Assembly (NCBI RefSeq): GCF_001194135.2
Contig: NC_069000.1
Coordinates: 3,100,972-3,164,971, forward strand
Length of the DNA stretch: 64,000 nucleotides
DNA from: Octopus bimaculoides
Taxonomy: Eukaryota
Direction: 5' to 3'
Both the position numbers and the translations under genes were made by a program. Numbering within the stretch: the first letter of the stretch is position 1; each line of letters starts with the position of its first letter. The notes beneath the pieces are model-generated. The model did not search any database. It was not told the origin of the DNA and saw nothing but the letters and a program-made list of their open reading frames with translations. Of this stretch, positions 1 to 64,000 are shown piece by piece.

Positions 1-210
1 GTTTGATGAGAGAGATGGGTGAAGGAGTGGAGGAGTGAGGTGGAAAGAAAGAACAAGGAGAAAAGCAGGCGGAAGGGAGGAAGAGAGAATGGAAGGAAAA
101 AGAGGAGAATGAAGAGAAATAGGGGGGTCAGAGAGTGATAGAGCAGAAAGAGACAGTTCGGGAAAGAGAGCGACAGAGAGAGAATGTGTAGTAGTGACAG
201 AACTAGGAAA
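1..210. repeat. Purine-rich (GA/GGA) low-complexity tract
   Basis: Almost pure G/A sequence (gagagagatgggtgaaggagtggaggag...). Confidence 0.8.
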
Positions 211-303
211 AACAAAACTATCAATCTGCCGTTAGATAAAATGCATTTAAAACGTCTGTAATAAGACGTGGAAAGAATATTTTTCATTAATACTTTGTTT
301 CTC

Positions 304-380
304 AAGGCGGCGAGCTCGCGGAATCGTTTGCACGGCGGGCGAAATGCTTAGCGGTGCTTCGTCTGCCGCTACGTTCTGAG
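304..380 (+). mobile_element. SINE family A, 5' head only (truncated before B-box)
   Basis: aaggcggcgagctcgcggaatcgtttgcacggcgggcgaaatgcttagcggtgcttcgtctgccgctacgttctgag matches the heads of the family A copies at 20459, 20676 and 36845-37047 (-). Confidence 0.75.
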
Positions 381-615
381 GCCTCGTGGTTAGGGTAATG
401 TAATCACGATATGACGGTCGTGATTTCGATTCCTACACTGGGTGGTGCGTTGTGTCCTTGAGAAAAAACACCTCATTTCACATTGCTCCGGTCAAGTCGG
501 CTGCAACATGACTCCAGCAATAACTGTGACGGATCTGCGTCCCTTCATGTGGAGGAGAGCGTTTTGACCCTGGCCACTAACACGCCAAGGAAACCCGGTT
601 CTCCGGACTTATGTT
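381..615 (+). mobile_element. tRNA-derived SINE (family B-type head with a different body)
   Basis: A-box-like gcctcgtggttaggg, B-box-like tttcgattcct, then gcgttgtgtccttgag...catttcacattgctccggtc, shared in reverse with 15340-15556 and 33965-34262. Confidence 0.7.
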
Positions 616-1509
616 ACCTAGATCTAACTACACACCTAATCAAACCTAACCTGTTTATTCAGTATGTTCCTGTAAACTACTAGAATTTTAACACGCGTTG
701 TTTCAAACATATGGATCATTGACCTATCCCATGTAGTGATTCCAATACGATTCAATATTCTACTTACGTATTTCACTGGGAAAACTGAAAAGCCAAAATA
801 AACGCTACGATATTCGAATGTTGACGGAAACCTGTATCAAATACACACGCACAAATTTATGGTATCAAACTGTATACAGCAACCACAAATCCAGCGGTGG
901 CACCAGTAACTGTAAAAGCATAGGTCTGGCAATGTTCCTACCAAACGGAAAGACACAATTCCTACGAAAGCATTAATGCATAACGATTTATAAATACATG
1001 TTGAGAATATGGAAATCTGTAGGCTTGAAGCATAAATTAACTATCAATTGAAGCATGAACAATTTGGTAACACTCCAAGGAATATAAAAGCGAAATCGCT
1101 GAGTTGCAAAGATATTGTGCAAATTGCTCATGCATGACCGATTCAGACGGAATACATGTGTTTCGAAGAATTTCTGAGTAGTACAAGACGGAGTCAAAAT
1201 ACCACGTAACTCTCAAGAAAATGGTTAATTTAAGATATACGGCAGCGGTAAGTATAGTGAGATGGGCTTACATTGCAACTATGACGCATAAAATCAAGTT
1301 TAGTGTTTTCGTTCCAAATTTATACCAAAGTATTTACACTACACTGCGTCAGGTACATGCGTCCCCACCTCTTCTGCTATATATGCACACACGTGTGTGT
1401 ATGTTCGTCTACGAATATATACATAACGATATTTTACGAACGAAATATTTGTGTATAGAAACTCCATTTTCACTACTCCAATTCATGCGACCCAGATTTA
1501 TATGCAATT

Positions 1510-1675
1510 AGCGTATATAGATATATGACGGATTTCTTTCAGTTTCCGTTTACCAAATCCACTCACAAGGTCCGAGACTATAATAGACGACACTTTCCCA
1601 TGGTGCCACGCAGTGAGACTGAACCCGGAACCATGTGACTGAGAAGCAAGCTTCTTACCACACAGCCATATATAT
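1510..1675 (-). mobile_element. SINE family C (tRNA-like head and body)
   Basis: Reverse complement reads ggctgtgtggtaagaagcttgcttctcagtcacatggttccgggttcagtctcactgcgtggcacc...gagtggatttggtaaacggaaactgaaagaaatccgtcatata; homologous to 26560, 29405 and 59005. Confidence 0.85.
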
Positions 1676-2276
1676 GAATGTAGTTGGACAGAGAGAAATC
1701 TCACACAGAGGCAATTTCAGGATGGGGAAGAGGTGTGATCATGTCACAGATAGTGTTTCTCAGCAAACTCTGTCATCACTTTCTTCCAAAACATCCCTAC
1801 AATATATATACATAACCTAGAGATAAATTCATTTTATAGGAATTCCTCCTTCTCTCTAATATTCCAACCTCCCACTAACACTTATTAAGCTTCTTGTTTT
1901 GTCTACTCTCTCCCCCACCGTATATTTTCTTTGTTCTCTCTCTTTCTCTCTCTCTCTCTCTCTTTCCTTCCCACTGTGTCTTCCTCACTTTCTCTGTCTG
2001 TCGCGTCCGCATTCATATATGAGTGTTTACATTCTTTTACTCGGCAATCCAATATTCGCCCTTTTTAAAATTCCAATTTTTTCTTTATATCACAGTTCAT
2101 ATAGATTTTACTAATATCTTTTTCTAGCCTTCTAAACGCACACACATACCCACCGATACAGACAGATACAGACATACACACACACACACTCACACTCGCT
2201 CTATAAAGATAGTCTCTCGTAACACGAGACATTCGTGCAAGTGTTGCTGAAAAACCTGTACAAATGATTTGTTTGT

Positions 2277-2311
<35 letters not shown>

Positions 2312-3084
2312 TTGTTCGTATGCATCTAACTACAAACACAAACACATATACAAAGCTGAGAGCGAGAGAAAGTGAAAGATGATGAGAGAGAGAGAGAGAG
2401 AAAGACAGAGAGGATGAGTGAAAGAGCCTCGGTTTAAGATGACTTACTCCATTTACCTTCAGCCGCCGGCAAAGATATTCATGTCAAACTTTCTATTTGT
2501 TCTCATTTACAATATAAAGGTTTTCTCGTAAGACAAAAGAATACATTCTTATTTACACACACACACACACACATGTATAATAGTTATAAACGTATTTATT
2601 TAGCAGCACCCGCGCCCTCTACCTTCAACATGTCCTCTTCTTTCTTTTGACTGACGAAATATCAATAACAGAATGGCTGTTATTATACACAGTCATATAT
2701 CATGAACAATGAACTTCCGCCAAGTCTATAATTTAACAGAAAAACACACAAACATTCTATACAAATTAAAATATTATCAGACGCTTTATTTATTTTGGCT
2801 GATACGGGTGACCGACATTACAATATGGCGAAGTATACACACTGTACATGTACACAAGATCGTCGGAACTCACGCACAATAACTCATATTTACGTGAGTG
2901 AGTGTATGAGTAATGCTTTAAAACGGACTATATATTATTATTATTATTATTATTATATAGGTATTTACACACACACACACACACACACGCACACACACAC
3001 ACACGCACACACACACACACACACACAAATATACAGTGACAGACAGAGTTTGATTTTTTGTTGCATCTCAAAGCCTACCGTTAA

Positions 3085-3290
3085 GCTGGTGCACTGCCTG
3101 TTATTTTCTTGTGGTTGACTTTTGATGAAGGACGGAGCTTGATATTGCTTCAGTCCTTTGGGTTTCTAGCTGTGATGTAGGTTCATCTGGGGTCTTGGAG
3201 AGCAGAAGATCAATATATCTACTCTTTCCTTCACGCTTCATGGATACCTCTCACATTTTGTGGCAAGATATGTAGTTCGTAATATAAACA
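3085..3290 (-). mobile_element. Decayed 3' end of a CR1/L2-group LINE ORF2
   Basis: Minus-strand translation gives ELHILPQNVRGIH, then after a frameshift KSRYIDLLLSKTPDEPTSQLETQRTEAISSSVLHQ. This resembles the recalled C-terminal motif LP..IR....FK..LD..L...PDEP....R.A.SNS of these LINEs. Confidence 0.5.
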
Positions 3291-4176
3291 TTATCCGATA
3301 ACGGAGCTAGTATACTAGCAACCTTCATTATATAAGAGAGATGTTGATAATGCCAATCAATGATCATGATCGTTAAAATTTCCCCCGATTTTGCTAGTCT
3401 GTATCATGTAAACTTTTAAAATAAACACAAGTATCCAAGTATCCCCCTTCTTATCGTAATGAGTTTTATATCACATTGTCTTTTAGAGTTGTCCCTTTAT
3501 ATTATATTTTACGAACTCTTCTTGACGATATGTTTAATTCTTGTTCTGGAGCAGATGATAAAACTAGGAAAATCGAACGCTGCATCTAACGTTTTGTATG
3601 CACAAAGTGTTTAACCCAATACGTAGACGCTATTATTCATACTTTTAGAATAAAGGTATGAATCGAGATCCACAGTTCCTCAAAGAATTCTTATAAATTG
3701 CCTTTCCCCTCTTAGCAGCAATTGAAAAGTCTTACATTTCCAACTCAAATAATTATGAGAATTAATCATCATTTTCTAATAATCGTATATGCCTTATACC
3801 TTGCAAAACGATTTACGTGTTTCTGCAGAATGTTGCATGTTGCCTAATTATCAATTCTTTAAAATATAAATGTGTATACACGCATACACAGACACACATA
3901 TATTACAACAGTATTGAAGATTTCAACACTTTACATATCGGAACAGTGTTTCATAATTGTTATTTTCCTTTAATACGAAATACAATTTTTCGCTGTGCAT
4001 TTTGTGTAAACAAACGTACAATTATGAATAAATGATCTTTAATATTCATCACGCTAAATCGCAATAAATTGCATAAAACTGACTAAAATACAGATACTCT
4101 TCAATATATGCAATACCATTGACACTGTTTTCGAATTGATTCTGAACTTCAGCCAGGACATAATCACGTCGAATAG

Positions 4177-4177
<1 letters not shown>

Positions 4178-4234
<57 letters not shown>
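4178..4234. repeat. (AC)n microsatellite
   Basis: About 28 AC units; one of many AC/GT tracts in the window. Confidence 0.95.
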
Positions 4235-4236
<2 letters not shown>

Positions 4237-6022
4237 GCACCTTTATATAAATGTATGTGTGTGTGTGTGTGGATGTCTTTAAGGCGTGTATGCCTATATA
4301 CATGTTGATATCCATTCTGTATGGGCTTAACTAACTACAGTTTATCCACGTATACTCACGCATTCACATAAGTTTTCTACCGGTGTTATATATACATATA
4401 TATATTATGCATCTATCGACATTATATGTGCGTGTATGTCTGTGTGCGTGCTTTCCTGTACAAGCTTGCAAGCTTTGCATACTTTCTATTTTGTATTTAC
4501 CTCCTTTAGGCATGTTTGTCAAGTTTCTATGTATGTATATGATTTCGTGCATATATATATATGCACATACAAATACATCCGTGTACGCTCATTATTTATG
4601 CAGATATATATCTTGTTAGTGGAAAAATAGTTTGAATGAAAGATAGTGAGGAGTTACAAGGAATATTAAGGAAGCCAAACGTGCCACTCAACACTCTCTC
4701 GACATGTATTTACATTTGTAACCACTATCTCTGGTCAAACAGCTGCTGGAGAAGACCTGACCAGGTGCTCCTACATAATTGCATCAAAATCAGAAATAAC
4801 ACAGACATTCAAATCTCTTACATGTATATCTCGATATTCCTGGTCCATACATGTTTTATGAATAAACATAAGTAAACACCTTGAAGATTAATTTATCAAA
4901 TGCAATATTTACTCATATACAATTAACCATGCATGACCTTCAAAATATCGATGTCAATGTCCTTCTGAAAATATACAAAGTGAATGCGATAGTCCAGATT
5001 TGGCCAGTTTGAACACAAGACGTGAAGAATATTTGTGCAGGGTTTAGACCGTTTAAATGCCAAAATGGAGCAATCGTTCACTGTGAACGGTGGAATATGT
5101 ACCATGTGTCAGGCTTAAAAATTACGAACTGGGATAGATTCATTCGACTTGAAATTCCCCATGGCACTGGCCCAGTATGACCGCAGTCTATTAACTCAAA
5201 CAAATATATATATATAAATTAAAATCTTCAAGAGTAGACTATTTTTCGCTCAGAAGTTTTAACATGAGAGACAGGGCCCATAGCTAAATTGATTTAATTT
5301 CTGATATCATTCTTCAGAGATTATCTCCATTATATTTTCTAAATTACCGTAAGCATTTCGTATAGTTTGGAATAAAAAGTTTTAGGAATACTCGCTATTA
5401 ATCGTATATTTATGGAGTACACTAAAGGTTTTACCGAAATATATATCTCACACTCTCACGTGCAGCGATCCAACTTTAGGGGCTACTTTCGGACACAATT
5501 ATAAGTTTTCAGCCACAAATTACAGAAACAACTCCAGCTTTTCTAAGATATTTCCACACCTTATAATATATATGTGAATTTCTAGAGTATTTTTATTTGT
5601 TATACCGAAAGCATACAGTCGGATAGCTTACTGGAGATGAGCAGCTACATATTGGACTCTAATACAAGGGGGTTTTTCCTATTGATTACAGAAATATATA
5701 ATCATAGTTTCAACCTATTATAATGTACATGTTAGTTCCTACCGTGCATTTATTTACTAGGCCTCCGGCTTTTCTCAAGTATCATCTCTCAGCCATACGG
5801 TCTGTTGGCCTACTTGAAGTCAAGAAAGCTTGTATAAACAAACCCAGTTAGACAAAATACTTGGCTTTTTCCTCGTATCAATGTTTTGACTTCTGACACG
5901 ATTATTTTTTCTAAATGACATCTTTCTGGATTGATGGTGTTTGCGTGTTTGCATAGCTGCGAATGTGAGCGTGTGTGTGTGTTTAACTGTAATGTACGTA
6001 TATACTTATGTGTGTGCTATTA

Positions 6023-6056
<34 letters not shown>

Positions 6057-6198
6057 GTATATGTATGTCAGTATATACGAGTGCCTCTTTATGTGCTTAT
6101 GTATGTATGCATGAGTGAGTATATATGGGTGTGTATGATTGTGTTTATGTATATCTCTTCGTTTATGTATGGAAGTCTTGGTCTGTGCGTCTTTGTTT

Positions 6199-6235
<37 letters not shown>

Positions 6236-6668
6236 TTTTCGTTTCCATTATTCTTCGTTTTTACTTAATCAGAATGTTTCTGTGAAGTTTGAATTCATGC
6301 ATAGCTTCCAGTTTCTCATATGCTCCCACATATTCAATTATATTCAATTACTTCTGCCTACGAGTTTGTGTGTACCTGTGTGTATATAGAAATGAAAATA
6401 CGTATTTGTGCATATTTATGGGTCCATAGTATATGTATGCATACTTCCTTCGTAATGTATATATATGAGTGTGAGTGTTATTATAACTATGTTACTGTAT
6501 GTGTATGTTCACCGAATGAGGGTATATATTAACAGTGATTTAGGTAGACATAATAATGTTCACATGTATATACATACATAGCTCAGAGATAGATAGGTTT
6601 GTGAGGGGACATCGTATATATATATATAAGGATTTACTTTTCGCAATGAGATAAAAAAAAACAAGGCT

Positions 6669-6774
<106 letters not shown>

Positions 6775-7302
6775 AAATGCAGAATCATATTTAATCTGTT
6801 CAGGTAGACACTTAGTAAAGTATACACTAAATGTCTACGTGACTATCTTCCTGACCTCTTCAGGCACTTTAAGTAAACACACATCACACAGTCTCAGACA
6901 AACTGAATTGTTTTTTCTACTATTTAAGTTTCATGTCACAACGATCTGCAGTTGATTATTTCATTCAATATTTCTATACAGTTTATATGATTTTGTTCTA
7001 CAGTGTATAGGTACAACTTTGATCGTCAGGTATCTAAATATTCATTTTGTTATTCTGATGTATGATTCCCTGTTTTCATGCTGTCTTTTATTATTGTGTT
7101 ATAGTCTGTTCTGCACTCTTTTACGGCTGATTTCATTATAATATCCGGTTTTCTATTTTATGATGCTGGTTTCTATCAATATATTGAAACTCTACATGAA
7201 TTACCTTTCAAGTGTTTATCTATGTCGTACTTTTTGTGTCCGGTATGCGTAAATAATCACTTGGACTCATTAGTAATTTCGTTGCTCATTAAATGTAGTT
7301 GC

Positions 7303-7411
7303 AGCGTGGCTGTCTGGTGAAACGCTTGCTCACCAACCATGTCGTTCATTTAAACCATGCTCACCAACCATGTCGTTCATTTAAACCATGCTCACCAACC
7401 ATGTCGTTCAT
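7303..7411 (+). repeat. Truncated family C SINE head with a 31-bp tandem triplication
   Basis: gcagcgtggctgtctggtgaaacgctt, then gctcaccaaccatgtcgttcatttaaaccat at 7328-7358 and 7359-7389, and a partial copy at 7390-7411. Confidence 0.8.
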
Positions 7412-7419
7412 ACGTTCAT

Positions 7420-7800
7420 TTAAACATGCATGCAGCCACATACCTATACATGCACACACGCACACGTCAATGTCACCAGCCACCGTCCATACGCGCTCTC
7501 ACATACACACGCACGTGCACCTTCGTTTAGGGATCACTACTACTACTACTTTATTACCTCCCCTTCTTCCTAGCTCTCCTGTGTGACCCCTCTGTCCAGC
7601 ATTTGCCATGATTGATCACTAGCCATTAAAATTTTATCTATTTTCTCTCCCTATTTATTTCTGTGTTCCTTTCTGTTGAAGAGCGTAGGCTCGAAACGTA
7701 AAAGACTTTCTTTTTCCTGAGTGTTAAACGAATACACTTGTCTGTTGTTTACACGCCCGTCTTCGTCTTTTGTTATTTTGTAAATTCTCACTATATCTAT
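7420..7800 (+). mobile_element. Probable Penelope-like element terminal region (non-coding)
   Basis: Contains gttgaagagcgtaggctcgaaacgtaaaagac, the (C/T)TGA.GAG...CTCGAAAC(G) motif type known from Penelope-like termini. No RT or GIY-YIG coding sequence seen, so the family call is inferred. Confidence 0.45.
7669..7704 (+). ncRNA. Hammerhead-ribozyme-like motif (minimal type I layout, variant core)
   Basis: CTTT-CTGTTGAA-GAGC(GTAG)GCTC-GAAA-CG-TA-AAAG: 4-bp stem I, 4-bp stem II with tetraloop, GAAA, palindromic ACGT stem III and a GUA cleavage triplet. The core deviates from CUGANGA. Confidence 0.45.
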
Positions 7801-8637
7801 ATTCACTTATATATCCACACACGTGCCTGAGTGAACTTTTACACACCATATAATTTTCCAATATTGTGTTCGTTTTTCCAATAACCTTATGGTACTTTTT
7901 GCGCATTCTCCCTATAATTCTCATTGTTGTTCGTGGCTTTATTGCGAACTTCTTGAATTTGTTTTTACATTATTCCCTTGTTACATTTATGATCGTTACT
8001 GTTTTTGTTATCAACACATTTGGCATGTTCTCTGCATTCTTTTTCCTAGCGTTGCTGTCGATTCTATCGTTGCTCTTCTCTATTTTGTTGCCGTTGTTTT
8101 GGGGGCTACCTTTCTTCTTCTTCTCCTTTTCCGCTTTCTCCTTCTCCTTCTCTTCCTGCTCTTTGTTGTTGTTGCTATTGCCGTTGTTATTTTCTTCTCT
8201 GTACATGTGTGTATGTGTGTGTGTATGCGTGTGTGTGAGACAGAAAAAGGGAAATTGTTTTTGAAAATTATTTCGTCTTCTGTTTTAGTTGGGTTTTGTT
8301 ATTGTACATCGTCAAAAATAAAAGAACGATACGAAAATCAGTTTTAAAAAAAGGCAATAATATGAAAGTAAAGAAGAATGAAATAAAATAGGTGTGCTTT
8401 GGAGGAGAAGAAAGAAAACAGAAAGTCAGTGAATTGACAAGAATTGGTAAAACCCAGATTTAATCTGATATATAGCGAAAATAAATAGCAAGACTAGGTA
8501 ACTTTTTCTTAGCTTCAACAACGAAGACAAATAAAATTAAAGAAAACGAAATAATTCATATATTCAAGTGATGTTGGCGATGATGAATGTATTACTAATA
8601 ATAATAAAAGCAGCTGCAGCAACAGTAGTAGTGGTAG

Positions 8638-8668
<31 letters not shown>

Positions 8669-8752
8669 TGAATTATACGCTAGACTACACCACAGCTGAG
8701 CTCAGTCAAGACAAAAAGAATTGAAGGAAAATAAAGGTAGGTATGGTGAGAT

Positions 8753-8793
<41 letters not shown>

Positions 8794-9490
8794 AAGTGAG
8801 GGAAAGAAAGACAGAGATAGACAGAAAAATTGGTGTTTTTGATGTAGGAAATGAACAAATATTTTTAAAATTATAAATCTGACACAAACCTGTAAACAAT
8901 AACAGCATCAATATTTCTACTACTACCACTAACACTACTACTACTACCATCACTCCCACCACTACGGATCGTCTTTTTCTTTTCTTTTACTACGACTGAG
9001 TCTATTTGAAATGTATTGCTGGCAGCCGGTTCTTCTCATAGAACAAAGAAAAATTTTGAATTGGTTTTTCAAATTGCAAATACTATGCATCCATGCTAAA
9101 TTCTCGCTATAGTGTCGGCATGTGTCAGTACTTAGGCAGGCTTTGAACTCACAATGCATAGCGATGAAATTTACACCATACCACAAAGCATTTCGCCCAA
9201 CGTTCTAACGATTAAGGCAACCAAAGACAAGAATTGACTGATACTCTGTTTCCGATCACAGCGAGACCGAAATCAGAAGTGGCATCGGTTGGGTTTGAAC
9301 TCAGAGAGTTGGAATAAATCCCTGGAAGACTTCAATCTAAATCCCTAACGAGATTGCTAAATGGATCTCTTGTACTAATTATTTTACATCAAATTATGAG
9401 AGCAAACAATATACAAGCATAAAAGAAAACATGGCTGCTATTTAAAGAAATATTTCTACAGCTACAAATCGTGGGAGAAAATATGGTTAA

Positions 9491-9910
9491 ATTTCACTTT
9501 TTTCAAAAACTGTGTGTCATATTCAGAGTGATGAACATGGTCTTGAAAAGGGATACTATGGGAATGAAATTGATTGGAAATAAGTTGCTCTTGAACTTTG
9601 TACAAAAGCATCTGCAGATAAAAAATTCATGGGGATTACAGAGAACTATTTTTCTATTAAAAAAAAAACTGGATGTAGTGAATACTTCGCTACAGATATA
9701 GGAGATGACATCATGTGATTTTGGGCATGTTACTTTCGCCACATCTTCGAACACATCTCGTGTGTCTTACGAATAGCATGTAACGGAGGAAATAATTTAA
9801 AGAATAAGAGCGGTGAATATATAATGACGTGTTTCGCGAAGAGGTTGAGGACAGTTTACGCCACTTCGTCGTCTCGGGAACGATGTTGTTTAACGCTGAT
9901 AAATGGCTAA
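9491..9910 (+). pseudogene. Relic reading frame of uncertain origin (possibly piggyBac-like transposase fragment)
   Basis: 140 codons with only 2 internal stops (9581-9583, 9716-9718). FMGI-x7-KK...YFATD-x7-F-x5-R-x2-FEHI has the spacing of the recalled piggyBac motif FLGL..KK..YWSTD-x7-F-x5-RNRFE.I. Confidence 0.25.
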
Positions 9911-10204
9911 GTCCACTTGAATATATAGAGATTCAAATGCAATAAATCATATAGAAGGTATTGAAATAGATATGCACGCAAAAAAATATCTACAACCTCC
10001 TTTGTTGACCTGAAACTGCTACTGAGGTGGACGAATGTAAAGGATTTTAGGGTAGACAATCTATTGACTAGATTTCCCTTGTCGACACTATCTAAGAATT
10101 GACAACTGAGTTAAGGTCAAAACAGTGTGGCATGTGTTGATTTCAGAACAAACAGTTGAAACCGATACCGCAATGCATCTAATACGGTGCTCAAACGAAC
10201 TGCC

Positions 10205-10345
10205 ATCAATCAGTTTCCCTAGATTAGTATAATTTCATATCGACTCGGAATGGATGAATGTCAAAGTCGACCGAGATTTGAACTTAATGCGCAACTATTT
10301 GAAACGAATAGCCCTGAATATTCAACTCAGTATTATAATCCTACT
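10205..10345 (-). mobile_element. Degenerate SINE family A fragment
   Basis: atcgactcggaatggatgaatgtcaaagtcgaccgagatttgaactt resembles the atcaaccccgaaacgatgataggcaaagtcgacctcgacggaatttgaactc segment at about 36930. Confidence 0.55.
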
Positions 10346-10384
10346 ATTTCAAGTTCGTCGCTAATTAATATGCAAGGACACACA

Positions 10385-10590
10385 GTCTACGACTACCAGC
10401 ATTATGGCCATTGAGATATTTTATAGTCACGAAGCTATCTTGTGTCGAACAATTATATAAAACTTCAATGTTGGAAGGGCAATTCAGATATGGAGAGTGG
10501 ACTTTGGAGAGGTAATGACAAACATTGAGAGAACTGGACTCAGGAAATAAAAACGAGGCTAAAGAAATTAACCGCAAATGATTCTCACCA
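10385..10590 (+). mobile_element. Possible highly decayed RTE-like LINE fragment
   Basis: Translation LYKTSMLEGQFRYGEWTLER** resembles the RTE motif LYK..V.SVLLYG.ETWTL; weak match. Confidence 0.25.
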
Positions 10591-10835
10591 CCATGTGTAC
10601 ACATTCTAGAAGTCATCATCTTCAGGGGAAATAGTACTGGAAACATGCAAATAATATAGAAGACGGAAGAAAAGAATAAAACAGAGGCATAAAATAGAAG
10701 TATATTCTGAGAAGAAGAGAGAAGTCGGTGACGTGAGCTGCCAGCCATTTTTCCGAGATAGTATCTTAGTTCCTTGTCAATATATATTATATACATGTGT
10801 GTGTGCGAACGCATGTATGTATGTTTGTAGACAGG

Positions 10836-10900
<65 letters not shown>
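10836..10900. repeat. (GATA)n microsatellite
   Basis: About 16 GATA units; similar tracts near 25372, 27449 and 28787. Confidence 0.95.
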
Positions 10901-11026
10901 GACAATAAGAGAAATAGAATTGACAATGTAAATTTACATGGGTAGCATGTCAAGCAAAAGAAATATCAGAAATTTGCATACATACTCACACCAGTACACA
11001 CACACATATGCCCACACCTGTGTGTC

Positions 11027-11062
<36 letters not shown>

Positions 11063-13149
11063 TATATCTATACACTGAAGAATATATATTTAACAGTGAA
11101 GAACTTAGACAGAAAGAGCAAAACTAGGATGTGGGAAATAAGAAAATATGTGCTAAAACAAGGTTATTACTTGATGTTTTTTTCCTACATATAGTAAGTT
11201 CCTGTTCAGCTTCTGATGTGTAGCTTTATTATGATAAACACGTGTAGAATGAGCTTTAAAATACATTGAAACAATCCATTTCAGCAGGGAATTTAATTAT
11301 ACAACATCTTGATTTAGTTCTAAATGGTATTTTCTTTCACAGTATTTCATAAACCTCACATTGACTCTGCACTAAGGTTTTATATATTGTCCTACTTATT
11401 TCGCTCCTACAAGTGGGGAGCAGCTTTTGAAACTAATTCCGGTTTGACGGGATAAGAATGATAGCACAGATTCTTGTTCATTAGTTTTGTATAATCTGTT
11501 CAATCAGTTGTCTTATCACGTGGGTGTGTGTATGTATATATATATATATATATATNNNNNNNNNNNNNNNNNNNNNNNNNNNNNNNNNNNNNNNNNNNNN
11601 NNNNNNNNNNNNNNNNNNNNNNNNNNNNNNNNNNNNNNNNNNNNNNNNNNNNNNNNNNNNNNNNNNNNNNNNNNNNNNNNNNNNNNATATAAGGATATAT
11701 ATGTGTATGCGTATGCGCATGTTTATGCCTGTATGTGTATGTGTACGTCTCCTTCCGATCTACAAAATAATTTTACCAGAGCTAAAAAGGTGTCGTTAAT
11801 CACTGTTGCACCATTCATCAATCCTAGTTAAATATTTCAAAAATTTCAAATTCTACCAATGGGAGGGAACAGAATACGTATTTCTTCCAAATATATAATA
11901 AGGGTTGAATTCTGACCAATTTAAAATTCATACATCTTTTTCCTATTTTGTCCCAAATGTAATTTGTCATTCGGCAACCAAAGACAACAAGGATAAATTA
12001 GGAACTTTGTGTGCAATGGTAAATATTTAAAAGTACACGCGCCGCATGGATAGAGGCTCCGGAATATAGATTGCCGAATCATATCCAATGGTTTATGTTT
12101 TAAATACTTCCTATTATCTACCATTAGCTCCTTCTGTATTGATCGAACTTCTTAAGTCCCCTTCAACTTCCCTTGTCCCATTTTCCTCTTCTCTTTCGCA
12201 CACAGTTCTATCTTTTATCGATCTATCTAGAGTTTTTCTAACTATAGAGGTTACTTACTCCAATATCTATTTACATGCTGTTATTTATAGATTTGTCTAC
12301 TTGGAGTTTCACCTTTACAAATAAATAAAATGATTTTAAGCTCACTCGAAGTTTATAATTATTATGACTGCAACATACATACAAACACACACACATACAC
12401 ACACGCACACATATATATATGCATTCATACATATGTATTATTCGAATGCATAATTCGAATATATATGTAATTATTATGACTCAAACATACATACACATAG
12501 ATATATATACATGCATTCATACACACACATATGTATATCTTCGAATGCATGCATTGACACACATATGCGTGCGTGCGTTTGCATGTGTGTATATCATTAA
12601 GTGGATCCTGGTATAGAAACCAGTGCACGCAATGATATAAATCAAAAAGTTCTAAAGCTGAAGAACAGTATTTACCGCATTTAAGTTTACCATTTCAAGG
12701 TGTCTCTCATAAAAATGAGAGGAATGCTTTAAAATCTAGTTTCTTATTCTAATTCATATCAATATCTTAAGCATTCATGCAGAAAACCCCAACGCATATA
12801 CACATACATGAATATAAACATTTTATATCTTTCTATATCTTCCTACACATAACGTATGAGATCTGAACTTCTGAACTGAAATGTCGACAGGAAAATGCAC
12901 TTTAGATAGAGTTGATAGCTGAGAAGTCACAAGCGGTTTTCTTCTTTCTCATATGTGGTATTGAATTGGCATTACACACATACATAAATCTACAAAAGCA
13001 TACAAACACATACATTCATGCAGACACATCCATGTATGCAAGTATACTTACAGATACGATAGAAACATAATATATGCACATACGTATTAGCACACACACA
13101 CACACACACATATATATATGTATATATATATATATATATNNNNNNNNNN

Positions 13150-13193
<44 letters not shown>

Positions 13194-13516
13194 AAATATG
13201 TCCTATATTACTAAATGTATGCATAATCTCCAGATCTTTAATACAAAAGGCGTGCTGTGCAATACAGTTCATTGGACAATGTTAAAGTATCAAGTAATGC
13301 GTTTTTTCTATCTTAGATTTATATGTGTCTTCTTATATTTCCTCATAAGTGAATGTAAATGTGAAAGTGAAAGTACATTTTGGCTTGCTCTCATGCTATC
13401 ATATAAACATCATTCATAAATCACGATTAAAAGAGCAGTGAACCTTGAATTTCGAGGGTCTGTTATGGTGCTCTATTGTATTATATTGTATTCACATATA
13501 CTTACATACACACACG

Positions 13517-13550
<34 letters not shown>

Positions 13551-13888
13551 NNNNNNNNNNNNNNNNNNNNNNNNNNNNNNNNNNNNNNNNNNNNNNNNNN
13601 NNNNNNNNNNNNNNNNNNNNNNNNNNNNNNNNNNNNNNNNNNNNNNNNNNNNNNNNNNNNNNNNNNNNNNNNNNNNNNNNNNNNNNNNNNNNNNNNNNNN
13701 NNNNNNNNNNNNNNNNNNNNNNNNNNNNNNNNNNNNNNNNNNNNNNNNNNNNNNNNNNNNNNNNNNNNNNNNNNNNNNNNNNNNNNNNNNNNNNNNNNNN
13801 NNNNNNNNNNNNNNNNNNNNNNNNNNNNNNNNNNNNNNNNNNNNNNNNNNNNNNNNNNNNNNNNNNNNNNNNNNNNNNNNNNNNNNNN

Positions 13889-13937
<49 letters not shown>

Positions 13938-14289
13938 TATACGTCCATTGGTGTACGTTTATGTGTGTGTATGTTGCTGGGGGTGATTTGCTGATGCAAG
14001 CAAAATGCTACCAAAATCGATTATTGGGTCCGTCTGAAAAGGGAAGCGTATAACTTATTAGACATAGGTGACGACCGTGTTCGGTAATGCCATCAGAATG
14101 TGGAACCGAACCTGTATGGAAGACTTCGACTTCGTTCCACGGTTTTTGAACCATTTTCTCTTATTATATTATTCTTGTTGGTGGATCATCGCCGTTAGAG
14201 TCCTGTTTTTGGAATATAGGTTAGATCCGAAAACGTAACATTCGAACACATAAATATAACGAGGCGCTAATCTATAAATAGAATTCGAT

Positions 14290-15330
14290 TGTAGATGATT
14301 ATTATTGTTTTTAATACTTTCGGTGCCGTCAACATTCTCGTGTCATCATTTTCATCACTGTCATCACCATTCGTCTCAGCCATCTCCCTCAACCTCGCCA
14401 TTGCAATAATCCCCACCATCGCAACCACTAGCGCTCTCATCATCATCAACTCCAGCATTTCTCTTCTCGTTTTCGTCTTCCATCTTATTATCATCCTCAT
14501 TATCGTTGCGAACATCATTATCGTCATCAATCACGATTACCTGCGCTTTCAATGTCCTCCTCACCACCTGCGTCACAACCCCGCTTCCACACCATTCAAT
14601 AATGTTATGTTTTCTAAAGTGTTTTCTTAAAACCTTGTTTTCTTAAAGATAAAGAGATATAAAGATTTGTTTTGTTTTGCAGAAATACCCCCCACCACCC
14701 ACCACATCGCGTACCATAAACATCATCATTACCATCATCCGTTGCGCCTCATCACCACCACCATTACCATTACCAACAACAACAAACGCATTACAATTAA
14801 TACAAGATTATCGTCAACACCACCACCACTATCAAGAGCAGCACTAATACCACTACATACATCAACCCTACTACTATACCCTTGCCACCACTTTCAGCAT
14901 TACCACCAGTAGCCTGCTCCTCATTGTCCGTCACGTGACGAGCCCTTTTTAATCTCCCACTGTCCTGTACTATTACCATCAGGACAATCATCATCACCAC
15001 CGCTATCACCGACTCTCCTACTGCTGCCGTCGGTGCCACCGCATTCGTCATTCTTCCTCTCTATCACATATAATGCATATACCGCCACCACCATCACCAT
15101 CACTAAGAACACCAGCACCTCTACCAGCAAAGCAGATGGTTGCCAACTTCGTGCTCAACATCAACGCCAGCACCATCACAATAGTAATCGCATTTACCAA
15201 TAGTAACGGTATCACTACCACTGAATGCAACTAATTTACCACCATTAGCAATAACACCAATGCTAATTAAAACTAGAGCATAAATTAAAGCTAGAGCATA
15301 TCCTGGAATTCCATCGGTGACGATGACAAG
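14290..15330. repeat. Cryptic trinucleotide low-complexity tract (CAT/CAC/ACC-rich)
   Basis: About 1 kb of degenerate catcatc/caccacc/accatt triplets. The His/Thr/Ile-rich and Asp/Gly/Val-rich ORFs on both strands are compositional artefacts. Confidence 0.7.
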
Positions 15331-15339
15331 GGTTCCAAT

Positions 15340-15556
15340 TGATCCAATCAACAAAACAGTCTGCTCCTGAAATTAAACTCAAGTGGCTGAGTAATCCACA
15401 GACACGTATACCTTTAACGTACTACTCAGTTTTGCCTGCTGGATGGAATGGAGCAACGTGAAATAAAGTGTCGTGCTCAAGGACATAACGCGTCGCGGAG
15501 AATCGAACTCACGACCTTACAACAATTAACCGAATACTCTAACAACTACACCACTG
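15340..15556 (-). mobile_element. SINE family B (internally deleted)
   Basis: aacagtctgctcctgaaattaaactcaagtggctgagtaatccacagacacg...ggagcaacgtgaaataaagtgtcgtgctcaaggacataacgcg...aatcgaactcacgacctt (reverse B-box); homologous to 33965-34262. Confidence 0.85.
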
Positions 15557-16309
15557 ACTTCAATACCACCTCTTCTGTCATACATACCATCTTTCCGACA
15601 TCCCCAATAAACATTCACGTACCACCAGTACTACATCACTACCATCTCCGATATTATCACCACTGCAATACATTGCCATCAAACTGAATGCGTTGAGCGC
15701 CGTTCTCACCTACACTCCCACCCCAAAATATAACCCCCCCCATCACCAACACTACCATCCATTAAAATAAACATCTCAATTTTAAATCTTTTTCATAAAT
15801 TTGTCCTTAATATTTTTTTGTTCTCATTTACCCTTTTTTTTTAGTTTTTCATTAAATTTTGATTGTTATTTTTTTTTTGATATTATAGATTAGATTGCTG
15901 TTATAGTTGCTGATGTTAAATAGTGCGTCGTTTTTTGCTATTATTGTTGAATAATGCTTCGTTGGTGCTGCTCTCTGGTTGCTGTTGTCGTTGTTACTGT
16001 TGTAGTTGCGTTTTATGCCGTCGTAGTTACAGATAGTGATATATGATGATGATGACGATATTCTTGATGTCATCGTTTTCATTCTTGTTGTTATTTCAAG
16101 ATACCGTTTTAAAATCGTTGCATTGTGAATTCTTCATAGTTGAATGCTTCTTTTTTTACGTTAGATGTACTCCTTTCATGGAAACCTGAATTCATAATTA
16201 AACGAACACATTCAATTTAAAAATATACACTCACAAACACACATAAAAACCAGCTTGGCCCTTTATTTACTCTTTACTATTTATTTGCCTTCTTGTTATT
16301 ATATTTGTT

Positions 16310-16549
16310 ACCGTCACCATCATCCTCATATCAGAAATAATCATTATTATCATTAATATCATCATCATCATTATTATAATCATCATCATTATTATCATTA
16401 AATCGGTAGTAACTGTTATTATTATTAGCGATATTGATGTTATTGTTCTTATTATTTCAGAAAACAGTATCGTTATTAACTTTATTATTACTGTTATTAT
16501 TATTCTGATATTTGTATCATTATTATATCAGAAATAATAATTATAATTG

Positions 16550-16580
<31 letters not shown>

Positions 16581-16630
16581 CATCATCATCATCATCATCG
16601 CCATCATTATTGTCACTATTATAATTAATT
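16310..16630. repeat. (ATT/ATC)n trinucleotide low-complexity tract
   Basis: Degenerate attattatcatcatc runs. Confidence 0.85.
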
Positions 16631-17330
16631 TGGGGTTCCTGCTTTCGCTTTTGTTTGTTTTATTTTGTTCTTTGTTTTTCACTAGGAAAGAAATTACATT
16701 CATTATTCTTAAAAAAAAAAGCGTCTATTCGTTCGTTAATTCATCGTTCATTCCGCTATTCTTTGCTTTTATTTTTGATTTAGTATCTGTGCTACCATTA
16801 GAAACTAATACGTGTTGATCATCATGGAATATATTCTTTCGTTCCGTCATTCATTCTTTTATTAAGAGTATTTACTTCTCCCATACTTAAATACATACAT
16901 ACATACGTACATTAAATAGATGATGGCCGCAAACTCGCGTTCGAGTATTGCCATCACTTCATCGAAAGTCCCAGACATGCGAGGGCTACGACCAGCCATT
17001 TTTGCAATAGGTCATACTTTTCTCTTTCAAGCGATGTCTGTGCCCGATGGTTTCTAATGTGGGGTGGGTGGGATTTGCACAAGTCCAATCCCCACTCTCT
17101 GAATATGGACAACATAAACTCTGAAAGAAGAACTAGTCTACATCATTGAACATTGTCAGAGTCACAGGTTTTCTCTCAGAGTTTCCCTTCCCCTGGCGAT
17201 ATGTTCTGACAACAACAGAGGGGCCTTCTACTCCCTGTGGAACAAACACGCGTTTGGACAGAAATCCAGGTATTTCCACATTCCCACGCATAAAAGGAGT
17301 CAACAAAATAGTCTTAAATTTACACATACA

Positions 17331-17380
<50 letters not shown>

Positions 17381-18231
17381 GTACACATATATAGGTATAT
17401 GTATATATATGTACATGTACATGCAGATTCAGATTTATGCGTACACTTATAGACACACAGCTATGCACACACTTACACGCACATCTTCCTGTGTATCTAT
17501 GTATATATATATATATCGCTGGGCGGTTGGTTATAGTGAGAAATAGTCGTCCATTCATTAAATTTCTTCGTACATTCTTTCCTTCATTCAGAGAAGCGAT
17601 TGTAGCTCGCTCATTATGATATACCAATTACATCATTGTCCCTTTTGTCTTATTCTTTTCACTTAACGATATAAATTTATAAATTTCTAACATATCTGAA
17701 ATAATTCGAACAAAGATAAATCAAGAACTACTTTCCATGTAACTAATTATTCTCTCATTTGCCGTCGTTCTCTGAAACACCCATCTTTCTACCATCTTTC
17801 TCTCTGCTTCCTTCTTTGTGGAATTCTATCCAAATTTAATTTAGTCTCTGGAGACTTACATTACACACATGCCTTTTATTCTAACAATCTTTAATCGTAT
17901 TTCCAAGTCTTTGTCTTTTTCTCCCGATTTCCAACCGATACTTTAGATTCCTTTACGTTTGTAACAAACCATATTATTTCCTTGGTTTTATTCTGCCTTT
18001 CGTTCGCCTACTCTCACCACATAAATCTGTTTGCCTTTATACATCTATCTCTCTATTTTTCCATCATGCTGTTATCTTTTGTATCTCTCTTCCTTGTTCC
18101 CACATAAAATCTACATTTGCATTTGCCTCTCATTAGTCACCATATCTTTGCAAATCTAACTCTCTTATTTCTCAATTGTATTCCACTTCCCAATTCTAAG
18201 TCTACCACTCCTTTAGTAAACCACAGCAACG

Positions 18232-18290
<59 letters not shown>

Positions 18291-19375
18291 CGCTTGTGTG
18301 TTTGTGTAAGTGTGTCAAGTTAAATTATAAACAATTTCACTTGAAACTGTGTTATATTTCTGCTGCTTTTAAACAAAGTATATATATATAACGTTAACGT
18401 TATTATTTTAAAGCGCATTTGTGTGGAAGAAACCTAAGCATTTACTGACATTAAAGTGGAAGTTATACAGAAGCTCAGTACGAGTGGGCCTTAACGTTTT
18501 GCTTGGTCGGAAAACGAACCCAGGAGACCCACTACATATACACTATGTTCACAGAATGTTTATGTATGATTTTAGGCATGGAAACTTGTATAAGCAGTTT
18601 CCAGTTCAATCTGTATATAAGCTGCTATTATTCATTGGCAATATACCCTCCCCTTTTCGTGTTTTCTCATTAGTCTTAGTGCAGATTTAACTTCCATCAC
18701 TCATACATCTTCTTCTTTCTCCGGCTCATCTATCTCTCTCTGTCTGTCTTTCCTCCTCATTGTGTTTTGATTGATCTCTCTCAATCCATCAAATTTTCTT
18801 TCTGTCTCTAATTCAAATCCCTTCATATACGATGCGAGATGCTTTACTAATCATCCGCATCTCTTTCCTTCCCTATCTCCCTATTTACGTCTTTCGATTG
18901 ATCTCTCCCAAATCACCAGTTTCTCACTCACCCCTCTCTCTCTCTCTCTACATGAAATCATAATTTCTTGACAAATTAAAATCTATATAAAGCCAACGAA
19001 TAACGTACTTTCCAGCATCCATTCACATTCGCTGTTCGTTTTCGTTGCACCGTCCCACTCGTTTCATTCGCTTTATTCTCCGATACGTCCTTGTTTTCTG
19101 CTCTTTTTATTCTGCACTACACAATTCCTTCTTCATCTAACATCAAAGCATTATGTAACAAAAGAACGAAGGAAAATTTGCAAAATTAATTAAAATATGC
19201 TGGTTAATCAAAGTAGCAAACCTTGTCCGTTTTGAGATTAAAATAAAAAAAGCAAAAAAAATACAAAACAAAAAAGCTTATCGAAAGTATCATTCGTTGT
19301 TGTTAACATGAGTATGTCCAGGGATATGCATGCAACATACGTACACACAAACACACACACGCGTGTGTGTGTATG

Positions 19376-19425
<50 letters not shown>

Positions 19426-19509
19426 ACTCCTTTACTAGTTTTAGTTCGAGAGCTGCAACAATGCTGGGGTACCGCTATTAAAACGTGGTGTGTGTGTGTT
19501 TATGTAGTA

Positions 19510-19640
19510 GGGGCGAGTGGCATAGTCGTCACAGTATTAAGATCGGGGGATCGTGGTTTCAATTCGGATATCTGGTAATGCGTATGCTCTTGAGCAAAAT
19601 ATTTCGTTTTTCAAGTTGCACTGTGGTCCCTTTGATATCT
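19510..19640 (+). mobile_element. Degenerate SINE family B head
   Basis: gagtggcatagtcg...tcgtggtttcaattc...tgcgtatgctcttgagcaaaatatttcg, matching the A-box, B-box and ttgagcaag motif. Confidence 0.55.
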
Positions 19641-20458
19641 AGAGTGTAGAAGACTATGCCTCTGTACAGGCAGTGTTAATATGATGGAAGCAGTGAGTTA
19701 ATGTTTAGCATTGACCTTTGACCTCTATAAACAAAATATTTAGGTAACATATTGTGAAGAATATTCAACATTCTAAAATCAGTCTATTACTCTGCCTTTG
19801 GTATTTCGCTGCTATTTCTCCCTCCTTGTTTTGCGTTTACACGATCATACGTCTGTGTGTGCCTGTGTTTGTGCGTGGACCCACACGTATATATTCGGCC
19901 GTAAGTGCGCGTAAGTGCACGGGTATATCTCTTGAAGCTGTTACTCAACCTCTCTCATTACAACTCTCTCTTTAGACATGTATAAACATACATGCGTCCG
20001 TATAGTCTATAAATATCCATGTCTGCATGGGGCATATGTATGTGTGTACGCGTCTGTATATATTTAGTATATAGACACTTGAAATAACATTCTTCTCGGG
20101 TCTCTGTTATTTCACTTTCCTAAATATTGGTCGGTTTGTGGGTTAATGATAATGAGATTTCGATTCAAAGATAATTTGCACTTTGAAACCCAAATTCAGG
20201 AACCAATTGTAGATGTCCCAGCAATAATATTTATTTTAATTTCTGTTTATTTTAGTCCTCAACTCGTATGAGTCAATAAATCGTGCGTCCTAATTTTTTA
20301 TGACCCCCACCCCCGAGTCTTCACAGAGCATTCTTGCATTTGTTTGTTTTAAATATCAAGCGATATACATTAATAATTCGAAGAGAAAGGAAAGGAGAAA
20401 AAAGAGTGGAAGATAATAATAGTAATTATTATTATTATTATTATTATTAAGAGAGTGA

Positions 20459-20675
20459 AAGGCGGTGAGCTGGCAGGATCGCTAGCGCGCTGAACGAAGT
20501 ACTTAGAGGCACTTTGTCCTTACGTTAAGAGTTCAAATTATGCCGTCGTCGGCCTTACCAATCATCCTTTCGGGGCCGATAAAATAAGCACCATTAAAAC
20601 ACTGGGGTCGATGTAATCGATACATCCTCTACTCCAAAATGGCTGCCCTTGTGGCAAAATTTGAAACCATTATTA
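20459..20675 (+). mobile_element. SINE family A, near full length
   Basis: ggcggtgagctggcagg...gagttcaaattatgccg...catcctttcggggccgataaaataag...ctggggtcgatgtaatcga...gaaaccattatta (ATT tail). Confidence 0.85.
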
Positions 20676-20885
20676 CGGCAGTGAGCTGGCAGACCCTGGC
20701 GAAGTGCTTAGCGGTATTTTGTCTGCCGCTACGGTCTATATTTAAATTCCGCCGAGGTCGACTTTGCATTTTTCATCCTTTCGGGGTCGATAAATTAACA
20801 ACCAGTCAAGTCCTGGAATCAATGAGATTGACTGTCCGCAAATTCCAGGCCTTGCCCCTATAGTAGAACGGATTATCATTATTAT
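20676..20885 (+). mobile_element. SINE family A, near full length (tandem with previous copy)
   Basis: ggcagtgagctggcag...aaattccgccgaggtcgactttgcattttcatcctttcggggtcgataaattaa...ggattatcattattatt. Confidence 0.88.
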
Positions 20886-21535
20886 TAATTCTTCTTCTTC
20901 TTCTTCTTATTATTATTATTATTATTAAGAGTCAGCGAGTTGAAAGAGTCGTTAGCGTATCGGGGAAAATGATTGACGATACCAGTGAAAGATTAAAGAT
21001 AAAGATAGAAGATTAAAACTCAAGATATGCTAATATTTTTCTGAGTGCATTTCGCCCACGTTATCTCGCATCTTACTGTATCATAATTTTAAGTTAGACA
21101 CGTAAATAATTAGCAATATGTTGAACAGTTAGCACATCATAGGACTTTTGTTAGAATGCATTGATTTAACTAGTTAAGTAAACGCCGTGCATTTTATATA
21201 TTATATATACACTACTTTTGTGATGAAACATAAACAGGAAGTACTGTTACCTTTGTCGTTCACTCCAGAAATGATATTGTACACGCAGCGTAAAATAATA
21301 ATGTTGCGTTTATATTTTAAGCGACTTCCGGTAGGCATTTTCGACTGGTTAAAGAGTGCTTGCGCAATTGTCAGTTATCCGATTTAGTATAACAACAGTG
21401 CACCGTGAGTCTCTTGTGATAAAACCTCGGTTAGACAACCCTATGACGTGGCGCTGATGCTGATTATTACACTTTTTAATGTTTGTGTTTATATCTGTGT
21501 ATTTAATAATTAGACTATTGTATTATGACGTCATG

Positions 21536-21750
21536 AAGGGTGGCGAGCGGACCAAATCTTTAGCAGCCGGACAAAATCCTTTGCGACATTTCTTACCCCA
21601 CTAGATTCTAGGCTCAGTTTACAGCTGTGGTAGACTTTGTCTTGCATCCTTTTTGAGTCAATAAAATAGGTACTATTCGAGCTTTAGGGTCCATGTACTC
21701 GACTAGACCTCTCCCCAAAATTGATGGCCTTGTGCATATAGTAGAAAGCA
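21536..21750 (+). mobile_element. SINE family A, degenerate full-length copy
   Basis: aagggtggcgagcggacc...gtagactttgtcttgcatcctttttgagtcaataaaataggtac...atggccttgtgcatatagtagaaagcatta. Confidence 0.7.
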
Positions 21751-21756
21751 TTACGC

Positions 21757-21841
21757 TGTAGTGAATTTAATCCACTACCGACTGCACTGCCGCTAAGCAA
21801 TTTGTCCGATGTGCTGACGATTCTCTCAGCTCGCTGCCTTA
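21757..21841 (-). mobile_element. SINE family A 5' head, inverted relative to the neighbouring copy
   Basis: Reverse complement taaggcagcgagctgagagaatcgtcagcacatcggacaaattgcttagcggcag matches the family A head. Confidence 0.75.
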
Positions 21842-22997
21842 TAGAAGAGAAACAATCGCAGAAGAACATTTTATTTCAAAATAGAAAGTTTAGAAAACAG
21901 TAATTTTACATTCGCTTCTAAAGTGTTGCAGCTTGTTCCAGCAAGCTATTAGGCTAATAAAAGAAAAATCCGAAAAAAGAAATCTGACATTTTAAACATA
22001 GGAAAAACTGAAAGAAATTTACATTATTCTTAAGTCAGTAGAACGTCGATCTACGAAGTATGAGGAGTGACGTCAATAATAGAGTGTGCAAGCTAGGGAA
22101 AAACCCTGAAAACCTAAGCAGTTTCTCGATACAATAATATTCTCAGTTTTCATTTCTTTTTCTTTTTTTTCTTTCGAACTTAATCATAAGCTTTTGGTTT
22201 GAAGAAACAGAAAAAGAGAAGTCAAGATGTAACGACATGAGAAGAAGAAATGTAAAGCACGCCGGAAAATGGTATGACTAAAATAAATATGCATATTTTA
22301 AAAATTATATTCTTGTATGGTGACGGTTGAGATTTAACACCTGTCAAATACAGAACCTCCATTTTTTTTTCATATTTTCTGCGGATAAAGAAAATCTAAA
22401 CATGTTGCATTTGATATTTTTTGTTTCAATTTTCCTTCCAAATGTTTAGAAGATTGTAACAGCTGCCACCTCTCATACAGATTACTTTGTTATTTGGGGT
22501 TTTTTTTTCTCTGATGCCATCTGACAAATAATTTCAATTCCTGTTTTATTCATTTTGTTTTTCTTGCTATAAAAGGAATCATTATTTTTCCTGTAGCATA
22601 TAAAGAGCCACTGTATTTGAATAAAGACCAGTGATGCATAATTCTTCTTTGTTTTATATTATATTTAAAGCTCTATGATTTTCCTTTACTGACTGACTAA
22701 TGGCAGAGAGTGTCAGCGCTGACAATAAAAGTTGTGTTTCGGTTAGAAAAAAAAAAACTGGCGTTTGTTAACATTTATTTGATGGCTATGTCCGAGTATG
22801 AAGAAATTTTGCGTTTTGTGTGAAAATGCAAGGCTACATGTATACTTATAGATTCTTTATACGTGTGTACATATGCTTATAATCATTATATACATCCTTG
22901 TTTGTGTAAAACTAAAACATTAATCATAAAATTGTTGACAAAAAACATCAAAATAGTGCTCTACTATTGGAGAATAACATTTTATGGCACTTAAATG

Positions 22998-23043
<46 letters not shown>

Positions 23044-23242
23044 CTGTGGGCTAGAAAGGGTACCAATTGTTAAAGGGAGCCCCACCTAATATGAAAACTT
23101 TGGTAGTTTTGTTAAACCCAAAATAAAGAATATNNNNNNNNNNCTAATATGAAAACTTTGGTAGTTTTGTTAAACCCAAAATAAAGAATATTTATACACC
23201 AATACAGTGTTGATCATTCATTCTCACTGTTCGATATTAGAG

Positions 23243-23275
<33 letters not shown>

Positions 23276-23289
23276 ATAATAACAAAATA

Positions 23290-23990
23290 TGAAGTCCTAT
23301 CGGAATTTACACGCCGTGGACAAGAATCTTCTTTATCCATTCTACACACAGCACATTCCTTGGATAATGGAACTGCAACAGTAACTTCAAAGATATATTA
23401 TTGTTTGCATATATTCCTTTATACTTCCTATATCTCTGCCTTTCCAAAATAACTTCTTATATTGAACTACTATTTCCTTCTGTTAACTCCCTCATATCGT
23501 CTCTGATGATGGGATATCCTTTATATTACTGAGACCACTGTAAGGCTACCACTGTCTTTATAAATGTCCTAGAAAAATTTCACGCTGCCTTAGCTTTGTT
23601 GACTCGTTTTATTCAATATATAAATATATATTCCTTCTTAAACATTTTGTCCGTGTACAGTGTCGCAATAAATATCGTCACTTCGAAATTTCCCAACTTC
23701 GGGAGACATTTCAACCGTAAAATTCTCGTATCTTAACTAATACATTGTACCCAGTCAAACCTCTTCATTTTCCCTTATGACATTTATATAATTTCTGTAA
23801 AACCCTAATCCCGCTTTTAATGTTCAGCTTTTCACTCTGCTTTCATTTCAGATTATATTCTAACAAATGCCTGGTATTTGTTCAAACAAGAATTCCGAAG
23901 AGATGTGTTCGTCCACATTAGTCCAATTCTATCTAATTTTCGAAAGCTAACTGCAATAAAGGAAGATGGGGTAAAATTTACCATTCTATC
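23290..23990 (-). mobile_element. Decayed Ty3/Gypsy pol fragment (protease to start of RT)
   Basis: Minus-strand frames give IELD*CG..., LTGYN, LYIE*NESTKLRQREIFL, EIVVQYKKLFWKGRDIGSIKEY and VPLSKECAVCRMDKED. Their order is consistent with recalled Gypsy motifs (protease, LLGRD, YPELF..GLG.IK.Y, VP..L...V..EL.RM.KE). Many stops and frameshifts. Confidence 0.4.
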
Positions 23991-37229: not shown

Positions 37230-37435
37230 AAATCACAGACTGTGAAAAGGTATATAATATTAATGTGGATATCAAACACATTGAGAAAACTATGAAATAT
37301 GAGGACCAATGCAGGGAGATCGAGAGATTGTGAAACACGAAGCTGACAATTATCCCTATGCCATCCTGTATTCGTTTAGCTTCCAAAGAAAGTTACCTGA
37401 GATTTGATAAGACACGTTTCCAAGCTTCAGGATAG
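37230..37435 (+). mobile_element. Decayed C-terminus of an RLE-type LINE (R4/Dong/NeSL-like)
   Basis: Translation NVDIKHIEKTMKYEDQCREIERL*NTKLTIIP resembles the recalled motif NI..KE.EK..KY.DL..EI.RLW..K..IIP downstream of the PD..D endonuclease core. Confidence 0.5.
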
Positions 37436-38338
37436 AATCCCTACTAATTAAATTAGCATGAAATACCATGTTTGTAACAACAAAACAACAACAAAAATCA
37501 CGAGAATATAAATATATTTTCTTTATTACCTTACCTTAGGTTTCGTATACATACGTAATCCATTCGGTAAGTCTATTGTAGTGACGTTTTATGATCATGA
37601 ATGTTGTTTTCGAAGAAATGCTATTTTCTTAAGAATCTAGGTACTCCTTCGTAGCAGATCATGTTAGATGATATATATTATATGATCTGTTGATCTCCTT
37701 TTTAAAGTCTTCTCCCGAGACCTTACAAGTTCTAACTTTTAAGATCACAAAGCAGCCGTTCGTTTGTCTACAACCAAGTCGGCTCCGTTGTTACTATTAT
37801 TATTGTTGTTATTATCATCACCATAAATTCATACGAGCTTCGAACCTACCAAATCTTGCACCTCTGTTTGTGAGGTGTGTACGAGGTCGTTTCTTTGTTG
37901 TTTGTGGTGGTGTTTTTTTTTTCGGTGCAGTATTGTGTTTCTACATTTCATCTACGTTCAGTGATTTATGTTGTACTAGAGGTGATTGGCGATCTATTGT
38001 TATTATTCAATAATAATAATAATAATAATTCTTTTTCATCGCCTATCGTATATGATCCAATAATACTATGTCAGTTTTAGCGAGATAAATTTCCTAATTG
38101 AGAGTAAGAAGACCAGAATCGATCGGTGAAGGCTCAGTATTTGAAGATTAAACGCATATGCCAACAAGCGAATAACTATCATTTTACGATCACTTATATT
38201 GCTTACAAGGATAGAAATCTGATACATTTAGAATTCATGTTAAGGATCGTTCGCTAAATTTATATTCCCTAAAACTTTTGATCAGGTTTCTAGCGCTTCC
38301 TGCGAGTGTGATGTGTTCAACCTTGATTTATGTATTTA

Positions 38339-38397
<59 letters not shown>

Positions 38398-38576
38398 AAA
38401 CATATGTATACATATATATGAATATATATACATGTATACATATAACTATATACATATATATACCCATATTTATGCATACATGTATATATACATATGTATA
38501 TATGTATATATATATATACATATATATATATACACACACGCACAGGCACATACAGACATATATATATATATATGAG

Positions 38577-38612
<36 letters not shown>

Positions 38613-38767
38613 TTGTGTTTATACATACATACATATATATGTATATATTTTGTGTATATATAATAGATTCAGGTATCATGTATAAATTTTGATATACGTA
38701 CTCACACAATGCCCACACTCAAACACATATGCCACTATACATATTTGGGCATGTGTTAAATCTTGTG

Positions 38768-38813
<46 letters not shown>

Positions 38814-39324
38814 GTGTGTATGTATGTCTATACATCATAAAAACCTATAAAAGGAGTAAACCGATGTTTATAATGCGTTGTGCGTTGGATACGTGTATCT
38901 ACTGGGTTATAAACGAATATACGATTTTGCTCTCCTCTTCTTCAACGTCTGATGGATGGTCGGTCAGAAGGCATAATCTTCCATATTGATTTCTTCAGCA
39001 ACGAGAGGGAGAGAAAGAGAGAGAGAGAGAGTGGCAAAGAAAGAAAGAAAGAAAGATACATAGAGAGAAAAAGTGAGAGAGAATTATGTATCTTAAGTCA
39101 TCTTAGATTCCCCACTAAGAAAATTGTTTCTTTTCTCTTTTTTCTCTATGATGTTGTGCACTTATTCTTGCAATGTTCCCTACTTTTCGACTTTCTCGCA
39201 ACCAACAAATGCATCACAATTTCTACTACTACTAATACTATAATGGTGAATCTACTGATTGTTTAAGGACTCGGAAAAAATGCTTTGTAACATAACATTT
39301 AGTCCAAGCTTTAATTTCTAATTT

Positions 39325-39450
39325 CAAATGCGGCCGTGATCAGCATTACACCTTATTCTTTCGGGGTCGAAATGAGACGTAAGAGTTCAGAAATGAGACT
39401 GATTAACCCAGTAGCCCCTCCCCTAAGAATTTTCAGGTGTAGTATGATAG
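39325..39450 (+). mobile_element. SINE family A 3' fragment, degenerate
   Basis: ttcaaatgcggccgtgatc...ttattctttcggggtcga...tagcccctcccctaagaattttcagg. Confidence 0.5.
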
Positions 39451-40513
39451 GATCATTTGTGCAGGTATTTTAGGAAGAAATTGTCATCTTGAAATAATAG
39501 ACATGGGTTTCTCGTTTCAAAGACTACATTTTCTTATTATTCTCTTCGTTAAAATAGTGTCTACAGGTTTTGTCCCCGCTTCGACCCGCTTACGATTATA
39601 CCAAATGTTTTCAGAGATCAAAACTTAGGTACATATATCTGTGGTCGACCGTGTGCTATATTAGAAGACGCTTATCCAAGACGACAATTTACAGCAGGAT
39701 TAGTTTATCTAAAAACCGCTTAGTCGGTGTATCTAATTATTGATTTGATAAGCAAAAGCCAAGGGTAAACATTCTAGATTTGATGTTGTTTAGCGTAAAG
39801 TCACCAGAGTTCAGGTATAGAAGAAAAGATATCCATCTGTTAGCTTTCAAACAGTGTGTCCAGAAGACACACTATTGAATTTGAACCTCCCTGGAGAGAT
39901 GTATCAAATAAACACTAGCATCTGCAATGATTGAAATTTGACTGTTGATTCTAGCTGGTGGGGCGCATGTGCAGAAGCCTGCTCGATGTCTCATCTCATT
40001 CCTGCGTTTATGCGTTGGAGGAGGAGGAGTTGTGAAGAGTGCCTGTAACTGATTTGCTGGAGATACAACACAATAGATGGCGAGTAAAGAATAAATAGTT
40101 TATGGGACTCGACACTATAGATTTTCTCACGGATTCTATGGGAAATCGTTTCCAAATGCGAGCTGATCTATAGCGTTGAGAATCAATTTTTATATATTCT
40201 ACAAATTAGTAAGCACGTTGAAACAAATGCAAAACAATGGTTGGACCATAAAAATAAACACAAATATGGCGTCTTCCGTTCATGCTCAATATTTTGATTA
40301 GAAAAGCTATTTGAAAGAAATAATCAAATATATTGATTATTGGCTTTAGTATTATATCGTACAAAGCACACAGAATGTTCAATGGATATATTGCAGATGT
40401 AATTTGAAATCAGCAGCTGAGTAATATAAAAATATAAAATCGACAAGAGAGAAAAAACAAAATAAACAACAGCAAAGAAAAAATATAAAATGAGACAAAT
40501 AATATTATTATCA

Positions 40514-40551
<38 letters not shown>

Positions 40552-42533
40552 ACGACAACAATAACAACACCCGAATGTGGTACGTAGAAAAATTACATGA
40601 ATATATTCGACATACAGGAAAAACCTTGCCTGGTAAGTTGTTGGGATGTGTGTATATATGTATATATATATTTATATAGATATGTATATATATGTGTGCG
40701 TGTGTGTGTGTGTGTGTATACATGTACACACACATATGTACATATATGTATATACGTACACACATACAGACGCATGTGTATATGCACTCTTTTTGTGTGT
40801 ATATTTATATAAGTACGTGTGCGTATACACAGACATACATACAAACACACACATATGTATATATGTATTTATATATACAAATTTACTTGCGTAAGCACGC
40901 ACGTACGCGCGCATAGATGCCCATGTATATTTACCAGGAAAATGAATCTTCGCAATTAAAAGTGTAATGGAAATGTTCCCCTTTGGAATACAAAACGTCG
41001 AATAATAAATAAAAAACATATCTAGCTAATGTACAGCTTTCAACTCCAAAGCGAGGCTTTAAATCCCGGTTGCTTTTTATCCTCCTTCATCTCTTAAAAA
41101 TTATACATTGGAATATCTCATTATTTTGTAATAATGATGGATATTTTACTCTACAATTCCTGTTGCATTGAATAGAAGCAGCTTTTATGTATTTGGTAGG
41201 AATTCAAAGTTGTTCTACCTATGTTAAATTGTTTGTTGTTGTTGTCTATATTTTGTCGCATTTCCTGACTAAAGACACATAAATTACACACGCCCACACG
41301 CTGACTACTCGAATAGAAGCGCAAACACCTCACACGAATCTTTTATTCTTCATGTGTTTCAGTTATTGGACTGCAGTCATTTCTGTACATATATATATGT
41401 ATGTATGTATGTATAGGCACACACACACACACGCATTCGCACTCAAACACACGCATTCACACTCACACATACGCAGAACACTGGGGATAGTTGAGCGTAA
41501 GATAGCCAAGACGTTAAAATCACAAGTCTGCTATAGAAACTGCTGCACAGAAACAAAACATGTAAATACTGGTATTTAATGTAAAGCACGCGAGCAAGAA
41601 ATATAATATCTTCGTCCCAAGTAACTGTGCACAGAACAGTGAATGTTTCTTGAAAAATTATGCGCAGCCTGCCAGATTGTTAGATCGAGAGACAGATAAC
41701 CGACTTAGGACATCTGATTGACAGAAAAATAATTACGTACGCTGATACTACTGGCTTCTGTAAATCCAAATGAGTGTAGAAAGAAACAAGTTAATGGGAA
41801 TATATCTAAAGACAGAATGGAAAATGCGACAACTGCATAAGCATGAACGGAGCCATTCCCAGTTACTGAATTTGCAAAACCTTTTATGTGGTATTCAAAT
41901 TTATGCAAAAAATTGTCGGGCAGGAAACTCAAATTGCCATAGAGACCTTCAGGAAAATATCGTTTAACGGTTACGAATTCAGGTACCGAAACAACTAACA
42001 TTTCTAACGAGCTAACACATTTCGTTAAGAGATGCAAACATTAGTCGCATGCACACTCTGACACACGCGCACACACAGACATTTATACATCCCTTTGCAA
42101 ATAATTACATTGTGCACTGTACCCGAGTCCGTAAGAGGATCTCCTGTGAAACCGCACGTTTCTCTACATCTATATTTTATACTACTAAATTATTATACAT
42201 ACATGTATATATAATGTAATGCAGTTTGTCCATGAAAGGGAAAATCCAGAAATTCGGATCGTTGAAATAATTTCATGAAGAGTTTATAAAACCATATAAA
42301 CATGATGGGACCGTGCATGGTACAGTGTGTTTGGGAAGAATGACCTTTCCCAAACGGTCATGTCTTCGCGTATAATGTAGAAAATAAGAAAAGAAAATCG
42401 GACGACGAAATGTGAATAATACTTAATAGAAAGTTAGATTTATATATATTTACAGGGAAGTGTAAGCATTGTTTAACTCTTATGCTATCTCATTCGAAAT
42501 AGCAATTTATACACAATACACACACACACAGAA

Positions 42534-42615
<82 letters not shown>

Positions 42616-42968
42616 TATGTGTGCGTGCTTGTAATTATGTATGTTTCTATGTTACATATAATATGTAATTCTACCCGACAAAGTAATATACAAAAGCAGA
42701 TATATTAGATTGGTGTAGAAAACTAGTTATTTCAAGGAATGATTAGAATAGGTTTATGCTAGTTGTGCGTAGTTCACATTGAAGAAGCATACGCAGGAGG
42801 AGGAGAAGTGGTAGGAAACACGACGAACATGGATAATATAAACTTAGTGACAGCGACATAATAAATATATTTATATATATATAGTGTTTTTTTCTCTGAA
42901 TTATATATTTCTATATTCTTCTATGAATGTATGTATATGCGTACGTTCTTATATATGTTTGTGTGCTT

Positions 42969-43026
<58 letters not shown>

Positions 43027-43869
43027 GTATATATAGATGTTTGTAATCAAACACAGTGTGACAATCAGATAAGGTTGAACAACAAGTCAGACAATGTAAT
43101 ATTCCAAAACTAATTGTGTTATATTTTTCTATTATAGGCGAGTGTCACAGCAGTAATGAGAGATTGAATGAGTATGTCATACAGTTTAAATATTTACTGT
43201 TCCGTCGTTGAATCACAGCGGCAAATGGTTTATAAATCTGTATTGTAGGAGAAGAAGAAAATTGAAAGCAATACGGAGAAGGTGAATTCTGTAAATAATA
43301 GAGTCTGGAAATACGAAATGGAACATAAAAATGGGTGTGCGTATGTTGGCATGTGTGCGTGTGTGGGGGAGGGTGAGAGAGGGAGAGATGTACGTAGAGA
43401 CGTAGAGAGTAGGAGTGAGTGTCTGATGATTGCATATAGAATGATTATATACGGAGACAGAGAGGGAAATATACAAGCGGCCTATAAAATAGACTCTGCT
43501 TGCACAACACAGTCTACCGAGACTCAATGTTTGCATAGAATATGGCCGATCAATGAATACATATAAGCTAGCGAACGCAGCAACGTTAATATACTTTAAA
43601 AGCTAATGGATGACAGAAGGAACGGATTTGAACGTGACCGTGTAAAACGTGTTCCAAAGGAAGACTTGGTGAATTTATGATCGCCATATTTCAATAAAGA
43701 AATTGCACACACACACATGCGGACACATGCATGTGTTTATATATATATATATATATATATATATGAGTATGTGTGTGTATGTATATGTGTGTGTGTATGT
43801 ATATATATATATGTTTATACAACATATAAATATATATATGAGCATGTGTGTTATATGTATACACACACA

Positions 43870-43915
<46 letters not shown>

Positions 43916-44723
43916 CTTTTATAAATGTAACAAAAGAAATTGGTTTGTTTTCTTCAATTACCTTCTGAAATAGCGGTCGTATCTATTCAAGTTTAAACTG
44001 AATTAGCTACCAATCTATATGTCTATCTGTCTCTCTGACTACTTTCTGTCTATTGATTTATCTATCCGTCTACTTTACTTTATAACTCTGTCTCTGTCCT
44101 TCCCTCTTTCTGTTAATCTGGTAAGCATTGTAATTATCTACATATAATATACACATGGGAAAAAAATAATAATCTTGAGTCACCTTTGAAAATGTAAATA
44201 CGTATAGTCACTATATTGTTGACACCCTCATAACTAACGCTACAATCCCATTGCTAACGCCACAAGGGGCATTACATCAACTGTAAGTTACTAGAAAATT
44301 ACAGAGCTTAACTAGACCAGATTGACAGGGACAGGTACGGCTTCGCTAATATACTGAACCGTTCTTGCCATCTAGAGACATACATGAACACTGAACGCGA
44401 AGATTTTCTCCCCTTATGTCCTTATATCCGAAAATATATTGAACTATTCGGTTCCTTCCTAAAAGTGACAGTTGACTCTTCCCTTATTTGAAGCACTATC
44501 ACATAAAAGAGTATCATTCGCCCAGCGTATACACACAATTATATACATACATATATTTTGAGTAGAAAAAACACAAGGCAGACTAAAGAACGCCATCCGA
44601 TTACTTTACACTCCGAACATGAAAACTACCATAGGTCACACGTAAAAAAAATGTCTATTAAATGAATCTCATCCCTGCGTGGATGGAATACTTATTATTA
44701 ATGCTGCCAATAATGGAAGAGTA

Positions 44724-44754
44724 TATCATATCATATCATATCATATCATATCAT

Positions 44755-44760
<6 letters not shown>
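44724..44760. repeat. (ATATC)n pentanucleotide repeat grading into (TA)n
   Basis: atcatatcatatcatatcatatcatatcatatcata. Confidence 0.9.
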
Positions 44761-44792
<32 letters not shown>

Positions 44793-45412
44793 NNNNNNNN
44801 NNNNNNNNNNNNNNNNNNNNNNNNNNNNNNNNNNNNNNNNNNNNNNNNNNNNNNNNNNNNNNNNNNNNNNNNNNNNNNNNNNNNNNNNNNNNNNNNNNNN
44901 NNNNNNNNNNNNNNNNNNNNNNNNNNNNNNNNNNNNNNNNNNNNNNNNNNNNNNNNNNNNNNNNNNNNNNNNNNNNNNNNNNNNNNNNNNNNNNNNNNNN
45001 NNNNNNNNNNNNNNNNNNNNNNNNNNNNNNNNNNNNNNNNNNNNNNNNNNNNNNNNNNNNNNNNNNNNNNNNNNNNNNNNNNNNNNNNNNNNNNNNNNNN
45101 NNNNNNNNNNNNNNNNNNNNNNNNNNNNNNNNNNNNNNNNNNNNNNNNNNNNNNNNNNNNNNNNNNNNNNNNNNNNNNNNNNNNNNNNNNNNNNNNNNNN
45201 NNNNNNNNNNNNNNNNNNNNNNNNNNNNNNNNNNNNNNNNNNNNNNNNNNNNNNNNNNNTATATATATGCACTATGTGCCGATTATGCTTAATGCATCGA
45301 ACAAAATTAAATAAAAATGTATAATGTTCGGTAATGGTAAAATTCTCATTAAGTGTGACTCATATTTCTCCATTTATACGTCAGTGCATATATACTCATC
45401 ATAAGTGCGTGC

Positions 45413-45452
<40 letters not shown>

Positions 45453-45499
45453 AATTAAAGCAGCTAATTTCGTGACGCGCAATCTTATCCAAATACTTG

Positions 45500-45750
45500 T
45501 CTTTGTAAGGATTCGTTGTTGACTTTTCCGAAAGCCTATGATATTTACCAAGTATTCAATAACGGTGTAGAAAGAATTCCTAATATATCAGATAATTATT
45601 TATAATGGCGAAAATTATACCATTGGTTGAAAAGGCTACTTGTGGTTGTCAAAAGTGTTTGTGTTTAATGGAAATACAGTCATTCCGAGCCATATAGCCG
45701 TTTATCATTTAAGCTTATGTCGATTCCTCCGTCGGTGCTCTTTTGCATCT
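45500..45750 (+). mobile_element. Decayed LINE reverse-transcriptase core fragment (CR1/L2/Jockey group)
   Basis: gtt gac ttt tcc (g) aaa gcc tat gat gives VDFS/KAYD with a 1-nt insertion (45518-45542). It is followed by KGYL...V.NG and SSVGALL, resembling DFSKAFD...YL..R.Q.V.ING...GSVLGPLLF. Confidence 0.4.
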
Positions 45751-45798
45751 ATAATAAAATAAATATATACAAATTATAAAAATAATTTTAAAAAGATA

Positions 45799-45894
45799 TA
45801 CAGTACAGTACTGTTTCTACTTCGTGGATTTTCACCTATCGCGGGAGGTGAGTGGCTAGAATGTAACACTCGTGATAGTCGAAGTCTTACTGTA
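45799..45894. mobile_element. pogo/Tigger-like MITE or its terminus
   Basis: Begins tacagta and ends ttactgta (TA-flanked CAGTA termini). Internal ttttcacctatcgcggg is loosely complementary to ctcgtgatagtcgaag. Confidence 0.45.
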
Positions 45895-46900
45895 ATTATA
45901 GAAGCGTGGGTGTCTGGGGAAGCGGTTCATTTCGTCAGGAAATGGTTCGTAGGAGTTTCGGTCATGGTGGGTAGCTTGAGACAGTGGGTAGTTTTCCTAT
46001 ATCAGTGTCTTCCTTGCGAGAGAGCAAAGCAGAACTTGACAGATTGTAATTTGTAAAAAAAAAAAGAGCACACAAAGACGTGTATGTATGTGTGTGTGTC
46101 TGTGTGACTACCTGTAACTTTCCATAGGTTTCCGACATGAAGCCAGAAAGATATTACAATTTTCTCCTCGTAACCATGCTTAGTACATATGCAACTCAGA
46201 GGACGACATTAAAAGCCAGAAGAGTGCTAAAACCAGACACTAATTTAATTGAAGTAATAAATAAAAATCACCAACCAAGAATAGTCGGAACAAAACCGTG
46301 TGGTAATGTGTTACGTTTTTTCTACATCTTATTATGATAATCCACGAAGACGGCGGCTGTTACCTGATGTCTCACTGTTTATAATGCATAAATAATTTAC
46401 AAGGTGTAAGAGCAATTTTGGCTATCGTGTTTCGCTCGTAACCGGTTAATCTTTCCGCCACTTTTGAAATCTTATTGATATTGACGTAGAGACAGAAATG
46501 TCCTAAACTCTACACGGCCACATTCAATACATGCCAGAAATTTATTTTGCTTGTGTAGGTGATGATCTCAAGTTCAATAAGCGATAATTTTGACGTTCAT
46601 TAATCACAAAATTGCTACCCAAACATAATTCAAGCTTTGGATGTCGGCTCAAGAGACAATTCATTCGTTAAATATTCATATCACATGTAGCACTCGTATG
46701 TGACAACCTGAGAAGCTATTAAACATGTTGGAAGGCAGAATCACAGAAAGCTAATTCACAAAGTTGCTAAACCGTTTGAGAGGAAGTGAGACCGTGCTAT
46801 TTTCACCATTCTGGGCTCCCTGCATTGGATATTGTAGCCTTGTTACTTATTTTGTCTCTCTGTCTGTATGTATATAATTTTCTTTCGAAAAATAGAGAGC

Positions 46901-46934
<34 letters not shown>

Positions 46935-47445
46935 NNNNNNNNNNNNNNNNNNNNNNNNNNNNNNNNNNNNNNNNNNNNNNNNNNNNNNNNNNNNNNNNNN
47001 NNNNNNNNNNNNNNNNNNNNNNNNNNNNNNNNNNNNNNNNNNNNNNNNNNNNNNNNNNNNNNNNNNNNNNNNNNNNNNNNNNNNNNNNNNNNNNNNNNNN
47101 NNNNNNNNNNNNNNNNNNNNNNNNNNNNNNNNNNNNNNNNNNNNNNNNNNNNNNNNNNNNNNNNNNNNNNNNNNNNNNNNNNNNNNNNNNNNNNNNNNNN
47201 NNNNNNNNNNNNNNNNNNNNNNNNNNNNNNNNNNNNNNNNNNNNNNNNNNNNNNNNNNNNNNNNNNNNNNNNNNNNNNNNNNNNNNNNNNNNNNNNNNNN
47301 NNNNNNNNNNNNNNNNNNNNNNNNNNNNNNNNNNNNNNNNNNNNNNNNNNNNNNNNNNNNNNNNNNNNNNNNNNNNNNNNNNNNNNNNNNNNNNNNNNNN
47401 NNNNNNNNNNNNNNNNNNNNNNNNNNNNNNNNNNNNNNNNNNNNA

Positions 47446-47705
47446 GGAATTGTAGCTGAAATCTAAGTAAAGCAAATTAGATTTCTCGGTCATGTGATGA
47501 GGAGGGAGGACGTGAAGAATTTAGACATGCCATGAAAGAATTTAGGGAAGAGAAGCGAAGAAAGTAGAAAGATGATATGAATGTGAAGCCTGAAGAATTG
47601 TTTGGAATAAAGAAGCATTAAACATCAGGAAGCGAGACCGTTGCAGAAAACAAAGAACAGAGGACTTTGGTAGGACATGATTGGGTTTGTCTTACATTGG
47701 CCAAT
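47446..47705 (+). mobile_element. RTE-clade LINE 3' end (decayed)
   Basis: One frame reads KQIRFLGHVMRREDVKNL..*KNLGKRS...SLKNCLE...KNRGLW*DMIGFVL, matching the RTE motif RQL.FLGHVMR.E..E.L...GKI.GKR.RGR...W..MI..V. Confidence 0.75.
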
Positions 47706-47879
47706 GATGATAGGTTCCGAAACGCTCGACAGTTTGAAATGAAACCACAACTTCTGAATATTAGGTATAAAATGTATATTTTACGGACGGCAGCGATTAC
47801 GTATTTCCAATCATAAAAGCACAAACTGGTGAAATATATCATATAGATTCTTTTCCTGTTTTTTGGTATTTAATAAGAC

Positions 47880-48110
47880 TGAACACAGTCGGCTGCCCTA
47901 TTATAACTTGTCCCAGTATCTCTCCATAATCATACACAATTGTTTTCCAAAAACTCACTTCCTATAATCTGGCCCCATGCAGTAAAATGGTCAGAACGAA
48001 ATAATCTTTGTATATAGAGATCCCCTGGAGTTAAACAGCCAATCATTTCCTTCCACTCAGCTACAAATTCTTGTAGACACATTCCAGTGGATAGTCAGTT
48101 AATGAGAGTG
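47880..48110 (-). mobile_element. RTE-like LINE fragment (decayed)
   Basis: Minus-strand ISIYKDYFVLTILLHG resembles KI..YKA.VL.ILLYG.ETW. Confidence 0.45.
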
Positions 48111-48829
48111 AGAAGGAAACTTTGAACGATACCACTATCATAATCTCTTCTAACAACATCATTAGACCATTTCATTTACAGCGAGTGATAATGGTTTCTT
48201 TACAATGATACTTCCTAACATGTGCCCTGCATGTTCCGCATTTCCGAAGGAGCAGCATAAGAAAATATTTTCCTTATATTACACTAATTGAAAAATGCAT
48301 AATACATTTCAAGGTATGTGTCCGTTTGCTTCTTAATCATTTGTATAGAGAGCGTTGGTAAAAATAACAAAGGCCTTCAGATGTGCGTGATCAAGCATCG
48401 GATCAGTAAGGAGAAAATTCGAACTCTCACACAGGGCCACACACACACATAACCCCCCCCCCACATATATATATATATTTATGTATAAAAGTATATACAT
48501 ATATACGCATAAGCATATTCGCATATACACATGTTTAATTTTTCACTATACTTTTGTTGAGTACAAATTCATTACTATCAAAAGAAATTGGCGATAAGGA
48601 AGTTAAGAATTATTTATTATTAACAAATTGGTTATCTATGCTTCTTACACCCGTTTCAGTTAATACTGAATAATTTCATTACAAATTTGTATATTACATT
48701 TTAATTTATATGACATGAGCATAATTTCATCACAGAAAAAAATGTACCTTGGGATGTTATATGTGGACCTATCAATTCATTTTAGCAGTCTTTAAAATGA
48801 ATTCATTTCAGCAATCTCGGTACATGTTC

Positions 48830-49090
48830 TCATGTCATCTATATAAAATTTCCCCCATCGATCTCTATCATCGCCTTCAAGTGCCAGGCCCCAAGCTTCA
48901 ATCAGCTCTTGCTATCACACGTAAAATTTTCTTTCACTCCTCTCAGTCATTTCTTCTTCACATGCCCTCTCTCCCTATGCACCTGCAGAGACCACTACAA
49001 ACAATGGTGTGGAAATCAGGGCGCATCTATACTTTTTTACATCCCATAGCCATTTCATACCACAGTGCATTAGGATTTTCAATGTCAGGA
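48830..49090 (-). mobile_element. RTE-like LINE 3' end fragment (decayed)
   Basis: Minus-strand LWY...V.SG.CR.IGR..., SLG and DRDRWG resemble LRWYGHV.RM....V.G...RGRP.K.W...DL..LG....DR..WR. Confidence 0.4.
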
Positions 49091-49384
49091 TGTCGTCTGT
49101 TAAATTAGCAGATCCCTACATTCTCACTGTTTTCTGTGATATGCCCTTCAACATGTGGTGGTGGTGGATGAGTTATTTCATCTGGTAGATGCGGGCTGAC
49201 ATCTCTATCGGTAGCAGGGGATGACTGATTTCGCCAACTCTCCTCTTTATTCAACACAACCTTAGGAGCGGCTTTGGCAAAAATAACAACGAAATTTCAT
49301 AAGTTGAAATTAGAAGAGCTAATTGCACACTATTAGATAAATATGAATAAGAGAAAACGTGCTGCAACCAATATATATATATAC

Positions 49385-49430
<46 letters not shown>

Positions 49431-49834
49431 AAATCACGTTGTAGAGAAATACGTTGGAAGACATTATTAAATAATGACTAAGGCAGGTAATTATTTCTCG
49501 TCTATCTTCCTCTTTCACTTTTTTATGATGATCAGTAAATTTTAAATTTATTGTTCGACCATCACAAATGGTAAATGTTTATAGTTCTATCGTTCTTAAT
49601 TTTTCTGAAAGAAAAAAAATCGTTTACATCTACTGCACATTAATTAACTTGGTAGACATTTAGCTGTCACATAATTTGCTATTTTACGAAAAAATATTTG
49701 TCTAATCAGTTATTTTCATTCTATCGTCTCACCTAAATTTCTATTGTGTTAATTCTACATAACATCACAAACTATGTTAAAGTAAAGATAATGCTATTAA
49801 GAATGTCTTATACTTTCAGTACAAGTTGTTTGGA

Positions 49835-49985
49835 GAGGACAGGACAGACCGACGCCAGTACTTGACTAATATATTCGTTATTGACCTCGGAAGTATGAAA
49901 CTCAAACTCGACGTCTACAACATTTGAGTTTACGGAAGAAATAACAGTAAACCTTTTGTCTGATGTACCAATGACTCTGCCAACT
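49835..49985 (-). mobile_element. Degenerate SINE family A copy
   Basis: gacagaccgacgccagtacttgactaatatattcgttattgacctcggaagtatgaaactcaaactcgacg...atttgagttt. Confidence 0.5.
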
Positions 49986-50476
49986 AAATACATCAACAAT
50001 AATTGCACTCTCATAATGATTCTGCTTCTTATTATGTTACTTAGGCTGTCAGTAACGCTTTCACGTGATTAGAGAAAAAGAGGGTGACAGTAAGATATCG
50101 GAAGTATTTTGTCCGACGCACTAATAATGCTACCAGCCCAACGCCTTCACAATGATGCGTGATGAGTATTTTCTAGAATTACAATTAAATATCCAATCTA
50201 AAGTTACCAATGATATTCATGTTTTTCTAACCTAACTTAAAATTAATAAACACATCTTAAAACTTGGATTAATTCTCTTATTAGTAGTAGACGGAGGAGG
50301 AGGAGTATTATATTGTTGCTGTTGTTGTTTTTGTAGCTTTTGATATTTTTAGTGTATTTATTGTTTGTTTCTATAATAATTATCTCTTTTTTCTCTTTCT
50401 TTATTTTATTTATTTATTGATTCATTTAAATTTCTAGTTCTATATTATAAAACTATATATCTATATATATGAATAG

Positions 50477-50524
<48 letters not shown>

Positions 50525-53155
50525 NNNNNNNNNNTGCACAGACACTCGCATGTATATATATATATGTAACCTTTATATGGATATATTCCTTATTATTATT
50601 TTGTTTCAGATTATATTTTGTACATCGTTATCAATTTAATATAAAACCAAACTGAAATATTGATAGGAATTGTTTCTTGTATGGTAATTTTTCAAATATG
50701 AATTTATATTCATCTATTTCATTTTATTTTATTTTTCTCAGTTTCATAATTTTTCTTCTTTAAATGAACGAGACGTGAATTTTAACGCCATAAACGACAT
50801 TAAATGCACTCAGGCGTGACACGAATGGAGTAGACACAACAGAAATAAACAAGAAATATAGCAAGCCACTATTTTAGTAACGAGCTAACTAGATAAATAT
50901 ACAAATATTAATATTTAATCTCTTTGCTGTTATGGCTAGTTCTATTAGCTTTGTCACTGTTTGTTTCGTCCTTCCTGAACGAAAGTCATATTTCTTCTTT
51001 ATGTAAATTATTCTTCAATTTTTGCATTACTTACAAGTATTTATTTTCCTTTTTAATTTGAGTTTGTGTGTTTGATTTCTCTTAAAATATTCAAATTTTC
51101 ATAATCTTATATTTGATAATATTTATTCTGTTTAGTCTTTTTTTTTCTGTATCGTCTCCTTCCGCTCCGCTATGAGAGAATTTGTAATTTTAAATTTCAT
51201 AAACTTTAAAGAATTACTAACATTATTTTTGTTCTTCTAGCATAAAGATATTATCATTAAATAAATGTGAGGAGCGGAATAATAATTCTATAATAATAGT
51301 GTATCGCTCAGTATAAAGAATAGTCCTAGATTTTGGCTAAATCTCTCATGTTTTAAAGAAGATTAATTTAGTAATTCTTCTGTTTTACGTTAACTGTGAT
51401 TTTTGCGATTGTTTCACTGTTTTAACTTTCTTTTATTTTCAGGAAGTATATCGCTAAAATGTCGTTCCTTTCAACCACAAAATTACTATGTTACTTTGAT
51501 ACACAACCAAATAATTGGAAAGTTACCTATTCGTTATAATGCCGCCTGAAACAACTATCATTATCCTGAAAATTGCTCAATTTTATATTACAAAACAATC
51601 TTTACAGTTTACAATAATTACAATCCCCAGAGGAAATTTCCACTTCTAAAACTTATCATTATAAATTCATAACACATATATAAATATATTAACATATACA
51701 TAATTATATATATACACAAATGCATGTGTGTATTTATATGTTGGCAGATGTTTATATATACGTGTAGGCGCACACAGATGTTTGCAGCTTGCTGCCTTTA
51801 ATGTATGTAATAATTTTACGTTTGTAGTTTATATTATCATGTTTTTAAATATAATGCCATGCATGCATGTAAGAAGGTATGTTATTATAGTGTACTTTTA
51901 TTGGTATTATATTGCTTGTGCGTGATCGGGATTGCGTAGTTCATGTATATTACTTTCTTTACGGAAATATTTGAGTTGTTATGAGCAAATAAGGTCTAAG
52001 AGTTTGTGCAGTTCTTTGATGTTGAAAGCGTAGTGATCTCTATAAGATTGTATGTAGTTTTGATGGCTACAATGGTGGAATCTTCTCAAAAGCATATCTG
52101 TTAAGGTGAAATGCCAAAGAAAATTAAATGATCAACAACAGCACTATCGAATTTGTAACAGTAGCAGCAGAACCACAACGTTCCCTGAAGCAATACTTTC
52201 AATGTAAGAAGCCTTCGAAAATATAATAAAAATTAAGATGTTTAAGATGATAATAACAAGATCGACAGGAGCAACAACAGTTGCATCTGTTATTCTAAAC
52301 ATTTCTAGGTCTCATGGCCTGCTAGAAATAGCAGGCAAATAGCTTTAAAACTTTTGCAGGAAACAAAACAAAAAACGAGAGAATACGTTCGATGATGTGT
52401 TGAAAGATGCTCTTAAAGTGATAGGATGATCTTGAGCGAAATAGTTTCGATCATAGTTCAAAGCTCGACCGAAAATCGCATTGGGTAAGAGAATTAAACA
52501 TGTAACTCTATAATAGCTGGTTTGTGACTAAATCGAGAAAAGTTAAATAATTCCAAATGTGTTTTGAACATTGTAGAGTAAGATAGCCTACAGGTGACAA
52601 TGTAACTTCTTTGGTAAAAAAAATAAAAATAATACTTTTAGTACTTAGATGATAGTGTTTGTTTTATGTTTTATAGCGATTCTTTTCTATTACTGTTGTC
52701 AATTCAAGTCTGTATATACTAGCGATTATTTTAGAATCATCTATGCTTAAATGGAATCTTTGAGTTGTTCGGTTACCAGCATAAGAAACGTTACTTCCGA
52801 TAAAATGCGTCTTTAGCTAACATTTAATGAAAGTTATTTCTTGACCTGCTACGATTAGCAGCTACATACCCTTTTAATTGAACACTATGGAAAAGAAAAC
52901 TCGATAACGGTGTTCTAGATTCATTAATACAGAAATGAGAACCGACAGACAAGATAGTAATAGGTGGAAAGTCATTAATCACAGGTTGACAGATTCAAGT
53001 TGTCCCTTACGCTAAACATATTTACTTGACAAATTAAGGTGTCTAATATTTGTTCTACTCTTCTCTGCCGCAATGTTATACCGTAGGTTCTCTGTTAATG
53101 AGTGTAGAGAACAGCGTCTTTTGAATCAGCAAAGAAAATTTCTTCACTGTGATAT

Positions 53156-53231
53156 CTGTGATATAGCTTACATACTGTGATATAGCTTACACACTGTGAT
53201 ATAGCTTACACACTGTGATATAGCTTACACA
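53156..53231. repeat. 19-bp minisatellite, 4 copies
   Basis: ctgtgatatagcttaca(c/t)a at 53156, 53175, 53194 and 53213. Confidence 0.95.
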
Positions 53232-55120
53232 CTATGTGATAGATATTTGCCTTTGTAATGTTGCAGTGATCAATATGGCCAAGCGATTCAAACTGTGGAG
53301 TTGAAGAAAACTTGGGAACGTAAAGGAGAAGAGGAATAACTTTCAGAAAACTTTAATTAACAAGTTATCAAGTTCAATTCCACAAACCAGCGTGTCTCCA
53401 CCAAAGCAAAATAAAAAAAAAAAGAATGCATAAGATAATCACATTTGACGTTCATGCATATATTGTAATAATTTGGTATTAAGAACAAATACGAAATAAG
53501 TAAATTTTAACATTTGTTGAAAGCTTTTAATAAAAGGATTTCGCAGTATATTAATGACAACGTGATGCATGTTGATACCTATCTGTAATGGTGAATTTTT
53601 AGACTACACCAACGGATTTAATTAACGAAGGCTAAGACAGATAAATTTACGGAAACTGAAATCGACTCATTAACACTACAATTGCGCACAAGTGACCATT
53701 TTGTACATCGCAATTACATTCAGGTTTATGTCAGCACTATAAGCGAAAATTTGGTGTGCGTATGTATAAGCATTTTAATCTAGTTTTTATACGTAAATTT
53801 TTATAGCTTAATCTGCTTCGCGATTAACCGTTCTAAAAAGTAATTCTATCCTGTTCTCTCAGTTTCTAAATTATTACGATATTATACAAATCTCCCACGC
53901 ACGTACACGCATATATATATATATATATATATATATGCATGTATGTATACATACACTCTTCCCAGCAATATTCATCTGTATTTATGTGTGGAACTGTATT
54001 TATAACAATCTCTCTATGTATATGTGTATACCGGTAAACAAAATGTTGTTTTCCAATCCATTTTCTTTTGTTTTCCAATATTTCCAGTGTTAAATTTCAA
54101 ATCAATAACACTAGAAATATTTTATAAACTAAAAGTTGATTCAAAATAACAGCAAAAAGAAACCAGGAAAATGTAACAAAAATTATGAAATTTTAGATAT
54201 TCATCTTTATTGATCTGAATTCGAATTTCAGATATTTCTTCTTTATTTATTAAATATCGATTTAGTTTCTAATTTCTATTGCTGATTTCGTCTCAATCAA
54301 TTCCAAGTTATGGAAAGTCTTCCATTGTACAAATTTTGAAATTTCTTGAAATTAAAAGAAAATAAACTGTAGGAATATTTTTTTGTAAATGTATGTGGAA
54401 TACATACTTTCTGTCACAGACATACAGGTGCATAAATGAATGCAGGAATGTTTGTGCACACATGGGAAGATTATATAGGTGTGTATATGTGTGCAATATA
54501 CACATATACATAAAGGAAAATAGACAAATAAATAGATAGTGCTGAGGCTTTAAATTTTATTTCCTGTTACCACTTTGTGCTGTAGAAAACGTTGTCAATA
54601 GAAGTTCTGAAATAGTTTAGATTGGAGCTCAAACTTGGCATATGTTTACAAACTCTGCAATTTATATTCATAACATTTTTTAAAAAAGGATCATGCATCG
54701 AAATGTAAATTAACATATACTAACACAGACGCGCAAGGTGTGTTTTTGTAAATTTGGATTCAAACCTGGACCCTAAAAGCAAACGATACGGCCAAAGAGC
54801 AGTATCGATTCGAAGTTTTATGTAGATTGCAAGGTAATGGTTTCTGTCGTTATGCCTAACTCATCGTAAAGTGAAGACCAGCAGGAGTGACATCCAGGCT
54901 ATTGCAAAAAGGCAAGTCACTGGATTTGATTAAAACGAGACAATGAAATATGTCTAAAATAATATTGAGAGAAGTCTAGTAACCGGTTTATGTCGCAAAA
55001 TGCCGTCGAGGAAAGAACGCCGAAATGGCACGCATTCTCTCCTGATGATACTCATACGCTTGCTAGTGCCTTACATGCGGAGATTTGATATGGGAGCACT
55101 TGCATCTGCACGTTGTTCGG

Positions 55121-55155
<35 letters not shown>

Positions 55156-55265
55156 CGTATTATGTAAAATATTTGATTTCAATTCAAGTAATGAGGTAAC
55201 ATACTGCAATAAATTTAAGAAACAGTGAAAGCAACTGATAAAACAAACAGAAAATTGAGTAAATA

Positions 55266-55334
55266 ACTCACAGAGGCTTGCAGTAACACCTGAGTAAAAC
55301 AATTGGACTTACCTGAAAAAAAGAAGAGAAAAAA
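55266..55334 (-). other. Candidate recursive splice site (ratchet point) with a 41-nt cryptic RS-exon
   Basis: Minus strand: ttttttctcttcttttttt (19 pyrimidines), CAG|GTAAGT (junction 55313/55312), then CCTCT|GTGAGT 41 nt after the junction (donor 55271-55266). Confidence 0.45.
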
Positions 55335-56144
55335 TTCATAAAATACTTCCATATAAATAGGCAATGATAAAAATTGACATTGTTTCAATATTTAAAAATT
55401 CCTATGACATGTTCAGTAACAGTGGTTTGATAAATATATTAAGAATTTACGTAGCAGATAAATTAAGTACATGTTCTTGCATAGGAGCGAGAGAATTCAG
55501 CGCAGTTACTTGGATGCAGGCGTTTTGGCACGGTTAACCTTTCAGCATTTAAACTATTTTGGCGAAGGATTTTTTGGCATGGGAAGTAAGCACCCACGTG
55601 CATGCTTGCATGAGAAATATAGATAGATAGATAGAAATATAGATAGATAGATAGAAATATAGATAGATGCGTAGAAAGAAAGAGGAAAGAGAAATTACAA
55701 TTTATTTGTGATGCCGATTAACATAAACACGGTCGCTTTCTTCGAAGGCTCGAAGAGAAATAGGTTCACAGAGAGACAGAGAGAAAAGGAGAAAGAAGAA
55801 ATAGATAGAGAGGGGGAATGGGTGAGATACATGTGGAGACTATGATAAATATTTTCACGGTACTAAATATTCACGGATACATAAGGTCTAATGTCAAACA
55901 TGTCAGCGTCGAATTAGAGATGCCAGTGAGGCAGGAACAACATGGTTGCATCAGAGCCTCTTTTAGACTTCTCACATCCATAAGCTAACTATAATGGTGT
56001 TAACAGATGCTGTACAATTAATGGTATAACAATGTTTAATGTAACTAATACCAATATTTTTCTGGAGCATCCTTGGATGTCTTTAGAAATGTGATAGTTA
56101 TGTAATTCATAATTTAATTGATACATATTATTTTTTTTCTTTTT

Positions 56145-56490
56145 CACTCATTTGGATGCGGACATGAAGGGCCAGTGGAAATTGTTCCATTAGTTTTTTT
56201 TTACAGAACTGGGAAGTAACGCGGACGTAAATATACCAACAACGGTTGTCAAGTAGTTGTGGGATACAAACACAAGTACAATCCCCACTACCGCACACGC
56301 ACATACATCACACACAAACGCAATACACACAAATATATACACACACTCAATATATACAAACACACACGACAGGATTCTCCCTCCTCAAAATCTACTCACA
56401 AGTCTTTGGTTGGCTAGAGACCAAACTAGAAAACACTACCCAAGATTCCACGAAAAGTCACTGAGCCCGGGACTATGTGACTGACAACCA
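56145..56490 (-). mobile_element. Composite SINE: family C head/body, CA-rich spacer and family D tail
   Basis: D part: tcatttggatgcggacatg...ggacgtaaatataccaacaacggttgtcaag...caaacacaag. CA-rich spacer at about 56276-56362. C part: acgacaggattctc...aaatctactcacaagtctttggttggc...gagcccgggactatgtg. Confidence 0.7.
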
Positions 56491-57784
56491 CAGTTATTTA
56501 TACATCCAAAAATTATGATAGGGTTGCACACGATTTCTGCTACAATATCTGGACAGTCTTTGCATACATTCTCAAAATCAGCAATATGAAAATGCAATGC
56601 AATATCGTCCTACCCACTCCCCTTGATCCACTGAAGAACCTTCTATAAATTCCGGCCCATCTAAGCGGAAAGGATATAACTGCTATTTCACAGTTTACGT
56701 GACCGTAGACTCTCACTCCTCTGTTGTGAACTATTTGAAAGCATAGTACATTTACTCAAGCCATTCCGACATAGAATTTTGCGTCTTCTTGTAGTATTGC
56801 ACTGAACTGAAATTTCAATGGAAGTTGTGGAGTCTTACCAACATTGAATGAATTTTAGATATGGATGCAGAACATAAAATTATTGATCTACGAAGTCTCA
56901 GAATGCTGGAGATATTGTAGGGAATTCCATCACCATATCACTATGCAATAAAATTTCCTCAGCATGAATATTTCATAACAAATTTATAAATATTTTTAAA
57001 GTATATCTTAATAATTTACTACCGCCTTTCACTGTAATATCCTTTTCGATATACCCCTAAAATTGGAGCGTGTCCGGTGTAGCAAAAACTGACGAAAAGC
57101 AGGAGAGAGGCATGTATGGCATTATTACCTCATATACTAATAAGATTTTTAAAGCGGAACTAAGAATATGCATATTGCATCGCAGATTTTATAGAATTTA
57201 TAAACCTAATAAATTCATAAAATTTGTATGCAGAAAAATGATTTTGTCGTTTAAGTGTTTGGGGTTTTTAAATGGAATTTATAGGCGTAGGAGCATGTTT
57301 AGAAATTCTCCTTTCACGCTATGTTGGTGACTCCATTTATTGAGTTGAACAGGATATTCATTAAACAATTACATGGGTTTCCTACAAATATTTCAAATGG
57401 ATGCACGATAAATATGAATGTCATGCATGTGCAGATAAATATGGCGGATCGATAAACTTGAGCGATAGATTGAATAAACGGGAGATATGAAAGGATATTT
57501 AATATCTGTGTCTTGTTATCATGTGAGTTAACCCTTTTAACAACGATAGATTATTTAAGTAAATAAGTTAGGGAGGAAACAGATAACTAAAGATACGAAA
57601 AGTGAATAAAGAGAAGCATAAAGATAGAGATGTAATGAGAGTAGTGAAGTGAGTGATTGTTAAGATGTGTAAGTGTAAAATGTCTTGATACAGCTTCATG
57701 ATGAACACAATTATTCCTTTGAATGTGTAAGCATCACGGCGTTTGATGAACCGGACATCCGACACATCGAATCGACGGGAGGTG

Positions 57785-57823
<39 letters not shown>

Positions 57824-58965
57824 TTGTAAGTATATGATTTTGGGAGTTTATATAATTGTAAGTGTCTGGTTGCGTGTTTTGGTGCGCCGGCAATGTTTAT
57901 CAGTGAAGAATGTTCAAAGATTTAAGAAACCAAAAACGCCAAGACAAGTGCATTTCCGCACAATGCTCCGTGCACTATTTCATCTGTGCAAAGACGAATA
58001 CACTTCCAAGTCATTATTTCATTGCAAACATGCAGCAAAACACTGGTTGGCCTATTAAAAAACTTATCCAATAAAGTTCTTGTCCATTAGTTGCGATATG
58101 AAGCGAAAAATGTGTTCTTGAAACTTAAGTGAAACTCGACAGAATATTGGGAAATATATTGATTATTAATAACGAAACAAGCTGTTAATTTGGTGTAAAT
58201 GTGTGTGTGTGTGTGTGTGGAGGGGAGATTAGCAATCTGTGGAATCGACTGAAGTAATTAGCGGGTCATTATTATATTGATACCCGGTTGATGGAAGACA
58301 ACGATAAGATCGACCGTATTTTCACTCTGCACTCTCCCCGTGTGTATGTATGTGTGTGTATATANNNNNNNNNNNNNNNNNNNNNNNNNNNNNNNNNNNN
58401 NNNNNNNNNNNNNNNNNNNNNNNNNNNNNNNNNNNNNNNNNNNNNNNNNNNNNNNNNNNNNNNNNNNNNNNNNNNNNNNNNNNNNNNNNNNNNNNNNNNN
58501 NNNNNNNNNNNNNNNNNNNNNNNNNNNNNNNNNNNNNNNNNNNNNNNNNNNNNNNNNNNNNNNNNNNNNNNNNNNNNNNNNNNNNNNNNNNNNNNNNNNN
58601 NNNNNNNNNNNNNNNNNNNNNNNNNNNNNNNNNNNNNNNNNNNNNNNNNNNNNNNNNNNNNNNNNNNNNNNNNNNNNNNNNNNNNNNNNNNNNNNNNNNN
58701 NNNNNNNNNNNNNNNNNNNNNNNNNNNNNNNNNNNNNNNNNNNNNNNNNNNNNNNNNNNNNNNNNNNNNNNNNNNNNNNNNNNNNNNNNNNNNNNNNNNN
58801 NNNNNNNNNNNNNNNNNNNNNNNNNNNNNNNNNNNNNNNNNNNNNNNNNNNNNNNNNNNNNNNNNNNNNNNNNNNNNNNNNNNNNNNNNNNNNNNNNNNN
58901 NNNNNNNNNNNNNNNNNNNNNNNNNNNNNNNNNNNNNNNNNNNNNNNNNNNNNNNNNNNNNNNNN

Positions 58966-59004
<39 letters not shown>

Positions 59005-59009
<5 letters not shown>

Positions 59010-59175
59010 GACGGGCTTCTTTCAGCCTCTATCTATCAAATCCACTCCCAAGTCTTTGGTCGGCCCGTGGCTATAGTAGAAGACGCTTGCTCAAGGTGGC
59101 ACGCACTAGGACAGACTCCGGAACCATGTGGCTGGTAAGCAAGCAACTTACCACACAGCCACTTCTGCGCCTATA
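59005..59175 (-). mobile_element. SINE family C, well preserved
   Basis: tatacgacgggcttctttcag...aaatccactcccaagtctttggtcggcccgtggctatagtagaagacgcttgctcaaggtggcacgc...ggaaccatgtggctggtaagcaagcaacttaccacacagccac. Confidence 0.9.
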
Positions 59176-59328
59176 TATATTTACAAATGTCTGAATATAC
59201 ATATGTTTACGATTATGTAAAGATAGACGTACTAGTACGTATATACATATGTGTATTCATACGCACAAACATATTTACATAGTCATATATACAAATGTAT
59301 TTACTTATTTATAAAGATACACATATTA

Positions 59329-59361
<33 letters not shown>

Positions 59362-60480
59362 AAAAAACGTTACTAATATAATGTGTATTGATAACCTACA
59401 CATACGAGATCAGTATCGCTAGGACAATAAATTTTCATAAAGTCATATAAATTTATTACACACTTAAATATGCAATATATTTTACTTCATGTTCTTTTCA
59501 CGTCTTAGAGTATTCAAATTATTGCTAATTATGCGATGATGGAAAAACATTGAGGTAATGTGTCTCTAATAAGTAGACACTAGAGTACGAACATAGATAA
59601 TTTAAATTAGCGTTAAGTTTTTCGGCATAATCGTATGCATAAAGATTGATAAATATATATCCAGTTACATATCTTATCTAACAAGGGTATTATTTCAACA
59701 TAAACTGTATCTCTCTCTCTTTCTTTCTCTCTCTCTCTCTCTGTATACATATATTATATGTGTGTGGGGGGGGGGATATACAAACTATTATTCGGTGTTT
59801 CATAAGAATCCGTTCGTATTATCACAACTGTCTGATTAACACTGCAGTGAAACGCCGAGTACTCTTTCGTAAAGGTTTTTTTTTCTAGCTTTTATAAATA
59901 GTATATAACTCCACTTTTCGTAGTCATGCACTCTTTTTTCGCACTTGGTAGTATTAGACAGTTTAAATATATATTAACTGAAATTGTTGAATGAGCGTTT
60001 GGCTCAAACGGATGCCCAAGGAACCATGTCAGTGTAGATTTGTGAGTTTGATTCTGGCTGGGGTTAGCTAATCATTTCACAACCATTTGCTTGTATTTGG
60101 AAATTGTCGCTTCAAACCATCGGGTAATAGAATATTATTATGATGTATCATTACTCAGTTCCAGACATGTGTGCGTGTGAGGAAGCGTAGTGATCCCAAG
60201 GCTAAGATGTCTACTATGCATCATGACACGCTTAGATTCGATCTGATCCAGTAGAATCCGATCAAACCATAGTTCCTAAGCAATTATGTTAAACATGCGC
60301 CTCCTCGTTGGCCACTGATTGACGAGGATACAGCCTATTGGAATTACGATGAGAATCCACGTGTCTGTGGACCGACGTAACACATGCGGGCTAAATTAGG
60401 AGAAGATAAATCTATCGACCAAACACATGAATATTTATCATTGAGCATATGATATCCACTAGCATATAATCTCTCTCTCC

Positions 60481-60511
<31 letters not shown>

Positions 60512-60563
60512 TGTTTGTGCTCGTGTGTGTTAGATATATAGATTGAATGTGTGTATGATCATA

Positions 60564-60603
<40 letters not shown>

Positions 60604-61863
60604 GTGTATACATATACGCTCACACATCAACAGATATATATATATATATATATATATGTGCTTGCCTATCTGTGTTAGTGTATGTTTAAAATACTCTAGA
60701 ATAGTTGCTGATTTTTTTATTCAACTTGTATTAGTTGATTTTTGCTAAAACATTTTGAACAATATTTAAATCAGGCTCCTATCAGACAAAAATATTGATG
60801 ACTTCAGAGTAGTCTCTAAAGGTACGTAAATATAGGAAGGGTACCGATTATTGATTACCAAGATGTTCTTGCTTGGTTTGACGTGAAAATGGCCGTTATT
60901 TTTGTTTACAATTCAGCCATTGTTTTGATAAGGTTTCAAGGCAGAAAACCCAAAAAAATCAAAAAAAAAATAAAAGACCAAAAATATTGTAAATATAAAA
61001 TAAACAAAAATGAAACTGTATTTGCTAAAAGAAATTGTGCGATCGATGCCTCGACTTGTTGTTGAATCTCTGAATATTGGTCTGTGTCATTATAGATTTT
61101 TTAAGAGACAAAATATACTTTGAAGCTCACTTAGATATTTATAACCTGAAAGAAGCATATATATATATATATATATATATGTATATGTATATATATATGG
61201 GGGTGTATCTAAGTAAGTGTGTATGTGTATGTATGGCGAGATAGATAGATATACGTATGTGCATATGTATATATGAATGTGTTTGTGTGTGTGTGTGATT
61301 GTGTGTGTATGTGTGTTTGCTGTGTGTGTTGAATTTCCGATGGTCGATGATGAAATATCATTTGATAATGAGACTGCGTTACTTGCGCCTCGGCGAACGT
61401 TTGAATGTTAGATTTTCCCCAGACACATGTACCCATTATTTAATTGCCAGCTTCAATCAGAAAGGCACGTTCTGTAACAAATTTCTATCTGTAACAAGTT
61501 TCCAGTCATCATTACAGTTTCGGCCTGCTACACTTGAGACTGTTCAAAATTGGTAGGTCCCAAAAATTTAAGGTAAGGCCATAAAATGTTTGGAAGAAAG
61601 TGGGCGAATATGTGCGACAACAAGAAAACGGAGAAAATGTTACATGATTACAAATAAAAACAAGAATAACAATAAGTGTCTTTCGACTAAGAGGACAGGT
61701 TAAGTTAAGCTGGCGTGTGAAGAGGAAGCCTCAGCGCAACAAACATAAATGAAAGTCAGGAGACAGGAAAATAAGGTGTTGTGCGAGCGGGTTTCAGACC
61801 AAGAAAGAAAGATCGTGCTTGGACAGCACAAACATATACACATATATAATATCTGTATATATA

Positions 61864-61899
<36 letters not shown>

Positions 61900-62913
61900 T
61901 GTATGTATGTATGTGTGTGTGTATGTGTGTGTGTATGTGTGTGTGTATGTGTGTGTGTGTGTGTGCGTATATGGTATGTTTATATAAGTATTTATATATA
62001 GCTAGATAACTGTGAGTGTACATATACCTATGTATAAATACTTCGGAATAATTGTGATATTAATAACATTTTTCATCCGTTTTGCTCTCACTATCCTGCA
62101 TGCATCGTGACGTCTATTTAATCCTTTGAATTACCTACTGCCACACATTCACGTAGTGCTTCTTGTATAGTAATCTTTTAATTTTTTTATTTATTATTAT
62201 TATTTTTTTTTTCTTGCACAGAACAACCATATAAAATAACCATTCTAAAATAGAAAAAAACATCAACATTAATATTGCTGAATATGTTCAGCTATTCGTA
62301 AGGCCTCTCTAGGATTTGACAGCATGACAAGAAAGACAATGTAAAAGAAAACAAAAAATAAGACACTAACATTGTAACTATATAAAGCTTTACGGCGTAT
62401 AACCTTCATGACACACGCTAAAAAACACTAATGCACAGCTTATGTGAGCCATATTTTCAAGGAACTAATAAGAAAACGACAGTGCTGACATCTTGAGAGC
62501 GATCTTTTTCTTTTTAACAGCGAACTATGAATTCGATTAAACGAAGCACATGTTTTATGCCACGTTCATTTTCGTCACATATCCTTGATACCTGTCGTGT
62601 GACCAATCCGTTTTATTTCATAAAAGACAATGACATACACTTGCATTTCTCTCTTTCTCGTTCTCTGCCTCCTCTCTCTCGCTCAATATCTCTTTCTCTT
62701 AACACGCTTATATTCTTCGCTGACATGAAAAACGTAAAAAACATACATATCTTAATTTTAAAAAAAGCTACGTAATCATAGTGACTATATATAAAAAAGT
62801 ATCTGAAAGAACACACTATATATATACAAAATAAAGGTGAATTCGTAACATCATTCCCATACACGTAGAAGCACAAAATGTTTAACGCGCACTCCAAAAT
62901 GAAAATCTGTATG

Positions 62914-62953
62914 TGTAAAATCTGTGGCTGCTTTGTAAAATCTGTGGCTGCTT
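62914..62953. repeat. Perfect 20-bp tandem duplication
   Basis: tgtaaaatctgtggctgctt x2. Confidence 0.92.
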
Positions 62954-63023
62954 AAATGCAATTTGCCATGGGCAATGATATATTTACAAACGAGGCTGAC
63001 ACACTTCGTGACTGACACACGTG

Positions 63024-63097
<74 letters not shown>

Positions 63098-63355
63098 CGC
63101 ACCTACTCACAAACATGAAGACACACAGGCAGGAAGGCAGGTAGGCAAATTGATCGATAGAGTGATAGATAGAAAGACAGAAAGATATGAGATGATATGC
63201 TGGCGCAGACGTTACTGTTGAAACAGCATTCAAAGTACAGATGATGTAGTTATGTTTGTAACAACTGACAAATCACTTCTTTTTATTCAAAACTAGTCTG
63301 ATGAATCAGAACGTGTAAATCTCATTACTAGTTGTATGGTGCAAGTTTTATAAAC

Positions 63356-63386
<31 letters not shown>

Positions 63387-63751
63387 TGTGTGTGTGTGTG
63401 CGTGTGTGTGTGTGGATTAACTAAGATGCTCTACCATCGTTATTACATATTTTGTACTGTCAAGAAACATGTATTTGGTGTCCTTATCCTAAATTGACCC
63501 GTTCGTAAAATCTCATGGTTGTACATCTTGAACCAGGTTGGAGACAAATTCCGATGTGTATGATGAAACTTCATCAAAATTCATACAACGAACAAAATGG
63601 GATACACACCTTAAATTATATATATATATATATACATTATATATATACTTATGTATATATAGATACATAAATATATGTATATATACCTATGTATGTATAC
63701 ATATATACATATATGTATACATAACACATATACATATATAAATGTATATAC

Positions 63752-63828
<77 letters not shown>

Positions 63829-64000
63829 AACACCTACACATACACCGATAGAAAGACAGAGCATAGCTTTGATGTATTTTGATCTATAAATGTTAAACTG
63901 TATTCCCTGCTTCTGCTCATTGAATTATCTCTTGAAATGTTATGAAATATGAACATGCTGTCATTATATATATACCTAATTCCCTACTGTGAGCAGTATT

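What the first reader, a model, noticed from the sequence alone, without database searches (positions are those of the whole stretch)
55266..55334. Candidate recursive splice site with a cryptic 41-nt RS-exon
Seen on the minus strand: an uninterrupted 19-nt polypyrimidine tract, then CAG immediately followed by a perfect GTAAGT, and a second consensus donor (CCTCT|GTGAGT) 41 nt downstream. It is the only strong polypyrimidine-AG|GTAAGT site I found by eye on either strand. Established: in Drosophila and vertebrate long introns, ratchet points are 3' splice sites that regenerate a 5' splice site, and they are defined by a short cryptic exon ending at a downstream donor. Inference: the window lies in a giant intron of a minus-strand gene that is removed stepwise. 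I am not aware of recursive splicing being described in cephalopods, but could not check the literature. One motif could be chance or an ordinary 41-nt exon.
Basis: partly seen in the sequence, partly recalled or inferred. Interest (0 to 1): 0.75.

Follow-up and report, generated by a model that had tools for sequence, protein, structure and literature searches.

The report
Textbook recursive-splice-site motif, usage untested
On the minus strand there is a near-perfect "ratchet point" (an intron-end signal fused to an intron-start signal, with a second intron-start signal 41 bases on). It is far too good to be chance in this window and looks just like the sites flies use to remove giant introns in steps, but no tool here could show that it lies in a transcribed intron or is ever spliced.

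Summary
On the minus strand, 20 uninterrupted pyrimidines (55334-55315) end in CAG (AG 55314-55313). GTAAGT follows directly (55312-55307), and GTGAGT lies 41 nt downstream (55271-55266). It is the only such site on either strand: its combined splice-site score is 22.8 bits, against 12.5 for the next AG|GT. Markov-model nulls give 0.0025-0.0075 relaxed sites per window, and a donor 20-60 nt downstream has p about 0.017.

Most single-sequence hallmarks of Drosophila-type ratchet points are met; donor strength order is inconclusive:
- (Y)nNCAG|GTAAGT
- TT at -5/-6
- an AG-free zone of 32 nt
- a branch-point candidate at -27
- a short, out-of-frame cryptic exon

The locus is unique within the window and not inside the SINE copies found.

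The defining evidence could not be obtained. No exon, protein homolog, Pfam domain or strand asymmetry identifies a host gene or its strand, and no RNA data or other cephalopod genomes were available. The organism itself could not be verified.

My estimate is about 40% a real recursive site, about 35% an unused chance motif, and the rest an ordinary exon or donor. If real, it is a new member of a known kind in an unstudied clade. No paper in the library links recursive splicing with octopus or molluscs.

The parts
55338..55342 (-). Candidate branch point TTTAT (yUnAy), with the A at 55339, which is -27 from the splice junction
   Evidence: It is the only yTnAy match downstream of the last upstream AG (G at 55346, position -34). 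The match is weak and common in AT-rich DNA.
55315..55334 (-). Polypyrimidine tract of 20 uninterrupted pyrimidines, including the C at -3, with TT at -5/-6
   Evidence: It is the only AG in the window with 20 of 20 upstream pyrimidines. No AG occurs between -34 and the acceptor.
55313..55314 (-). AG of the putative recursive 3' splice site (acceptor score 14.2 bits)
55307..55312 (-). GTAAGT: the 5' splice site that would be regenerated once an upstream exon is joined at 55312
   Evidence: CAG|GTAAGT ranks 1st of 7438 GT sites in the window.
55272..55312 (-). Putative cryptic 41-nt RS-exon. Its length is not a multiple of 3, one frame has TAA, and it contains an internal weak AG|GT at 55290/55289.
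   Evidence: for length and frames. Searches found no protein homolog of the reading frames that cross it.
55266..55271 (-). Downstream donor TCT|GTGAGT, which would define the RS-exon (5.4 bits, rank 361 of 7438 GT sites)
   Evidence: The chance of a GTRAGT falling 20-60 nt downstream is 0.017.

Best explanation
This is an intronic ratchet point, that is, a recursive splice site of the fly type, on the minus strand.

Inferred mechanism:
1. The element is first recognised by exon definition as a 41-nt cryptic exon. U2AF and U2 bind the 20-nt pyrimidine tract, the AG and a branch point near 55339. U1 binds the GTGAGT at 55271.
2. The upstream exon of a long minus-strand transcript is ligated to position 55312. 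This removes the upstream part of the intron as a lariat.
3. Ligation creates ...AG|GTAAGT, a near-optimal donor.
4. That donor out-competes the weaker TCT|GTGAGT donor, so the 41 nt and the rest of the intron are removed in the next step and leave no trace in the mRNA.
5. If the 41 nt were included, they would shift the reading frame.

Shown here: the sequence anatomy and its improbability by chance. Inferred: every RNA-level step, the existence and strand of the host transcript, and the giant intron.
For: - The site matches the published consensus (y)nncag|gtaagt exactly (consensus quoted from PMC2773006; sequence).
- TT at -5/-6 is present, as in 196 of 197 Drosophila ratchet points (Duff preprint).
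- A short cryptic exon ending at a downstream donor, poorly coding and out of frame, is what PMC8605326 describes (about 50 nt). Here it is 41 nt.
- The donor order is right if the upstream exon ends in the usual (M)AG: 11.8-12.8 bits against 5.4 bits.
- The 32 nt before the acceptor AG contain no other AG, and a yUnAy match sits at -27.
- The site is an extreme outlier, 22.8 bits against 12.5 for the next AG|GT.
- The null expectation is at most 0.0025-0.0075 per window, times 0.017 for the second donor.
- The locus is unique within the window, has no terminal inverted repeats and lies outside the SINE copies.
- At least 8.7 kb on the 5' side and 55 kb on the 3' side carry no detectable coding sequence, which fits a very long intron.
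- Literature prior: motif-defined RP sites are 4-22 times enriched on the sense strand of introns over 50 kb in four insects and a sea urchin (PMC2773006, Table 2).
Against: - No host gene, exon or transcription strand was found, so the locus may be intergenic.
- No strand asymmetry appears in base skews, poly(A) signals or U1-type hexamers.
- There is no second RS-like site in 64 kb on either strand, whereas long fly introns often carry several.
- The genome is rich in SINEs and simple repeats. In that respect it resembles vertebrates, whose large introns show no RP-motif enrichment (ratio 0.9-1.5; PMC2773006).
- The branch-point match is weak.
- The donor competition depends on an unknown upstream exon. 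With TTT|GTAAGT it would score only 3.8 bits.
- One motif in one genome carries an unknown look-elsewhere factor.
Confidence: 0.4

Rival explanations
1. Chance motif with no function. A T-rich tract happens to abut CAGGTAAGT in non-transcribed DNA, on the antisense strand of a gene, or in an intron where it is ignored or used only stochastically.
For: - No gene, transcript polarity or conservation could be shown.
- AGGTRAGT alone is at expectation: 2 observed against 1.3-3.2 simulated.
- T-rich tracts are common here: 59 runs of T>=8 over both strands, and 4 runs of Y>=15 followed by AG.
- Extrapolating the null to an assumed genome of about 2.7 Gb gives about 1-25 such composites by chance, depending on stringency.
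- In vertebrate large introns most RP-like motifs are no more frequent than on the complementary strand (PMC2773006).
Against: - The per-window probability is at most 0.0025-0.0075 for the relaxed motif, and about 4e-5 to 1e-4 with the second donor.
- Most accessory features agree at once: TT at -5/-6, the AG-free zone, the branch-point candidate and a short out-of-frame exon. Donor order is untested.
- The site is 10 bits above the next-best AG|GT.
Confidence: 0.35
2. An ordinary or alternatively included 41-nt exon that happens to begin with GTAAGT. It could be a cassette exon, a poison exon, a non-coding exon, or an 'expressed RS-exon' of an unannotated minus-strand transcript. It would appear in mature RNA rather than being removed.
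For: - A strong acceptor (14.2 bits) and a usable donor (5.4 bits, top 5% of GT sites) lie 41 nt apart, which is an exon-definition unit.
- Two of the three frames are open.
- Mammalian genomes are reported to hold thousands of expressed RS-exons and only a few fully suppressed ratchet points (PMC8605326).
Against: - Translations across the segment have no protein homolog in 5.8 billion sequences or in 1.84 billion representatives, and no Pfam hit.
- 41 nt breaks the reading frame.
- A regenerated AG|GTAAGT donor would normally beat TCT|GTGAGT (the competition principle is from PMC8605326).
Confidence: 0.15
3. An ordinary 5' splice site. CAG|GTAAGT would simply be the donor of an upstream, pyrimidine-rich, non-coding exon, for example a short first or 5'-UTR exon. 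The T-tract would then be exonic rather than an acceptor tract.
For: - CAG|GTAAGT is also the canonical donor 9-mer.
- Two frames stay open for about 25 codons upstream.
- A TATA-like TATTTATAT lies about 40 nt upstream, at 55358-55350.
Against: - No promoter-like CpG or GC feature is nearby; CpG o/e is flat at 0.8-1.0.
- TATA-like strings are abundant in DNA with 33% GC.
- The nearest upstream AG (the G is 33 nt upstream of the splice-site G) has a poor acceptor context.
- This reading does not explain the second donor 41 nt downstream or the exact acceptor geometry.
Confidence: 0.05

Closest known systems
Drosophila intronic ratchet points (zero-nucleotide exons with cryptic RS-exons; e.g. 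Ubx, kuz, Bx, luna)
   Same: - A tandem acceptor|donor that matches (Y)nNCAG|GTAAGT.
- TT at -5/-6.
- A short cryptic exon (about 50 nt; here 41 nt) ending at a second, apparently weaker donor, with out-of-frame, non-coding content.
- Surroundings free of exons for tens of kilobases.
(PMC8605326; Duff preprint)
   Different: - Fly sites are defined by junction reads, saw-tooth coverage, lariats and ultraconservation. None of these is available here.
- The host gene and its strand are unknown.
- Only one site lies in 64 kb.
- The genome context is repeat-rich, unlike fly introns.
Vertebrate recursive sites with RS-exons (Sibley et al. 2015, as summarised in PMC5126111 and PMC8605326)
   Same: - A YAG|GT core.
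- Recognition by exon definition through a downstream donor.
- Inclusion of the RS-exon would disrupt the reading frame, so it would be a target for nonsense-mediated decay.
- A large, SINE-rich genome.
   Different: - Vertebrate sites sit in very long, mostly neuronal genes and were found from RNA data.
- Motif matches alone are not enriched in vertebrate large introns (PMC2773006), so the motif predicts little there.
- The acceptor and donor here are closer to the stringent fly consensus.
Motif-level enrichment of RP sites in other invertebrates (mosquito, bee, beetle, sea urchin; Shepard et al. 2009, PMC2773006)
   Same: This too is a purely computational call from the combined consensus in a non-model invertebrate genome. 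That paper shows such motifs are 4-22 times enriched on the sense strand of introns over 50 kb.
   Different: That evidence is statistical, drawn from hundreds of annotated introns. Here there is a single site without annotation. No mollusc was in that study.
Zero-length exon / pseudo-exon of rat tropomyosin (Grellscheid & Smith 2006, as cited in PMC2773006)
   Same: It is an intronic element flanked by real splice signals. It can act both as a zero-length exon and as an alternative exon that triggers nonsense-mediated decay.
   Different: That element serves to regulate an exon rather than to subdivide a giant intron. It was shown experimentally.

Membership tests
Intronic ratchet point / recursive splice site | [quoted passage not shown] | tested here: met
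   One search shows 20 pyrimidines, then CAG|GTAAGT. The score is 22.8 bits against 12.5 for the next AG|GT. The consensus is quoted from PMC2773006.
Intronic ratchet point / recursive splice site | TT at positions -5 and -6 of the acceptor (196 of 197 fly ratchet points) | tested here: met
   ...TTTTCAG|, with T at -4, -5 and -6. The criterion is from the Duff preprint.
Intronic ratchet point / recursive splice site | A short cryptic RS-exon (about 50 nt) ending at a downstream donor, which allows exon definition | tested here: met
   GTGAGT lies 41 nt downstream. The probability by chance is 0.017. The criterion is from PMC8605326.
Intronic ratchet point / recursive splice site | The regenerated ratchet-point donor is stronger than the RS-exon donor, so the cryptic exon is skipped | tested here: inconclusive
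   xAG|GTAAGT scores 11.8-12.8 bits against 5.4 bits for TCT|GTGAGT. The -3 to -1 bases come from an unknown upstream exon, and the worst case, TTT|GTAAGT, scores 3.8 bits. The weight matrix is generic and was not trained on this species.
Intronic ratchet point / recursive splice site | Cryptic exon content is non-coding and out of frame | tested here: met
   41 nt is not a multiple of 3, and one frame has TAA. No homolog or domain was found.
Intronic ratchet point / recursive splice site | Lies deep in a long intron (over 10-20 kb), on the sense strand of the host gene | tested here: inconclusive
   No coding exon was detected on either strand in 64 kb, and there is no strand polarity. This is compatible with an intron of at least 64 kb or with intergenic DNA. 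Short exons (reading frames under 52-57 aa) and non-coding exons would have been missed.
Intronic ratchet point / recursive splice site | The acceptor|donor core is more conserved across species than its flanks | not testable with these tools
   No eukaryotic genome collection is available. Indirect attempts found nothing: plus a metagenome scan for the 28-mer.
Intronic ratchet point / recursive splice site | RNA intermediates: upstream-exon-to-ratchet-point junction reads, saw-tooth nascent coverage, and lariats to and from the site | not testable with these tools
Ordinary coding cassette exon | An open frame with protein homology that preserves the reading frame | tested here: not met
   A length of 41 nt breaks the frame. 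Frames crossing the segment have no homologs and no Pfam hit.
Dispersed repeat / transposable element carrying the motif | Additional copies, terminal repeats, or transposable-element protein domains | tested here: not met
   Within the window there are no other copies (blastn), no terminal inverted repeats or MITE structure, and no overlap with the five SINE copies. Genome-wide copy number could not be tested.

The most novel reading that the evidence does not exclude
This is a functioning recursive splice site in a cephalopod (a lophotrochozoan). That would be the first outside insects and vertebrates with a defined site. It would imply that ratchet-point splicing through cryptic RS-exons is ancestral to Bilateria and is used to process the very long introns of cephalopod genes.
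Probability: 0.35. Interest if true: 0.5.

Novelty: new member of a known kind. Interest (0 to 1): 0.3.

Why it matters
Recursive splicing has been shown experimentally in Drosophila and in vertebrates. Motif enrichment suggests it also occurs in other insects and a sea urchin (PMC2773006). The held library has no paper linking it to octopus or molluscs.

Cephalopods combine a large, repeat-rich genome with very long genes and elaborate RNA processing. A validated ratchet point there would bear on two questions: whether stepwise intron removal is a general bilaterian solution to giant introns, and whether fly-type "invisible" sites or vertebrate-type expressed RS-exons predominate.

On its own, one unverified motif is only a lead. 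Its main value is as a precise, cheap target for RT-PCR or RNA-seq, and as a prompt for a genome-wide sense-versus-antisense motif count.

Tried and rejected
1. Finding the locus or its orthologs through spurious reading frames in public assemblies.
- Two exact look-ups found nothing.
- A homology search with 39 concatenated frames from 54311-56147 (frames overlapping 54500-56100) found nothing.
- A full HMMER scan of the frame crossing the site against 1.84 billion representatives found nothing.

2. Finding host-gene exons or transposable-element proteins anywhere in the window.
- Concatenated high-complexity frames gave no hits: minus strand, at least 52 aa; plus strand, at least 57 aa; Pfam on both.
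- Caveats: the queries were concatenated, the search uses a word prefilter, there was no positive control, and short or non-coding exons are invisible to this approach.

3. Rfam and tRNA scans found nothing. The plus-strand ACTTACCTG, which is complementary to the donor and resembles the 5' end of U1 snRNA, is not a U1 gene.

4. Strand polarity of transcription. Masked AT and GC skews, AATAAA/ATTAAA counts, GTRAGT counts and SINE orientation (2 plus, 3 minus) show no signal.

5. CpG observed/expected is flat at about 0.9, with no island and no sign of gene-body methylation.

6. A naive acceptor-donor pairing scan gave similar numbers of pseudo-exons on both strands and was uninformative.

7. 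A scan of metagenome contigs for the 28-mer across the site gave 0 hits.

8. A literature search for the SINE core sequence, meant to confirm the organism, gave 0 hits.

9. The 347-nt "perfect inverted repeat" at 30600-30946 / 46901-47247 was rejected as an artefact of N runs plus (TA)n.

Full report
**1. Observation**

Read on the minus strand, the sequence is ...TATGAA-TTTTTTCTCTTCTTTTTTT-CAG|GTAAGTCCAATTGTTTTACTCAGGTGTTACTGCAAGCCTCT|GTGAGTTA...

- The pyrimidine run covers 55334-55315: 19 nt plus the C of CAG, 20 in all and uninterrupted.
- The AG is at 55314-55313 and GTAAGT at 55312-55307.
- The second donor, GTGAGT, is at 55271-55266.
- The segment between the two donors (55312-55272) is 41 nt.

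**2. Is it more than chance?**

- Over both strands the window holds 6205 AG, about 277 AG|GT and 58 GTRAGT, but only two AG|GTRAGT. The other one (+45846) has no pyrimidine tract.
- Only 23 AGs have at least 17 of 20 pyrimidines upstream. This site is the only one with 20 of 20.
- I scored sites with a generic metazoan acceptor-plus-donor weight matrix. Its frequencies come from textbook knowledge and were not trained on this species. The site scores 22.8 bits and the next AG|GT on either strand scores 12.5.
- Strand-symmetric Markov models of order 3 and 5, trained on the window, give 0.0025-0.0075 sites per simulated window for a relaxed definition (Y>=12 + AG|GTRAGT). They give at most 0.0025 for Y>=15 and none for the observed configuration. 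Reversed-sequence controls give none.
- A GTRAGT falls 20-60 nt downstream of a random position with p = 0.017.
- The composite therefore has an expectation of about 4e-5 to 1e-4 per window.

This is clearly non-random at window scale. If the source is a genome of about 2.7 Gb (my assumption), roughly 1-5 strict or about 25 relaxed composites are still expected by chance genome-wide. I do not know how many windows the first stage read.

**3. Fine anatomy against published criteria**

- Shepard et al. quote the ratchet-point consensus as (y)nncag|gtaagt (PMC2773006). The match here is exact.
- Duff et al. report TT at -5/-6 in 196 of 197 fly ratchet points. Here -4 to -6 are all T.
- Joseph and Lai (PMC8605326) describe fly ratchet points as follows. 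They are a tandem acceptor/donor that encompasses a short cryptic RS-exon of about 50 nt. [quoted passage not shown] The ratchet-point donor out-competes the RS-exon donor.
- Here the cryptic exon is 41 nt, so it breaks the frame, and one frame has TAA.
- Its donor, TCT|GTGAGT, scores 5.4 bits (rank 361 of 7438 GT sites). A regenerated (C/A)AG|GTAAGT scores 11.8-12.8 bits (rank 1). This comparison depends on the unknown last three bases of the upstream exon.
- The nearest upstream AG is at -34, and a yUnAy branch-point candidate (TTTAT, A at 55339) lies at -27, inside the AG-free zone.
- Most single-sequence criteria are therefore met; the donor strength order is inconclusive.

**4. Is it part of a repeat?**

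- blastn of 54900-55750 and of the 221-nt core against the whole window finds only short chance matches.
- No inverted terminal repeats or tandem structure enclose the site.
- The site sits in unique sequence between a (TA)16 microsatellite (55123-55154) and an (ATAG)n / 20-mer repeat (55613-55668).
- The window contains five diverged copies of a tRNA-derived SINE. The nearest is at about 56350-56520, and none overlaps the site.
- Genome-wide copy number could not be tested.

**5. Gene context**

This is the crux, and it stayed unresolved.

- The window has 33-35% GC, about 10% simple repeats and eleven N gaps, mostly flanked by (TA)n.
- It has no Rfam family and no tRNA, and no clean long reading frame.
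- Exact look-ups of two reading frames spanning the site found nothing.
- Four searches gave no hit at all:
  - all frames of at least 28 aa overlapping 54500-56100;
  - all high-complexity minus-strand frames of at least 52 aa;
  - all high-complexity plus-strand frames of at least 57 aa;
  - Pfam on both sets.
- A full HMMER scan of the frame crossing the site against 1.84 billion representatives also found nothing.
- So there is no recognisable coding exon or transposable-element protein on either strand in 64 kb.
- That is what a giant intron would look like: at least 8.7 kb on the 5' side and 55 kb on the 3' side of the site. An intergenic desert would look the same.
- Caveats: the queries were concatenations passed through a word prefilter, there was no positive control, and short or non-coding exons would be missed.
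- Indirect indicators of transcription direction are flat:
  - masked AT and GC skews are about 0;
  - AATAAA plus ATTAAA is 141 on the plus strand against 121 on the minus strand;
  - GTRAGT is 31 against 27;
  - SINE orientation is 2 against 3.
- CpG observed/expected is about 0.9 throughout, with no island.
- No second RS-like site exists in the window.

**6. Organism**

The composition, the (TA)n-flanked scaffold gaps and the tRNA-SINE are compatible with a large invertebrate genome. From memory, the SINE consensus resembles the abundant octopus SINE, but that is a lead and not a test. A literature search for its core sequence found nothing.

**7. Prior from the literature**

Shepard et al. 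(PMC2773006, Table 2) counted motif-defined RP sites per 100 kb in introns over 50 kb against their complementary strands:

| Species | Sense | Antisense | Ratio |
|---|---|---|---|
| Fruit fly | 2.20 | 0.10 | 21.7x |
| Mosquito | 1.03 | 0 | - |
| Beetle | 0.81 | 0.10 | 8x |
| Sea urchin | 0.54 | 0.07 | 8.2x |
| Bee | 0.48 | 0.12 | 4x |
| Eight vertebrates | - | - | 0.9-1.5x |

No mollusc was included.

- If cephalopods behave like the other invertebrates, a strong sense-strand motif in a long intron is more likely selected than accidental.
- If they behave like vertebrates, whose SINE-rich large genomes they resemble, the motif predicts little.
- I combined this with a rough one-in-three chance that a random location is intronic (my assumption) and with the exceptional strength of this site.
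- My estimates are about 0.4 for a genuine recursive site, about 0.35 for an unused chance motif, about 0.15 for an ordinary or alternatively included 41-nt exon, and about 0.05 for a plain donor of a pyrimidine-rich upstream exon.

**8. Mechanism proposed (inferred, not shown)**

1. The 41-nt unit is recognised by exon definition. U2AF and U2 bind the 20-nt tract, the AG and the branch point near 55339. U1 binds GTGAGT at 55271.
2. The upstream exon is ligated to 55312 and the first intron segment is released as a lariat.
3. Ligation regenerates ...AG|GTAAGT.
4. The regenerated donor is used in preference to TCT|GTGAGT, so the 41 nt and the downstream intron segment are removed together.
5. 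Rare use of the second donor would include a frame-shifting 41-nt exon and trigger nonsense-mediated decay.

**9. Novelty and literature**

In the held library, "recursive splicing" co-occurs with "cephalopod" in one paper, once each and in passing. It does not co-occur with "octopus" or "mollusc" in any paper. Recursive splicing has been studied in flies, mammals and lungfish.

If validated, this would be a new member of a known kind in an unstudied clade. That would be useful but not very surprising, given the invertebrate motif enrichment already published. As it stands it is a well-formed, cheaply testable candidate.

**10. Verdict**

- Interest is modest.

Noticed in passing
window 29400-29620 (+), 26600-26760 (+), 58950-59175 (-), 1500-1690 (-), 56350-56520 (-): Five diverged copies (about 72-76% identity) of one tRNA-derived SINE. 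It has A/B-box-like motifs (TGGCTGTGTGG ... GGTTCCGGGTTCAGTCC) and a (TA)n tail. Its body contains CTTGTGAGTGG, so two of the five minus-strand GTRAGT hexamers between 50 and 60 kb come from SINE copies. From memory it resembles the abundant octopus SINE, but I could not verify this.
   Followed up: partly
window 11556-11686, 13551-13888, 29616-29926, 30600-30911, 44793-45259, 46935-47444, 58365-58965 and four shorter runs: Eleven runs of N (2768 nt in total), mostly flanked by (TA)n. These are scaffold gaps at microsatellites. The '347-nt, 100% complementary inverted repeat' at 30600-30946 / 46901-47247 reported by the repeat finder is an artefact of N runs plus (TA)n.
   Followed up: yes
window about 14300-16650: A block rich in trinucleotide repeats (ATT/ATC/GTT-type runs). 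It has the highest GC content in the window (0.41) and a strong C-over-G skew on the plus strand (GC skew -0.34). Its long low-complexity reading frames have no homologs.
   Followed up: partly
window 35071-35198: A tandem array of about 8 copies of a 16-nt G-rich unit (GGGGGAGAGAGCGTGA-like), 88-96% identical between copies.
   Followed up: no
window 55613-55668: A 20-nt tandem repeat (AGAAATATAGATAGATAGAT, 2.8 copies) embedded in (ATAG)n, lying 300 nt on the 5' side of the candidate site on the minus strand.
   Followed up: no
window 55288-55291 (minus strand): Inside the 41-nt segment there is a second, weak AG|GT (ttttactcAG|GTgtta). It is probably incidental.
   Followed up: no
whole window: CpG observed/expected is about 0.9 (0.74-1.04 per 4 kb), with no CpG island. 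So the window shows no CpG depletion of the kind expected for germline-methylated gene bodies. About 10% of the window is simple-sequence repeat.
   Followed up: partly
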